A stretch of 64,000 nucleotides of DNA from Candidatus Eiseniibacteriota bacterium (GCA_963707915.1 OY970178.1:1248001-1312000), one strand, 5' to 3'. Positions 1-64,000 are shown, counted from the stretch's first letter. The notes: a model not told the origin generated them from the letters alone. Program-made: numbers and translations.

Positions 1-381
1 TGCGCCAGCCACTCCGTCCCCAGCATCGCCAGCAGCCCCGGCCCCTTCGCCAGCAGGTCCGGCACCGCCACCGGCTCCGCCGCCGCCGCCATCACGCCCC
101 GCCGCTGCGCGATGCGGATCAGCCGCAGCGTCACCAGGTAGGTCAGCAGCACCCCCAGCGCCGAGGCCAGCGCCGACATCCCGTTCACCCGCTGCGCCAC
201 GTTCCCCAGCGGCACCAGCGTCGCCACCCGGCCCAGTAGCACGTAGAACGGCGTCCCCGGCGGGTGCGGGATGCCCAGGATCTTCGAGACCGTGATGAAC
301 TCGCCCGCATCCCAGAACGGGACGGTCGGCGCCAGCGTGCGCAGGTAGACGCCCAGGGCGGCGAGGAACACCAGCAGGCCG
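1..381. repeat. Near-identical direct repeat of 3824..4204
   Basis: Aligned by eye at offset 3823 with only scattered substitutions. Confidence 0.95.
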
Positions 382-455
382 ATCAGGGGGGTCGGCTGGC
401 CCGCCCTGGGGGCGGGCGACGCGGGCGTGGTCGTGTCCTTCAAGAGTGCCTCCAT
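1..455 (-). CDS. DUF2723/TMEM260-like membrane glycosyltransferase paralog, N-terminal part (runs off window)
   Basis: Reads MEALLKDTTT...LIGLLVFLAALGVYLRTLAPTVPFWDAGEFITVSKILGIPHPPG; nt 1-381 near-identical to 3824-4204. Confidence 0.85.
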   Translation of the reverse strand, partial: MEALLKDTTTPASPAPRAGQPTPLIGLLVFLAALGVYLRTLAPTVPFWDAGEFITVSKILGIPHPPGTPFYVLLGRVATLVPLGNVAQRVNGMSALASALGVLLTYLVTLRLIRIAQRRGVMAAAAEPVAVPDLLAKGPGLLAMLGTEWLA

Positions 456-654
456 GGCCGCCGACTGCTGCACTCACCTCGGTGCTGTTCAACGAGTTGG
501 GCTGCGAGCCTACCACCGAGGGCGACCGCACGGAAGCGCGTGGCGCCGCGCGGGCCCCGCGGACCTCGATCCCGGATGCGCGCGGCCGGCCGCCCGGGCG
601 CGAGCGGCCCGGGGGACGCGGCGGGACACCCGGCGCGACCGCCCGCTCCCGCGA

Positions 655-1482
655 TCAGCAGATCGACTCCCGCTCCTTGGCGACCCGGGCCCCGCCGCCC
701 GTCCACGACGGGTCACGCTCGAACTCGAGGAAGAGATGCTTGCCGAAGAGCACCGCGGGATGGAGGTTCAGCCGCACCATCTCCCGGCCGGTCGCCCGCT
801 TGGCGCCGGGATCCAGCGCCGGGTCCCGGCGCAGGCTCGAGAGGTAGGCGTAGGCGCTGGCCAGCGCCAGCAGCGGGTACAGGAAGGCCAGCGCCAGCGA
901 CGTGCCGCTGGCGCGCACGGCGTGGATCCGCTTGATGCGCAGCCCGGCGACGCGGGCGAGGACGCGCAGCCGCTGGGCCGGGAGGAGGAAGAGATGGCCG
1001 AAGTACATCTCTCCCCGCGCGGAGAACCAGACGCCATTGAGTTCGTTCTCGGGAAGCCGGTTGTACAGATCGCTCTCGAGCAGGAGGTGACTCAGCCTCG
1101 CCCTCAGGTGGGAGGGGTTCGGGGTCGTCAGCACCAGCGTCCCGTCGCGCTTCAGGATGCGGCGCAGCTCCTGGAGGGCGAAGAGCTGGTTGGGGAGGTG
1201 CTCGATCCCCTCCTGGCAGAGCACCAGGTCGGCGTGCTCGTCGTCGATCGGCAGGGGCTTCTGCAGGTCCGCCGTACGGCAGGCGACGCCACGGGCCCGG
1301 TGGAACTCCGGGAACAGGTCGTAGGCCTCCACCCGGGCTCCCCGCTCGATCAGCAGGTCGTCGAGGTAGCCGGTCCCTGCGGGGATGTCCACGACCGTCG
1401 CGCCGGCGAGTCCCGGCATCCGGGCGAAGTGCTCGCGGACGACGTTCTTGATGTCCCCGCTCGCTCGGGAGAAGCGGAGCAT
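655..1482 (-). CDS. Class I SAM-dependent methyltransferase
   Basis: VVDIPAGTG motif I, ADLVLCQEGIEHL, LKRDGTLVLTTPN. Confidence 0.85.
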   Translation of the reverse strand: MLRFSRASGDIKNVVREHFARMPGLAGATVVDIPAGTGYLDDLLIERGARVEAYDLFPEFHRARGVACRTADLQKPLPIDDEHADLVLCQEGIEHLPNQLFALQELRRILKRDGTLVLTTPNPSHLRARLSHLLLESDLYNRLPENELNGVWFSARGEMYFGHLFLLPAQRLRVLARVAGLRIKRIHAVRASGTSLALAFLYPLLALASAYAYLSSLRRDPALDPGAKRATGREMVRLNLHPAVLFGKHLFLEFERDPSWTGGGARVAKERESIC

Positions 1483-1551
1483 GTCAGGCGCCCGAAGACG
1501 GGTCGGCGGCCGGGTCCGTGGACCCGCGGACCGCGACGGCGCAGCCCGGCC

Positions 1552-4281
1552 TCAAGGCCGGCCGGGCGGCGGGACCGGCATCGCCGAGGCCCGGGGCCTC
1601 ATCATCTGCAGGATGGCCTGCGCCTGCTGCTCCCCCGGGTTCGCCTCCACCAGCCGCTGCAGGTAGCCCAGCGCCTGCTCGGTCTGCCCCGCCTGGCCCA
1701 GCGTGTAGTAGGCGCCGTAGTACGGCCGCACGTACGTGGGATCCAGCCGGATCGCGGCGTCGAACTCCCGCAGCGCCCCGGCCAGGTCGCGCTGGAACGC
1801 CAGCGTGATGCCCAGGTAGTAGCGGACCTCCGGATTGTCGGGCCGGCGCTGCGCCAGGCCCCGGAAGAGCTCCAGCGCCTTGGCCGTGTCACGCTTCTCC
1901 ATGTAGAAGCCACCCAGCGGGATCAGCACGTCGGCGAAGTCCGGGAACATGCGCTGCACGCGCTCCATCTCCCCGATGGCGCGGTCGAGCTGGCCGCGCT
2001 GGTGGTAGACGTAGGCGAGCTGCAGATGCGCCGAGGCGTAGTTGCGCGAGAGCGTCACGGCGCTCTCGTCCTTGAACACCGTGCGATCGATCGAGCCGTC
2101 GGCCGTGAACAGACCGTCGTAGCGGAACCGGTGATACAGGTTCCGCTCCATCGCCGGCACGTCGATCGGGGCCTGCAGCGAGTCCCGGTTCACCCGGTAG
2201 ACCAGCCCCTCGAGCGTGAGGTAGGGACCGTAGCCCCGGTGGTCCGGCGCCGTCACCGCGAAGTACGGCTGCTTGATCCAGCCGGTGTCGCGCCGCGACG
2301 CCTCGATGATGTGCCCGACCATGAAGTCGTTGGTGTAGATGACGCGGCCCTCGTTGTCCTCGAAGGCCCCGCCCCCGATCCCCCGGACGACCTCGTCGGG
2401 CAGGTCGATCGGCACCTTCGGCTCCTGGTCGCGCAACTGGAAGATGTACCAGTCGGTCTGGAGCAGGGCGAGACAGACGACGCGGACGTCCTTGCGGAAG
2501 CCCTCGACCTGCTGGATGTACCACAGCGGGTAGGTGTCGTTGTCGCCGTTGGTGAACACGAACGAGTTCGGCGCCAGCGGCGCCAGGATGTTCCACGCGT
2601 AGTCCCGCGCCACCGTGTTCCGGCTGTTGTCCGAGCTGAACCACAGGTTGCGCATCACCACGAACGGCTGCACCGCCAGCAGCACCGCCGCCGCCGCCGT
2701 CGCCGTCCGCCGCGTCACCCCCGGCTCGAACGAGTCCCGGATCCACCCCACCAGCCCCACGATCCCCAGCCCCATCCAGATCGTGTACGTCAGGTAGCCG
2801 GTCGTGAAGAAGTAGTCCCGGTCCCGCACCTCCTGGTCGCTGAAGTTCAGGAACAGGATCATCCCCACCGTCGCGAACAGGAACAGCGTCAGCATGGTCA
2901 GGAACGTCACCCGCTCCCGCCGCGCCTGCCAATAGCCCCCCAGCCCCCCCAGCAGCAGCGGCAGCAGCACCTGCCACAGCCGCGGCTCGCCCTGCACCGG
3001 GATCCCGCCCTCCACCTTCAGCGTGCTCGCCAGCGGCCACTGCCGCTTCCAGTACCGCCAGAACTCCTTGTCCAGCTGCGTGCGCAGCGTCCCCCGCCGC
3101 ACGAACATGCTGGTGTGCCCGTACTGCTCGCGCTCCAGCAGCCGCTTCAGCGCCGGCCAGTCCGACGGCGTGCCCATGTTGATCGCCGGGTGCTGCGCCG
3201 CCCGGATCGGCAGGTACAGGTGCGTCGAGTAGCCCGCCGTCATCAGGAACAGCGCCAGCGCCAGGATCCGCCCCTCGCGGTGCCGCAGCGCCAGCGCCAC
3301 CACCGGCACCACCACCACCGCCACCGACACCAGCGCCGCCAGCGGCGTGAACGCCGCCGGCCCGAACGCGAAGTACGCCCCGTACAGCGCCCCCGCCGTC
3401 GCCCCCAGCGCCAGCCACGCCTCCAGCTTGCGCTGCGCCACGTAGTACCAGAACACCAGGATCGACAGCACCAGGATGATCCCCGCCATCCGCTCCAGCC
3501 CGTACGTCACCCCCAGCACCGACGCCATCGGCATCGCGAACAGCACGAACACCCGCCGGTCCACCAGCGCCAGCAGCACCAGCAGCGGCAGCCCCATCAT
3601 CCCCACCCCCAGCATCAGCCCCACCGACAGCCACATCACGTACACCGCCACCAGCAACGGCCCCACCGTCGGCCGCTGCTCGTGCGCCTCCCACCAGCGC
3701 AGCGCCAGCCACAGGATCAGCACCTGCGCCATCGCCATCTCCGAGTACGTCTCCGCCCCGGTCGCGTTGTCCCAGAAGTTGCTCGAGAACGCCAGCATCA
3801 ACGCCCCCGTCACCGCCCCCAGCTGCGCCAGCCACTCCGTCCCCAGCGTCGCCAGCAGCCCCGGCCCCTTCGCCAGCAGGTCCGGCACCGCCACCGGCTC
3901 CGCCGCCGCCGCCATCACGCCCCGCCGCTGCGCGATGCGGATCAGCCGCAGCGTCACCAGGTAGGTCAGCAGCACCCCCAGCGCCGAGGCCAGCGCCGAC
4001 ATCCCGTTCACCCGCTGCGCCACGTTCCCCAGCGGCACCAGCGTCGCCACCCGGCCCAGCAGCACGTAGAACGGCGTCCCCGGCGGGTGCGGGATGCCCA
4101 GGATCTTCGAGACCGAGATGAACTCGCCCGCGTCCCAGAACGGCGCGGACGGCGCCAGCGTGCGCAGGTAGACGCCCAGGGCGGCGAGGAACACCAGCAG
4201 GCCGGCCATGAAGGTCAGGCGTCCCGGGCCCCGGTCCGTGCCGGGCACGCCGGGGGCGGTCGAAGAGGTCTTGTCCGTCAC
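1552..4281 (-). CDS. DUF2723 (TMEM260-like) multi-TM protein glycosyltransferase with C-terminal TPRs
   Basis: FWDAGEF, GIPHPPGTP, REQYG, EVRDRDYFF, FTNGDNDTYPLWY motifs; TPR-like helices at C-terminus. Confidence 0.85.
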   Translation of the reverse strand: MTDKTSSTAPGVPGTDRGPGRLTFMAGLLVFLAALGVYLRTLAPSAPFWDAGEFISVSKILGIPHPPGTPFYVLLGRVATLVPLGNVAQRVNGMSALASALGVLLTYLVTLRLIRIAQRRGVMAAAAEPVAVPDLLAKGPGLLATLGTEWLAQLGAVTGALMLAFSSNFWDNATGAETYSEMAMAQVLILWLALRWWEAHEQRPTVGPLLVAVYVMWLSVGLMLGVGMMGLPLLVLLALVDRRVFVLFAMPMASVLGVTYGLERMAGIILVLSILVFWYYVAQRKLEAWLALGATAGALYGAYFAFGPAAFTPLAALVSVAVVVVPVVALALRHREGRILALALFLMTAGYSTHLYLPIRAAQHPAINMGTPSDWPALKRLLEREQYGHTSMFVRRGTLRTQLDKEFWRYWKRQWPLASTLKVEGGIPVQGEPRLWQVLLPLLLGGLGGYWQARRERVTFLTMLTLFLFATVGMILFLNFSDQEVRDRDYFFTTGYLTYTIWMGLGIVGLVGWIRDSFEPGVTRRTATAAAAVLLAVQPFVVMRNLWFSSDNSRNTVARDYAWNILAPLAPNSFVFTNGDNDTYPLWYIQQVEGFRKDVRVVCLALLQTDWYIFQLRDQEPKVPIDLPDEVVRGIGGGAFEDNEGRVIYTNDFMVGHIIEASRRDTGWIKQPYFAVTAPDHRGYGPYLTLEGLVYRVNRDSLQAPIDVPAMERNLYHRFRYDGLFTADGSIDRTVFKDESAVTLSRNYASAHLQLAYVYHQRGQLDRAIGEMERVQRMFPDFADVLIPLGGFYMEKRDTAKALELFRGLAQRRPDNPEVRYYLGITLAFQRDLAGALREFDAAIRLDPTYVRPYYGAYYTLGQAGQTEQALGYLQRLVEANPGEQQAQAILQMMRPRASAMPVPPPGRP

Positions 4282-5303
4282 GAACTCCTCCGCATCTGTC
4301 GAGCGGCTGCACGGCGCCGGGGCGCGCGGGCCAGGAACACCAGGCCTCCCAGCAGACTGACCGCGACCGCCACGAGGTAGACGGTGAATTGTAGCGTGAA
4401 AGCCTCCGCGCGGCCCACACCCACCAGGCCGAACAGGACGATGCCCGTTCCCTCGCGCACGCCGATCCCGTTCAGCGAGATGGGCAGCGAGACCGCGATG
4501 GCGAGCAGCGGGACGAGCAGGAAGAAGAACTGCAGCCGCAGGTCGAGGCCCAGCGCGCGGGCCACCAGCACGTGCACGCCGATGCGCGCGACCTGCACCA
4601 CGATCGCCACGCCGAGCAGCCGCGCGAACAGGCCGCGGCGGTCACGGAAGTCGCGCAGCCGCCCGGCGAGGTCGTCCAGCGCCTGGTGGAACCCGCCCAG
4701 GCCGACGCGGGCCAGGCCGCGCTGCAGCACCGGCAGCGACGCGGGATGGAAGACCACCCAGGTCATGGCGACGCTGAGCGCGAAGAAGCCGACCAGCGCG
4801 AGGTAGACGGCCGAGATCGGCAGCCCCCCGACCTGATGGAAGTCCCGGAACGCGGGCAGCGTGGTGACCAGCGCGAGGCCGGCCAGCGCCAGCGTGCCGA
4901 GCAGGCGGTCCATGATCACGGTCGAGAAGGCGGCGGCGCGGCTCGGCCCGTAGCGTGCGGCGTCCAGCACGCGGGCGAAGTCGCCGCCGACGTTCGCGGG
5001 CAGGAAGTTGTTGAAGAAGAGCCCGACGTGGTAGTAGGACAGCACCTTCCAGAACGGGATGCGGATCTCGACCGCGCGCAGCAGCTGCTGCCACTGCCAG
5101 GCCCCCAGCACGTTGCTGGCGAGCAGCAGCGCGGCCGAGGCGGCCAGCCAGCCCGGATCCACGCCGCGCAGCGTCGCGCCCAGGTCGGCGAGGGGGATGC
5201 GGGCGAACAGGAAGGCCATCAGCCCCAGGCTGAAGATCACCTTGGCAGCGAGCAGCGACGCGCCGCGCCAGCCCGGCCGGCCCTCCGCGCGCGCCACGCT
5301 CAT
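4278..5303 (-). CDS. Lysylphosphatidylglycerol synthase TM / UPF0104 flippase-like protein
   Basis: GLFFNNFLPANVGGD and LPISLNGIGVREG motifs; ATG at 5303 overlaps GT4 stop. Confidence 0.85.
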   Translation of the reverse strand: MSVARAEGRPGWRGASLLAAKVIFSLGLMAFLFARIPLADLGATLRGVDPGWLAASAALLLASNVLGAWQWQQLLRAVEIRIPFWKVLSYYHVGLFFNNFLPANVGGDFARVLDAARYGPSRAAAFSTVIMDRLLGTLALAGLALVTTLPAFRDFHQVGGLPISAVYLALVGFFALSVAMTWVVFHPASLPVLQRGLARVGLGGFHQALDDLAGRLRDFRDRRGLFARLLGVAIVVQVARIGVHVLVARALGLDLRLQFFFLLVPLLAIAVSLPISLNGIGVREGTGIVLFGLVGVGRAEAFTLQFTVYLVAVAVSLLGGLVFLARAPRRRAAARQMRRSS

Positions 5304-6424
5304 CCCCTGCCGTCCGCCCCGAGCAGGGCGTCGAGCGAGCGGCGAGCACAGTCCGGCCAAGTGAAGCGCGCCGCCCGGGCGCGGCCCTCGGCCTCGAAGC
5401 GCGCGCGCAGCGCGCCGTCCTCGAGCACCCGGGCCAGCGCGTCGGCCAGGCGCGCGTCGTCCCCGTACGGCACCAGCAGCCCGGTCTGGTCCCGGCACAC
5501 CGAATCGCGCAGGCCGGGGCTGTCGGCCGCCACCACCGCGGTCCCGCAGGCGCCCGCCTCCACCACCGTGAGGCCCCAGCCCTCCTTGGGCGAGGGCTGC
5601 ACCAGCGCCCACGCCTGCTGCAGGGCCCGCACCGTCTCCGCGCGCGGCAGGAAGCCGCGGAACTCGACCGCCTCCCCCACGCCCAGGCGGCGCGCGGCCT
5701 GCACCAGCTCCGCGCGGAACGGCCCGTCCCCGATCACGACCAGCCGCGCGCCGGGCACCCGTTCGCGCACCCGCGGCATGGCGCGCATCACCCAGTCCAC
5801 GCCCTTGTAGCGGCGCAAGCGCCCGAGGAAGACGATGGTGGGCCCGGCGTCCTTCGCGACCGCCGGGTCGTGGCGATAGGTCCCGTGGTCCATGCCGCAG
5901 TGCACCACGCGGACGCGCTCCGGGGCGATCCCGCGGCGCACCAGGTCGTCCCGCGTGCTCTCCGAGATGGCGACGAACGGCGAGCGGCGGTAGACGAACG
6001 GGATGAGCCACTCGAGCAGCACGACGTAGGTCGCGACCGGGACCGAGGCCTCGAGGAACGCGGTGGCCCCGAACAGGTGCGGCACGATCGCCGCCACCGG
6101 GGCGGCCGTCCACCAGGGCGCGAAGCACGGGATCTTGTTGATGTCCTCGACCACGAGTCCGGGCGCGGGATCCGAGAACTCCCGCCGCAGCACGCCCGGC
6201 ACCACGAGGTTGAAGTTCCACCAGGTGCCGCGCCGCACGACGCGCATCCCCCGGTGCGTGGACTCGGGCGCGCCGCCCGGGAAACCGCAGGCCAGCCAGG
6301 TCACGCGCCAGCCGCGCCGCACCGCCTCGAGCAGGATCTCCTCGAGGTGCAACTCGGCCCCGCCCGCCTCGGGGTGCGCCGGGTCGCGGAAGTTGATGGC
6401 CAGCAGGTGGGGCGCGGCGCTCAT
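5300..6424 (-). CDS. Glycosyltransferase family 4
   Basis: GGAE, FLGRLRRYKG, EGWGLTVVEA motifs; start MSAAPHLL. Confidence 0.9.
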   Translation of the reverse strand: MSAAPHLLAINFRDPAHPEAGGAELHLEEILLEAVRRGWRVTWLACGFPGGAPESTHRGMRVVRRGTWWNFNLVVPGVLRREFSDPAPGLVVEDINKIPCFAPWWTAAPVAAIVPHLFGATAFLEASVPVATYVVLLEWLIPFVYRRSPFVAISESTRDDLVRRGIAPERVRVVHCGMDHGTYRHDPAVAKDAGPTIVFLGRLRRYKGVDWVMRAMPRVRERVPGARLVVIGDGPFRAELVQAARRLGVGEAVEFRGFLPRAETVRALQQAWALVQPSPKEGWGLTVVEAGACGTAVVAADSPGLRDSVCRDQTGLLVPYGDDARLADALARVLEDGALRARFEAEGRARAARFTWPDCARRSLDALLGADGRG

Positions 6425-7212
6425 GGCTTCTCGGCCACCGTGCCGATGACGTGGCAGGTGTAGAGCGCCCAGCGTCGACGGCCGAGCCGCGCGCGCAGCC
6501 CCTCCCAGCCCGACCGCCAGAAGCGCGGGCCCGCCGGCTCGAGCGGCAGGGAGACGCGCAGCGTCCGCCGGAGTCCCTCGCGCAGGACGCGGTAGCCGAG
6601 CCCCGGCACCATCCACTCGCCGTAGCTGCGCCGGGGCGCGAGACCGCTCGCCTCCAGCAGGCGCTCCAGTCCCGCGGGCGTGAACTGGGTCTCCCAGCCC
6701 GCGAACCAGCGGTTCAGCGCGATCAGGACCTGCTTCATCAGCGTGTAGGGGTGGAAGGTCTGCGGCACGTCCACGATCACGCGCCCGCCGCGCGCCGCGA
6801 CGCGGGCGTTCTCGCGCAGCAGCGGCAGCGGATCGCGGAAGTGCTCGAGCAGGCCCTGGTGGAAGACCACGTCGAAGGCGCCGTCGCGGAACGGCATGCG
6901 CAGCGCGTCGGCCTGCACCAGCAGCACCGGCACGCCCTGCTCACCGGCCTGGCGCCGCACCAGCCCGAGCGAGGCCGGGGAGTAGTCGAGCACCACCCCC
7001 ACCGCGCCCGCGCGCGCCAGGGCCAGCAGGTCGCGGCCCGAGCCGGCCCCCACCTCCATCACCCGGCGGCCCGCGACCGGCCCCTCGCGCAGCACCTCGC
7101 GGGCCAGGCGCCCGCCGGTCGAGTAGGTCCGGTCGAGGTCGGCGTGACCCTTCCAGTACGACTCCCAGTGATCCAGCGTGGACTCGCGCCGCGCGGTCGG
7201 ATCGCCCGTCAT
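6421..7212 (-). CDS. Class I SAM-dependent methyltransferase
   Basis: VMEVGAGSG, DALRMPFRDGAFDVVFHQGLLEHF. Confidence 0.85.
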   Translation of the reverse strand: MTGDPTARRESTLDHWESYWKGHADLDRTYSTGGRLAREVLREGPVAGRRVMEVGAGSGRDLLALARAGAVGVVLDYSPASLGLVRRQAGEQGVPVLLVQADALRMPFRDGAFDVVFHQGLLEHFRDPLPLLRENARVAARGGRVIVDVPQTFHPYTLMKQVLIALNRWFAGWETQFTPAGLERLLEASGLAPRRSYGEWMVPGLGYRVLREGLRRTLRVSLPLEPAGPRFWRSGWEGLRARLGRRRWALYTCHVIGTVAEKP

Positions 7213-7943
7213 CACTCCCCCCACTGCAACCGGTCGCCCAGGAAGGGCGGCAGCCCGGCGTCCAGGATGCGTTTTCGCGCCGCCAGGAGATCGTAGTCCA
7301 CGCGCACTTGGCGCACCCAGCCGCGCCCGTCGTCCCAGAGGAGATAGCCGGCGCGCGGATCGCCGTCGCGCGGCTGGCCCACGCTCGGCACGATCACCAG
7401 GAAGCGGCCACCCGGGTCGAGCGGGATCTCCGGCTCGCGGCTGAAGACGACCTCGCCGGTGACGCCGTCGAGCCGGTACGCGCCCGGCCGGTGCAGGTGC
7501 CCGACCAGGCAGAGCGGCTCGATGAACGTGTCGAACTCGGCGCGCGCCTCCCCGACCTCCAGCACGTAGTGCCAGGATCGCGGCGCGGACGGCGAGGCGT
7601 GCACCAGCAGCGCGCCCGCGTGGCGGACCGTGATGGGCAGGGACTCCAGGTAGGCCTGGCACGCGGGCGTGAGGACCGTCGCGGTCCAGCGCGCGGCCTG
7701 CGCCGCGTTGGAGCCGAAGCTCCCGAGCCGGATCCGGCCGCACACCGCCACGTCGTGGTTCCCCGCCACCGCCGCCGTGACGACCGGGCGCAGGCGCTCG
7801 ATGCATTCGTTGGGCGAGGCCCCGTAGCCCACGAAGTCGCCGAGGCAGAGGATCTCGCGGGCACCGGACCGCCCGACATCTGCGAGCACCGCCTCGAGCG
7901 CCTCGAGGTTGCTGTGGATGTCCGAGAGGACGGCGCGCAGCAT
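7212..7943 (-). CDS. Metallophosphoesterase (calcineurin-like)
   Basis: SDIHSN, LGDFVGYG, GNHD, GHLH motifs. Confidence 0.9.
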   Translation of the reverse strand: MLRAVLSDIHSNLEALEAVLADVGRSGAREILCLGDFVGYGASPNECIERLRPVVTAAVAGNHDVAVCGRIRLGSFGSNAAQAARWTATVLTPACQAYLESLPITVRHAGALLVHASPSAPRSWHYVLEVGEARAEFDTFIEPLCLVGHLHRPGAYRLDGVTGEVVFSREPEIPLDPGGRFLVIVPSVGQPRDGDPRAGYLLWDDGRGWVRQVRVDYDLLAARKRILDAGLPPFLGDRLQWGE

Positions 7944-8392
7944 CAGAGCTCTTCCGGACGCAGGCGCCGCGCCACCTGGTCGAGCACGCCGTTGACGAAG
8001 CCCCCCGACTCCGTCGAGCCGTAGCGCCGGGCCAGGTCGATGGCCTCGTCGAGCACCACCCGCGCGGGCGTGCCCGGGCGGGCCATCAGCTCCGCCACCG
8101 CGACGCGCAGGACCGACCGGTCGGTGGCGGCCAGCCGCTCGAGCGGCCAGTGCGCGCAGGCCGCGGCGAGCGTGGCGTCCACTTCGGCCCCGCGGACCTC
8201 GAGCAGCTTCACCACGTCGTCCACCAGTTCCCGCTGGTCGTCGCTCACCGTCGCGTCGGCGCCCACCGCCTTCCAGGTGGCCGCGTAGCCGTCACCCGTG
8301 AGGGCGCCCTGGTAGGCGATCTTGAACGCCAGCTCGCGGGCCTGGCGGCGCGCGGTCGTGCCCGCGCGCGACTTCCGTTCGCGATCGCTCAA
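7943..8392 (-). CDS. nusB: Transcription antitermination factor NusB
   Basis: ARRQARELA, VVLDEAIDLARRY, FVNGVLD; follows ribH; TTG start inferred from overlap. Confidence 0.9.
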   Translation of the reverse strand: MSDRERKSRAGTTARRQARELAFKIAYQGALTGDGYAATWKAVGADATVSDDQRELVDDVVKLLEVRGAEVDATLAAACAHWPLERLAATDRSVLRVAVAELMARPGTPARVVLDEAIDLARRYGSTESGGFVNGVLDQVARRLRPEEL

Positions 8393-8862
8393 GGCCGCTC
8401 CCGGCGCAGCCGCGCCATGCGGATCGCGGCCAGCGCGGTCGTGACCCCGGCATGCCCCTTCGCCCCGCCCAGCCGCGCGTCCACCTGCCCGGCGTCGTAG
8501 CAGGCCAGCACGCCGTTCAGCACCGGCACCCCGGTCGCGAGCGAGACGTCGAGCAGGCCCCGCGCGCACTGGTCCGCCACCAGGCGGAAGTGCTCGGTCT
8601 CGCCCTGGATGACGACGCCGAAGGCGAGCACCGCGTGGCAGGCGGGCGGTCCGGACGCCAGCCACTGGGCCGCGAGCGGCAGCTCGAGCGAGCCCGGCAC
8701 CCAGAGGACTTCGATCGCGTCCTGCGCCGCGCCCTGGCGGTGCAGGGTCTCGAGTGCGCCGTCCACCAGGCGCTGCACGTGCTTCTCGTTGAAGCGTGCC
8801 GCCACCACGCCGAAGCGCAGCCCGGTGGCGTCTTCCGCGGCCTGCGTCTCGTACCGGCTCAC
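8389..8862 (-). CDS. ribH: 6,7-dimethyl-8-ribityllumazine synthase
   Basis: [32 protein letters not shown]. Confidence 0.93.
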
Positions 8863-10220
8863 GTCTCCCCCAGGTGCAGGCCGAGCAGGTGGCCGAGCTT
8901 GTCGCGCTTGGTCGTGAGGTAGCGCCGGTTGTGCCGGGTCGGCCGGATCCGGATCGGCACGCGCTCGACGATGCGCAGGCCGTAGGCCTCGAGGCCCACG
9001 ACCTTGCGCGGGTTGTTGGTGAGCAACTCGATCTCGCACACCCCCAGGTCGGCCAGGATCTGTGCGCCGATGCCGTAATCGCGCAGGTCGGCCGCGAAGC
9101 CCAGCTTCACGTTGGCCTCGACCGTGTCGAGCCCCTGGTCCTGCAGCGCGTAGGCGCGCAGCTTGTTCGCCAGCCCGATGCCGCGCCCCTCCTGCCGCAG
9201 GTAGAGGAAGACACCCGAACCCCGCCGGGTGATGGCCTTCAGCGCCGCGTGCATCTGGGAGCCGCAGTCGCAGCGCTCCGAGCCGAAGACGTCCCCGGTG
9301 AGGCACTGCGAGTGCACGCGCACCAGGACCGGCCGGCTCTTCGAGATGCGTCCCCGGACCAGCGCCACGTGGTGGTCGCCCTCGAGCGTGCTCTCGTACA
9401 GGTGGAGCATGAAATCGCCCTCGGGCGTCGGCAGCGGCACCGAGACCACCCGCCGCACCAGCTTCTCCTTGTGGCGCCGGTGCTCGATCAGCTGCCGGAT
9501 CGTGAGGATGCCGAGGCCGTGCAGGCGCGCGTAGCGCTGGAGTCCCGCCAGCCGCATCATGTGGCCGTCGTCGGTGAGGATCTCGCACAGCGCGCCGACC
9601 GCGCGCAGGCCGGCGAGCCGGCACAGGTCGGTGACCGCCTCGGTGTGGCCGGCGCGGCGCAGCACCCCACCCGGCACGGCGCGCAGCGGGAAGACGTGGC
9701 CGGGGCGCACCAGGTCCGCGGAGCCCGTGCGCCGGTCGGCCAGCACGCGCAGCGTGCGCGCGCGGTCGAAGGCCGAGGTCCCGGTGGTCGTCCCGCGCCG
9801 CGCGTCCACCGACTCGGTGAAGGGCGTGCCGAACTTCGCGGTGTTGTGCTCCACCATCAACTCGAGGCCGGCGCGCTCCGCCTCGTCCGGGTCCATCGGG
9901 GCGCACAGGATCCCGCGTCCGTGCTTGAGCGCGAAGTTGACCATCTCCGGCGTGGCCTTCTCGGCGGCGAAGATGATGTCGCCCTCGTTCTCGCGGTGGG
10001 CATCATCCACCACGATGATCATCTTCCCCGCCTTGATGCGGGCCACCGCCTGCTCGACCGTGAGGCGGACGTCCGCACTCACGCCCGTGTCCGCGGCCGG
10101 GGCCGTCGCGGGTGCCGGCCGGTGCTGCGCCGCCCGCTTCGCCACCGCGGGCGCCGGCCGGGCGGCCGGGCGCTGCGCCCTCCCGCCCGCCACCTTGCGC
10201 TCCTTCATCGCGCGCTTCAC
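8859..10220 (-). CDS. ribBA: Bifunctional DHBP synthase / GTP cyclohydrolase II
   Basis: [49 protein letters not shown]. Confidence 0.96.
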
Positions 10221-10849
10221 CGCTCACCTCCCCCGCTTCGGGACTCGTCGAACAGCCGCGCCAGGTAGCGCGCCAGGAGATCCACCTCGAGATTCACGCG
10301 GGTGCCGCTCGCGTAGCCGCCCGAGGTCGTGACCTGGAGCGTGTGCGGGATCAGCGCCACCTCGCAGCGGTCGCCCCCCGCGGCCGCGACCGTGAGGCTC
10401 ACGCCGTCCACGGCGAGCGAGCCCTTCTCCGCCACGTAGCGGCGCAGCGGCGGCGGGACCGCGAGGGTCACGCGGACGCCGTCGCCCTCGGGCCGCACCG
10501 CCAGCACCTCGCCGACCCCGTCGACGTGGCCCTGCACCAGGTGCCCGCCGAGGCGCTGCTCGAGCGTGAGCGGCCGCTCCAGGTTCACGACGTCGCCCAC
10601 GCGCAGGCCCCCCAGGGTCGTCCGGCTCAGCGTCTCGGGCACGGCGTCCACGCTGAAGCGACCCGGATCGAGCGCCACGACCGTCAGGCACACGCCGCTC
10701 ACGGCGATGCTGGCGCCGATCTCCGCGTCCGCGAGCACCCCCCGCGCCTCGAACCAGAACCGGCGCCCGGGCCGTGCTTCGCTCGGCCCGCCCGGCCGTT
10801 CCTCGATGCGGTGGACCCTGCCCATCTCCTCGACGATCCCGGTGAACAT
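10217..10849 (-). CDS. ribE: Riboflavin synthase alpha chain
   Basis: MFTGIVEE start, [27 protein letters not shown]. Confidence 0.95.
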
Positions 10850-11976
10850 CAGCGTCCCCTTCCTTCCAGCTCGACCATCACGAACAAGTCCCCGCCGGCA
10901 CCGCCGCAGGCGCTGATGCGCCCCGGCAACGCGTGCGCCAGCCGCCCGTCGCCGAGCGGCCCGCACCAGTCGAGCCCTCCGGCCCCGAGCACCCGCGGCG
11001 CGGTGAACAGCGCGATGCGGTCCACCAGGCCCGCTCCGAGCCAGGCCGTGCCCAGCTTGGGCCCGCTCTCGAGCAGCACCTCGTAGCGGCCCGTGCGCGC
11101 GAGTCGTCTCGCCAGGGCCCGCGGCGAGACCCGGCCGGCCGCCAGCGGCAGCCGCCAGACCGCGACGCCGCGGCGCTCCAGTTCGGCCGCGCGGGCCGCC
11201 GGCGCCGCCGGCCCGCAGGCCACGACCGTGCCCTTCGCCAGCGCCGGCGCGAAGAGCCTGAGCGTGAGCGGCAGCCGCAACCGCGTGTCGCAGACCACGC
11301 GCAGCGGCTGGCACACGGCCTCCCGCCGGCCCGCAGGACGCGCGGTGAGACGCGGGTCGTCGGCCCGCGCCGTGCCGGCGCCGACGACCACGGCGTCCGC
11401 GCCCGCGCGCAGGCGGTGGACCAGCTCTCGCGCGGCGGGCCCGGTGATCCACTTCGAGCGACCGGCGCGGTCCGCCACCTTGCCGTCCAGGGTGACGGCC
11501 AGCTTCCAGGTCACGCGCGGCAGTCCCGCGCGGTGGGCGCGCCAGTAGCCGCCGAGCGCCTCGCGGGCCTCACGCTCGAGCAATCCGACCGCGACCACGA
11601 TCCCGGCCCGGCGCATCCGGCGCAGGCCCCGGCCGTCGACGATGGCGTGCGGGTCGCGCAGCGCCACGACGCAGCGGCGCACTCCCGCCTCGATGATGGC
11701 CTCCACGCAGGGCGGCGTGCGCCCGTGGTGCGCGCAGGGTTCGAGCGTGCAGTAGAGCGTGGCGCCGCGGGCCTTCGGGCCGGCCTGCCGCAGGGCCACG
11801 ACCTCGGCGTGGTCGGCGCCCGCCCGCTCGTGCCACCCGCTCCCGACCACGCGACCGGCGCGCACCAACAGCGCCCCGACGATCGGGTTGGGACTGGTGC
11901 GGCCCCGTCCCCGTTCGGCCAGGGCCAGCGCGCGCGCCATGAAGCGCGCCTCGTCCGGTCGCGATGAGCGGGCCAT
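10849..11976 (-). CDS. ribD: Riboflavin deaminase/reductase
   Basis: PNPIVG, HAE, TLEPCAHHGRTPPC, DDPRLTAR; SD AGGAGG upstream. Confidence 0.95.
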   Translation of the reverse strand: MARSSRPDEARFMARALALAERGRGRTSPNPIVGALLVRAGRVVGSGWHERAGADHAEVVALRQAGPKARGATLYCTLEPCAHHGRTPPCVEAIIEAGVRRCVVALRDPHAIVDGRGLRRMRRAGIVVAVGLLEREAREALGGYWRAHRAGLPRVTWKLAVTLDGKVADRAGRSKWITGPAARELVHRLRAGADAVVVGAGTARADDPRLTARPAGRREAVCQPLRVVCDTRLRLPLTLRLFAPALAKGTVVACGPAAPAARAAELERRGVAVWRLPLAAGRVSPRALARRLARTGRYEVLLESGPKLGTAWLGAGLVDRIALFTAPRVLGAGGLDWCGPLGDGRLAHALPGRISACGGAGGDLFVMVELEGRGR

Positions 11977-11989
11977 GACCCTCCTAGCA

Positions 11990-12023
11990 ATGAGAAGACC
12001 CCGTGGCGTTCGGCACCACGGGG
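11990..12023 (-). terminator. Putative terminator (riboswitch expression platform)
   Basis: Minus strand CCCCGTGGTG-CCGAA-CGCCACGGGG followed by TCTTCTCATT, between aptamer and ribD SD. Confidence 0.55.
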
Positions 12024-12070
12024 CGGTATCGCGGAGCGGCGGCCGGGACAGGAAGCGCCCCGGACCCTCC

Positions 12071-12214
12071 TCCTTCTTCCATCCCGACTGTCACGGTCGG
12101 CCCCGGAATCTCGCCGGGTCTGCGGTCGCATCCGGGCCGCCCAGAACAGCGACACCGCACACGTCCGCTCGCGGGCTATACCGCCGGTGGGGACTCGCAC
12201 CCCGCCCCGAAGGA
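12071..12214 (-). ncRNA. FMN riboswitch (RFN element)
   Basis: Minus strand TCCTTCGGGGCGGGGTGCGAGTCCCCACCGGCGGTATAGCCCGCGA...GACCCGGCGAGATTCCGGGGCCGACCGTGACAGTCGGGATGGAAGAAGGA, upstream of ribD. Confidence 0.95.
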
Positions 12215-12228
12215 GCTCAAGCGGGCGG

Positions 12229-12257
12229 AGTCTACCGGGGGCTGCTGGGGGTGTCAA
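12229..12257 (-). promoter_or_regulatory. Sigma70-type promoter for the rib leader
   Basis: TTGACA-17 bp-TAGACT immediately upstream of the aptamer. Confidence 0.8.
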
Positions 12258-12401
12258 AATCCAGGCCGTCGGGCCTTATGGGCAGGCCACCCAGCCCCGT
12301 CGAACCGCGGCCCACACGTGGACGCGGCCGGCGGCCGCCGGCGCACCGATCGGCCTGCCGGACCCGGCCCGGGGCGGGAAGGCGGGCCCTCGAGGAATGC
12401 G

Positions 12402-12430
12402 TGGACTGCGGCCCGAGGACGGACTACGAT
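12402..12430 (+). promoter_or_regulatory. Putative sigma70 promoter for the 12574 gene
   Basis: TGGACT-17 bp-TACGAT. Confidence 0.5.
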
Positions 12431-12573
12431 TCCTGTGTGGCATTCGGGGTGGGCCCCTCGCTGATAGTAGCTCCGACCCGCCCGGACCCCGGGCTTGCGA
12501 TGCCACGATGGCCCGTCGTGGCGTTTCCCCCGCGTGACCCCCTGGGGCTCGGCCAGCCGCAGGAGGGATTGTC

Positions 12574-13500
12574 ATGGCCCGTTGCGACGCTCGATTCATC
12601 CTTCTCGTCGCGATCGTGCTCTGGTTGTTGGGTGATCCGATCGCTGTCTTCGCCCAGCCCCTTCCCGACGCTCCCGGCCTCGCCGTGGTCGCAGCGGGTC
12701 AGGGCAAAGTGCGCCTCACCGTTACCGCCGGAACCAGCGGAGCGCCCGCCGGATTCACGGTCTCGTGGATGACCGCGGACGACTTCGCCAATAACGGCGG
12801 GACCTGGCCTGAGGGCACGGCGGCCGGGAAGGACGCGGCAGGCTTCACCGGCGTGGCGACGCTGCACACCTGGGGGGCGCCCGAGCGCAGCTTCCAGCTC
12901 GGCCCGAATGAGTCCATCGATACCGAGATCGGCGACCTGTTCGACGAGACCGGCGTCTCGGGCGCCACCGCCGACGAACTCGCGGACGGTGTGGCATACG
13001 TGTTCTGCGTCCGGGCCAACGCGCCAGCGGGAACCGGCGCCAGCGCGCTGTCGGTCACGCGCGCCGCCGCCACTGCGCCCCAGGGTCACGACTGCACCTA
13101 CACCCAGGGCTATTGGAAGAACCACGCACAAGCCTGGCCGGTCACGAGCCTATTGCTCGGCTCGGTCGCCTACACCCAGGCCCAGCTGCTCCAGATCCTC
13201 GACGAGTCGGTGGTCGGGAACGGGCTGGTCTCGCTGGCCCACCAACTCATCGCCGCCCGGCTCAACATCGCCTTCGGCGCGGATCCCGGGGACGCCGCCG
13301 CGGCGATCGCAGCGGCCGACGTGCTCATCGGTTCGCTGGTCGTCCCGCCGGTGGGCAGCGGCAGCCTGCCCAGTTGCGAGGTCAGCACGCTCACCCAGAC
13401 CCTCGACGACTTCAACAACGGCGTCACCGGGCCGGGGCACTGTCCCTCGGTGCCCGCGCACGCGACGACCTGGGGCCGGCTGAAGGGTCTCTATCGTTGA
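12574..13500 (+). CDS. Secreted protein with FnIII-like region, CTYTQGYWKNH domain and C-terminal TTWGRLKGLYR motif
   Basis: Signal peptide, SD AGGAGG, beta-rich N-domain, terminal motif. Confidence 0.8.
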   Translation: MARCDARFILLVAIVLWLLGDPIAVFAQPLPDAPGLAVVAAGQGKVRLTVTAGTSGAPAGFTVSWMTADDFANNGGTWPEGTAAGKDAAGFTGVATLHTWGAPERSFQLGPNESIDTEIGDLFDETGVSGATADELADGVAYVFCVRANAPAGTGASALSVTRAAATAPQGHDCTYTQGYWKNHAQAWPVTSLLLGSVAYTQAQLLQILDESVVGNGLVSLAHQLIAARLNIAFGADPGDAAAAIAAADVLIGSLVVPPVGSGSLPSCEVSTLTQTLDDFNNGVTGPGHCPSVPAHATTWGRLKGLYR

Positions 13501-13525
13501 CATCGAGTGACGGGCTCGACGGAAT

Positions 13526-13552
13526 CGGCCACCTCCCGACGGGGGGTGGCCG
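13526..13552. terminator. Hairpin between convergent genes
   Basis: CGGCCACCTCCC-GAC-GGGGGGTGGCCG. Confidence 0.55.
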
Positions 13553-13576
13553 GTCCGTTCCTGCCGGGGATGACGC

Positions 13577-15697
13577 TCAGTCGCGGGTGAGCGGGCGACG
13601 GCGCAGCGCCCGCTGCTCCAGTTCGCCTCCCGGCTGCATCCGGCGAAGGTACTCGAGCAGTTGCAGGCCCTGCTCGTCGCTCCGGGCCGCCGTGCCCGCC
13701 AGCTCGAAGTAGCGCTCCATCGACGGAAGCGCCAGCGGGTAGTTCCCGGCCCGGAGTTGAACGATCGCCCACCGTCGCCAGGCCAGGGGATCCGCGGGCG
13801 TCAACTGGCAGGCGGCCAGGGCCTCCACGGCGCTGACGCCCGACGACGTCATGAGGACGTCCGCCAGCACCCCGTGGGCCTCGGCATCGAGGACGTGGCT
13901 GCGGATCGCGGCATCCAGCTGGCCGGCCGCCCGGAGCGTGTCGCCGGCGGCGAGCAGCCGGCGGGCGTCCGCCGTCTGCGGGCTCGGGCCCGACCGGAGC
14001 GCGAACCCCGCGGCCCGCAGTTCGCGGCGCCCCGCCGCGGTGTCGCCCAGGGCCATCTCCACCCACGCCAGCCAGTAGCCCGCGGATTGCAGGCCGGGGT
14101 GACGCTCCCGGGCCAACTCGAGCACCTCCTTCGCCAGGCCGTACCGCTCGGAGGCCAACTGGGAGGCTGCCACGCTGAAATACACGTTCACGTCCGACTT
14201 CTGCTCGATGAGCGAGTCGTTCCGGGTCATGTAGACGTAGAACGGCCCGCGTCGCGCGCGCTCGGCCGTGAAGTCGTGGAAATAGTACGAGCGCAGGCTG
14301 CTGTCCCGGTAGGCCCAGCGGACCAGGGGGCCGTCGGCGGCCTGCCAGGACGCGAAGACCTGGATGCCGGAGAAGAACAGCGTGCTGCGGTGCGGCATCG
14401 TCGGTCGCAGGCGGCGCAGGTCATCGAGATACCTCGTCACCCACCACATCGAACGGTCGAAGTAGAAGCGGTTGAGGTGCGACTCCGTGCACCACGGGCT
14501 CGGGTCGGTCGCGAAGGTCTCGAGGCGGCGCGCGCGCTCCGAACCCCACGCCACGATCGTGGTGACGACCAGCGCGAGCGCCAGCGGACGACGCGCGAGC
14601 AGCGCCCCCAGCATCAGCGACAGGCCGCACAGCGCGAACAGGTAGTAGTAGGCGCTCCAGATGTGGACCACCAGCACCACCGGGAGCGTGGCCAGCAGCG
14701 CCCACAGCAGGCCCGTGCTCCAGGCGCTCGCCGCGACCGGGCTCTCCGGGGGCTTCCCCCGCGACTCGGGCCGCGCGCGCCCGGCCAGCGCGATCGCCGC
14801 CAGCGCCAGCGCCAGCGGGACGAGCAGGGGCAGCACTCGCGGCAGGCCTGAGGATGGATTCCGGCTCCACTCCGCGCCCAGGAACACCTGCACGAGGTGG
14901 ACCGGCGCGGCGGGGATGGCGTCGAGGCTGAAGTGGATCGTGCCGCCGGGGCGCCCCTTCATGGCCAGCACCCAGAAGACCGCCCACGCCGCCACGACCG
15001 CGCCCAGCGGCCAGAGCCTCGCCACCGCGCGCGTCCAGCGCTCTCCGGGCCGGCGCACCATCCACAGGGCCACGAGCGGCGTCAGGACCACGGTCTCCTT
15101 GGCGAGCAGGCCGAGCCCGAGCGACGCGGCGGCCCAGCCGTTGCGGCCCGCCGCCACCAGGCAGAGCGCGCCCAGCGCGCCCGCCACGGCGATCAGGTCC
15201 TGGCTTCCCGAGGCCCAGCGCACCGGGACGTCCGCCACGTAGTGAAGGGCCAGCACGGAAGCCGCGACGACCGCCGCCCGGGTCCCCGCCAGGCGACGTG
15301 CCAGCACGAAGAGCATGGCCACGATCCCGAGGAAGAGGGCGAGGTTCAGCGCGTGGGCCAGGACCGCCGATTCGCCACCCTGGGCGACAAGCCAGAAGTA
15401 GAGCTGCCGGCCGACCGGGCGCCAGAAGTTGCGCAGCGGGTCCGGCGAGGTCAGCGCCCCCCAGAGGGAGCGGCCCCGCATCTGGTCGAGGAAGAGGTAG
15501 TCGTCGGCGAAGAACGGCAGGCGCAGCGCGGAGACCTGGAGCCACGCCCCCGCCAGCAGCACCAGGGCCAGGACCCCGGCCGGCGCCAGCACGGGGAGCG
15601 CCGCACCCGGCGCACCCGGCGCGACCCGGCGGGCGTCGCGGGGCTGCGCGCCGGGGGGACGCGGGCGACGGGGCTTGTCCTTGCGCGGGCGGGCCAT
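13577..15697 (-). CDS. Multi-TM GT-C-like membrane protein with C-terminal TPR-like helices
   Basis: PFFADDY, FWRPVG, LLAKE motifs; many TM segments. Confidence 0.7.
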   Translation of the reverse strand: MARPRKDKPRRPRPPGAQPRDARRVAPGAPGAALPVLAPAGVLALVLLAGAWLQVSALRLPFFADDYLFLDQMRGRSLWGALTSPDPLRNFWRPVGRQLYFWLVAQGGESAVLAHALNLALFLGIVAMLFVLARRLAGTRAAVVAASVLALHYVADVPVRWASGSQDLIAVAGALGALCLVAAGRNGWAAASLGLGLLAKETVVLTPLVALWMVRRPGERWTRAVARLWPLGAVVAAWAVFWVLAMKGRPGGTIHFSLDAIPAAPVHLVQVFLGAEWSRNPSSGLPRVLPLLVPLALALAAIALAGRARPESRGKPPESPVAASAWSTGLLWALLATLPVVLVVHIWSAYYYLFALCGLSLMLGALLARRPLALALVVTTIVAWGSERARRLETFATDPSPWCTESHLNRFYFDRSMWWVTRYLDDLRRLRPTMPHRSTLFFSGIQVFASWQAADGPLVRWAYRDSSLRSYYFHDFTAERARRGPFYVYMTRNDSLIEQKSDVNVYFSVAASQLASERYGLAKEVLELARERHPGLQSAGYWLAWVEMALGDTAAGRRELRAAGFALRSGPSPQTADARRLLAAGDTLRAAGQLDAAIRSHVLDAEAHGVLADVLMTSSGVSAVEALAACQLTPADPLAWRRWAIVQLRAGNYPLALPSMERYFELAGTAARSDEQGLQLLEYLRRMQPGGELEQRALRRRPLTRD

Positions 15698-15753
15698 GCG
15701 CGGAGTCTACGGGAAAGGGAACGCGCGCGGTAGAACGCGCGACGCTCTCCGGG

Positions 15754-16326
15754 CTAGTAGTGCACGGTCGCGCGCACGCTCAGCAGCGTCCAGTCGTCGC
15801 GCGCCCGGAAGGCCACGCGACCGCCCAGCTCGAGGCCCAGCCGCACCGGCGCCGGCTTCGACTTCATCAGCGTCACCTGCGCGGCGAGCGCGCCGGCCGT
15901 CTCGTGCACCGCCAGGTCGCTGAAGCCCGCGCCCCCGCCGGTCACCGAGAGGACGCCCTGCGCGTTGACCAGGCCCGGGCCCAGCGAGACGCGCCGCACC
16001 GGGCCGCGCGCCGGGAGCCAGTGCAGGAACGCGATGACGTCGAAGGCGCTGTAGTCGACGCCGGCGGACAGGCTGCCGCGCTCGAACGTGCGGCTGCCCA
16101 GCAGGGCGTAACCCAGGTCGAGCCCGGCGCGCAGCGTCGGCGCCAGCGGGTAGTCCATGCCGGCCCCGAGGGAGATGGAGCCGCCGGGAGCCTCGGCCGT
16201 GACCAGCTTCGCGTAGCCGATCGAGAGGTGGCCTCCGATCTCGGCGAACCGGGCCGCGGCCAGGGCCGGCGCGGGGACCACGAGCAGCGCGAGCAGCGCC
16301 AGCGCCCTGAACAGGAAACGATTCAT
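15754..16326 (-). CDS. Outer membrane beta-barrel protein
   Basis: Signal peptide, amphipathic strands, terminal VRATVHY. Confidence 0.7.
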   Translation of the reverse strand: MNRFLFRALALLALLVVPAPALAAARFAEIGGHLSIGYAKLVTAEAPGGSISLGAGMDYPLAPTLRAGLDLGYALLGSRTFERGSLSAGVDYSAFDVIAFLHWLPARGPVRRVSLGPGLVNAQGVLSVTGGGAGFSDLAVHETAGALAAQVTLMKSKPAPVRLGLELGGRVAFRARDDWTLLSVRATVHY

Positions 16327-16387
16327 CTTGCCTCCCTCGGGGCCCGCGGCCGGTCGCCGCGACCGTGCGCGGGGCCCGAGCCCGGGT

Positions 16388-17452
16388 TCACTTGTTGAAC
16401 CGGATGACCAGGCACTGGCCGTCCTGCACCACGTAGTCGCGGCCCTCGAGGCTCAGCCAGCCCTTCTCCCGCGTCGTCGGCGTGTGCCCGCCGGCCTCGA
16501 CCATGTGTTCCCAGTGCACGACCTCGGCCCGGATGAAGCCCTTCGCCAGGTCGCTGTGGATCGCCCCCGCCGCGTCCAGCGTCGTCTCGCCGCGATGGAG
16601 CGTCCACGCCTTCACCTCGTCGGGTCCCACCGTGAAGAACGAGATCAGCCCGAGCAGCTGGTAGCTGACCCGGATGACCAGCGAGAGGCCGTCTTCGTCG
16701 AGCCCCATCTCCGAGCGGAATGCCGGGCGCTCCTCCGGGGGCAGCGAGACGATCTCGCGCTCGAGGTGCGCCTGGAGGGCCACCGCCAGGGCGCCCGGCC
16801 CCGCCGCGGGCGGCACGCGCGTCGCGTCGTCACCCTGGTTGTACACCACCAGCAACGGCTTCTGCGAAAGGAACTGGAAGCCCCGGAGCACCTTCTCGTC
16901 CTCGGCCCCGAAGGACTCGCCCCGCAGGGGCCGCTCGGCCTCGAGCAGTTCCTTGATCCGCGCGAGCATGGCGTGCTCGCGCTCGCCCTCCTTCTTGCCG
17001 ACGCGCAGCTCCTTGCCGAGCCGCTCCATGCGGTTCTCGACGATGGCGAGGTCATTGAGGATGAACTCGGCCTCGAGGTTGCGCAGGTCGCGCGCGGGGT
17101 CCACGCCGTCGGGGGCGGGCTCCAGGTCGCTCTCGAAGTCGCGCACCACGGCCAGCAACGCGTCGCAGTTCCGCACGCCCGAGAACAGGTCCGCCTTGGC
17201 GGCCGCGCGGGCCGAGAGCGCCTCGCGGCCGCCCCGGGCCGCGCCGCTGTCGACGAACTCGATCTGCGCGTGGGTGGTCTTCTTCGGCTGGAAGATCGCG
17301 GCGAGCCGGTCCACCCGCTCGTCGGGCACACGCACCACCCCAAGCTGCTCGCGACCCGCCTGGGCGGCGTGCGCCCCGGCGCCCTGCATGAGGACCTCGA
17401 AGAGCGTGCTCTTGCCGGAGCGCGGCAGACCGAGGATGCCGATTCGCTGCAT
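16388..17452 (-). CDS. ychF: YchF-like ATPase/GTPase (DUF933), divergent
   Basis: GLPRSGKST, VPDERVDRL, FFTVGPDEVKAW, IHSDLAKGFIRAE, EGRDYVVQDG. Confidence 0.85.
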   Translation of the reverse strand: MQRIGILGLPRSGKSTLFEVLMQGAGAHAAQAGREQLGVVRVPDERVDRLAAIFQPKKTTHAQIEFVDSGAARGGREALSARAAAKADLFSGVRNCDALLAVVRDFESDLEPAPDGVDPARDLRNLEAEFILNDLAIVENRMERLGKELRVGKKEGEREHAMLARIKELLEAERPLRGESFGAEDEKVLRGFQFLSQKPLLVVYNQGDDATRVPPAAGPGALAVALQAHLEREIVSLPPEERPAFRSEMGLDEDGLSLVIRVSYQLLGLISFFTVGPDEVKAWTLHRGETTLDAAGAIHSDLAKGFIRAEVVHWEHMVEAGGHTPTTREKGWLSLEGRDYVVQDGQCLVIRFNK

Positions 17453-17527
17453 GGGGTCCCCCGCCGGATGGAACGAGACGGCCCGCGGGAGTGCCCCGCA
17501 GGCCGTCGGGAGCTCGTGAGGCGCGGC

Positions 17528-17557
17528 AGTCTAGGGTCCGGCGAGAACAGGTGTCAA
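17528..17557 (-). promoter_or_regulatory. Sigma70-type promoter for ychF
   Basis: TTGACA-18 bp-TAGACT. Confidence 0.65.
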
Positions 17558-17814
17558 TCGGGCGGCGCGGACTGCTTCCTGGTGCTCAGCGCGTACTCGG
17601 CCGCGAGGGCCGCGTGCAGCCGATCCGTCGCCTTCATCGGCACCTCGATCCGGAGGTCGGCCTGGTAGAGCACGACCGTGCGGCGCACCGTGTCCACGTA
17701 ATAGCTGCAGTCGTGGCAGTCGTGCAGGTGCTCGTCCACCGCCTTGCGCAATTCCGCCTGGACGTCCTCGTCCAGGTACTCGAACAACTGCTCCATCACC
17801 TCGGTGCAATCCAC
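17554..17814 (-). CDS. zf-HC2 (anti-sigma-like zinc finger) small protein
   Basis: DCTEVMEQLFEYLD...EHLHDCHDC (HxxxCxxC); GTG start after GGAGAG. Confidence 0.8.
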   Translation of the reverse strand: MDCTEVMEQLFEYLDEDVQAELRKAVDEHLHDCHDCSYYVDTVRRTVVLYQADLRIEVPMKATDRLHAALAAEYALSTRKQSAPPD

Positions 17815-18046
17815 GATGTCTCTCCAGACACTGGCCGGGGGGGGTCTCTTCTGGACGGCCCTGGAAACCAGCCCCGTCCCGCGGTGCCGGTCCTGCCCCC
17901 TCATGATGCGCCAGGGGGCCTCGGGGTTTGCAGGAAGTTGACCTAACCGCTCTGAGCCGTGGCCGGGCCGGCCGCGGGGGGGGCGGGCACCGGAGCACGC
18001 AGGGCTGGGGCCGGGATGGGGATCCCCTGGCCGCCCGAGGAAGGGG

Positions 18047-18122
18047 TGGTGACCCGTGCTGGGATCGAACCAGCGACTCCCTGCTTAAAAGGCAGGTGCT
18101 CTACCGACTGAGCTAACGGGTC
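18047..18122 (-). tRNA. tRNA-Lys (anticodon TTT)
   Basis: GACCCGT TA GCTC AGTCGGTA GAGC A CCTGC CTTTTAA GCAGG GAGTC GCTGG TTCGATC CCAGC ACGGGTC A CCA; full cloverleaf with CCA. Confidence 0.97.
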
Positions 18123-18302
18123 ACGGAGGTGCTGGGCCGCAGGTTAGCGCAGCGGGGCTGGTGGACGCTATGGGCCCCTCTTGCCCGTTGACTCCCAGGA
18201 TGGCATCGTCCCCAAGCATCGAGGCATCCAGCAACAGGCACGTCCCGCGCCGCCGTGGTGTCCAAGCCCCGACATCCAGCCGTCGTTCGGAGTGGCCGTC
18301 AT

Positions 18303-19547
18303 ATGAGCCCAGTAGCGCTCTTCCTACTCACGATCGCCGGCATCTTCCTGATCGGCGTGGCCGGTGAGGTCTTCTTCCGCCGCACGGGCGTTCCGGACGT
18401 CGTGTGGCTGATACTGGTGGGCATCCTCCTCGGCCCCGTGAGCGGTGCAGTGCATCGGGAGCTCCTCGCCAGCATCGCCCCCTACTTCGCCGCCCTCACG
18501 CTCGTGGTCATTCTGTTCGATGGCGGCATCCGCCTCCGGCTGCGTGAGGTTTCCCGGGCGGCCCCCCGTTCCGGCGCCTTGGCATTGCTGGGCTTCCTGC
18601 TGGCGGTGATGGCCGTGACGCTCGTGAGCATGGGGGCCAAGGGAATCGGCTGGCTGCCTGGATCGTGGACCTGGATGCACGGGCTTCTACTGGGCGCGAT
18701 TCTCGGAGGCTCGAGCTCGATCGTCATCATGCCCGCCATGGCCCAGGCCAAGGTGGAACCCAGGGTGGGCAACCTCCTCAATCTGGAGTCGGCCTTCACC
18801 GATGCACTGTGCGTCGTCGGAGCCACGGCCCTCATCAACGTCATCATGGCGGGACCGTCCGGAACCGCGTCGCCCGGCATGGCCCTCCTGCGGTCTTTCG
18901 GGATCGGGCTTGGCGCGGGCTCGGTGGGAGGTGCCGTCTGGCTCCTCCTCCTGAAAGGGCTTCACGCGCGCGCGCACGCGTACCCGATCACGCTTTCGGC
19001 ACTGCTGATTCTGTACGTCTTCATCCAGCAGGTAGGCGGAAGTGCCGCGCTGGGCATTCTTGCGTTTGCCGTGATCGTGGGAAACGCGGGCGCCATCAGT
19101 TCCCGGATCGGGATGGTGTCCGAGTTGGACTTGGGTGCGGACGTACGCGGGGTGCACGGCCAGATTGCCTTCATCATCAAGTCGTTCTTCTTCACCTTCA
19201 TCGGGGCGATGCTGGGTCCACCCTGGGCGCTGATCGGCCTGGGCGTCCTGCTGGGCGTCGTGCTTCTGCTGGCCCGGGTGCCAGCGGTGCACCTCGTCAC
19301 GTTTGGCAGGACCTTCGAGCCGCACGAGAGGAACCTGATCGCGGTCGCCCTTCCCCGCGGGATGGCCGCAGGGGTCCTCGCGACGCTCCCCGCCGCCGCT
19401 GGGGTTCCGGGGACGGAACAGCTATCGACTGTCGTCTTCGCCTGCGTGTTGACGACCGTGCTGATCTTCGCCGTCGGCTTCCCGCTCGTGCGCCGGCGCC
19501 GAGGCTCGGCCCAGGAGATCGTGTCTCCGCCGCCCACGCCAGCGTGA
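18303..19547 (+). CDS. Cation:proton antiporter (CPA1/NhaP-like)
   Basis: ILFDGG, LESAFTD, PRGMAAGVLA; many TM segments. Confidence 0.88.
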   Translation: MSPVALFLLTIAGIFLIGVAGEVFFRRTGVPDVVWLILVGILLGPVSGAVHRELLASIAPYFAALTLVVILFDGGIRLRLREVSRAAPRSGALALLGFLLAVMAVTLVSMGAKGIGWLPGSWTWMHGLLLGAILGGSSSIVIMPAMAQAKVEPRVGNLLNLESAFTDALCVVGATALINVIMAGPSGTASPGMALLRSFGIGLGAGSVGGAVWLLLLKGLHARAHAYPITLSALLILYVFIQQVGGSAALGILAFAVIVGNAGAISSRIGMVSELDLGADVRGVHGQIAFIIKSFFFTFIGAMLGPPWALIGLGVLLGVVLLLARVPAVHLVTFGRTFEPHERNLIAVALPRGMAAGVLATLPAAAGVPGTEQLSTVVFACVLTTVLIFAVGFPLVRRRRGSAQEIVSPPPTPA

Positions 19548-19563
19548 GCCGTTCCAACCGGCC

Positions 19564-19849
19564 ATGACGATCTTCGAGATCTCGGCATTACTCGTCACTC
19601 TGGCGGCGGTCTTCAGCTACTTCAATCACCGCTACCTTCGGTTGCCCACCACGATCGGCCTGATGGTTCTGGCGCTCATCCTCTCCCTGGGGCTCATCGC
19701 CGGGGCCCGTCTGTATCCGCCCGCACTGGGCCAGGTCGAGCGTCTGCTCGGGGCCGTCGACTTCGAGAAGGTCCTCCTGCGCGGCATGCTCGGGTTCCTT
19801 CTCTTCGCCGGAGCCTTGCACGTCGATCTCGGCGGGCTGCGGAGGCAGT
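19564..19849 (+). pseudogene. Truncated NhaP-type Na+/H+ antiporter (N-terminus only)
   Basis: SYFNHRYLRLPTTIG...GMLGFLLFAGALHVD then homology stops. Confidence 0.75.
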
Positions 19850-20263
19850 TGGCGGTCCTTTGGGCGTGTTCACCTGCACGCGGTCTCCCACTCGAAGCGG
19901 CCGGTAGAGCACAAGGGACAGACCTGCGACCATGTTGCCCAGAGTATTCTGCGCGGCGAGGCCCACGACGATCGAGACGACGCCGACTCCCGCAAGCAGC
20001 GCTGTCCCCAGGGCACGCAGTTCCGGAGTGAGATGGGCGTAGAGAATGGCTGCGAGCAGATACGTCAGAACCTGAGCGAACGCGCTGCCGAAACGGAGGC
20101 CGGTCACGTCAGACAGCCGCGAGGCGACTTGTCGCACGACCCTGCGGATCGCGATTGCCACCACAGTGGCGATCCCCATGAACACCGCGCCCCAGGTGAG
20201 TGCGCCGGCCAGCGTCTTGGGATTGAGCAGATCACGCCGAACTGAATCAAGTAGGTGCTCCAT
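19845..20263 (-). pseudogene. Truncated MscS mechanosensitive channel
   Basis: GLAAQNTLGNMVAGLSLVLYRPLRVGDRVQV then lost; C-terminal domains absent. Confidence 0.75.
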
Positions 20264-20519
20264 GTACTCTCTCTCCGTTCGTCAGGCTGCGCCGGTGCTT
20301 CATGGCCTGCGAGGTGCAGACCGCGCGTTGCGAAGTGCCCGTGCGGGTCGGCTCAACGGCTTCACCTGCGGCGCGACGCATGTGAACTCCATGGGTTCCG
20401 GCGCTGGATCGCGCCAGTCGTTAGGGTCGGCCATGGACCCGATTGGGGCCATAGTCGGCGGCGAGCCAATCCAGGATGTCCCAAGTTGCGAACCGTGCGA
20501 TGAAACTCATAGGAAGACT

Positions 20520-21050
20520 CTAGGCCCTCAGCCGCTGCAGGGCCTTCCTGGCTGATCGCCGCGCTTCGGACCCCGGGTCGGTCCCGTCGAGGGCGGCCAC
20601 TACCGGGGACACCAGGTCCCTCAGATCAGTTCTCGCCAGGTCGTGGAGGACGTGATGTGCGCCTTCCCTCAACCACACCAGATCGGATGGCTTCGTCAGC
20701 GCTTCAAGCAAGGGAACCAGCGCGTCGCGACCGATGGCGATCAGTCCTTCCGCGGCCAACCAGCGAACTTCGGAACTTTCGTCCTCCAATGTGGCTACGA
20801 GCGCAGGGGCCGATCTGGAATCTGCAATGTCAGCCAGGGCCTTTGCGGCTTCCCAGCGCACGTCCTCCTTTGGGTCTTTCAGCAACGGGATCAGTAGGTG
20901 CACCGCCGGGCCACCAACAAGCGTCAGGGCAGTGCGCGCCTTGCGGCGTACCATCCCATTCCGACTTCGAAGATCGGCCAGACTTGATTCGATCTCGAAT
21001 AGAGCCCCGCGTGAACCCGGAGCCGATTTCTCCTTCCTGGGTCTTGTCAT
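20520..21050 (-). CDS. HEAT-repeat (PBS lyase-like) protein
   Basis: Repeated LxDxxxxVRWxAAxAL. Confidence 0.8.
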   Translation of the reverse strand: MTRPRKEKSAPGSRGALFEIESSLADLRSRNGMVRRKARTALTLVGGPAVHLLIPLLKDPKEDVRWEAAKALADIADSRSAPALVATLEDESSEVRWLAAEGLIAIGRDALVPLLEALTKPSDLVWLREGAHHVLHDLARTDLRDLVSPVVAALDGTDPGSEARRSARKALQRLRA

Positions 21051-21189
21051 TCCAGTCTCTCCAATGGAAGGGCCAGGGCCGTTGTGCCGGTGCCGCTCGC
21101 ATCGACGCGATTCGCCGAGCCTTCCGGGTCCTCAGCGTCCAGGGCTGGTGCGTCTGGCTCACATCACGACGTTGGCCCCCGACCTGCAC

Positions 21190-21624
21190 TTAGCGCCTGA
21201 CCACCATGACGCTGCACGTTGCGTGCGCCACGACATGCGCGGCAACGCTTCCCATCAGCAATTGCTCGAGCCCGGTGCGACCATGTGAGCCCACGACGAT
21301 CAGGTCGACCCCCTCTCGTTTCGCCTCCTCGAGGAGAGCCTGACGCGGGTCTCCTTCGATCAGGCGCCCTTCGGCCTGCAGGCCCGCCCCCCTGAGCGTC
21401 TCCTGACTGCGCGTCACCAGTTCCTCCTGGGACTCCCTGATCCCTTCCACCATCCAGGCAGCTCTCACCGCCGCGGAGGGTTCGTACGCTCCGAAACCGG
21501 TCGCGGCCGGCTCCAGCGACGAGACGACCAGGATTCGGGTCTCCGCCGGCCATGACAGCTTCTGCACGAATTCGAGCGTGACGCGCGAATGGGGTGAATC
21601 GTCCAAGCCTATCAGCACCTTCAT
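21190..21624 (-). CDS. Universal stress protein
   Basis: MKVLIGLDDS, DLIVVGSHGRTG, GSVAAHVV. Confidence 0.92.
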   Translation of the reverse strand: MKVLIGLDDSPHSRVTLEFVQKLSWPAETRILVVSSLEPAATGFGAYEPSAAVRAAWMVEGIRESQEELVTRSQETLRGAGLQAEGRLIEGDPRQALLEEAKREGVDLIVVGSHGRTGLEQLLMGSVAAHVVAHATCSVMVVRR

Positions 21625-21767
21625 ATGACCTCCGTCGCAAGTTGTGCTTGCCATCCATCACGCCTATCGCGATCCCCCACACCGGCGCGATCGCAATCTG
21701 GTCCTGAGCCCATCCCAGTGGTGTTCATAAGAGGCTCGAATCCTCTGCCCTCCGCTGACGAGTCGGA

Positions 21768-23834
21768 CTACCGGCCGAGTACGGCCTTCGCCGTCTTGAC
21801 TACGTGCTCCACGGTGAATCCGTACCGGGCCATTACCTCGGGTCCTGGCGCCGACGCGCCGAAGCGATCCACGCCGATGATCGCGCCGCCCGGCCCGACG
21901 TAGCGTTCCCAGCCGAACGGCGAGCCCGCCTCCACACTGACCCGCGCGTGCACCGCGGGCGGCAGCACCGCGTGCCGGTACTCGGCGGATTGCGCCTCGA
22001 ACAACTCCCACGACGGCATCGACACGACGCGGCTCCGGATGCCCTCGCCCGCGAGTTGCCGGTGCGCATCGAGCGCGAGAGAGATCTCCGAGCCGGTCGC
22101 GATCAGAATGAGTTCCGGCGGTCCCTTGCCCGCGTCGATCAGGACGTAGGCGCCACGCGTGGTGCCAGTGGCGGGGGCGAGCGTGGTCCGGTCGAGCACC
22201 GGGAGCTTCTGGCGGGTGAGCACCAGCCCCACCGGCCCAGCCGTGTGCTGCATCGCGATCCGCCACGCCTCGACCGTTTCGTTCGCGTCCGCCGGCCGCA
22301 GCACCAGCAGGTTCGGCATCGCTCGCAGGCTGGCGAGCTGCTCGACCGGCTGATGCGTCGGGCCGTCCTCGCCGACCGCCAGGCTGTCGTGGGTCCACAC
22401 GTAGATCACGTGCGCGCCACTCAGAGCGGCCAGCCGGATGCTCGGCCGCATGTAGTCGGAGAACACCAGGAAGGTCGCCCCAAACGGCACCACGCCACCG
22501 TGATGTGCCATGCCCGTGAGGATGGCGGTCATCGCGTGCTCGCGGATCCCGATATGGAGGTTCCGTCCCGCGTAGCCCCACACGCCGCCCGCCTCTCCCT
22601 GCGTCGGCGGGGTCTGCCCGTCCTCCAGTACGGCCGCGCTCTGGAAGTCGCCCTTCCCCTTGAGCATCGTCATTGTCGACGGATCGAGGTCCGCCGACCC
22701 GCCGACGAGGTTCGGCACGGATTCGGCCAGCGCCCTGATCACCTTGCCACCGGCGTCCCGCGTGGCGACGGCGCCGTCCTGGGGCGTGAATTCCGGAAGT
22801 CGGGCGTCCCACTGCGGCGGGAGTTGTCCCGCCATCACCCGGTCGAACTCACCGGCGAGGTCCTCCTCTGCCGTGCGGTATTCGTCCATCGCCCGCTGCC
22901 AGGCGGCGCGCATCGCCGCACCTCGCTCGCGGACCTTGTCGAATTCTCCTTGTGCCTCCTCCGGCACGTAGAACGTCCGATCGTCGGGCCAACCGTAGGC
23001 CCGCTTCGTCAGCCGCGTCTCCTCCTCGCCCAGTGGCTCGCCGTGGGCCTGGCAGGTGTCCTGCTTGTGCAGGCTCCCGAACCCGATGTGCGTGCGCGCC
23101 ACGATGAGAGACGGCCGGCGGTCGTCGGCGCGGGCCGCCACGAGCGCCGCGTCGATCGCGTCCACGTCCATGCCGTCCACGCGCTGCAAGTGCCACCCGT
23201 ACGCCCTGAATCGCGCGCCGACGCCTTCCGAGAAGGTGAGGTTCGTGGTCGCGGAGAGGGTGATGCGGTTCGCGTCGTAGAGCACGATGAGTCGGCCGAG
23301 ACGAAGGTGGCCGGCGAGAGACGCCGCCTCCGAGGCGATTCCCTCCATCAGGTCGCCGTCGCTCGCGAGGACATAGGTCCGGTGGTCCACGATCGTGTGC
23401 CCGGGCCGATTGAAGGTGGCGGCCAGCCAGCGTTCCGCGATCGCCATGCCGACGGCATTGCCGACACCCTGGCCCAGCGGCCCCGTGGTCACCTCGAGAC
23501 CGGGGGTGACTCCACGTTCGGGGTGACCGGGTGTCCGGCTGCCCCAGCGCCGGAAGTTCTTGAGGTCGTCGAGCGTGAGGTCGTACCCCGTCAGATGGAG
23601 CAGGCTGTAGGGCAGCATGCTCCCGTGCCCCGCCGAGAGGACGAATCGATCCCGATCGACCCAGGTCGGTCTCGCGGGGTCATGCCGGAGATGGCGCGTC
23701 CACAGCACGTAGGCCATGGCCGCCGCGCCCATCGGCAGTCCCGGATGTCCCGATGCCGCCTTCTCGATGGCATCAATGCTGAGCGTGCGGATGGTGTTGA
23801 TGCACAGCCGGTCGAGGTCGGACAGGGGCGGCAT
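21768..23834 (-). CDS. tkt: Transketolase
   Basis: [38 protein letters not shown]; start placed after AAGGAGG. Confidence 0.96.
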
Positions 23835-23845
23835 GCGAGCCTCCT

Positions 23846-24544
23846 TCATGGGCGTGACCGGGTTCCCGCGGCGGCTGCGTCTGCAACGATCAGCGCACGG
23901 TCGCCCGGTATCCGGCTGGCCGGAATGGAGTCGTCGCCCCGGCGCAGGCTGTCCAGGATCGCGGTCTTGTCGGCCCCCGTCACCAGCCAGAGGATGCGCC
24001 GGGCACGGTGGAGCACTGGGAAGGTGAGCGTCATCCGTCGGTACCCCTGGTAGGGACCGGTCGGAGAAACGTCGACATCATCGACGGCGAGCACCGGATC
24101 ACCCGGGACGAGCGAGGCCGTGTGTCCATCGGTCCCGAGCCCGAGGTGCACGAGATCCAGGATCGCCGGGTCCCCAGCCACGGTCCTGAGCCCTGCAGCG
24201 TACCTCGCGGCGGCCCCGTCGAGATCCGCCTCCTCCACGGGCATGGCATGGAAGTGTCCTTCGGGCAGCTGGACGCGCGACAGCAGGTTCTCATTGAGAT
24301 GCACCAGGATGCGATCAGGGTGACCGGCCGGCACCAGGCGTTCATCGACCTGGAACAGATGGACATTCGCCCAGGGCACGTCTTCCTCCGCCAGACGAGC
24401 AAGCATCCGCCAGGGAGTCGAGCCGCCGCTCGTCGCCAGGAGAGCCCGGCCGCGTAGCGCCACCGACGCCCGGGCCTCCCTCGCGATGAGTGCCGCCGCC
24501 CTGCGGGCCGCAGAATCGACGTCGGGCAGGACCTCCATCCTCAT
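23846..24544 (-). CDS. pgl: 6-phosphogluconolactonase (copy 1)
   Basis: [27 protein letters not shown]. Confidence 0.9.
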
Positions 24545-25125
24545 CGGTCCCCCCCGAGATGGCACACCTCGTTCCAACACCGGATCAAGCGCTGTTCGCC
24601 ATCGTGGCCGAGTACGCTCAGGGAACCGGTGTCGAGCGCCAGAATGCGGCCCCCGCGTGCCGGCAGCCCCAGCCAACGCGCGGCCAGGATCCTCAGGAAG
24701 TGCCCGTGGGCGAAGAGTGCAACCTCCCCACCGACGGCGAGCGCCTTGGCGATGACGCGATCTGCGCGCTCGCCGACCTGGTCGACCGTCTCGCCCCCCG
24801 GGACCACGCCGTCCCAGATGGTCCAGGCAGCACTCTCAGCGCGGATCTCGTCCGTGGTGCGTCCCTCGTAGACGCCGTAGTCCCACTCCCGGAGGTCATC
24901 GTCGGCGTGAGCGATGTCTCCGTATCCCGCGATACCGCAGGTCGCGCTGGCGCGGTCCAGGGGGCTCGTGAGGACCAGACTGAAGTGGCGGCCAGCGAGC
25001 CTCGACTGCAGGCGTGCGCCCTGCTGCCGGCCGTGCTCGGTGAGAGCGATGTTGGTACGTCCCGTGTGGCGACCCGATACGCTCCACTCCGTGTCGCCGT
25101 GCCGGATGAGCCAGAGTTCGAGCAT
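24541..25125 (-). CDS. Histidine phosphatase family protein
   Basis: LIRHGDTEWS, EWDYG, AHGH. Confidence 0.9.
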   Translation of the reverse strand: MLELWLIRHGDTEWSVSGRHTGRTNIALTEHGRQQGARLQSRLAGRHFSLVLTSPLDRASATCGIAGYGDIAHADDDLREWDYGVYEGRTTDEIRAESAAWTIWDGVVPGGETVDQVGERADRVIAKALAVGGEVALFAHGHFLRILAARWLGLPARGGRILALDTGSLSVLGHDGEQRLIRCWNEVCHLGGDR

Positions 25126-25145
25126 CTTCGATCTCCGCCCCGCCG

Positions 25146-25738
25146 CTACGGCGACTCCGGTGGTTCGAGCCAGCCCCCCGGGACGATGGCCTGCGCCTCG
25201 ACAGGGCCCCAGGTGCCGGGCTCGTACAAGACCGGCATCTCCTCGTCCCTGAGCAACGGGTCGACGATTCGCCACGCCTCCTCGACGTAGTCCTGACGGG
25301 CGAACCGGAATGTCTCGCCCTTCATGGCGTCCCCGAGCAGTTCGGCGTAGGGTCGGTCTCCGCGCCGTCATGCTCGTGGGTCGCGATGAGTTCCAGGTTG
25401 CGCCCCCTCTCCCTCTCGCCGCCTTCCCTCACGGTGGCGCCGAGCGCGATGGTGAACTCGGGCCTGAGCCGGAAGCGCACATGGTTCGGCGTCAGCGGCG
25501 CCAAGTCCGCGATCGTCTGGTCCAGCACGGCGGCGGGCACCATCATCCAGATGGCCCGCGGCGCGGAGAGCCGCTTCACGAACTCATCCAGCGTGGCCGC
25601 CCCGACGGCGCCCTCGTGCGCCAGCGCCTGCGCCACCTCTGGCACCCGGTCGAATACCACGCAGGTGTGTCCCGCGCGCATGAGGCGCCGCACCATGCTG
25701 GCGCCCATCCGACCGAGACCGATCATTCCCAGTTCCAT
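25146..25738 (-). pseudogene. gnd N-terminus fused by deletion to a frameshifted zwf C-terminus
   Basis: MELGMIGLGRMG...WMMVPA (Gnd) joins PNHVRFRL (Zwf) near 25490; frameshift near 25350; then [15 protein letters not shown]...YEPGTWGP. Confidence 0.85.
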
Positions 25739-25775
25739 GAACCCTCCACCGTCTTCTGATGCTCCCAGGGGGCCA

Positions 25776-26168
25776 TCAGACCCCTCCCGCCTTCATCGCC
25801 CGATGCGCCGCCCCGATCAATGGCGCCCGGTCGTTCACGATGACGCGGACCGGCATCGCCTCGAGCAGGGGGCGGAGGCGCCCCTTTCCCAGGAAGCGGG
25901 CCAGGAAGATCTCGTGGGCCCGCGAGCGCCACGCCTGCCGGACATCCGCTCCGCCGACGAGGAGCTTCCGCGCGATGCCGCCCCCCAGGTAGACTCCGGC
26001 CGTGGCCATCGTCCGGAGCGCCCAGTTCCCCGCCTCGGCGCCGTAGATCCCCAGGAACAGGTCAACGGACCGGGCGCAGCGGGCGCATCGCCCGTCCACC
26101 CCGGCCTCCGCGACGGCTTCCGTCGGGCCGCGGCGATTCATCTCTTCAGTGAGCCAGGCGGGTTCGTC
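25776..26168 (-). pseudogene. glk: Glucokinase 3' part (IS-interrupted)
   Basis: YGAEAGNWAL, GVYLGGGI, FLGKGR. Confidence 0.85.
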
Positions 26169-27447
26169 GGTAGCGTCAAGAGTCATGTGTCAGGAGGAAG
26201 GGGGCTGAGGTTCCGGCCTTGTGGTTTTCGTAGGTGAAGACGGCGAACAGGATGCGCTCCATGGAGGTGCGGTCACTGAAGACCCCCATGGGGCGCGTTC
26301 TTCTGCGGACCTCGCGGAAGCGGCGTTCGATGGCGTTGGTGGTGCGGGTGGCCTGGCGCCAGGCGGAATCGTCGAAGGCGAAGAACGCCAGCAGGTCCTC
26401 GAGGTCCTGCTGCAGGCAGCGGACCGCGGCCGGGTAGCGGGTGTGCCAGCGGTCGACCAGGTGCCGGGCGGCCGCTCGTGCAGTGGTGCGGTTGACTGCG
26501 TGGCTGATGCGGTGCAGGTCGCGCTTGACCCGCTCGCGGTCGGTGTCTCGCACCTTGTCGAGGATGTTGCGGGTCTTGTGGGCCCAGCAGCGGCCGACCC
26601 GGACCCGCGGGTAGACCAGCGGCAGCGCGGCGAGCAGACCGGCACCGCCATCGGTGGCGATCAGGGTGAGGCCCTCGCCGGTGAGCCCGCGGGCATAGAG
26701 ATCGTTGAGGAACGCCTCCCAGGCCGGCTGGCTCTCGGCCGGGGCGAGGCGGAAGTCGAGGATCTCCTTCTTCCCGGCGAGCGTGATCCCGAGCGCCACC
26801 AGCACGGGCCGGCGCAACGCCCCGGCGCCGCTCTTGCGGGCCAGCACCACGCCATCGAGCAGCACGGCCCGGTAACGGTTGGCGAGCGGGCGACGATGGA
26901 ACGCGGCGGCCGCCTCATCCAGGCCCCGCGCCACCCGGCTCACCGTCGCCGGGCTGACCCGCTCGCCCAGCAGGGGCAGCAGCGCCTCGCCCACCTTGCG
27001 GGTCGAAAGCCCGAGGACGAAGCCGGCCAGGATCACCCGCTCGAGTTGGGGCACCCGCCGGGCATAGCGGCCCAGCACGGCGACCGCGCTGTAGGTCCGG
27101 GAGCGTGGCACCTGCAACTCCAGGACGCCGACCTCATGCCACAGCCAGCGGCGGTAGCTGCCATTGCGGCGGTCAGCGACCCCGGCCGCGGCCAGTTCGG
27201 CGATCCGGTTGCCCACCAGGCCGTGCATCCGCTCCTCGATCACCCGCCGGACCGCGGCCTGGCTCGCCTGCCTCAGCTCGTTCCACTCCGGCGCCTGCAC
27301 CGCCATCGACTTGAGCATCCGCACCGCCTGCTTCACACTGCGCACCGCAGCGACCTGCTGCATGGGGGTACCTCCTTGAGGTGGTTGGCCCTGCCTCTGT
27401 TGGAGTACCCCCTTCCTTGTCCCTGACACAAACACTGGTACATCACC
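26169..27447 (-). mobile_element. IS256-family insertion sequence, 1279 bp, 8-bp target duplication
   Basis: GGTTCGTC at 26161-26168 and 27448-27455; imperfect terminal IRs GGT...TGTGTCAGG. Confidence 0.93.
26176..27363 (-). CDS. IS256 (Mutator) transposase
   Basis: RRNG, GLSTR, LLDG, TDG, RCWAH, TTNAIER; SD GGAGG. Confidence 0.93.
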   Translation of the reverse strand: MQQVAAVRSVKQAVRMLKSMAVQAPEWNELRQASQAAVRRVIEERMHGLVGNRIAELAAAGVADRRNGSYRRWLWHEVGVLELQVPRSRTYSAVAVLGRYARRVPQLERVILAGFVLGLSTRKVGEALLPLLGERVSPATVSRVARGLDEAAAAFHRRPLANRYRAVLLDGVVLARKSGAGALRRPVLVALGITLAGKKEILDFRLAPAESQPAWEAFLNDLYARGLTGEGLTLIATDGGAGLLAALPLVYPRVRVGRCWAHKTRNILDKVRDTDRERVKRDLHRISHAVNRTTARAAARHLVDRWHTRYPAAVRCLQQDLEDLLAFFAFDDSAWRQATRTTNAIERRFREVRRRTRPMGVFSDRTSMERILFAVFTYENHKAGTSAPFLLTHDS

Positions 27448-27455
27448 GGTTCGTC

Positions 27456-28079
27456 TCCACCCTCGCGGTCACGGAGAAATGAGTAGAGACTGAGGAGCCC
27501 GGGGCCGGACAGGACGCGCTCCACGCTCACGTGCCCGAAGCGGGCCTGGAGGTGCCGCAGCAACTCCATCTCGATCTCCTCGGCAGGAGCGAAGTCCGCG
27601 TGTCCTCCTTCGCTGGCGAGCGCCATGGCACCGGCCGGGCCCCGAATCAGGGCTGAGAACCCCAGGCCGGTGCCCGCGGCGATGACCGCGGCGTTCCCCC
27701 GGGTGCCGGAGCCTTCCTGAAGTGGCGCCAGGTCGACCGCCGCCAGACGCTCGACCGCCCAGGCATGTGCCTCGACATCGTTGAGCAGCACGACCGACGC
27801 CAGCCCGAGTCGCCGCGCGAGACTCCTTCCGTCGATCAGCCAGGGAAGATTCGTCGTGTGCACCTGCCCCCCCACGACCGGTCCGGCCACGCCGAAGCCG
27901 GCCGCCTGGAGGCGTGAAGCCCCTCCGCTCAGGAAGTGTTCGATGATTCCGTCGAGCGAGTCGTGATCGCGGCTGGGATAGGTCGCGAATCGAACGAACT
28001 CCAGCACGCCCTGCTTCTCCTCCAGGAGTGCCAGGTTCGTCTTCGTCCCACCGATGTCGCATGCCAAGATCATCGTCAC
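27456..28079 (-). pseudogene. glk: Glucokinase 5' part (IS-interrupted)
   Basis: CDIGGTKT, GVAGPV, TNLPW, LLND, GTGLG, SEGGH, ERVLSG. Confidence 0.88.
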
Positions 28080-28194
28080 CCGCCTCTATGTTGTCGCATT
28101 CGTCATGGCGGGCGCCGGCCATGGTCCGGCTGGTCCGTGCCCGGCACCCCGCAGCCCGGCGCGATCCAGCCGCGCGCCGGCCTGCCATAGGACC

Positions 28195-28977
28195 TCACCC
28201 GCCATGCGAGAAGTCCGGGTAGTCCGTCATGCCCCCGTCCACGAAGACCGTCGTGCCGGTGACGTAGGCGGCGGCGTCAGACACCAGGAGCACGGCCATC
28301 CGAGCGATCTCCTCGGGCGTACCCATGCGGCCCATGGGGATCTTCTCCATCAGGTCCGCGTAGAGCCCGGGGTCCTTCCACACGCTCTCGTTGATCGAGG
28401 TCCGGACCGCCCCAGGCCCGAGCGCCAGGACCCGCACGCCGAAAGGCCCGGCTTCCTGTGCGAGCGTCCGGGTCAGCATGCCGAGGCCCGCCTTGCTCGC
28501 GGTGTAGGCGCTGTACCCGGACCACGGGATCACCTCGTGAACCGAGGTCAGGTTGAGGACGACCCCCGACTTCTGCGCGATCATGCGCCGCAGGGCCTCG
28601 CGGGCGCAGAGGAATGCGCCCACGAGGTTCACCTCGAGAACGCGCCGCCATTGGGCCGGGTCGGCCTGCCAGCCTCGCGCCGAGGGGCCATCGATGCCCG
28701 CGTTGTTCACGAGGATGTCCACGCCGCCGAGAGCCTGGTCGAGTTGCGCGTACATCCGCTCGACCTGCACCGCATCCGCGACGTCGGCGGACACACCGAG
28801 GGCCTCCCCGCCCCCTTGCCGGATCTCTTCGACCACGGCCTGGGCCTCTTCCGGCCTCACCACGTAGTTCACGGCCACGCGAGCCCCCGCCGCGCCCAGG
28901 GCGAGGGCGATCGCGCGGCCGATCCCGGAGTTGGCGCCCGTCACCAGCGCCCGCCTTCCGTCGAGTCGGATGTCCAT
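28195..28977 (-). CDS. SDR, glucose 1-dehydrogenase-like
   Basis: TGANSGIG, NNAG, SVHEVIPW, YTASK, FVDGG. Confidence 0.88.
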   Translation of the reverse strand: MDIRLDGRRALVTGANSGIGRAIALALGAAGARVAVNYVVRPEEAQAVVEEIRQGGGEALGVSADVADAVQVERMYAQLDQALGGVDILVNNAGIDGPSARGWQADPAQWRRVLEVNLVGAFLCAREALRRMIAQKSGVVLNLTSVHEVIPWSGYSAYTASKAGLGMLTRTLAQEAGPFGVRVLALGPGAVRTSINESVWKDPGLYADLMEKIPMGRMGTPEEIARMAVLLVSDAAAYVTGTTVFVDGGMTDYPDFSHGG

Positions 28978-29009
28978 GCTGAGTCTCCCCGTGGCCAACG
29001 TCTGTCGGG

Positions 29010-31448
29010 TCAGGTCCCCGGCGCCGCGATGCCGGCATCGGGTGCTTCGACGACCTGGATCTCGAAGTCCCTGCCCTCCCAGCGATCCACTTCCTGCCAA
29101 TGGAAGGTGAAGCGTACCGTCGTGCCCACCGGCAGATCACTCGTAAGCAGGTCCACGACATGCACGCCCAGGCCGGTGTCGCGACTGTCGGTATCGTGGA
29201 CGCTCTTCCAGTCGTCGGGACTCCAGCGAACCCGAGCGGGCGCCAGGAGCTCCAGACGGAGCGTCTTCGCTTTCTCCAGCGTGCGGCGCTTGTGGTTGAA
29301 ACGCCAGGTCGCGTGGGGGGAGCGGGTGCGCGCCACCTGGTAGCGCTGGACCGTCTGCGGGGGCATGTCGAAGACGCGCCCGTCACGGATCGAACGCAAC
29401 AGCTTGACGTACTCCGCGTGCGCCCAGACCAGGGGCATCGCGGATCCCGACGGTCGGCCGGAGAAGAGCTCCTTCTCCGGGATATCGGGCGCGTCCCAGA
29501 CCTGTTCGGGCAGCAGACCTCCCTCGTTGGCGAAGCGGCCGAACGCCTGGAGCAGTTGCTCCGCATCCTCCCGCCGCCCTGCTGCCAGTTCGTAGTGCGC
29601 GCGTTCGCCCACGAGCAGGGGCCAGACCCGCCCGGTACCGGTTCCGTCGAAGGCGCTGCCATCTTCATGCTCGCCGTAGCCGTCGTCGTTGTAGCGGTGC
29701 CAAGCGGGCCCGCACGGTGTGTCCACCCGGAGCATGGCGTCGATGACCTTCACGGTGTCCGTGATGCGGGGATCGTCGGGCGCTCGGAGACCGAAGCGCA
29801 CCAGAGCCAGAGCATCGAGACTGACAATGTGCGCCACGGGGAATTCGCTCTGCCCCGGCGGACGGTTCTTGATGGGCACGAACCCGCCTGCCGGCGATGC
29901 GGCGTCCGCCGATTCGCAGGGGGCGATGCGAACGTAGTACCCGCGCACCCCCAGGTCGAGGCAGAGAGCGGTGCCCGTCACGTAAGTCCAGCGTTCGACG
30001 CAGCTGTTCCAGGCGTCCGCGGTCTCCTGCAGGAAGCCGACCACGCCTGGTTCCCCGTTGAGCTGCGCCAGGTCCGCAGCGGCCAGCAGGGCCGCGATCT
30101 CCACCGCCAGCGTGAAGGGCGAGTATCCCGGGTCCTCCTCCCAGCGATCCTGCTGCGTCACCGGGCCGTTGCAGGCGACGAAGCCGGCTGCGCGCCTCAC
30201 CATCGGCCATAGCTGGCGCAACTCCTCGTCGTCGAGGGCGCCCTCCCGGCGCGCGAGATCGACGAGCAGGATCGGGAATGCGGTCTCGTCCATCTGGATG
30301 CCGTGCCAGTACGGTGTGCCGTCGAGCCACATGTTCTGCGGCCAGTGTCCGTCGGCCTCCTGGGTCACTTGGAGATAGAGCAGCGCGCGACGGACGTCAT
30401 CGCGGGCCCCGGCGGCCAGCAACCCGCCCACCGATTCCACCAGATCCCGCGGCCAGACCAGGTGGTAGCCGCCGAGATCGTCGTCGCCCTTGGCGAAGCC
30501 CCAGGGAATCGAGAGGCTGGCGATCAGACCTCCCGGCAGGCGCTTCGATTCGTGGGTGCGCAGGACGATCGTGCTCGCGCGGAGGAGACCCGGGCGCGCC
30601 GGCGGGGGTTCCGGCAGGGCTTGCAGGCCCTGCTGCCACTCCAGCCAGCCGCTCACGTACTCGTTCCTGGATCGCTCGAATCCCCGCCTGAGGCTCGCCG
30701 AAGCGCGTCCGGCGGCCTCCGCCGGATTGCGGCCGAATCCGAGCGCCAGCAGGAAGAGACCCTCACAGGACTCGAGGTCGACCTCACCACAGAGCGCGAC
30801 GTTGCCGTTCTCCGCCCGCCGGTAGGTCCAGGCCATCAACCTGTGGCGAACCAGATCCTGCCAGCCGTCGGACACTCCCACGAACCCGGCCGACCGCCTG
30901 CGCCAGGGCGCGGAGCAGGCGAGCGCCAGCGCGGTGGCACCGCGCTCGGCGAGGAGCATCGGCACGCCCTTGTACTCCCCGACCCAGGCGGTGTTTCCCG
31001 CGCCATGATTCGCGAGGTGAGGGGCCAGGAGCACGTGCAGGTGATAGTCCGCCAGGGCTCCCTGGAGGGGGACGAAACGCGTGCGTTGCAGTACGACGTC
31101 AGAGCGAGGGTCCGTGATGATGTCCTTCTCGATCTGATAGCGACCCTCCAGACAGCGGTTGATCAGATGGTGGGCGGGCACGCCGTCCACGGGATACGTG
31201 ACCTCCGATCGTGCGTGGCGCTTCTCCTCGGAGAAGAAACCACGGCCGTCCGTCACGATCAGGCCAAGGTCGCGCGTGCAGGCTTGGTCGACCTCGGGGT
31301 AGTAGATCTCGTTCATGATCCCGTGGCTGAGCGTGAACCACACGCGGCTGTGGGGACTCAGGGACGTACCGATGCCGCTCTTGGCGCTCGAGGTCCAGCG
31401 CGGCGATCCACCGGGCCAGCCTGGGGCAAGACCGTCGTGCTCATCCAT
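29010..31448 (-). CDS. Glucoamylase/glucodextranase-like GH15
   Basis: LSHGIMNEIYYP, YHLVWPRD, QMDE, DRWEE, LPEQVWD, PLVWAHAEY. Confidence 0.9.
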   Translation of the reverse strand: MDEHDGLAPGWPGGSPRWTSSAKSGIGTSLSPHSRVWFTLSHGIMNEIYYPEVDQACTRDLGLIVTDGRGFFSEEKRHARSEVTYPVDGVPAHHLINRCLEGRYQIEKDIITDPRSDVVLQRTRFVPLQGALADYHLHVLLAPHLANHGAGNTAWVGEYKGVPMLLAERGATALALACSAPWRRRSAGFVGVSDGWQDLVRHRLMAWTYRRAENGNVALCGEVDLESCEGLFLLALGFGRNPAEAAGRASASLRRGFERSRNEYVSGWLEWQQGLQALPEPPPARPGLLRASTIVLRTHESKRLPGGLIASLSIPWGFAKGDDDLGGYHLVWPRDLVESVGGLLAAGARDDVRRALLYLQVTQEADGHWPQNMWLDGTPYWHGIQMDETAFPILLVDLARREGALDDEELRQLWPMVRRAAGFVACNGPVTQQDRWEEDPGYSPFTLAVEIAALLAAADLAQLNGEPGVVGFLQETADAWNSCVERWTYVTGTALCLDLGVRGYYVRIAPCESADAASPAGGFVPIKNRPPGQSEFPVAHIVSLDALALVRFGLRAPDDPRITDTVKVIDAMLRVDTPCGPAWHRYNDDGYGEHEDGSAFDGTGTGRVWPLLVGERAHYELAAGRREDAEQLLQAFGRFANEGGLLPEQVWDAPDIPEKELFSGRPSGSAMPLVWAHAEYVKLLRSIRDGRVFDMPPQTVQRYQVARTRSPHATWRFNHKRRTLEKAKTLRLELLAPARVRWSPDDWKSVHDTDSRDTGLGVHVVDLLTSDLPVGTTVRFTFHWQEVDRWEGRDFEIQVVEAPDAGIAAPGT

Positions 31449-31526
31449 CGCTCGCCTCCTCGATACCCGTCCCCCCGCTCGGCGCGCCCTGGGGCGAGTG
31501 GCCGTGCCGGATACGGGGCCCTGTCG

Positions 31527-32912
31527 TCATGCACGCATCTCGCGCGGATGTCTGCCCGTGCGCCAGTGGGACTCGATCTGCTCCAGGCTCCGCCCCTTGG
31601 TCTCGGGCACCAGGACGTAGGCGAAGATCCAGGCGCCAATCCCGACCAGGCCAAACAGCCAGAAGGTCCCGGGGCGCCCGACGAACTGGATCAACGTGAG
31701 GAAGGTGAGCGCGACGAGCAGGTTCGCGCCCCAGTTGGCGACCGTGGCGATGCTCATGGCCACGCCGCGGATCGACAGCGGGTAGATCTCGGCGATCAGC
31801 AGCCAGAAGACCGGACCCAGACCGACGGCAAAGGCACCGACGTAGAGCATCAGGCTGCCGACGGCGATGGTCCCCAGGCTCCGGAGCGTCGGGAAGAGGA
31901 AGGCAGCCCCCAGCGCCACGAGGCTGACGACCATGACCGCCATGCCCACAAGCAACAAGGGCCGCCTGCCGACGCGGTCGAGAAGGATCAGTGCGACGAT
32001 CGTCATGACGACGTTGACGACCCCCACCCCGATGGTGGCCAGGATGGCGGCCGAGGCCGAGTGGAACCCGGCGGCCTGGAAGATGGTCGGAGCATAGTAG
32101 ATGACCGTGTTGATTCCCGTCGTCTGCTGGAAGATGGCCAGCCCGATGCCGGCGATCAGCGCCGGTCGCAGGTTCGGGTTCGCCAGCTCGGACCGGCCGC
32201 CGGGGCTCTCCGCCAGGCCCCCTTGGATCTCCTGCAGCTCGGCAGCGACCTCGGAGGTGCCGCGGATGCGTTGAAGCATCCGGCGCCCCTGCTCCACCCT
32301 TCCGACGCGGATGAGCCAGCGTGGGCTCTCCGGCAACAGCAGCATGCCGACGGCGAAGATCGCCGAGGGGAGCGCGGCCAGGGCGAGCATCCCCCGCCAG
32401 GCCCGCGTGCCCGACAGCGCGTAGTCTGCCAGGTAGGCGAGGACGATCCCGGTCGTCAGTGCCACCTGGTTGAAGGAGACGAGCCTGCCTCGGACCTCGA
32501 CGGGGGAAACCTCGGAGATGTAGAGGGGGGTGATGAAGGAGGCGAGCCCGATCGCCACGCCCACGATGACCCGCAACGTGACCAGCCAGAAGACGGAGGG
32601 AGCCAGGGCCGTGCCGAGTGCGCCCAGGGTGAAGAGGACAGCCGTGAAGACGAGGACCTTGCGACGGCCCAAGCGGTCGGCAAGCGTCCCCCCCGCGACC
32701 GCACCGATGACCGCCCCGAGCAGCACGGCGCTGACGACCACCTCCACGGCCGTCGCGGAGAGCATGAAGTCCTGGCGGATGAAGAGGATTGCCCCCGAGA
32801 TGACGCCTGTGTCGTATCCGAAGAGCATGCCGCCCAGGGCGGACACGGCGGCCGCCAGGTAGACGAAGCGGCTGCCACGGACGGACGAGTCATTGCGTGG
32901 AAGCGGATTCAT
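31527..32912 (-). CDS. Sugar porter MFS transporter
   Basis: FGYDTGVISG, DRLGRR, PESPRW, QQxTGIN, PETKG. Confidence 0.95.
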   Translation of the reverse strand: MNPLPRNDSSVRGSRFVYLAAAVSALGGMLFGYDTGVISGAILFIRQDFMLSATAVEVVVSAVLLGAVIGAVAGGTLADRLGRRKVLVFTAVLFTLGALGTALAPSVFWLVTLRVIVGVAIGLASFITPLYISEVSPVEVRGRLVSFNQVALTTGIVLAYLADYALSGTRAWRGMLALAALPSAIFAVGMLLLPESPRWLIRVGRVEQGRRMLQRIRGTSEVAAELQEIQGGLAESPGGRSELANPNLRPALIAGIGLAIFQQTTGINTVIYYAPTIFQAAGFHSASAAILATIGVGVVNVVMTIVALILLDRVGRRPLLLVGMAVMVVSLVALGAAFLFPTLRSLGTIAVGSLMLYVGAFAVGLGPVFWLLIAEIYPLSIRGVAMSIATVANWGANLLVALTFLTLIQFVGRPGTFWLFGLVGIGAWIFAYVLVPETKGRSLEQIESHWRTGRHPREMRA

Positions 32913-33003
32913 GGCTCATCGGCCGCTGAACGAAGCCCGCCGCCATCCAACGGCCCCTCCAGCATGAAGGGCACGCGCGGCATCTCGGCCTCGCCCCGCC
33001 CGG

Positions 33004-33273
33004 TCAAGCTCTCCCCGGGCGACCAGCGAATCGGTTGTACAACCACGCGAGCAGCAGCCCACCGACACCTCCATCCACGAGCCCGTAGGCCGTCCCCACG
33101 AGTACGTCTCCCGGCGTACGCGACACGTGGAACCCGGGATACAAGGAGCTGATCAACTGCAGGAATGCCGTCCCGTAGCTGCCACCCGCCATGTGGATCA
33201 GTCCGACGAGCAGGACTGCCCCACCCCAGAGCAATCCCGTCGCGATGCCCAAAGCCTTGCCCGACAGTCGCAT
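33004..33273 (-). CDS. Small 2-3 TM membrane protein
   Basis: ALGIATGLLWG...YPG...AWLYN. Confidence 0.7.
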   Translation of the reverse strand: MRLSGKALGIATGLLWGGAVLLVGLIHMAGGSYGTAFLQLISSLYPGFHVSRTPGDVLVGTAYGLVDGGVGGLLLAWLYNRFAGRPGRA

Positions 33274-33339
33274 GGAGCACCCTCCTCGCGAACGAGTCCT
33301 GGGAGCGGGTTCATTCGGCCGAGCCGTTCGCATGTTCGG

Positions 33340-34188
33340 TCAATTGGCCCCATGCGTGGCCGCTCCGCGGGTCACCTGGAGCCACTCCTCAAGGAAGTCA
33401 ACCACCGATTCGCACGTCGGAAGCCAGGCCGCAGCCAGGGTCGGTCGGTCGACCACGCCCACCCGGACGCCGAAGCCCCACTCCCTGACCGCCGCGAAGG
33501 CGTCTTCGTCGGTCGCATCGTCACCGACGAAGACCTCGAGCGAGTCCGGGGGAGCATGCGAGACCAACGAGAGAACCGCAGTGCCCTTGTTCCGACCATG
33601 AAGCCGCAACTCGACGCCGCCATTGATGCGCTCCAAGGCGACCTTGCCGTTCTCGGCCCCGGAGCGCCACAATTCCCACGCCGTCTCCTCCAGTTCATGG
33701 GCGAGTGCCGCCGAGCTTCCGCGAGTGTGGAGCACCAGGCCCGTACGCTTGCGCTCAAGGTATGCGCCCAGGCCCTTCTTCCGAGCCACTCGCTCTGCTC
33801 CGTCGAGCAGAGCCGCGTGGTCATGGGACAGCGGGTGCTTCACGACGGTGCCGTCTGGCATCCGCAGCTCCCACCCATGCTCGCCGACGGCGGTCACAGG
33901 CAGCGGGCCGAGGAGACGTTCGAGTTCGGCGACTGGCCGACCGGAGACGATGGCTACCGACGTCTCGCATTCGACTGCTATCGCCCTCAAGAGCGCCAGG
34001 GAGCGCGTTTGTGGCAGGGCCGAGTCGCGGACCACGTGGAACGGAGCCAGCGTGCCGTCATAGTCCAGCATCAGGAGCCGATGACGGGCCAGCAGAACCA
34101 GCCGCCAAAGCCGTCGGGGTATCCCCTCGAGTGGGTGCGGCGTCTCCACGTTCCCTTTGATCTCAGGCATCTGTGGTCCCGTGAGCAC
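33340..34188 (-). CDS. otsB: Trehalose-6-phosphate phosphatase (start may be 34170 or 34149)
   Basis: LDYDGTL, VSGR, GEHG, NKG, GDDATDEDAF. Confidence 0.9.
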   Translation of the reverse strand: MLTGPQMPEIKGNVETPHPLEGIPRRLWRLVLLARHRLLMLDYDGTLAPFHVVRDSALPQTRSLALLRAIAVECETSVAIVSGRPVAELERLLGPLPVTAVGEHGWELRMPDGTVVKHPLSHDHAALLDGAERVARKKGLGAYLERKRTGLVLHTRGSSAALAHELEETAWELWRSGAENGKVALERINGGVELRLHGRNKGTAVLSLVSHAPPDSLEVFVGDDATDEDAFAAVREWGFGVRVGVVDRPTLAAAWLPTCESVVDFLEEWLQVTRGAATHGAN

Positions 34189-34977
34189 CTAAGGATCTGA
34201 AGCCGGTCTCCTCGCGCCAGCACCATTGTGGGCGGAAGGAAGGCCCCGTGCCGTCCGCCGGGAGGAACTCGCGCTGTCCGCGCCCCTGCCTCGCGGACGC
34301 GCACTCGTCACAGGGCGCCCGGGCTTCGCGCCGCACTCGACCTCGTAGGTCATCACCATGGCCGCGATCGCACGGATGAACGCGTCGGGGACGATCGGTC
34401 GGATTCGGCCGGGTGACAGCGCCGCCGTCACGGACGTCATTCCAGAGACGGCTCCGAAGAGGATGCGAGCGACGTTCTGGCGGTCGCCCAGCCCCGGCAC
34501 CCCCTTGCCGCCCGGGGCCCGAAGCACGTCCGCCAGATCCTTCAGGTAGTCCAAGAGTGCTGCGCGGAGCGGGAGCCACTCAGGGCGATCGAACTTCAAC
34601 ATGCCCCGGATCTGGTGGAACACCCTCATCAGGTCGGGGTTGTCGGCGAAGAAGTCGACATGGGCACGCACGACACGGGCGATCAGGTCCGCATGGGATC
34701 GTGCCCCAGAGGTCGTCGTCTGGACATACTCGAGCAGCCTGTCGAACCCGTCGGCGGCGACCGCGTGAATGAGTTCGTCCTTGTTCGAGAAGTAGCCGTA
34801 GAGCGTGCCCTTGGCGATTCCGGCCTCAGTGGTGAGATCTTCGATGCGGGACTCGTAGAGCCCCTTCTGGCCGAACAGCTTCCGCCCCGCTGCCAGCAAA
34901 TCTCCGCGGGTGATGTGCTTGCGCCGCTCTCGCCGGCCGTGGCGCTGTGGCCTTTCGGGCACCTGGGATTCGGGCAT
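34189..34977 (-). CDS. TetR/AcrR family regulator
   Basis: IEDLTTEAGIAKGTLYGYFSNKDEL HTH. Confidence 0.88.
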   Translation of the reverse strand: MPESQVPERPQRHGRRERRKHITRGDLLAAGRKLFGQKGLYESRIEDLTTEAGIAKGTLYGYFSNKDELIHAVAADGFDRLLEYVQTTTSGARSHADLIARVVRAHVDFFADNPDLMRVFHQIRGMLKFDRPEWLPLRAALLDYLKDLADVLRAPGGKGVPGLGDRQNVARILFGAVSGMTSVTAALSPGRIRPIVPDAFIRAIAAMVMTYEVECGAKPGRPVTSARPRGRGADSASSSRRTARGLPSAHNGAGARRPASDP

Positions 34978-35003
34978 GCCAACCCTCCTACGTTGTTCAA
35001 CCT

Positions 35004-35025
35004 TGACCCGGCGGTCAGTTTTGAC
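35004..35025. promoter_or_regulatory. Palindromic operator candidate between tetR and otsA
   Basis: TGACC-CGGC-GGTCA overlapping GTCA-GTTT-TGAC; TTGACA on minus at 35041-35046. Confidence 0.5.
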
Positions 35026-35128
35026 TACTCTGCCCCTGGCTGTCAACTCCAAGGGTGGATCCCGCTCCTGTCGCCCGATCACATGGTGACACCAGTGGCA
35101 GGATGGAGTTCCACCGCCGGGAGGCTGA

Positions 35129-36739
35129 ATGGACATCGGAGCCCGCACCCGATCCGCGCTGAGCCGAGCGGCCATCCGCAGCCAGCAGCGCACTGAAGGC
35201 CCCCCGCGCACGACCCGCAGCGAGTTGGTCGAGTGGGCCCGGGCTCATCTCCCCGACCGCAAGCTTATCGTGGTCTCGAACCGGGAACCCTACTCCCACG
35301 TCCACCGGGGCGACCACATCCAGGCGATCCGAAATGCTGGCGGTCTCACGGTGGCACTCGACGCCGTGATGCAGGCGCTCGGCGGGGTGTGGGTTGCGCA
35401 CGGGAGCGGCGATGCCGACCGTGAGGTCGTCGACGCCCGTGACCGTGTGGCCTGTCCCCCGGACCGTCCGCGCTACACGCTGCGGCGACTGTGGCTCACC
35501 CACGAGGACCATGCTCGCTACTACTCCGGCTTCGCCAACAGCGCCCTGTGGCCCCTGTGCCATGTGGTGTACGTGCGTCCGCGCTTTCACCTGGCGGATT
35601 GGGAGTCCTACCGCGAGGTCAACCGGCGGTTCGCCGAGGCCGTGCTCGAGGAAGTGGAGGATCGTCCCGCGCTCGTGTTCATCCAGGACTACCACCTGGC
35701 GCTGGCCGCCCGCTTCATCAAGGAACACCGTCCGGACCTCCAGGTGGCCATGTTCTGGCACATCCCGTGGCCCAACCCCGAAGTGTTCCGCGTGCTGCCG
35801 TGGAAGCAGGAGATCCTCGAGGGCATGCTGGCGAACGACGTCGTGGGATTCCACATTCGCCGGCATGCGATGAACTTCCTGGATACGGTGGCGGAGACCC
35901 TCGAGGCCCGGGTGGACCTGGAGCGATTCGCCGTCGACCGTGCCAGCAAGCGCACCTGGGTTCATCCGTTCGCGATCAGCGTGGACGCCGAGGAGATCGC
36001 CGCGCTCGCTGAGGCCCCCGAGACCCGGCGGGCCGAGAGCGAAATCCGTGAGCGTCTGGGCCTGGAGGGATGCAAGGTCGGACTGGGCGTGGACCGCCTC
36101 GACTACACCAAGGGCATTCCCGAACGGTTCGAAGCTCTCGAACGGATGTTCGAGAAGCACCCCGAGTGGCAGGGCCGCTTCGCCTTCATCCAGATCGGCG
36201 TGCCCTCCCGCATCGAGTTGCGGGAGTACCGTAACGTGCAGGTCCGGGCGCGGCGCTGGGCCGAGGACCTGAACCGCCGCTACCCCCGGGCGGCGGGGCC
36301 TACCGTGCATCTGATCGAGGCCAATCTCGACTTCCGGGAGTTGGTCCCCTACTACCGGATGGCGGACCTGTGCACCGTCACGTCGCTCCACGACGGTATG
36401 AATCTCGTCGCCAAGGAGTACCTCGCCGCCTCGCCGGACCTGGAAGGCACGTTGGTCCTGTCCCCCTTCACGGGGGCGGCCCGCGAGTTGGAGCGCGCGT
36501 GGATCGCATCGCCCTACGACCGTGAAGGCCTGGCCGACGCGTATCACGACGCTCTGTCCGCCGATCCCGACGCGCGCCGCGAGCGCATGGCGGCGCTGCG
36601 CGAGACCGTCCTGCGGCGCAACATCTTTGACTGGATGCTCGACGTGCTCGACACGATCGTCGGCGTGAACCTCAGAACCCCCACCCAGGAGCCGTCGGTG
36701 GCGAGTCCAACCACCGAGGGCGGAGTGCCGTCCGGCTGA
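35129..36739 (+). CDS. otsA: Trehalose-6-phosphate synthase (GT20)
   Basis: VSNREP, GGL, QDYHL, FWHIPWP, VDRLDYTKG, DGMNLVAKEY. Confidence 0.93.
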   Translation: MDIGARTRSALSRAAIRSQQRTEGPPRTTRSELVEWARAHLPDRKLIVVSNREPYSHVHRGDHIQAIRNAGGLTVALDAVMQALGGVWVAHGSGDADREVVDARDRVACPPDRPRYTLRRLWLTHEDHARYYSGFANSALWPLCHVVYVRPRFHLADWESYREVNRRFAEAVLEEVEDRPALVFIQDYHLALAARFIKEHRPDLQVAMFWHIPWPNPEVFRVLPWKQEILEGMLANDVVGFHIRRHAMNFLDTVAETLEARVDLERFAVDRASKRTWVHPFAISVDAEEIAALAEAPETRRAESEIRERLGLEGCKVGLGVDRLDYTKGIPERFEALERMFEKHPEWQGRFAFIQIGVPSRIELREYRNVQVRARRWAEDLNRRYPRAAGPTVHLIEANLDFRELVPYYRMADLCTVTSLHDGMNLVAKEYLAASPDLEGTLVLSPFTGAARELERAWIASPYDREGLADAYHDALSADPDARRERMAALRETVLRRNIFDWMLDVLDTIVGVNLRTPTQEPSVASPTTEGGVPSG

Positions 36740-36766
36740 CGCTGGACGAGTCCAGGAGGTGATCTC

Positions 36767-37471
36767 ATGTGGACCCTGGTCATCCTTCAAGTGGAGCCAT
36801 GGTCGGATGTCCTTGGCCGGTTGGGCGAGATGGGTCGAGGCGCTGAGCGAGGGGCGCTCGGTCTCCTGATCGCAGTCGTAGTGATGTTCGTGGGCTGGGG
36901 CGTTGCAACCCTCGTCTCCCGTCTCGTCCGAGGCTTGTTGCGCGCCCTCAAGTTCGACGAAGGCGTCCGGGGCTTGATCGGCGAGCGCGCGGCGGCCCGG
37001 CACGAGCCGGCCGACGTGGCCGCCTGGGCGATCTACTGGCTCGTGATCGGCTTCACGGCCCTGCTCGCCCTCGAGATGCTCGGATTCAACCTCGCCGCCT
37101 CGGTCGGTGACCGCCTCAACGAGGTCGTCCCCCGAATCGTGACTTCGGCCGTGCTGTTCGCGGTCGGCTCCCTGATCGCCATGCTGCTAGGGAGTGTCAC
37201 ACGGCGCTTCCTCGAGACCGCCGGGATCCGCGCCGCCAGGCTCCAGGGCCAGGTCGTCGCCGTCGTGTTGACGGGCTTCGCCGCCCTGCTGGCGCTCGAG
37301 CAGCTTGGCTTCGCAGCGCAGTTCGTCATGGCCCTGGGCATCGTCGCCGTGGCCGCCGCAGGCCTGGGCCTCGCCCTGGCGTTCGGGCTCGGGTGCCGCG
37401 AGCTGGCCCGGGACTTCGTGGTCGAGTACCTGCGATCTCTCGACGAGGAGCCGCCGAAGAGGCCCGACTGA
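36767..37471 (+). CDS. TM_helix / CmpX-like mechanosensitive-channel-associated membrane protein
   Basis: Repeated PxIxxAxxxxxxG helices, ALEQLG, LAFGLG. Confidence 0.7.
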   Translation: MWTLVILQVEPWSDVLGRLGEMGRGAERGALGLLIAVVVMFVGWGVATLVSRLVRGLLRALKFDEGVRGLIGERAAARHEPADVAAWAIYWLVIGFTALLALEMLGFNLAASVGDRLNEVVPRIVTSAVLFAVGSLIAMLLGSVTRRFLETAGIRAARLQGQVVAVVLTGFAALLALEQLGFAAQFVMALGIVAVAAAGLGLALAFGLGCRELARDFVVEYLRSLDEEPPKRPD

Positions 37472-38226
37472 TGGTGGATCCGGCTGCATTCGAGTTCAGG
37501 GCGGTCGCGCACCTGATCCAGCCGTGGGGAACCCCAGCCCGCGACCTGGACCAACTGCGGGACGGCATCGCGTCGGCACCGATCGAGGTCCTCTTCCACC
37601 ACACGGTCCAGTACCAGTTGCGCCACCCGGGAGCCGAGGAGCTGCCGCCGGACGATTTCAGCGCCTGGATCGGCGGCGTCGTGCAGGATGCCGAAACGGC
37701 CGAGCGACTGTCGTTCGCCGTACAGAGCGGGAACACGTCAGCGGCGTCCGTCAGGACTGTAATTCTCGAGGTCCTCGAGGCGCTGCCTGCGAGGCGCCGC
37801 CGAGACCGGGATGCGCCCGAAGAGAGTGCGTTCCTCTTCCTGTCCACGACGTCGGTCGAATTCTCGACGGGAGCCTTCGCCCATGACGGCCAAGAGCTCA
37901 TGGAAGCGTTGCTCGGGGCGGATGCCGGGGTGTGGTTCTACCATCTTGTCCAGGAGCCGTGGTTCCAGGAGGGGCGCGCGTCCCTCCTGAACTGGTTGCT
38001 GACCACTCGAGATCACCGCCTAGCGAGGTGGCTGGAGGACGCGGCGGGCTCGGGTCTGCCCATCGAGAAGGCGCGGGCACAAGTCCACCGGCGCTGGCGG
38101 CAGAGCCGCATCGCGAGACACGTCACGGAAGCGGCGGCTTCGCCGGAGGACGCGCGCCGGGAGGCCGGACGCCAAGCCGTGGCGCGCCTCGTGCGCCGCG
38201 TCACGCGCCTGGAAGAATCGTCATGA
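37471..38226 (+). CDS. DUF5752 (OrfY-like) protein
   Basis: FEF, LFHH, DDFSAWI, FYH; lies directly before treT. Confidence 0.7.
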   Translation: MVDPAAFEFRAVAHLIQPWGTPARDLDQLRDGIASAPIEVLFHHTVQYQLRHPGAEELPPDDFSAWIGGVVQDAETAERLSFAVQSGNTSAASVRTVILEVLEALPARRRRDRDAPEESAFLFLSTTSVEFSTGAFAHDGQELMEALLGADAGVWFYHLVQEPWFQEGRASLLNWLLTTRDHRLARWLEDAAGSGLPIEKARAQVHRRWRQSRIARHVTEAAASPEDARREAGRQAVARLVRRVTRLEESS

Positions 38227-39476
38227 GCCTGGTCGAGATCCGCACCGATGGGACCTCCCTGGTGGACGGCTATCGAGCGGTGGTCGGCGACGGACCGATG
38301 CGTGCTCTGGAGGCTTTGGCTCGGCGCCTTCAAAAGCACAGGATCGCGATGGTCAACGCCACGGCCTCCGGCGGCGGCGTGGCCGAGATCCTGCACCGGC
38401 TCGTGCCCCTGCTGAACGAACTGGGAGTTCCCACGACGTGGGAGGTGATGCCCGGCGACGCTCGTTTCTACGAAATCACCAAGACCATTCACAACGCGCT
38501 CCACGGCGGGCCAGGCACGCTTACGCAGGAGGACCGCGACTACTTCCTCGAGATGAACCGACGGGCGGCCGCAGAGCTGGCCCTGGACGCCGACCTCGTG
38601 CTCGTACACGACCCCCAGCCGGCCGCGGTCGCCGAGCTGCGGCGCCGTACCGGCCAGCACTGGGTGTGGCGCTGTCACATCGATCTCTCCCGGGCCGACC
38701 GGGACGTTCTCGACTTCGTAGTCACCCGGGTCGGTCACTACGACGCGGCCGTCTTCTCCCATGTCACCTTCGTCCCCCTGCTGCCCACAGCGGGCTACAT
38801 CGCGCCGCCCTCCATCGACCCGCTCTCGGACAAGAACTGCGAACTCACCGAGCGCGAGGTGGATGTCCTCCTCGAGCCGTTCGATCTGCCGCGGGACACG
38901 CCGCTCGTGACGCAGGTCTCGCGCTTCGACCGGCTCAAGGATCCGCTGGGGGTCATCGAGGCGTTCCTGCTGGCACGCCGCCGGGAGAAGGCGCACCTGG
39001 TTCTTGCTGGCGGCACCGCGGACGACGACCCCGAGGGCGCCGCAGTGCTGGCGGAGGTGCAGGAGAAGGCGGCCGGACGCAAGGATGTTTCAATCCTGGC
39101 GCTGCCCCCGGATTCGCATCGAGTCATCAACGCCCTGCAGCGACGTTCGGCCGTGGTCGTCCAAAAGTCCCTGCGGGAGGGATTCGCCCTGACAGTGTCG
39201 GAGGCGCTGTGGAAACGCCGCGGTGTGGTGGCGAGCGCCGTAGGCGGGATTCCCCTGCAGGTGATTCACGAGCGGACGGGCATGCTCGTCCGCTCGGTCG
39301 AGGGGTGCGCTCTCCAGATCACGCGGTTGCTGAGAGACTCGTCATTGCGTCGCAGGCTGGGCCGGGAAGGCCGGGAGCATGTCCGGGATAACTTTCTCCA
39401 CCCACGCGAAGTACGCGACTACCTTGCCCTCTTCGCGCATCTGCTGGAACGCGGCACCGAGGCCCATGACCGATAG
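38223..39476 (+). CDS. treT: Trehalose synthase TreT-like glycosyltransferase
   Basis: [54 protein letters not shown]. Confidence 0.88.
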
Positions 39477-39538
39477 CACGTGGCCGCTTGCGAAGCCGGG
39501 GCGAACCCCGGCAGGATCTCATGGTCAGGAGGAGACGT

Positions 39539-40066
39539 ATGCGACACCCAAGTTCGCGTCTTGTCTCGATTCTGCTCATTGCCATGCTCGCCCTCGTGGG
39601 CGCAGGCTGCGCCAAGAAGGCCAAGGAGGCACCGCCGACGCCGCCTCCGCCACCGCCGATCACGAAGCCTGCGGAACCGGCGCCGACTCCTCCGCCACCA
39701 CCGCCGCCTCCGGCTCCGACACCCAAGATCACTGCGAGCAACTTCTCGGATGCCTTCTATGACTTCGACTCCTATGCGCTCCGCGCCGATGCCCAGGCTG
39801 CGCTGGACAAGGATGCCAAGGTGCTGCGGGACAACCCGGACGTGAGCATCACGATCGAGGGTCATTGCGACGAGCGGGGAACGGTTGAGTACAACCTCGC
39901 GCTCGGGGAGAAGCGTGCGAACGCGGCCCGCGACTACCTGGTGAATGCCGGCGTGCCGACCGCGCGCATCCAGACCGTGTCCTACGGCAAGGAGCGCCCT
40001 TTCGCCGAGGGGCACGACGAGGCGGCATGGGCGCAGAATCGGAGGGCGCACGTTGTGCTCCGGTGA
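39539..40066 (+). CDS. pal: Peptidoglycan-associated lipoprotein (OmpA_C)
   Basis: Lipobox [34 protein letters not shown]. Confidence 0.9.
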
Positions 40067-40172
40067 GGATCTCGGGCTGCGCTGAACGACGGCCCTCGTT
40101 CATTCTCTGCGCGCGTCGGGGCGGGTCATACCCGGGCCCGCCCCGTGTGCTCCGTACGGGAGATCGCACCGG

Positions 40173-42005
40173 ATGCCGTTCCAACACATCGCAAGACACG
40201 CTGAAAGGTGGGGGCTGGATGCGGTCGGGCGCGCGCTTGCCCTCAGCTCACTCGTCGGTGTGGTGGCGGGAACGGGCGCAATCGTCTTCCAAGTCCTCTG
40301 CCAGGGCGCCCAGCACCTTCTGTTGGATCGGCTTGCCGGGGCCCGACTCGAAGGCCCGGCAGGGGAGCTGGCGCTCTTCGCCTCGACGACGACGCCCTTC
40401 CGTCCATGGATGCTCCCCGTCGTAACCGCCCTGGGCGGGCTCCTGACCGGGATCATCGTCCAGCGGTTCGCCCCCGAGGCGGCGGGCCACGGGACCGACG
40501 AGGCCGTGGACGCCTTCCACCGCCGCGGTGGCGTCATCCGCGGGCGCGTGCCGATCATCAAGACCATCGCCTCGGCGATCACCCTGGGTTCGGGGGGTTC
40601 GGGGGGGCGAGAAGGACCGATCGCGCAGATCGGCGCCGGCTTCGGGTCGTTCCTCGCGACGAAGCTGAGGCTCAGCGAGCGGGATCGGCGCATCCTGCTC
40701 GCGGCCGGCGTAGGCGCGGGCGTCGGGAGCATCTTCCGTGCACCCCTGGCGGGCGCGCTGTTCGCGGCGGAGGTCCTCTACTCCGATCCCGAATTCGAGC
40801 CGGACGTCATCATCCCGGCCGCCATCTCGACGATCATCGCCTACTGCGTGTTCTCCCTGAAGTTCGGCTTCGCCCCGCTCTTCGCGACCCCGCACTTCGC
40901 GTTCCATTCGGCGGCTGAACTGATCCCCTACACCGGCCTCGCGGTCGTGGTGGCCCTCGGCGCGATCGCGTTCGTGAAGGTCTTCTATGGCATGCACGCC
41001 GTCTTCAATCGTCTCGGCATCCCGAAGTTCCTGAAGCCTATGGTGGGAGGCCTGCTGACCGGTGGGCTGGCCCTGGTGGCCTACTACACGCTGCGGGATT
41101 CCCGCACGCTGGACGTCCTCGCCTTCGGGTACGGCTCCATCCAGCATGCGTTGCGGGGCGAGCTCCCCATCGTCCTGCTGCTGGTACTGGCGGGCGGGAA
41201 GATCCTCACCACGTCGTTCTCGATCGGCTCGGGGGGCTCGGGCGGCGTCTTCGGACCCTCCATGGTGATCGGCGGGGCGCTCGGGGGCGCGGTCGGGCTC
41301 GTCGCGCAGCAGTGGATGCCCGAAGTCGTCACGCAGCCCGGCGCGTTCGTGGCGGTCGGGATGGCGGGGTTCTTCTCAGCCGCTGCCAACACGCCCATCT
41401 CGACGCTCGTCATGGTCTCGGAGATGACGGGGAACTACCAACTGCTCCTGCCCGCGCTCTGGGTCTGCTCCCTCTCCTACCTGCTGGCACGGCGCTGGAC
41501 CCTCTACCGCAGCCAGGTTCGTTCCCGGCTCGATTCGCCGGCGCACCGCGGGGCGATCCTCGGTGGGATCCTGCAGGCCCTGCGCGTGCGGGACGTCCTG
41601 GGCGACCGGCCACTCCATACCGTGCAGGAGACGGCTTCGATGCGCGAAGTGATCCAGGCCTGCATGCGGTCCTCACAGCACAGCTATCCGGTCGTCGATG
41701 AGAGGGGACAGATGACCGGACTCATCACGCTGGCCCAGGTCCGGCAGTTCCTCGACGAGCACGACGAGACCGTTCCGGTCATTGCCCAGGACCTTGCTTC
41801 ACGGCCGCGGGCGAACCTGTCGCCCGACGACGATCTCGACACCGCCCTCCAGCGGCTGATGTCCTTGGACGCGGAGGACCTCCCGGTGGTCGAGGCCGGG
41901 AACCCGCCGCGGGTACTGGGGCTCCTCTCCCGCCGGGACATCATGGTGGCCTACGCCGGACGGCGGCTCGAGGGCGGACAACTGACGCGTCCGCCCTCAG
42001 GCTAG
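40173..42005 (+). CDS. ClC chloride channel/antiporter with CBS pair
   Basis: GHGTD, GREGP, GGVFGP; C-terminal CBS domains. Confidence 0.92.
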   Translation: MPFQHIARHAERWGLDAVGRALALSSLVGVVAGTGAIVFQVLCQGAQHLLLDRLAGARLEGPAGELALFASTTTPFRPWMLPVVTALGGLLTGIIVQRFAPEAAGHGTDEAVDAFHRRGGVIRGRVPIIKTIASAITLGSGGSGGREGPIAQIGAGFGSFLATKLRLSERDRRILLAAGVGAGVGSIFRAPLAGALFAAEVLYSDPEFEPDVIIPAAISTIIAYCVFSLKFGFAPLFATPHFAFHSAAELIPYTGLAVVVALGAIAFVKVFYGMHAVFNRLGIPKFLKPMVGGLLTGGLALVAYYTLRDSRTLDVLAFGYGSIQHALRGELPIVLLLVLAGGKILTTSFSIGSGGSGGVFGPSMVIGGALGGAVGLVAQQWMPEVVTQPGAFVAVGMAGFFSAAANTPISTLVMVSEMTGNYQLLLPALWVCSLSYLLARRWTLYRSQVRSRLDSPAHRGAILGGILQALRVRDVLGDRPLHTVQETASMREVIQACMRSSQHSYPVVDERGQMTGLITLAQVRQFLDEHDETVPVIAQDLASRPRANLSPDDDLDTALQRLMSLDAEDLPVVEAGNPPRVLGLLSRRDIMVAYAGRRLEGGQLTRPPSG

Positions 42006-42180
42006 TCGCGGCAATCTCGGGGCTTCCGGCACCCCGCCGAGGCACCCGATAAGCAGGGGGCCTACATCTGCTGGCGCCCGTGGCGTCAGGCTTCCAGAGC
42101 ACCTGCCTACTCGGCAGTTATCTCTCCGTCCATCTGGCTCGCCCCCCCGTGTACCTGAATTGGGCCTGCTTGAAAGTCCG

Positions 42181-42220
42181 TACCTGTCCGCTCTTGTCCC
42201 CTCCTGTCCGCTCCTGTCCG
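42181..42220. repeat. Four tandem 10-bp imperfect repeats (consensus CTCCTGTCCG)
   Basis: TACCTGTCCG CTCTTGTCCC CTCCTGTCCG CTCCTGTCCG. Confidence 0.85.
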
Positions 42221-42314
42221 GAGGGCGGAATCGGGGCAACTCGCAGCGAAGGCGTGTACATCGGTGTCCTGCGGGCGCCTGCGACGACGGGCGTCGTCGG
42301 GCGTGGTTACGCCC

Positions 42315-42350
42315 AAGAGGCAGGTGCTCTACCGACTGAGCTAACGGGTC
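42315..42350 (-). pseudogene. tRNA-Lys 5' half ending at a CTT anticodon (att-like fragment)
   Basis: GACCCGTTAGCTCAGTCGGTAGAGCACCTGCCTCTT then unrelated sequence; matches 18087-18122 except position 34. Confidence 0.9.
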
Positions 42351-42511
42351 ACGGGGGCTGCTGGCGAGCAGGGTAGTGCAGGGGGGCGCACGGCGGTAGG
42401 GCCGCGTGGAGAGGACACCGGAGAGCGGGCCTGCGAGTGCACCTCTCGGTGATGGGGGCCAGCCCAGCAGCGGCGGCTTGGCACCAGCCCGTGATTGCGC
42501 GCAATCTGCGG

Positions 42512-42619
42512 CTGCTTCACCACGATCAGTTTCCGGGTCGCGCTGAGCCCGCCGGCCTCGAGCCGGTACAGGTGCACCCCCGGTCGCCAGCCGGACGCTT
42601 CCACCGCCACCTCGTGCTA
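42512..42619 (-). pseudogene. Orphan T9SS-type-A/FlgD-Ig C-terminal tail remnant
   Basis: HEVAVEASGWRPGVHLYRLEAGGLSATRKLIVVK with an upstream in-frame TAG. Confidence 0.6.
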
Positions 42620-42659
42620 CCCGTCCAGAGGCGAACCGCGGGCGCTCTCGATTCACGAA

Positions 42660-43664
42660 TCAAGGTGGGAACGCCGAGGCCGGCGGAAAGTCGCCGCCCG
42701 GCTCCGGAGACGGCTCCCAGTACCCGTCGACCTCCCTCCGGCTCGGCTGCCAGGTCCCGTTTGCGAACGTGTACCGGTCGTAGTCCGTCACGGGGTTTCC
42801 GGGTCCGTTCAAGTCGACGTGCCAGGACACCGCCAGGATCACGTCCGGAACACGCGAGGCGATCCTCCAGTCCGCGCTGCCGGCCCTCCGTAACTCCAGT
42901 ATCTCCGCCGCCCGCGCGCCGCCGGCGCGCACCGTCTCCCAGTGGAGGACGCCCGCGGATACGCGCGCAAACCGCGTCACCGGTCCGTTGTGGATCCCCG
43001 CCACCCAGGAGAAGTCCTCGGTCACGAGGAACCGGCGGTTCGCCGAGCCCGTGCTGTCCCAGGGCTCGAGCTGGGCCAGGACCTGCCGGAGTGGGCGCGT
43101 CCACAGGACCCGGCCGTCCACCGACGTGCATCGCAACTCCGCCCGCACGGGGGGCCTGCGCGCGAACGAGCGGGCCGCGCGCGACGTCTCGGGGAGAACG
43201 GCATCCCACGGACCGTGGCCCCACATGCGATCGGCGACGTCTCCGGTGAGCCGCCGGTCGAGGCGCAGCTCGAGGACGCCATCGACACCGTTCACGGCGC
43301 TCGTCAGCCGATCGCGCTGGACCGTCACCCGTCCGTCATCGGCCGCGATCGCGAGGACCGGGACGAGCCAGGCCCACGTGGCGAGCCGCAGGACGATCCC
43401 GGGGCCCGTCCTCCGGCCGCGCCCGGCCCCGGCGATCACCAGAGCAGGTCCCACTGCCTCGGGTCCTCCAACAGGCGCAGCGGCCAGAACTCCTTCTGGG
43501 CGCCTGCATGCACCACCAGGACTCCTCCTATGCATCTGCCTTCCAGGCGGTCCCCGCTGCCCAGTCCGTGGCAGTGACGCGACCGCTTGAACAACGACTC
43601 GCCGGAGCGCCGCTCCGAGCGCCTCCCACCGTGCTGCCGGATGGTCACGAGAACCATCGGCCAC
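42660..43664 (-). CDS. Hypothetical, probably secreted protein (true start likely near 43400)
   Basis: Hydrophobic LATWAWLVPVLAIAADD segment then globular-looking sequence. Confidence 0.4.
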   Translation of the reverse strand: MADGSRDHPAARWEALGAALRRVVVQAVASLPRTGQRGPPGRQMHRRSPGGACRRPEGVLAAAPVGGPEAVGPALVIAGAGRGRRTGPGIVLRLATWAWLVPVLAIAADDGRVTVQRDRLTSAVNGVDGVLELRLDRRLTGDVADRMWGHGPWDAVLPETSRAARSFARRPPVRAELRCTSVDGRVLWTRPLRQVLAQLEPWDSTGSANRRFLVTEDFSWVAGIHNGPVTRFARVSAGVLHWETVRAGGARAAEILELRRAGSADWRIASRVPDVILAVSWHVDLNGPGNPVTDYDRYTFANGTWQPSRREVDGYWEPSPEPGGDFPPASAFPP

Positions 43665-43678
43665 CTGCGGCCGTCCGA

Positions 43679-44068
43679 CTACGTCGGTCCGACGGCGAGG
43701 CCGTAGATCAGGACGGCGAGCACGATCAGGGTCACGACCACGTAGGTGCGATCCCGCTGAATGGCGAAGCCCACGAGCGAGAAGACGACCCTTGCCACGG
43801 GAGTCGCGATCAGCAGGAGTAGGCCGAACTGGATGAGGCCCCGGCCCTGGAGGGCGAGAGCATCGCTCGCGATGCCTCGCACGTGGCGCAAGTCGGCGGG
43901 CTCACCGCTGAACACCCGGTAGTGGGGAACGCCGGATCCGTGCCGAAGCAGGTACAGGATGCCCCCCGCAAGGACCACCGCTCCCGAGACCATGACCCCG
44001 GCCCTGAGCAGGTTGCCGAGGATCTGCTCCAATCTCTCGTCGTTCAATGAAGGTGCGCGTCGGGGCAT
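43679..44068 (-). CDS. DUF1634 membrane protein
   Basis: LLRAGV, GLLLLIATPVARV; adjacent to TauE. Confidence 0.85.
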   Translation of the reverse strand: MPRRAPSLNDERLEQILGNLLRAGVMVSGAVVLAGGILYLLRHGSGVPHYRVFSGEPADLRHVRGIASDALALQGRGLIQFGLLLLIATPVARVVFSLVGFAIQRDRTYVVVTLIVLAVLIYGLAVGPT

Positions 44069-44069
44069 C

Positions 44070-44906
44070 TCAGAGTCTCCGGGTCAGCCCGCCATAGATC
44101 ATCTCGATCCCCAACGCGACGATGACGAGACTGAAGATGAGGCGCAGGGCCCGGACTCGGGCGCCCACGAGCATGCGCGCACCCAGAACCGATCCCAGAA
44201 GCACGCCGAGCATCACGGGCATGGCAAGACCGGGGTCGATGAACCCGCGGTTGAGGTACACCCCTGCGCTCGCCGCCGCGGTGACGCCGATCATGAAATT
44301 GCTGGTGGTCGTGGACACCTTGAAGGGAAGGCGCATGGCTTGGTCCATGGCGAGCACCTTGATGGCCCCGGAACCAATGCCCAGCAGTCCGGAGAGGGTC
44401 CCGGCGACGAACATGAGCCCGAATCCAGCCGGCACGTTGTGCGCGTGGTAGCTCTGCCTGCCATCGGGCGTGGGGAAACTGGAGTCCATTCGCAGCCGGA
44501 CCGCCAGCGCGTCCGGGCGGTCGTCAGCCGGCCCCTCCCGCCGGGGTCGGCTCGAGAGGAAGGCGGAGTAGAGCAGGACGACCCCGAAGACCACGCCGAT
44601 GGCTCCGGTGGCGACCCGCACGGCGATGAACGCTCCCACCAGGGCCCCGACCGTCGTGGCGACCTCGAGGAACATCCCGATCCGGATGTTGGAGTAGCCC
44701 TCCCTCACGTAGGCCGCCGCGGCCCCGGAGGAGGTGGCGATCACCGAGACGAGCGAGGCACCGATGGCGTAGCGGATATCCACTCCGAAGACCAGGACGA
44801 GCAGGGGCACGATGACGACCCCACCCCCCAGGCCCGTCAGGGCTCCCAGCCACCCGGCGGCGATCGATCCCAGCCAGATCAGCAAAGTGAAGACGGCGGT
44901 ATTCAT
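44070..44906 (-). CDS. Sulfite exporter TauE/SafE family
   Basis: GLGGGVVIVP, SVIATSSG, GLLGIGSG, TTSNFMIG. Confidence 0.9.
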   Translation of the reverse strand: MNTAVFTLLIWLGSIAAGWLGALTGLGGGVVIVPLLVLVFGVDIRYAIGASLVSVIATSSGAAAAYVREGYSNIRIGMFLEVATTVGALVGAFIAVRVATGAIGVVFGVVLLYSAFLSSRPRREGPADDRPDALAVRLRMDSSFPTPDGRQSYHAHNVPAGFGLMFVAGTLSGLLGIGSGAIKVLAMDQAMRLPFKVSTTTSNFMIGVTAAASAGVYLNRGFIDPGLAMPVMLGVLLGSVLGARMLVGARVRALRLIFSLVIVALGIEMIYGGLTRRL

Positions 44907-45210
44907 GGGCGCGCAGAACCTATTCCTGGGCCTCTCGGAGGGCAAGCACGGGACTGGTAGCTCTGACGGCGGCGGGCGACACTTGGGTGCCGCCCGTGCC
45001 CCCCGGCACCGTCCGTTTGGCGGCCATTGACCCGTTTGAGTGCTCCCGTGCACGGGCGGCCCTCGGGCGCGCTGGAGTCCCGGACCGCGCGCCAGGCGGG
45101 AGACGACGACTTCCTCGGTGCGACGCACCGCGCCGCTGGTTGCCGTGATTTGAAGGCCGTTCTCGCTGGCCCGAATCCTTTCGGTCCCTCCGGCCTCCTA
45201 CCTAGTCCAC

Positions 45211-46563
45211 ATGATCAAGTCAAGAGTCCCAGGCACCGCGTGTACCTCCCCGCGTTCCCGCATCATGGCATGGTCGAAGATGCTGGTCCTCCTGCCCCTC
45301 CTCTTCAGCTCCAGGGGAGCGTGGGCGGAGGGCTGGTCGCTCGAACGGGTCCTCAACGTGGTCCGCGAACGCGATCCCGGCGTACGTGCGGCCCAGGCGG
45401 CCGGGGATGCCCAGCGGGCGAAGGCTGCAGAGAGTTGGTCGGCGCTTTCACCTCAGGTGACGGCTTCCGCGGGACTCACGCGCGGCGACGATCCCGCCAT
45501 GCTGTTCTCGCAGAAGCTCTGGCAGGGGCGGTTCACGGAGAGCGATTTCGCCGTGGACCGTCTCAACCAACCCGCCCCCCAGACCGCGCTCCAATGCGGC
45601 ATCACCGTGGACCAGCCCCTCTGGAACGGAGGTCGCGAACTTGCCGCGCCAGGCCTCGCCCGTCACTACAATCGAGCCGCTACGGCGATGCAGCGCGCCT
45701 CGATCGCCGACAGGCTCCTGGGCGCCGTGGAAGTCTACGTGGCGGCAGCAGGGGCGCGTGAGAACGCGCATGCGGCTGGGCTGGCGCTCGCGGCCGCGAC
45801 GGCCATGCGCTCGGCAGCCGCCGAACGATATCGCATGGGACAGGTGCCCGAACTGGACACGCTGCGCGCACTGGCGCGCGAAGGCGATGCGCGCGTGCGC
45901 GAGATCGGCGCCCGGCGGGGCCTGGCACTGGCCCTCGACCACCTTTCGCGCCTGGTGATGGCACCCGTCGCCGCGGAGTCGCTGGAATCGCCCGGGGAGC
46001 CGCTGGCCGTCCCGCGGGGCGCGGAAGGAGTGCGCGGCGAGCTGTCCGCCGCGCGCGAAGGCGCCGCCGCCGCCGGAACGGAGGCCCGCATGGCGGCGCT
46101 GCGATTGATGCCCTCGCTCAACTCGCGCCTCGCGCTGACGCAGTACCGGCCCGCTCCGGGCGGCACGTTCGAGCCACGCTGGATGGTGGCCCTATCGGCC
46201 GACCTCCCGCTCTTCGATGGCGCCCGCCGCCTCAACGAATGGCGCGCGGCCCGCTCGCGGGCGACCGAGGCGAAGGCGATGGCGCAGGTCCTGGAGCGTG
46301 ACCTGGCAGTCGGGCTCGGCGCGGCCCGCGTCGAAGCCGCCGTGGCGAGCGAGCGCCGCGACGCCGCGAACGCGGCACGCGCCGCGGCCGAGGAGGCTCT
46401 GCGCCTGGCCTCATTGCGCTACCGCGCGGGGCTGCTCCCGCTCACCGACCTGCTGGCGACCGATGCCGAGGCCTCCGCCTCCCGCGCGGTTGCCGTCGAG
46501 GCCTCCACCGCCGTGACGCTCGCCTACTACCGACTGCTTCATGCCCAGGGAGACCTGCGATGA
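45211..46563 (+). CDS. TolC family outer membrane efflux protein
   Basis: QPLWNGG, LPLFDG, RYRAG; start may be 45265. Confidence 0.85.
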   Translation: MIKSRVPGTACTSPRSRIMAWSKMLVLLPLLFSSRGAWAEGWSLERVLNVVRERDPGVRAAQAAGDAQRAKAAESWSALSPQVTASAGLTRGDDPAMLFSQKLWQGRFTESDFAVDRLNQPAPQTALQCGITVDQPLWNGGRELAAPGLARHYNRAATAMQRASIADRLLGAVEVYVAAAGARENAHAAGLALAAATAMRSAAAERYRMGQVPELDTLRALAREGDARVREIGARRGLALALDHLSRLVMAPVAAESLESPGEPLAVPRGAEGVRGELSAAREGAAAAGTEARMAALRLMPSLNSRLALTQYRPAPGGTFEPRWMVALSADLPLFDGARRLNEWRAARSRATEAKAMAQVLERDLAVGLGAARVEAAVASERRDAANAARAAAEEALRLASLRYRAGLLPLTDLLATDAEASASRAVAVEASTAVTLAYYRLLHAQGDLR

Positions 46564-47663
46564 CGAAGTTCCCGGCTGCGCGCGCCACCGCGAGCATGGC
46601 CACTGTTGCGCTGGCAGCGATCGCCACCCTCGCTGCCAATGGTTGTGGCGGGAGCGCCTTGCACAGGGAAGCAGTTGGCGCCGCCCCGCCCCTGACCGTC
46701 TCGGTGATGCGAGCCGGCCATGCGCCGGGCGGGGCGCTCGTGCTACCCGCCCGTGTCACCGCGCGCGACGAAGTGACTCTCACGGCCCGCATGGCCGCGC
46801 GCCTGACCGCGCTGCCGCTGCGGGAAGGCGATCGATTCCGCAAGGGCCAGGCACTTGCGGTGTTCGGCGCGCCCGAGACCCGTGCCGCCCTCGAGGGCGC
46901 CCGGGCCGGGTTGGCAGCCGCAGGGCTCGCGCGTGATCTGGCGCGCAAGCAGGAATCCCGCATGGATACGCTCTACGCCTCGCGCGTCGCGGCGCTGCGC
47001 GAACTCGAGGGTGCGCAAGCCGATCGCCGCGCCGCCGAAGCGGCCTGGGCCCAGGCCCGTGCGCAAGTGGACCAGATGGCGAGCGGCACGACGCTCGAGG
47101 CGCCGTTCGGCGGTGTCGTGGTACGTCGCCACGTCGATCCCGGAGCGACGGTTGGCCCCGGGCAGCCCCTGCTCGACATCCGATCGAATGAAGTGGGCGA
47201 GATCACTTCGTCGGTGCCGGAGTCCGAACTGGCGCGCCTGACTGCGGTCCATGCGGAATACCAGATCGGCGAAGGTCCGTGGCGGCCAGCGGCTCTTCTC
47301 CGCGTGGACGGCATGACCGATTTCGCGACCCGCAGTCGCGTCGCCCGCTTCCGACCCGCACCGGGCACGACGCTCGAACCGGGAGCGTTCGGCCGCGTCC
47401 GCCTTGACGAACCACGCCGCGAAGGCAGCGAGGAGTCGACCGACGGCAATTCGCTTTCGGTCCCCGTCACCGCGCTCGTGATCCGTGGGGGCCTGACCGG
47501 CGTGTTCGTGGCGGAGAACGGCGTGGCCCGGCTGCGCTGGCTGCGCGTCGGTCGAGTCAATGCCGGCTCGGTCGAGGTGCTGGCCGGGCTCGATCCCGCC
47601 GACGCGGTGATTGTCGATCCAAGGCCCCTGTCGGACGGCCGCGCGGTCAAGGCAGCTTCGTGA
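46560..47663 (+). CDS. RND periplasmic adaptor (MFP)
   Basis: Lipobox ANGC, EGDRFRKGQ, APFGGVV, VEVLAGL. Confidence 0.88.
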   Translation: MTKFPAARATASMATVALAAIATLAANGCGGSALHREAVGAAPPLTVSVMRAGHAPGGALVLPARVTARDEVTLTARMAARLTALPLREGDRFRKGQALAVFGAPETRAALEGARAGLAAAGLARDLARKQESRMDTLYASRVAALRELEGAQADRRAAEAAWAQARAQVDQMASGTTLEAPFGGVVVRRHVDPGATVGPGQPLLDIRSNEVGEITSSVPESELARLTAVHAEYQIGEGPWRPAALLRVDGMTDFATRSRVARFRPAPGTTLEPGAFGRVRLDEPRREGSEESTDGNSLSVPVTALVIRGGLTGVFVAENGVARLRWLRVGRVNAGSVEVLAGLDPADAVIVDPRPLSDGRAVKAAS

Positions 47664-50600
47664 GCAAGGGGCTCAAGTCCGTTGGACTCGCGGGACGCAT
47701 CGCGGGCACGTTCCTGCACTCGCGCCTCACGCCACTCACGATCTTCGCATCGATCTTGCTCGGGCTCCTCGCGCTGGCCACGCTGCCGCGCGAGGAGGAA
47801 CCGCAGATCAAGGTGCCGATGGTCGACGTGCAGATCGCGTGGCCGGGCACTCCGGTCGGGCAGGTCGAGCGCCAGCTCACGACGCCGGTCGAGAGGCAGC
47901 TGTGGCAGATCCCGGACCTCGAGTACCTCTACTCCATCTCGCGCGAGGACGGGGCGGCACTGATTCTGCGCTTCAAGGTCGGATTCGATCCCGACCAGGC
48001 GCTCACCCGCGTCCGCACGCGTCTCGACGAGGCCGCCGGGGCACTGCCACCGGGCGCCCGCGTGCTCACGGTCTCCCCGCGCGCCATCGACGACGTGCCC
48101 GTGCTCGCGCTGACGCTCGCCAGCCGTGACTCGAACATGGACCAGAGCGATGTGCGTCGCGTGGCTGCCGAGCTCGCGGCCGAGCTGCGCAAGGCGCCCG
48201 GCGTCGCGCGCGTGCGCTTGCTCGGTGGTGAACCGCGCACCGTGCGCATCGCCCCCGACCCGGCCCGGATGAGCGCGGCGGGCGTCACCGTGGACGTGCT
48301 GGCCCGCACGCTCGAAGGCGCGGGCCTGTCGCTGCCCGCCGGCGACCTTGTCGGCACCAACCTCCGCACCGAGCTGCGCGCCGAATCGCCGCTGGCCAGC
48401 GCGGAGGAACTCGGTGCGCTGATGATGCCCTCGGCCACCGGGCGCCCGGTGAGGCTCTCCGAGGTGGCGGCGGTCACCGACGGTCCCGGCGAGCGCACGA
48501 CCTACGTGTTCCTTGGCGATCGCCAGGAGCCCATGCGCCCGGCCGTCACGGTCGAGGTCTCCAAGCGCCCCGGGGTCAACGCCACCGACCTCGTCCGCTT
48601 CCTGCACGGGCGGGTGGCCGAGCTCCGCCCCACGCTGCTTGGCGGTATCGACGTCACCACGACCCGGGACTACGGCGAGACCGCGAAACACAAGTCCGAC
48701 GACCTCATGTTCCATCTGCTGCTCGCGACCTTGTCGGTCATCCTGCTCATCGCGCTGGCGCTCGGCAGGCGCGAGGCCGTGGTGGTCGCGATCGCCATCC
48801 CGGTCACGCTGGCGCTCACGCTCTTCCTCTACCGCTTCCTCGGCTACACGCTCAACCGCGTCACGCTGTTCGCGCTCATCTTCTCGATCGGCATCCTCGT
48901 GGACGACGCCATCGTCGTCGTCGAGAACATCACGCGGCACTTCGCGATGAAGGATCACCGGGACACCGACGAGCGAGTGATCGAGGCCGTGGACGAGGTG
49001 GGCAACCCGACGGTGCTCGCCACCGTCGCGGTGATCGCCGCGATCCTCCCGCTGGCGTTCGTGGGCGGGCTCATGGGCCCGTACATGAAGCCCATCCCGA
49101 TCGGCGCTTCGCTGGCCATGCTGTTCTCGCTCGCCGTGGCGTTCATGGTCTCACCATGGGCTGCCCGCCGCCTGCTGAAGACGCAGGGCGTCCACCCGCA
49201 CGAACCCAGGGAGTCGAAGCTCGACCGGGCCTACCGTGCATGGATGGCGAGGCTCATCGATCGCCCTCGCGAGCGCTGGTTGTTCTTCGGCGGGCTCGCG
49301 GTGCTGCTCGTGGTGGTGGTGGGGCTGTTCGCCGTCCGGCTGGTGACCGTGAAGATGCTGCCCTTCGACAACAAGAGCGAGTTCGAGGTGCTGGTGGACA
49401 TGCCTCCCGGCACGCCGCTCGAGCGGACGCTCGCCGTCGCGGCTCGGATGGCGCGCGAGCTGGCCCGGCGCTCCGATGTCGAGCGCTACGTGATCTACGA
49501 CGGGCTGGGCTCGCCGCTCACGTTCAATGGCCTCGTGCGCCACTACGACTTCCGTTCCGACCCGCGCTTCGCTTCGATCCAGGTGAGCCTGGCGGGCGCC
49601 GAGCATCGCAAGCGCCAGAGTCACGCCATCGCGCGCGAGGTGCGGCCCGCGCTCGAGGCCATCGCCGCGCAGGCTGGAGCGCGCGTCAAGGTGGTGGAAG
49701 TGCCTCCGGGCCCGCCCGTGCTCTCCACGCTGGTGGCGGAAGTCTACGGCCCCGACCTCAAGGGCCAGCAGGACCTCGCGCGGAAGATCTGGGACGTGTT
49801 CCGCGATACCCCCGGCGTGGTGGATGCCGACCTCATGCTCACCGAAGGTCAGCCACGCACGCGTCTGCTCGTGGATCGCGACCGGGCCGCGCTGGCCGGG
49901 GTCGCACCCGCCCAGGCGGCCGCGGCGGTGATGACGCTCTACGCCGGCCGGAACGTGGGCACATTGCGCGCGCCGGCAGAGGCGGAGGCCGTGCCGATCC
50001 AGGTGCGCCTCGCACCGGCTGATCGCGCCGACCTGAGCGCCATGCGCGCCCTCCGCCTGGGAGCCGGGGCCGGAACACCCCTTTCCGAGCTCGCCCGCGC
50101 GGCGCACGACTCCACGCCCCCTGAGATCATGCACAAGAACCTTCACCGCGTCGTCTACGTCCTTGGCGACGTCGCGGGCCGCGTGGAGTCGCCCGTCTAC
50201 GCCATCGCGGCCCTGCGCCCGAAGGTCGATTCGCTGCGCACGCCCGACGGCGGCCACGCTCACCAGCTGAGCACGAAGCTGCCGGATTCCGATGAGCGCT
50301 ACTCGGTCAAGTGGGATGGCGAGTGGCACATCACGTACGAGGTGTTCCGCGACATGGGCGCCGCATTCGCCGTCGTGCTCGTCCTCATCTACGTGCTCAC
50401 CGTCGGCTGGTTCAAGTCGTTCACGACCCCGCTCGTGATCATGCTGCCGATTCCGCTGTCGCTGGTGGGCATCCTGCCGGCGCACGCGCTCATGGGGGCC
50501 TTCTTCACCGCCACCTCGATGATCGGCTTCATCGCGGGCGCGGGGATCCAGGTGCGAAACTCGATCATCCTCGTGGACTTCATCGAGCTGCGCATTGCGC

Positions 50601-50863
50601 AGGGGCTCTCGCTCAAGGAGGCCTGCATCGATGCGGGCGTGATCCGCTTCCGCCCCATGGTGCTGACTGCCGCCGCCGTGATCGTAGGCGGGGCGGTGAT
50701 CCTGTTCGATCCGATCTTCCAGGGGCTCGCCGTGGCGCTGATCGGCGGCGCGTTCGCGGCGCCGGTCCTCTCTCGCGTCGCGGTCCCGCTGCTCTACTAC
50801 CTGCTCCGGAGAGGGGATTCGGCGTACTCGGGGACCGCAACCGCCGAGGAGGGCGCCCGATGA
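47660..50863 (+). CDS. RND efflux permease (AcrB family)
   Basis: PREEEPQI, GILVDDAIVVVENI, RNSIILVDF, RFRPMVLT. Confidence 0.95.
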   Translation: MSKGLKSVGLAGRIAGTFLHSRLTPLTIFASILLGLLALATLPREEEPQIKVPMVDVQIAWPGTPVGQVERQLTTPVERQLWQIPDLEYLYSISREDGAALILRFKVGFDPDQALTRVRTRLDEAAGALPPGARVLTVSPRAIDDVPVLALTLASRDSNMDQSDVRRVAAELAAELRKAPGVARVRLLGGEPRTVRIAPDPARMSAAGVTVDVLARTLEGAGLSLPAGDLVGTNLRTELRAESPLASAEELGALMMPSATGRPVRLSEVAAVTDGPGERTTYVFLGDRQEPMRPAVTVEVSKRPGVNATDLVRFLHGRVAELRPTLLGGIDVTTTRDYGETAKHKSDDLMFHLLLATLSVILLIALALGRREAVVVAIAIPVTLALTLFLYRFLGYTLNRVTLFALIFSIGILVDDAIVVVENITRHFAMKDHRDTDERVIEAVDEVGNPTVLATVAVIAAILPLAFVGGLMGPYMKPIPIGASLAMLFSLAVAFMVSPWAARRLLKTQGVHPHEPRESKLDRAYRAWMARLIDRPRERWLFFGGLAVLLVVVVGLFAVRLVTVKMLPFDNKSEFEVLVDMPPGTPLERTLAVAARMARELARRSDVERYVIYDGLGSPLTFNGLVRHYDFRSDPRFASIQVSLAGAEHRKRQSHAIAREVRPALEAIAAQAGARVKVVEVPPGPPVLSTLVAEVYGPDLKGQQDLARKIWDVFRDTPGVVDADLMLTEGQPRTRLLVDRDRAALAGVAPAQAAAAVMTLYAGRNVGTLRAPAEAEAVPIQVRLAPADRADLSAMRALRLGAGAGTPLSELARAAHDSTPPEIMHKNLHRVVYVLGDVAGRVESPVYAIAALRPKVDSLRTPDGGHAHQLSTKLPDSDERYSVKWDGEWHITYEVFRDMGAAFAVVLVLIYVLTVGWFKSFTTPLVIMLPIPLSLVGILPAHALMGAFFTATSMIGFIAGAGIQVRNSIILVDFIELRIAQGLSLKEACIDAGVIRFRPMVLTAAAVIVGGAVILFDPIFQGLAVALIGGAFAAPVLSRVAVPLLYYLLRRGDSAYSGTATAEEGAR

Positions 50864-51147
50864 AGATGGTGCTGATGTATGCCGACGCCGCGCGCCTTCC
50901 CACCGTGCGCCAGGACCTCGCGACGTTGGGCGTGCCCGGCTACACCGTGATTCCTGTCGTCGAGGGGGGCGGCCGCACCGGGATCCACACCGGGGACCGC
51001 GTGCACCCCGGCGCGCTGGCGCTCGTCATGGTCATCGACGAGGACGCCGCCGCGGACCGCCTGTTCGATGAGATGGTGAGACGGCGGGATGCGCACGGCG
51101 ACGAGGTGTCCCTCCTGTTCCTGATGCCCGTCGAACGACGGGCGTGA
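50860..51147 (+). CDS. PII-like small protein
   Basis: GVPGYTVIPVVEGGGRTG...LFLMPVE ferredoxin-like pattern. Confidence 0.65.
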   Translation: MKMVLMYADAARLPTVRQDLATLGVPGYTVIPVVEGGGRTGIHTGDRVHPGALALVMVIDEDAAADRLFDEMVRRRDAHGDEVSLLFLMPVERRA

Positions 51148-51171
51148 CCGATCACTCGAAGAGGTTCCCGC

Positions 51172-51360
51172 ATGAAGAGAGACACGGCACTCCGCGGCAT
51201 CGCTGGCGGGTTCGTCCTGGCTTCGGTGGCGCTGGGCTACTGGGTAAGCCCGTGGTTCTACGCGTTCACGGCCTTCGTCGGCGTGAATTTGCTGCAGAGC
51301 GCCTTCACCGGCTGGTGCCCGATGATGTGGATCCTCGGCAAGGCAGGGCTCAAGCCCTGA
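51172..51360 (+). CDS. DUF2892 / YgaP-like membrane protein
   Basis: FVGVNLLQSAFTGWCP. Confidence 0.85.
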   Translation: MKRDTALRGIAGGFVLASVALGYWVSPWFYAFTAFVGVNLLQSAFTGWCPMMWILGKAGLKP

Positions 51361-51479
51361 CCGCCCGCTCCCCTGTTGCGGTCTCCCCCGTGAATGCCCA
51401 ACCGCCAGTGTTCGCCACTCGGCGGGCCGATTCCGGCTGCCGAAGCCACTCGGCGGCGATGCGGCGGCGCCGGCTCGCT

Positions 51480-51800
51480 CCGGGTCGAGCCGATCCGGAG
51501 AAGGAAGAGGCTCCTTCGCGCCTGCCGGGGCATTCCCGCTCCGAGGATGCTCCTGGCCGCCGAGGCCATCCACCTCGCGCCCAACTCGCTCAGCGGCTGC
51601 CGCCCGTGCCCGCACGTCGACCATTCCCAGCGGCTCATCGGCGAGAAGCACGGCTTTCGGATCGCCCGCGGCCCCACCGGATCTCCCAGAAGTACTACAC
51701 TGCGCATGCGCGCATCCGCACGTGGAGTGGAGTCGGGCGGGAGGCACGGCTCCAGCCGATCCTGACGGACGAGCACCGGCGGCTCGAGTACCACCGGATG
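51480..51800 (+). pseudogene. Degenerate CGGC-domain protein
   Basis: AEAIHLA...GCRPCPHVD...GEKHG, then frameshift to HRISQKYYTAH...W...PILTDEHRRLEY. Confidence 0.55.
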
Positions 51801-51887
51801 ACGGCCTTCGTCCGAGGCGGCGTTGGCGGCATGGCGGTCATGAGATCCAAGCTCCCGAGGATCGACACCCAAGACCAGGAGGCGAAC

Positions 51888-52565
51888 ATGAACGAGCCCG
51901 AAGTGCGTCTGCCCCTCATCGGCGACCGCGCTCCGTCTTTCAAGGCGGAGACCACCCAGGGTCCCATCAGCTTCCCCGACGACTACAAGGGCCGGTGGGT
52001 GGTCCTCTTCTCCCACCCCGCCGACTTCACGCCCGTCTGCACCACGGAGTTCATGACCTTCGCGGCCATGGAGCCGGCGTTCAAGGCCCTGAACTGCGAT
52101 CTGGTGGGACTCTCCATCGACAGCATCTTCGCCCACATCGCCTGGCTGCGCACCATCAAGGAGAAGATCGAGTACAAGGGCATGAAGGGCGTGGAGGTGA
52201 ACTTCCCGCTCATCGCGGACATCAAGATGGAAGTGGCGAAGCTCTACGGGATGCTTCAGCCGGGGGCCAGTTCCACCCAGGCGGTGCGCGCCGTCTTCAT
52301 CGTGGACCCCAACGGCGTCATCCGCGCGCTGCTCTACTACCCGCTCACCAACGGGCGGAATATGGAGGAGATCAAGCGGCTCCTGGTTGCTCTGCAGACC
52401 AGCGACAAGCACGCGGTCGCCACCCCCGCCAACTGGCAACCCGGCGAGGACGTCATCATCCCGACCCCTGGTTCGTGCGGAGCGGCCCGGGAGCGCGTGG
52501 AGAAGTCGGGCCCGGACGTGAAGATCCACGACTGGTTCCTCAGCACGAAGCCCTGCCCGAAGTGA
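51888..52565 (+). CDS. Peroxiredoxin (Prx6 type)
   Basis: FSHPADFTPVCTTE, VRAVF, GRN, TPANW. Confidence 0.93.
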   Translation: MNEPEVRLPLIGDRAPSFKAETTQGPISFPDDYKGRWVVLFSHPADFTPVCTTEFMTFAAMEPAFKALNCDLVGLSIDSIFAHIAWLRTIKEKIEYKGMKGVEVNFPLIADIKMEVAKLYGMLQPGASSTQAVRAVFIVDPNGVIRALLYYPLTNGRNMEEIKRLLVALQTSDKHAVATPANWQPGEDVIIPTPGSCGAARERVEKSGPDVKIHDWFLSTKPCPK

Positions 52566-52668
52566 TCGGGAGCGGGGCCTCATGGGAAAGGGGGCGGCTG
52601 CGGCCGTCCCCCCAGGTTCAAGCCGTGTCCTCGCGAAATCGGTGGACCGCCGGCAAGGAGGGATCCGC

Positions 52669-53211
52669 ATGCATGATCGTCACTTCCATGGTGAACCGGC
52701 GCGTCTCCGCTCCCCCGAGAGGCTTCTCCTCCTTGAGATTGACCGCGTCGTTGCACTGAGTCTTGACGGGATCATCGCGAACACCGTGCTCGACGTGGGC
52801 ACCGGTAGCGGCCTGTTCGCGGAGGCCTTCGCGAACCTGGGGCTGGAGGTCACGGGGATCGACGACTCGCCGGAGATGGTGAGCGCGGCCCAGGGCCACG
52901 TGCCGCAAGGCCACTTCAGGCGGGCACGGGCCGAGGACCTTCCCTTCTCCGACAAGGCATTCGACCTGGTGTTCCTCGGCCTCCTCCTGCATGAGTCGAG
53001 CGGCCCGGTCAAGGCACTCACGGAGGCGCGACGGGTGGCCCGGCACCGGGTCGCTATCCTCGAGTGGCCCTACAAGGAGGAGGAACAGGGTCCGCCGCAG
53101 GCGGACCGGCTCGAGCCGGAGATGGTCGCCGGATTCGCCCGTGAGGCCGGTTTCCAGGCCTGCGAGACGACGCCGCTCAGCCGGATGATGTTCTACTCGC
53201 TGACGCCCTGA
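52669..53211 (+). CDS. Class I SAM-dependent methyltransferase
   Basis: VLDVGTGSG, AEDLPFSDKAFDLV. Confidence 0.85.
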   Translation: MHDRHFHGEPARLRSPERLLLLEIDRVVALSLDGIIANTVLDVGTGSGLFAEAFANLGLEVTGIDDSPEMVSAAQGHVPQGHFRRARAEDLPFSDKAFDLVFLGLLLHESSGPVKALTEARRVARHRVAILEWPYKEEEQGPPQADRLEPEMVAGFAREAGFQACETTPLSRMMFYSLTP

Positions 53212-53318
53212 CCATTCTTCGTGGCGAGGCCACGGATGGAAGGGGGTCGTGCGATCCAAGACGGGAGTGACCGGATCGCAGCGGGCGCACCCACCCCGCG
53301 GAGAGAGAGGCAAGGAAC

Positions 53319-53615
53319 ATGGTGAACGCGCTGCTTGTCCTGGCCGCCGGCGCGGCCGTCCTGCTCGTGCTCAGGGTCGCGGCGGGCCGCAGGGCCGACG
53401 TGCGGGGCGAGGAGGCACAGAAGCTGGTCGCTGAAGGCGCCCGGCTGCTCGACGTCCGCACCGGCAGGGAATTCGCAGCCGGGCATCTGCCGGGCGCGAC
53501 AAACTTCCCGCTGGGGGAGCTCGAGCGGCGCCTGCACTTGCTCGGACCGAAGGGCCGCCCGATCGTCGCCTACAGAGTGGCCAACTCGCCCATCCGGCGC
53601 CCCCAACTCCGGTAG
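53319..53615 (+). pseudogene. Rhodanese-like protein, truncated before the active site
   Basis: LLDVRTGREFAAGHLPGATNFPL; PIVAY is followed by R instead of C and homology ends. Confidence 0.7.
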
Positions 53616-53697
53616 ATAGGGGGGTGGCCCCCTCCCCGGTGCTGCCTGACCATCGTGGGGCCCCGTCCCGAAAGGCGAAATTGCCCCCTCATGGCGG

Positions 53698-53725
53698 GGC
53701 GACTCCACCCAAGCGTGGAGTCGCC
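53698..53725. terminator. Perfect 11-bp hairpin between convergent genes
   Basis: GGCGACTCCAC-CCAAGC-GTGGAGTCGCC. Confidence 0.55.
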
Positions 53726-53839
53726 GGTCAAGGGGCTCGCTGTCCACTGTGGTCAGCATGGGCAGCACGGGCACGCGTGGACACTGGTCCGCTTCCCGGA
53801 TCTCGGTCCAGCAGGAGCCCCAGGCCGCGTTCCGACGGC

Positions 53840-54361
53840 CTACTTCCTGCCGCGGTCGCCGTGCTTGTCACTGCCCTTGTCACCCTCTCTCGTCTGCCTC
53901 GGAGGGCCGCCGTCGCCCTTCTTCATCTGCCCCGGAGGGCCGCCGCCGCTCCTCTTCATGAGTCCCGGAGGACCGTTCGGGTGATGCTTCCAGTGCTTGG
54001 GCGGCACTTGGTAGAACACCGTCGGCACGTAGCGCGGGTGGACCACCACGAACCCACGGCGCCAGCTCGGCGACCGATACCAGTAGCCGTCGCGGAACAC
54101 CCAGTAGAAGCCGCCGTAGCGGAAGCAGTCGTAGTCCCCGACGCCGGGATCATCCACCACGTAGACGCGCCGGTCGGGGATGAACTGCTCGTGTGGCCGC
54201 GCGCGAAGCACGAAGTGCGGCGCGGGGGGGGCGTTGCTGATGTCGATGCGCACGTCGATATCCGCGCGCGCGGGGACGCCGGTGAACAGAACACCGGCAA
54301 GGATCGCCGCGAACGCGCATCCGATGGCGGTCGCGAACGGCACGAAGCAACTGCGTTTCAT
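53840..54361 (-). CDS. Secreted aromatic/Pro-rich protein with PPG repeats
   Basis: Signal peptide, APPAP, YWVFRDGYWY, PPGLMK/PPGQMKK. Confidence 0.7.
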   Translation of the reverse strand: MKRSCFVPFATAIGCAFAAILAGVLFTGVPARADIDVRIDISNAPPAPHFVLRARPHEQFIPDRRVYVVDDPGVGDYDCFRYGGFYWVFRDGYWYRSPSWRRGFVVVHPRYVPTVFYQVPPKHWKHHPNGPPGLMKRSGGGPPGQMKKGDGGPPRQTREGDKGSDKHGDRGRK

Positions 54362-54553
54362 TGCGATCTCCTTTCGTGAACCCGTCGCCCCGGAGCGGGG
54401 AGCGGGCGGAACCACTCGGACCTATCGCCCGAGTCGTGACTGCGGCCATTCATCGGCCGGGCGCTCCGACTCCTTTCATGCGGCGGACCGGGCCTTTCGG
54501 AGCCGACACTGCATGTCTCGCACGGCGGCCGTTGCTCCTCCCCGGGCGCTCCC

Positions 54554-55984
54554 TCATCTCGGCGGTGCCACCGAACCCGAATAGAAGGCTTCGCACGGCC
54601 TGGCAGGGAAGAGGCCTCTCGTCTGGCTGTACAACTTGAGCACTGGCCCGGCGAGGGACGTGAGGACACGCGGCTTCTCCACCGTCGGCTTCCCGAAGGA
54701 GCCGCGAATCGCCTGTCGCACCACGGCGCACCCCTTCGCATCGACCACCGCCACGGTCACGTCCGCGAACCGCCCGTTGACGAAGTCGAGCTCGCCTTGA
54801 AGCGCGATGCGGTTCCTGGCCGTCGCCAGGGCCACGTCCTTCGCCCGCGCCACGCCACGCTCGAACCGCCATTCGGAGACGAGCGTTCGGATCCGGCTGC
54901 TGTCTCCCGCGCCCCGGAAGAGGCTGGCGAAGTTGTAGCCCTTCGTGACGGCCAGGCCCAGGGGCCCCGCGAAGAAGACCGCGCCCACGTCCACGAGGTT
55001 GAAGTGCTGGCTGGACTCGAACCGAGAGAGCACGCGGTCCAGGTCGTTGCCCACGAGCGTGAGGTTCTCGCCCCGCAGGGACACCTCTCCCGCCGTGGTC
55101 CTCACCCACTGGCCCAGGGTGCTTCCCTGCATCGACAGGTTCGCAGAGAAGTCCATCGCCCCTTCGGCGGCCCGGTTCGGGGACAGGGTCTTGAGGAACT
55201 CCTCGATGCGGAATCGAGGCAGGGAGCAGTGGAGCTCACCGAGCAGAACGGGTCGTGAGAGATCCGCGTGGATGTCCCCCACCATCTGCCCGCCGAAGAT
55301 GCTCATCGTGACCGGCTGGAGCTCGAAGACCCCGTTCTTCCCGTGGACCGCGACCTTCAGAGCGGACACCGAGAGATCCCTTGCCTGGATCCTCGCGCAG
55401 CCGAGTTCCGCCTCGAGGGACAGGCCCCTCCAGGGCTGCGGGCTCCCCCTGCCCGCGAGCCGCAAGCGGCGCACCTTCAGATCGAGCCCCGTGACCTCGA
55501 TCGCCTCCCCGGATCTCCTGTCCGCAAAGCGGAGCGTCCCCCCCGAGAGCGACACGCTCCCGCCGTCCAGGGCGCCCAACAGCGCTGCCGCCTTCTTCAA
55601 TCTCTCGACATTGAGCCGGCCTCCGGGGTCCCGCTCGAGGGAGAGCCTGGGCTGCGTCAGTTCGACCCTGCTCAGCCGGAGTTCCCTGCGGATCAGGGGA
55701 AGCAGCGCGATCCCGAGGCTGATCTTCCTCGCGGAGGCGACCGCCACTGCATGCTCGTCGAGGATGCGGCCATCCTCCACCGTGAGATGGAAGCCGGGGA
55801 AGAAGCCCATTCCCAGCCGGCCGCCGATGCGGACGTCCATCCCCAGGGCGTCCGAGGCCACCGCCTCCAACCGCGGCTTGTAGCGATTGGGGTCCACCAC
55901 CAGGCGCGCGACCAGTGCGACGAGCAGCAGGAGCGCGACCGCCCCACCCATGACGAAGAGGATGCGCTTGAGCAAGCGTGACAT
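54554..55984 (-). CDS. AsmA family protein
   Basis: N-terminal TM, DPNRYKPRL, LLPLIR, beta-taco-like pattern. Confidence 0.8.
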   Translation of the reverse strand: MSRLLKRILFVMGGAVALLLLVALVARLVVDPNRYKPRLEAVASDALGMDVRIGGRLGMGFFPGFHLTVEDGRILDEHAVAVASARKISLGIALLPLIRRELRLSRVELTQPRLSLERDPGGRLNVERLKKAAALLGALDGGSVSLSGGTLRFADRRSGEAIEVTGLDLKVRRLRLAGRGSPQPWRGLSLEAELGCARIQARDLSVSALKVAVHGKNGVFELQPVTMSIFGGQMVGDIHADLSRPVLLGELHCSLPRFRIEEFLKTLSPNRAAEGAMDFSANLSMQGSTLGQWVRTTAGEVSLRGENLTLVGNDLDRVLSRFESSQHFNLVDVGAVFFAGPLGLAVTKGYNFASLFRGAGDSSRIRTLVSEWRFERGVARAKDVALATARNRIALQGELDFVNGRFADVTVAVVDAKGCAVVRQAIRGSFGKPTVEKPRVLTSLAGPVLKLYSQTRGLFPARPCEAFYSGSVAPPR

Positions 55985-56046
55985 TGGCTTGGCCCTGTCT
56001 TCCGGCCCCCGCTTCACGCGGAGCACGCTCCCATGTCTCGCACGGC

Positions 56047-56736
56047 CTACGGCAACGCCCTACGGAACGCCTCGGCGTCCTCCGGCACCCTGGGCGCCTT
56101 CTGCTCGAACAGCAGTTGCTGCACGGACACCGGCTGTCCGTAGTACTGGGCGTTCGACTTCTTGTCCGCCGAGAGACGCGCCCCCGCGAGGGACAGGCCG
56201 GCGAACAGCCCCTTCGATTTCGCGTAGGTGTAGATCTCGGCGTTGAGCTTGAGGTCGGTGCTCGCCTCCCCGCTACGACCGAACGGCCCCGCCGCCACGC
56301 TGGCCAGTCCCCCGAGCGTGATCCGGCTGCCGGTCATCAGCGAACGCGCCCCGCGCTCGCTGGTGAAGAACAGCACCAGGTCGCTCGACTCGCCACCGAT
56401 CTGCAGCCCCCAACTCCCGCCGTAGAGGCGCACGAAGCTCGGGGGGCTCCACGTGCCATGCTCGTTGCGGCAGGTCATCACGCCGGTTCCGAACCGGGCG
56501 CCGTACACGATCGCGCCCTTGAGCACGTGCGGGATCACGGCGATGCACCGGCAGTTCTCGAGGAGCGCCTTGGGCACGCCGCGATCGGGGGTCGAAAGCA
56601 GTTCGTTGTAGACGGCCGTGGCGTCCGTGAGCTTCTGGTCGAGCTGGGTGTCCGTGTCCGCTGCAGACACCGGGGACGTCGCGCCGAGGGCGCCGATCAC
56701 CGCCACGACCATGATCGTGATGCTGAGTCTGTTCAT
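56047..56736 (-). CDS. Lipid-binding SYLF (Ysc84) domain protein
   Basis: WSPPSF, GGSWGLQIGG, AAGPFGR, SKGLFAGLSL. Confidence 0.9.
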   Translation of the reverse strand: MNRLSITIMVVAVIGALGATSPVSAADTDTQLDQKLTDATAVYNELLSTPDRGVPKALLENCRCIAVIPHVLKGAIVYGARFGTGVMTCRNEHGTWSPPSFVRLYGGSWGLQIGGESSDLVLFFTSERGARSLMTGSRITLGGLASVAAGPFGRSGEASTDLKLNAEIYTYAKSKGLFAGLSLAGARLSADKKSNAQYYGQPVSVQQLLFEQKAPRVPEDAEAFRRALP

Positions 56737-57173
56737 TCTCGAACCTCCGCCACGTTGCCGCTCCCGCGGCCTTCGTACAGCCAACGCTGCGCCATCTCCA
56801 TGTCCCGGAACGGTTGGATCACGCAGAACTGCTCGACCAGGATGTCCAGCATCCGCAACATCCCGTACGCGAGGTCGGTCGAAACGACCACGGCGGTGGG
56901 ACCGAGCTGGTAGAGCTCCGACCACTTCCGCAGCAGCGCCACCAGGGTGCGCACGTCCGCCGCCGAAACGGCCGATGAGGCGGAACGCGCGTCGATGAGC
57001 TCCGCACACCCGAGACCGTTCTGGACCCGTTCCTCCTCGATGTGGGCGGAGATGTCCTTCAGCGTGATCGAGCCCTCCGCGGTCGTGAACATCGCGTTAC
57101 GATCGCGCTCGAATCGATGGACGAAGCCCATGCGGAACTCCACTCTGCCGACCTGCTCCAGTCTCCGACTCAT
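56733..57173 (-). CDS. Hypothetical, SpoIIAA/STAS-SEC14-like protein
   Basis: ELIDAR, TAVVV, YGMLRM, FRDMEMAQRWL. Confidence 0.6.
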   Translation of the reverse strand: MSRRLEQVGRVEFRMGFVHRFERDRNAMFTTAEGSITLKDISAHIEEERVQNGLGCAELIDARSASSAVSAADVRTLVALLRKWSELYQLGPTAVVVSTDLAYGMLRMLDILVEQFCVIQPFRDMEMAQRWLYEGRGSGNVAEVRE

Positions 57174-57224
57174 CCCTGACCCGGGCCGCCGGACGGGCGC
57201 CCGGGCCAGGCGAGCCACCGAGCG

Positions 57225-57716
57225 TCACTTCGACGTCGTTCCGTTCCCAGGTGCGCCCGCCGTCACTTCCGCGAGCGTCGCCCGGTAGATCGAATCTCGT
57301 TCGCCACCCATGGCCACGGCGTGCTCGGCGAGCGCACGGGCCTCATCGAGCCGCCGGCCCTGCCTCAGCAATGCGACTGCGAGGTTGTTCATGGCGTCAG
57401 CGTCGGTCGAGGAATCCCTGAGCGCCCGGCGGTAGCCCTTCTCCGCGCGGCCCCAGCGCCCGTTGGCGGCCTCGATGTTGCCGAGGTTGACGCGCGCACG
57501 GGCCTGGTGGGAGTCGTGCGTCAGCGCCTTGCGATACTCCTTCGCTGCCAGTTCGCGCTGGCCGCTCGATTCGTACGCCACGCCGAGGTCGTTGTGCTCG
57601 CTCGCCGTCAGCGGGTCGTGGAGCAGGACCAGATGGGCGCATCCTGCTGCAAGTACCGTGATCCCGGCCAAGGCGAGGGTGGCGACGACAGAGCGTATGA
57701 GCCGCGGCCCGTTCAT
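57225..57716 (-). CDS. TPR lipoprotein
   Basis: Lipobox AAGC; NDLGVAY, NLGN, NNLA TPR motifs. Confidence 0.8.
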   Translation of the reverse strand: MNGPRLIRSVVATLALAGITVLAAGCAHLVLLHDPLTASEHNDLGVAYESSGQRELAAKEYRKALTHDSHQARARVNLGNIEAANGRWGRAEKGYRRALRDSSTDADAMNNLAVALLRQGRRLDEARALAEHAVAMGGERDSIYRATLAEVTAGAPGNGTTSK

Positions 57717-58243
57717 GGCACCCTCCGCCGGATGATCAGCGCCTGCGAGCCCGCCGTCCGCCACCGGTTCGCCAGGTCGTCGCGGCCCACGACGCGCGGC
57801 CGGGCCCCACCATCGTTCAGAGTGATGACCTCGCGTGCGGGATCCCAGCCGGTCACCACCGCGAAATGCGCGACGGTGAGCGGGGCCCGGCCCTTCTGGT
57901 ACAGCACGATGGGCGGCACGCCGGCCGCGAGCAGGGCGATCAGCGAATCGGGGACCAGGGTCGCGATGGTCGCTTCGTACCCGGCACGGCGCGCGGCGGC
58001 CGCGAGGTCGGTGATGAGCGAGCCGCGCAGGGCGGGATCGTACGCCCGTTCGGCCTCGCGACGGACCAGGGAATCGGCCCCGTAGTAGCGCAGCACCATC
58101 TCGAGCGTGGCCTGGCCGCAGCGCCGGGGCGCCTGCGCCACGATCGGCACGTCGAGCGCCGTCCGGGCCGGCGGCTCCGGCCCGGACCGTGCGACGGACG
58201 GCGACGCCAGCAAGAGCACCACCGCCAGCATCCGCAGCGTCAT
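57713..58243 (-). CDS. C39-like cysteine peptidase (PA2778-like)
   Basis: VPIVAQ...CG...LEMVLRYYG, HFAVVTG, LND. Confidence 0.8.
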   Translation of the reverse strand: MTLRMLAVVLLLASPSVARSGPEPPARTALDVPIVAQAPRRCGQATLEMVLRYYGADSLVRREAERAYDPALRGSLITDLAAAARRAGYEATIATLVPDSLIALLAAGVPPIVLYQKGRAPLTVAHFAVVTGWDPAREVITLNDGGARPRVVGRDDLANRWRTAGSQALIIRRRVP

Positions 58244-58644
58244 CTCACGATCACCCTGTGGTCCGTGAGCTTGAGGATGACGATCACCAGGATGACGATC
58301 ACCAGGACACCGATGACGGCCCCGGTCGCCCCATCCCCACCGCTCGGCAACCCGTTGGACGCACTGGCCAGGGTGTGCAGATCCCGGTCCGACATGCTTG
58401 CCAGCCGGAGTTGGGCGTCTCCGGCGGTCACGCCGTAGTCGCGCAACTTCTGCGCCACGATCTTGTTCTCGAGCGCCCGCTGCGCGACGAGCATGTCGGC
58501 GTCGCGCGCCGAGGCGATGGTGGTCGCCCCCGAGGTTCGTGACGGCGCGATGCCGGCCAGGGCCGGGCTGAAGTTGAGCGCGCCCATGCACAGGACGACG
58601 ATCAGCGCCGTAGGGAGGCGGAGCTTGCCAGGGAAGGTCTTCAT
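58240..58644 (-). CDS. PA2779-like protein
   Basis: Signal peptide, KLRDYGV, RLASMSDRDL, GG + C-terminal TM + basic tail. Confidence 0.75.
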   Translation of the reverse strand: MKTFPGKLRLPTALIVVLCMGALNFSPALAGIAPSRTSGATTIASARDADMLVAQRALENKIVAQKLRDYGVTAGDAQLRLASMSDRDLHTLASASNGLPSGGDGATGAVIGVLVIVILVIVILKLTDHRVIVR

Positions 58645-58726
58645 GTCGTGGCCTCTGGAGTTCGAGGAACGTGCGGCGCCGGCACGGAGTGCCGGCATGG
58701 TGAACGTGGATCGCGTGCTGGACACG

Positions 58727-58942
58727 TCAGCTACGGTGCAATCGTGGAACCACGAGAAGCGCGATGCCGCCGACCAGCGCGATCACCCCGACGATCGGCG
58801 CGATCGGAATCACCTTGTGCTCCGTGGCCGTGGCCTTGATCCCGCCCACCTCCAGGATCGTCGTCTGGCGGTTGTAGCCGATCCCGCCGTAGATCAGGGC
58901 GACGACCCCGAGGATCACGAGTGCAACACCGATGATCTTCAT
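58727..58942 (-). CDS. Small 2-TM membrane protein (DUF3185-like)
   Basis: IIGVALVILGVVALIYGG...IPIAPIVG. Confidence 0.7.
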   Translation of the reverse strand: MKIIGVALVILGVVALIYGGIGYNRQTTILEVGGIKATATEHKVIPIAPIVGVIALVGGIALLVVPRLHRS

Positions 58943-58972
58943 CTCCAGTCTCCCCTGCGGACGAGGAACCGA

Positions 58973-59122
58973 CTACAGCACCCTCCGACCTTGAATCACC
59001 CGAAGCAGCACGACGATGACGGCGACGACGAGCAGAACGTGGATGAAGCCCCCCATCGTGTAGGACGTCAACAGGCCGAGCAGCCAGAGGATGATGAGCA
59101 CCACTGCGATCGTCCAAAGCAT
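58973..59122 (-). CDS. lmo0937-family small membrane protein
   Basis: MLWTIAVVLIILWLLG...GGFIHVLLV. Confidence 0.85.
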   Translation of the reverse strand: MLWTIAVVLIILWLLGLLTSYTMGGFIHVLLVVAVIVVLLRVIQGRRVL

Positions 59123-59211
59123 GTCTTGCCTCCCATCTTGGTCGGCCGGCCCTCGGCGGCAGCCAACAGCGAGGAGCGAAGTCGGCCGCCGCCGCGCGCC
59201 CGGCGAGCGCG

Positions 59212-60354
59212 TCACCTGCCTTGCTTGTCCTGCCCCCTGCCCCTGCCGCCCGACTTGCCGGCGTTCTTGACCTTGCCCGGGTTCACGATCTGCTTCTGAA
59301 TCCGCTGCGTCAGCACCTGCCGCTGCTGCGCCGCGTGCGCTTCAAACGCCTGCTGCTCGGCCGCGTGCTGCTTGCGGATCTCGTCGGCGCCGGGCCCCGC
59401 CGCGTGCGCGCGCAGCTCGTTCTGCTGGTCGCGCGCAAGGCGAGCCTCTTCGTCCTTGAGATTGTTCTCGAGTTGGCGCTGCTGCTGGTCGCGCAAGCGT
59501 TGAAGTTCCACGTCGGGGATGGCGTTCCGGCGCGTTGCCACCTCGGGGGGAGGCGCCTGCTCGGCAGGCATGGGTCGCACCGCGGGCCGGAAGAAGCCGA
59601 CGGCGCCGCTGCCGGCCGGCTGGCCGCCCCCGCGCGCCGGCCTGTCCACGTCGACGATCTTCACGCGCGGCACGCGCCGTCCGATAGAGCCCTCGACCTG
59701 GGCGACGTCGAGACCGATATTGGCTGGGCGGCCGTCGCGGACCTCGAACCGGGTTGCATCATGCGATCGCCCAAACAGCGTGACGTTGCGGGCGACGACG
59801 GTCACCTGCACGCGCAGATTCACGTCGAGCACGTTCCGCCGCGGCACGAAGCACCACTCGTGGGACGGGATCGCGTTCGCATTTGCGAAGGAGAGGCCGC
59901 CCGAAGCGTCCCAGCCGGCGGCCGGTGGCAGCGGCGCCCAGCCCACGAAGTCATCGCCGGTGCGCCACGCGACCCAGGCCGGCGCCCACTCGGTGCCGGG
60001 GACCCAGACCCAGCCGTACGAGTCGTCGAAGAACCAGCGTCCATAGTGGTAGGGCGCCCAGCCCCACGACTCATTCCCAGCCCAGCTCCACCCGTAGTCG
60101 GTGTACTCCCAGTGGCCGTCGCTGTAGGGCCGCCAGTCTGCGGACACGTCATAGGGCGTCCAGCACCAGCCGTACGACGGTTCCTGGAACCACTGGCCGT
60201 AGGGCGAGAGGCTCTCGTAGAAGTACGAGACGTCCACCTGGCTTCCGGGCGAGCGCACCGGGGCGCGCATCTCCGTCTGCCCGTAGTTGGCCGCGCAACC
60301 CGCCACGGCCACGAACAGCGCGAGACAGATCAACGGCGCGAGTACTCGCTTCAT
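59212..60354 (-). CDS. DUF6600-like lipoprotein
   Basis: Lipobox VAGC; LSPYGQW, WRPY, WGWAPYHYGRW, WAPAWV, GWAPLPP. Confidence 0.8.
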   Translation of the reverse strand: MKRVLAPLICLALFVAVAGCAANYGQTEMRAPVRSPGSQVDVSYFYESLSPYGQWFQEPSYGWCWTPYDVSADWRPYSDGHWEYTDYGWSWAGNESWGWAPYHYGRWFFDDSYGWVWVPGTEWAPAWVAWRTGDDFVGWAPLPPAAGWDASGGLSFANANAIPSHEWCFVPRRNVLDVNLRVQVTVVARNVTLFGRSHDATRFEVRDGRPANIGLDVAQVEGSIGRRVPRVKIVDVDRPARGGGQPAGSGAVGFFRPAVRPMPAEQAPPPEVATRRNAIPDVELQRLRDQQQRQLENNLKDEEARLARDQQNELRAHAAGPGADEIRKQHAAEQQAFEAHAAQQRQVLTQRIQKQIVNPGKVKNAGKSGGRGRGQDKQGR

Positions 60355-60577
60355 GGTCGTTCTCCTCCCCTTCTTGCCGCTACCGCAACGTGAGCTTCAT
60401 CCGATGGACGGAGTCGGCGAGCGCTCCGGCAGCCCGAGCCCGGGGCCGTCGCTTGCCGGATCGCCCACACGATGTTCCGCGAGACCGTCCACCAATCCTC
60501 GTCAAGCACCCCGCTTCCGCGGGACCGCCAGAAGAAGGCCGATGCCGGGCACCCGGCGGATCGTCGCCACCGACGGG

Positions 60578-60931
60578 TCACTGCCCGGCCGCCCTCTTCG
60601 TACTCAGCCCGCGTCTTGCCACGCCCAGGGCCGTGCGCAAGCCGGCCAACTCCAGCGCCTGCCTGCCCACCAGGCGCTCCAGTTCACGAATGTGCGCTTG
60701 CGCCGCCTGCAACTCCGTCGCCGGCAGCACGACGGTGCGGGCCGCCGTCGCCCCGGCCCCCTGAGTCACGAGCCGCTTCCAGCGCTGCAACAGCCCTCTC
60801 GCGATCCCCAGCTTCCGGCTCAACTGCGCGAGCGTCAGTTCGCCGCGCAGCACGCGGCCGACCTGCTCATGCTTGAATTCGGCGGTGAAGATCCGCCGCC
60901 CATCCGACTTCCTCGCAAAGCGAGCCATCAC
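60578..60931 (-). CDS. IS3-family OrfA-like HTH protein (no intact OrfB)
   Basis: RRIFTAEFK, LSRKLGI, LLQRWK, IRELERLVGR leucine zipper. Confidence 0.75.
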   Translation of the reverse strand: MMARFARKSDGRRIFTAEFKHEQVGRVLRGELTLAQLSRKLGIARGLLQRWKRLVTQGAGATAARTVVLPATELQAAQAHIRELERLVGRQALELAGLRTALGVARRGLSTKRAAGQ

Positions 60932-60943
60932 GACTCCCGTGGC

Positions 60944-61561
60944 CTATGACCGGACCGCGACGGCCCCGCTGGTCGTGAAGGTGAGCGGGGTCCCGCTCTT
61001 GAGCACGACCTGCCAGCCCTTGGTCTGGGACACGACTCCGGTCGCCGCACCGCCACCCACGACGGCCCCGACGAGCGTCCCCTTGTCCGAGCCGCCGATC
61101 GCGTGACCGACGATCGCACCCGCCGCCGTCGCGGCTCCGATGGCACCCAGGTTCCGCGCCCGCGGCGAGCCGGCCGTGATCGCTCTCATGGTTCCGTGTA
61201 CCGGGTAGTGGTGCCCCCCGATGGTGATGGAGTCGAGCGCGAGGTCGAGCATGGCGCGGTTGCCCTTCTCGGCCGCCGTGACCGCCCTGACCGTGCCGCT
61301 GACCACGCTGCCGGCGGGGATCCCGTCCCGGCCATTCAGGATCGATCCGGTCCACGCATCGCCGACGCTGGCGCTCTCCGAAGAGAGACTGCTGCCGAGC
61401 GTCACTTCGAGTGACGTGCCCGAAGGGACCGTGGTGTGGGCCACGCTGGAGGTGACCGCGTCATCCCCGTTGCCGCCGGCGGTCTGCTGATCGTTCCGAC
61501 ATCCCGATAGGACGGTCGGTGCTGCGAGTGCGAAGACGAGGACCCAAGGTAGGTAGCGCAT
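60944..61561 (-). CDS. Glycine-zipper lipoprotein
   Basis: Lipobox LSGC, VPSGT, IPAGS, GAIVGHAIGG...GAVVGGG. Confidence 0.8.
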   Translation of the reverse strand: MRYLPWVLVFALAAPTVLSGCRNDQQTAGGNGDDAVTSSVAHTTVPSGTSLEVTLGSSLSSESASVGDAWTGSILNGRDGIPAGSVVSGTVRAVTAAEKGNRAMLDLALDSITIGGHHYPVHGTMRAITAGSPRARNLGAIGAATAAGAIVGHAIGGSDKGTLVGAVVGGGAATGVVSQTKGWQVVLKSGTPLTFTTSGAVAVRS

Positions 61562-62094
61562 CGCTGGCTCCTGCAAGTTAGATGACCCCGCGGACATCGC
61601 GTTGCTGCCGCGATCCGCCAGTGCATGTCGAAGTTCGATCGGGGTTGTTCAGGAATCGTCGGTAGTACGCGGTCCGGGACATCGGCCGGTGGCTGACCAA
61701 GGCTGGTCGGTCCGAAGATCCGTAGCTCGCTTGCGGTGTGGGGGCCGGGCCTCAGGGCCGCCCCATGCATCTAGCGGGGAACGAGGACTAGCCTCTACCC
61801 ATGGACCGGACAACGCAAGGTGAATCGTGAGACTGTATCGATACAGCTCCACCACTGTCCAGGTCCAGGTCAACCCGTCGGCTCGCGGGGATGCCCGATG
61901 GCGCCTGGGCAGCAGGAATGCCCGTCCGCCACCCGTGTCTGGTCTGCCTTTCGGGAGCTAACGGACCCCAGGTGACAGACATAGGGCTGTGTCAGGCCCG
62001 GGTGCGGGGCGCCCGACGGGTCCTTCGCGGCGCGGGGAGGCTGCGGAGACAGGTCCGAGTCCCGCGCACCGTCCTGAGCTTGGCCGGAGGGCTC

Positions 62095-62177
62095 CAGGCG
62101 ACCTCGCACGGGGTGCGGAGGGGGCTGACGGACGGTCGGTCCAGATCGGCAGCCGTCGGCATGCGGCACTTCTTCAT
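62095..62177 (-). pseudogene. Degenerate tkt N-terminal remnant
   Basis: MKKCRMPTAADLDRPSVSPLRT vs [22 protein letters not shown], same ATGA overlap with pgl. Confidence 0.6.
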
Positions 62178-62872
62178 GGGCCAGGCAGGGGATCCGCTGC
62201 CGCGGCGTCGGTCAGGACCAGCGCCCGGTCGGCACGGACGCGACCGGCTGGGATCGAGGGGTCGCCACGGAGCAGACGCGACAAGGCCGCATGCTTGTCG
62301 GGTCCGGTCACCACCCAGAGGATCCGCCGGGCCCGGCCCAGCAGGGGGAATGTGAGTGTCATGCGCCGGTACCCCTGGAAGGGGTCCGTCGCAACCACGT
62401 CGGCATCGGCGGTGCCGGGCTCCGGGCTCCCCGGGACGAGCGACGCGGTGTGTCCGTCGGCCCCGAGCCCGAGGTGCACCAGGTCGAGCACCGCCGGCCG
62501 GCCCGCGACCGCCTGCAGGATCGCGGCGTATCGGCTCGCGGCAGCGTCCAGGTCCGCGCCTTCGACGGGCATGGCATGGATCTGCCCCGGCGGGACCGGG
62601 ACCCGCGCCAGCAGGTTCTCGCGGAGATGCCGGAGGTTGCGCTCGGGGTGTCCGGCAGGTACCACGCGCTCGTCGACCTGGAAGAGGTGCACGGATGCCC
62701 AGGGCACATCCTCCTCCGCCAGCTTGCGAAGCATGCGCCACGGCGTCGTCCCGCCGCTCGTGGCGAGCAGGAAGCGACCCCGTGCCGCCACCGCGGTCCG
62801 CGCTTCGCCCGCGATGACCGCCGCCGCCCGGCGGGCAACGGCCTCGGCGTCCGGCAGCACTTCGGTCGTCAT
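62174..62872 (-). CDS. pgl: 6-phosphogluconolactonase (copy 2)
   Basis: Same length as and closely similar to 23846..24544. Confidence 0.9.
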   Translation of the reverse strand: MTTEVLPDAEAVARRAAAVIAGEARTAVAARGRFLLATSGGTTPWRMLRKLAEEDVPWASVHLFQVDERVVPAGHPERNLRHLRENLLARVPVPPGQIHAMPVEGADLDAAASRYAAILQAVAGRPAVLDLVHLGLGADGHTASLVPGSPEPGTADADVVATDPFQGYRRMTLTFPLLGRARRILWVVTGPDKHAALSRLLRGDPSIPAGRVRADRALVLTDAAAADPLPGP

Positions 62873-62966
62873 GGTCACCCCTGCCGGGGACCGTGTCCGA
62901 AGGATCCCTGCCTGGCCCCGCCATCGCGGGCGCACCGGGATCCGGCTGCTGCCGCCGCCCTCCCCA

Positions 62967-64000
62967 CTAGCGCAGCCCGCCCGAGTCGAACCAGCCGCCG
63001 GGCACGAACGCCTCGGCCGCCGGTGGCCCCCAGGTTCCGGGCTCGTACTCCGTCGGGGGCTGGTCGGCCCCGAGCACGGGGTCCACGATGCGCCACGCCT
63101 CCTCGACGTAGTCCTGCCGCGCGAAGCGGAACGTCTCGCCCTTCATGGCGTCGCCCAGCAACTCGGCGTACGCGTCGGATTCCTCGCCGTCGTGGTCGTG
63201 AGATGCGACGAGCTCGAGGTCGTGGCCGCGGACCTTCGGACCCGGTTCCCGGACCGTCGCGCCGAGCGCGATGATGAAGTCCGGGCTCAGGCGGAAGCGC
63301 ACGTGGTTCGGGGTCGTCTCGAGCCCCTCCACGATCGGCGGCGGGCGGCGGAGCTTCACGACCACCTCGGTGCGGGTCACGGGCAGATGCTTGCCGGCGC
63401 GGATGAAGAAGGGCACGCCCTGCCAACGCCACGAGTTGACCTCCAGGCGCACGGCGGCATAGGTCTCCGTGCGCGAGTCCGGCGCCACCCCGGACTCCGA
63501 GCGATAGCCGCGGAACTGCCCGCGCACCACTTGCGCGGGCCCGAGCGCGGGGATCGACTTCAACACCTTCACCTTCTCGTCGCGGAGGGTCTCGGTGTCG
63601 GGGCTGCCGGGCGGAGGCTCCATGGCCACGTTCGAGAGCACCTGGAGCAGGTGGTTCTGGATCACGTCGCGGATGGCGCCGGCCCGGTCGTAGAAGGCCC
63701 CCCGGCCATGGATGCCGAAGTTCTCGGCCAGCGTGATCTGCACTTCCTCGACGTAGCGGCGATTCCAGATGGGCTCGAGGAAGGCGTTGGCGAAGCGGAA
63801 GAAGATCAGGTTCTGGACCGCGTCCTTGCCGAGGTAGTGGTCGATGCGGAAGATGACCCGCTCGTCGAAGCGGCCATGCAGGATGGCGTTGAGCCGTCGG
63901 GCGGAGGCGAGATCGCTCCCGAACGGCTTCTCGAGGACGAGTCTCGCCCCGGTGCCGCAGCCGGTCCGTCCGAGCTGCTTCACGACCTCCTCGAAGAGCC
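62967..64000 (-). CDS. zwf: Glucose-6-phosphate dehydrogenase (5' end outside window)
   Basis: [34 protein letters not shown]. Confidence 0.95.

Follow-up and report, generated by a model that had tools for sequence, protein, structure and literature searches.

A tRNA-Lys 5′ half 24 kb upstream of its intact gene as the likely scar of an insertion into the anticodon loop

Why should half of a tRNA gene, preceded by a promoter-like leader of its own, lie 24 kb upstream of the intact gene that it copies? The window considered here (i.e., the whole 64,000-nt stretch of Candidatus Eiseniibacteriota DNA, from a source genome that is a single contig of 3.62 Mb with 72% GC) has one sole tRNA, tRNA-Lys(ttt), which ARAGORN places at 18047–18122 on the minus strand. 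On that same strand, 24,228 nt upstream of the gene, positions 42313–42350 correspond to nt 1–38 of this tRNA, and 42350–42315 reads as nt 1–36 of tRNA-Lys(UUU) except at nt 34 (C at 42317 for T). A sequence-only reading of the window had reported this 36-nt repeat, with its C at nt 34, inside the interval 42282–42385. The repeat is confirmed by reading the minus strand, by blastn-short against the whole 3.62-Mb genome (33/33 identity between fragment and tRNA gene, E = 3e-12, and no further copy of the fragment) and by a repeat search, which returns a direct repeat of 43 nt at 95% with a spacing of 24,228 nt.

We consider it likely that the half gene is an attL-type scar, left when an element inserted site-specifically into the anticodon loop of the one tRNA-Lys(UUU) gene in the genome. 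In such an event, the inserted 24,228 bp would have carried a promoter-like leader and tRNA nt 1–38 at its tRNA-proximal end, and the working gene would now combine an element-borne 5′ half with the resident 3′ half. The leader and 5′ half originally at the site would have been pushed 24 kb upstream and joined to the other arm of the element, which has a hairpin, GGAC repeats and an inverted copy of nt 21–33. The enzymes responsible would be lineage-specific tyrosine integrases, whose gene ends 21–35 nt upstream of the regenerated tRNA in complete elements; an integrase of this group would have made the insertion in the window, presumably by a crossover within the anticodon loop.

The two copies and the DNA between them

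The intact gene (18047–18122), which would be the attR-type junction (nt 1–38 brought by the inserted DNA, nt 39–76 resident), is 100% identical in six relatives, and the genes downstream of it, zf-HC2 and YchF, keep their synteny in relatives. It is one of two tRNA-Lys genes in the genome, the other being a CUU gene at C1:3161993–3162068 that is unrelated in sequence both to the fragment and to the UUU gene. The sequence-only reading was right that the upstream leaders are alike: that of the displaced half (42351–42385, minus strand) has CTGCACTACCCT at 42381–42370, and the one now before the tRNA (18123–18175, minus strand), which would be the right arm of the insert, has CTGCGCTAACCT at 18152–18141. 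Conservation of this motif, present within three mismatches in 9/18 fragments and 4/14 intact copies, suggests that both leaders may act as promoters; a consensus promoter scan of 41900–42700 returned zero sigma-70 consensus matches. Beyond the leader of the displaced half lies a remnant like the 3′ end of a secreted-protein gene of the T9SS sorting-domain type (42517–42622, minus strand), which is 80% identical over 106 nt (blastn) to L013:6512–6617, where an ORF with a Por_Secre_tail domain ends; a secreted-protein gene resembling this remnant precedes the intact tRNA in one relative (G006:C84). Next to it is a 334-aa ORF that matches no Pfam family (42660–43664, minus strand; hereafter ORF X).

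The insert itself extends from about 18086 to 42312. Its cargo (18176–42094) includes, by Pfam scan, a Na+/H+ exchanger, a HEAT protein, a transketolase, a histidine phosphatase, a split glucokinase, an SDR, a GH15 glucoamylase, an MFS sugar transporter, a trehalose phosphatase, TetR, OtsA (GT20), MscS-like proteins, DUF5752, TreT, an OmpA-like protein and a ClC channel. The glucokinase gene (25776–28079) is interrupted by an IS256-family (Transposase_mut) element at 26176–27435. GC content is about 74% left of the tRNA and 65–70% from 18 kb on. An insertion of the kind proposed would account for this 24-kb osmotic-stress and trehalose island and for its anchoring at the tRNA. No integrase, whole or remnant, was found among the 31 ORFs of 18.1–42.7 kb (Pfam scan), and a whole-genome search located no PF00589 match in or beside the insert, the nearest being ~330 kb away; because the insert is without an integrase, it would be either a decayed or a non-autonomous element. 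Its right arm is only ~52 nt long and lacks the paired 7-mers known from the 3′ ends of integrase genes, so that the full attP is not reconstructable, which counts against reading the half gene as an integration scar.

Other repeats and layers are apparent in the window. Stretches that are 71–79% identical occur between 23785–25493, in the island, and 62113–63315, and pieces of pentose-phosphate-pathway genes in the island have paralogs at 62–64 kb, namely the 6-phosphogluconolactonase and G6PD genes. Positions 1–300 and 3824–4123 form a direct repeat of at least 300 nt (99% identical, 3.8 kb apart) that reaches the left edge of the window. Right of the fragment, 42400–64000 also has a lower GC content (about 68–70%) and contains an RND efflux operon, a TauE/DUF1634 pair and an IS3-type HTH remnant (60578–60931). 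In five relatives, no close ortholog of ORF X was found and TauE had distant matches only, so that the region right of the fragment is variable as well; it may represent older island layers without recognisable scars.

Two overlapping metagenome contigs, L035 and L042, the flanks of which are 87–90% identical in DNA to those of the window, allow a comparison with a site that does not have the insert. In L035, an ORF X homolog (86% protein, 90% DNA) lies ~140 nt upstream of an intact tRNA-Lys(TTT), with zf-HC2 and YchF next in line; homology to the window thus passes directly from 42635 to 18125, and the 24.2 kb of the window are absent between the ORF X homolog and the tRNA. This is not a clean empty site: the spacer between ORF X and the tRNA is unlike that of the window, and L035 has a 5′ half and cassette of its own upstream. 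L042 has a scar of the window's type (type 1, below), then a single 1052-aa CHRD/FlgD_ig gene, then a leader and 5′ half, and both ends of the window insert match the ends of this 4.6-kb L042/L035 cassette with a different gene inside. The left arm is 87% identical; on the right, window 18085–18175 and the leader and 5′ half that close the cassette share 90% identity over 91 nt. Window 18085–18175 is also 86.5% identical to its equivalent in G006:C17, where the arms are paired as in the window insert and the L042 cassette. Since these two arms also form the ends of a 4.6-kb unit elsewhere with other cargo, the insert would have brought the leader and 5′ half now before the working tRNA, and the fragment and leader at 42.3 kb would be the displaced resident half.

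Islander-type features are present at this locus: an intact tRNA with a same-orientation 5′ fragment upstream, a block end at the anticodon loop, and absence in a relative. A simple empty site was not found in G004, where the flank upstream of tRNA-Lys maps to 2.72–2.74 Mb of the source genome. Among sequencing-run contigs (the best run shares 0.25 of sampled words), we saw no excised or restored junction and no joint across the insert. One contig of run X1 passes from 42318 into an intact tRNA 3′ half that is one base off the gene of the source genome, and this tRNA probably belongs to a relative. Three DNA patterns and one integrase query gave zero matches to a free (attP) form in viral contigs.

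The anticodon loop and the C at nt 34

The loop of the displaced half has three substitutions relative to the tRNA, T>C at nt 34 (42317), A>G at nt 37 (42314) and A>G at nt 38 (42313), and the sequence-only reading had the repeat break off right after the TT of the anticodon. Relatives place the boundary further out. When 41 genomes were searched with the tRNA-Lys sequence, 5′ halves covering nt 1–38 were found in G006 (three copies) and G017, with more diverged ones in G004 (two copies), and their identity to the tRNA ends with nt 38, where the anticodon loop ends; the homologous scars are identical to the tRNA through nt 38, and the window copy aligns with them base for base. Read from nt 32, the five type-1 scars are CTCTTGG-G in the window, CTTTTAA-G in L042, CTCTTAA-T in L037, CTTCTAA-T in G006 and CTTTTAA-T in G017.

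The sequence-only reading had proposed a possible anticodon swap, in which a resident tRNA-Lys(CUU) gene had UUU installed by the element and would regain CUU upon excision. The displaced half does read CTT at nt 34–36, and a second scar (L037) likewise has C34. We nonetheless regard a swap as very improbable: T34 occurs in 14/14 distinct intact copies in relatives, including those of L035, which lacks the insert, and of G004, where no fragment lies within 10.7 kb, and the closest homologous scar (L042) keeps TTT and AA. Relatives without the cargo keep TTT at the locus, and a separate intact CTT gene, unrelated in sequence, exists in the genome, which is the outcome that the sequence-only reading had itself named as refuting its proposal. 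The gene in the window is the only UUU tRNA of its genome, where AAA codons are rare but used (4/138 Lys codons counted). As all 14 intact copies have T34 and AAA is still used, a resident CUU gene is not supported, and with G37 and G38 also present the window loop is not a clean or usable CTT loop.

More improbable still is the second proposal, that a separate tRNA-Lys(CTT) paralog was destroyed here by an unrelated insertion or deletion. A fragment that reads CTT behind its own promoter-like leader is what such a paralog might leave, but over nt 1–33 the fragment matches the UUU gene exactly and does not resemble the CTT gene of this genome, and beyond the loop comes a conserved arm, found after TTT-type halves in four further genomes or contigs. 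No 3′ half was found elsewhere in the genome, and an intact CTT and TTT tandem at this locus was not seen in the 41 genomes searched with the tRNA.

How, then, did the C arise? Across the five scars, bases off the consensus number 1/150 in nt 1–31, 5/35 in the loop, 112/1070 in the arm and 35/172 in the 50 nt upstream (nt 1–31 vs. loop, p = 0.001, Fisher's test; nt 1–31 vs. the arm rate, p about 2e-6, binomial). These rates suggest that the body of the half stays tRNA-like, either through gene conversion by the intact gene or because the site is under selection, and that the loop at the edge of the repeat decays. The window loop has three A/T-to-G/C changes in seven positions (nt 34, 37 and 38), and its C34 looks like later decay, not an anticodon switch. 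Independent decay is not the sole reading, as C34 is also found in the L037 scar, which has an arm of another sub-lineage; some element copies may have carried C in the overlap. Tyrosine recombinases generally need identity in the overlap. With 3/7 putative overlap bases differing from attR, a tyrosine recombinase probably could not excise the insert, the mobility of which is probably lost.

Arms, integrases and cassettes in the lineage

Directly after the displaced half lies the left arm of the insert, a P′-type arm that we call type 1 (42095–42312, minus strand; 218 nt). It is 80–87% identical to stretches that follow tRNA-Lys 5′ halves in G006:C17, G017:C121, L042 and L037, and among the 89 family genomes in which arms and integrases were searched it is present in only three, every time after a tRNA-Lys 5′ half. 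A small hairpin, CGACGAC-GCCC-GTCGTCG (42282–42299, minus strand), begins 14 nt past the loop position, is kept in 4/5 aligned copies and is predicted by RNAalifold. Further along are five GGAC(A/T) units with a 10-bp period (42176–42219, minus strand; GGACAGGAGC and variants), which are invariant in the five-way alignment and are putative protein-binding repeats, judging by their sequence. At the far end of the arm is an inverted copy of tRNA nt 21–33 (42096–42108, plus strand; AGAGCACCTGCCT), invariant in 5/5 copies. The sequence signature of the type-1 arm is four copies of GGACAGGAGC followed at a distance by GGACTTTCAAGCA. In the second family, type 2, a GC-rich hairpin that shows compensatory changes from copy to copy is followed by GGAC repeats and, after these, by paired GT(C/A)ACCC 7-mers that are common to these arms and the 3′ end of an integrase gene in a relative (G018). 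The type-1 arm of the window shares only the tandem GGACAGG repeats with other arms; similar ones occur in the arms after tRNA-Ser(CGA) and tRNA-Arg(CCT) 5′ halves of other genomes. No integrase matching type-1 arms was found. A MITE-like repeat was considered and rejected (the arm is single-copy in the genome, and found in only 3/89 family genomes), as was a group I intron or split tRNA (no 3′ half follows the arm, and blast finds none elsewhere in the genome).

The conservation of leader, half and arm could be read in another way, namely that they form a working tRNA-derived RNA gene, the 3′ end of which pairs with nt 21–33. The promoter-like leader is kept, the 13-nt inverted copy is invariant in all five arms, nt 1–31 are strongly conserved, and predicted folds pair the inverted copy with the 5′ half in a long-range helix (z = −2.44). 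However, the pairs of this long helix are all invariant, without covariation, and Rfam 15 has no family that matches, giving for window 41800–42800 only two chance-level matches (E = 3.4 and 9.5). The element is present in so few family genomes (3/89), and its 10-bp tandem repeats look so much like protein-binding DNA, that we hold an RNA gene to be highly improbable.

Complete elements with an integrase do exist in this lineage. A profile built from fragment-plus-arm units matched arm-like stretches elsewhere in the source genome, 3/4 of them after 5′ halves of tRNA-Ser(CGA) (C1:3337935–3337973, 3341211–3341249 and 1618829–1618867, each then followed by an arm), which also end at the end of the anticodon loop. 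Two of these three halves lie 45–48 kb upstream of the intact tRNA-Ser(CGA) gene (C1:3386450–3386539). Upstream of that gene, on the same strand, is a complete 327-aa tyrosine integrase (C1:3385436–3386416; PF00589, 78 bits) that ends ~35 nt before the tRNA and whose last codons contain paired GGTCACA 7-mers like those in arms; as a query, it finds matches in 56/89 family genomes at E ≤ 1e-10. Another complete integrase, of 336 aa, lies upstream of the intact tRNA-Lys(TTT) of G018 and stops 21 nt short of it; paired GTAACCC/GTCACCC 7-mers, the motif of type-2 arms, occur in the 3′ end of this integrase gene. In G012, an integrase abuts tRNA-Arg(CCT). A mirror form is found in G022 (L045 = G022:C43, around 6715–7792), with an integrase, paired GGTGACA 7-mers, 31 nt of non-tRNA sequence, and then CTTTTAA and the 3′ half of tRNA-Lys(UUU); a search of this 89%-complete assembly with the tRNA query found no intact UUU gene. 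Integrases near GGAC repeats in three further genomes (G054, G077 and G102) do not adjoin tRNAs and were set aside.

Scanning the source genome for tRNA fragments gave 12, comprising six 5′ halves (Arg-CCT, Lys-TTT and Ser-CGA) and six 3′ pieces (three of tRNA-Cys, one of tRNA-Leu(TAA), and the remainder of tRNA-Lys(CTT)). The tRNA-Arg(CCT) 5′ halves (C1:764600–764635 and 772205–772241) lie 5.5 and 13 kb upstream of the gene at 777712, and a PF00589 search found no integrase near them in this genome. The 3′ fragments of tRNA-Lys(CTT) (nt 32–76; C1:3155380–3155424 and 3159855–3159899), downstream of the CUU gene, indicate tandem islands with a crossover again at the anticodon loop. Given the integrase-bearing examples in the source genome (G000), G018 and G012 and this fragment scan, the architecture 5′ half–arm…cargo…integrase–5′ half + 3′ half is real and common in the lineage. 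Together with the arm homology and the L035 site, the examples in G000 and G018 bear out that part of the sequence-only reading in which integration supplied a promoter-like leader and 5′ half.

tRNA-Lys halves recur beyond the sequenced relatives. A metagenome pattern (the loop, then a base other than G) returned 18 loci, 17 of them tRNA-Lys 5′ halves and one a real tRNA of another organism, and each recurrent tRNA-Lys 5′ half is followed by one of the two arm families. The same two arms surround differing cargo: 24 kb in the window, one gene in L042, and a toxin–antitoxin pair in L037, a 2325-bp metagenome contig. The 1.9-kb unit of L037 holds only this AbiEi/AbiEii pair, and is bounded on one side by the type-1 scar with C34 and on the other by a leader, a 5′ half and a type-2 arm. 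Seven complete intervals between successive tRNA-Lys 5′ halves could be read (window, G006:C84, G006:C17, G017, L035, L042 and L037); they measure 1.5 to 24 kb, several carry one gene or a toxin–antitoxin pair, and they close with a leader bearing a conserved TA...T motif, not with the 3′ end of an integrase gene. An integrase in related islands, which the sequence-only reading had said to look for, is thus present where it abuts the tRNA in G000, G018 and G012, but absent from all seven tRNA-Lys intervals. A scan of 31 + 43 ORFs from relatives and metagenome contigs likewise turned up no integrase beside a fragment. One candidate tyrosine recombinase (L014:8289–9530) was rejected as an HTH/rve-like transposase.

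Two other loci with partial tRNA-Lys copies were noted. L015 (= G017:C121, 13636–13653) has an extra copy cut after nt 18, beside an IS3-family (rve) transposase gene. L022, on a contig titled Woesearchaeota, has two tRNA-Lys-like 5′ halves ~180 nt apart, each followed by AT-rich non-tRNA sequence; ARAGORN called no tRNA at either, and they may be intron-containing or split archaeal genes.

Integrase-free intervals are compatible with small non-autonomous cassettes that are mobilised in trans, with exchange between arrays by homologous recombination, and with extensive decay. If recombination were the source, the scars would have been made by integrases in the past, and the 24 kb of the window would have arrived through homologous recombination or gene conversion between arrays, or through later insertions into an older small cassette. 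The same two arms around very different cargo agree with this, as do the lack of an integrase in any interval, a cassette order that differs between L042/L035 and the window, the IS256-family element within the cargo, and the far better preservation of nt 1–31 than of the arm (1/150 vs. 112/1070), which gene conversion would produce. Ordinary integrative elements also normally combine variable cargo with a conserved P′ arm, however, and a donor array with this cargo was not found; we judge such an exchange to be quite unlikely as the origin of the window insert.

A broader model, which goes beyond a site-specific insertion at this one gene and which we put forward as possible though still unlikely, is that single-copy tRNA genes (Lys-UUU, Arg-CCU and Ser-CGA) dock stacked integrase-free cassettes that are moved in trans by dedicated tyrosine integrases abutting the tRNA. 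Each cassette would then consist of a P′-type arm at one end and a promoter and tRNA 5′ half at the other. If true, this would amount to an integron-like arrangement based on a tRNA gene, with transcription of an essential tRNA passing to each new arrival. A bolder version is that the C34 of 2/5 type-1 scars could stem from element copies with a CUU loop, such that integration could occasionally change the anticodon.

Relation to known integrative systems

How does a scar of this kind compare with described systems? In the account given in PMC8371274 (citing Williams 2002), nearly all described bacterial cases displace a 3′ fragment of the tRNA gene and keep the original promoter, while archaeal pTN3-like integrases use the 5′ half and similar bacterial cases are seldom met (citing Williams 2002 and Cossu 2017). 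The Islander configuration filter, as described in PMC4383910, permits 5′ tDNA fragments upstream of the tDNA. For islands of this type, the recognised positions at which an identity block ends are the anticodon loop, the T loop and the 3′ end. Measured against Islander-type islands as that account presents them, the window is alike in its intact tDNA with a same-orientation partial copy on the expected side, in a block that ends at the anticodon loop, in foreign cargo of lower GC, and in arrays at one tRNA; it is unlike them in that its interval is without an integrase and would fail the Islander integrase filter. The window scar is, then, a further case of a known but rarely reported type, one without the integrase that a formal call requires.

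The pTN3-like integrases of Thermococcales, as outlined in PMC8371274, resemble the elements of this lineage in that the element supplies the 5′ half and the regenerated tRNA is expressed from element DNA beside the integrase gene. Those integrases are “suicidal,” with attP inside the integrase gene, which is split on integration (PMC8371274). In contrast, the integrase ORFs of G000 (327 aa) and G018 (336 aa) are whole and stop 21–35 nt before the tRNA, and the hosts are bacterial. Integron cassette arrays offer a different likeness: short recombinase-free units of one to few genes, arranged head to tail, with a copy of the recombination site bounding each. Unlike integrons, the tRNA arrays have no IntI/attI/Pc platform, their sites are tRNA 5′ halves and arms and not attC hairpins, and the G000 integrase scores 66 against 265 bits at the NCBIfam integron-integrase cut-offs. 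A full-text search found no literature on such arrays in this lineage, which is weak evidence of absence.

Island-finding software that looks for 3′ fragments with an integrase inside the interval would overlook islands such as this one. Going by PMC8371274, there are few reports of bacterial islands that substitute the 5′ half and promoter of a tRNA gene, and this lineage has such islands at three tRNA genes; with its intact tRNA-abutting integrases, it offers material for the study of this mirror-image mode of integration. The interest of the locus lies less in the fragment itself than in what it belongs to, namely lineage-wide integrases that supply the 5′ half and cassettes that carry no integrase.
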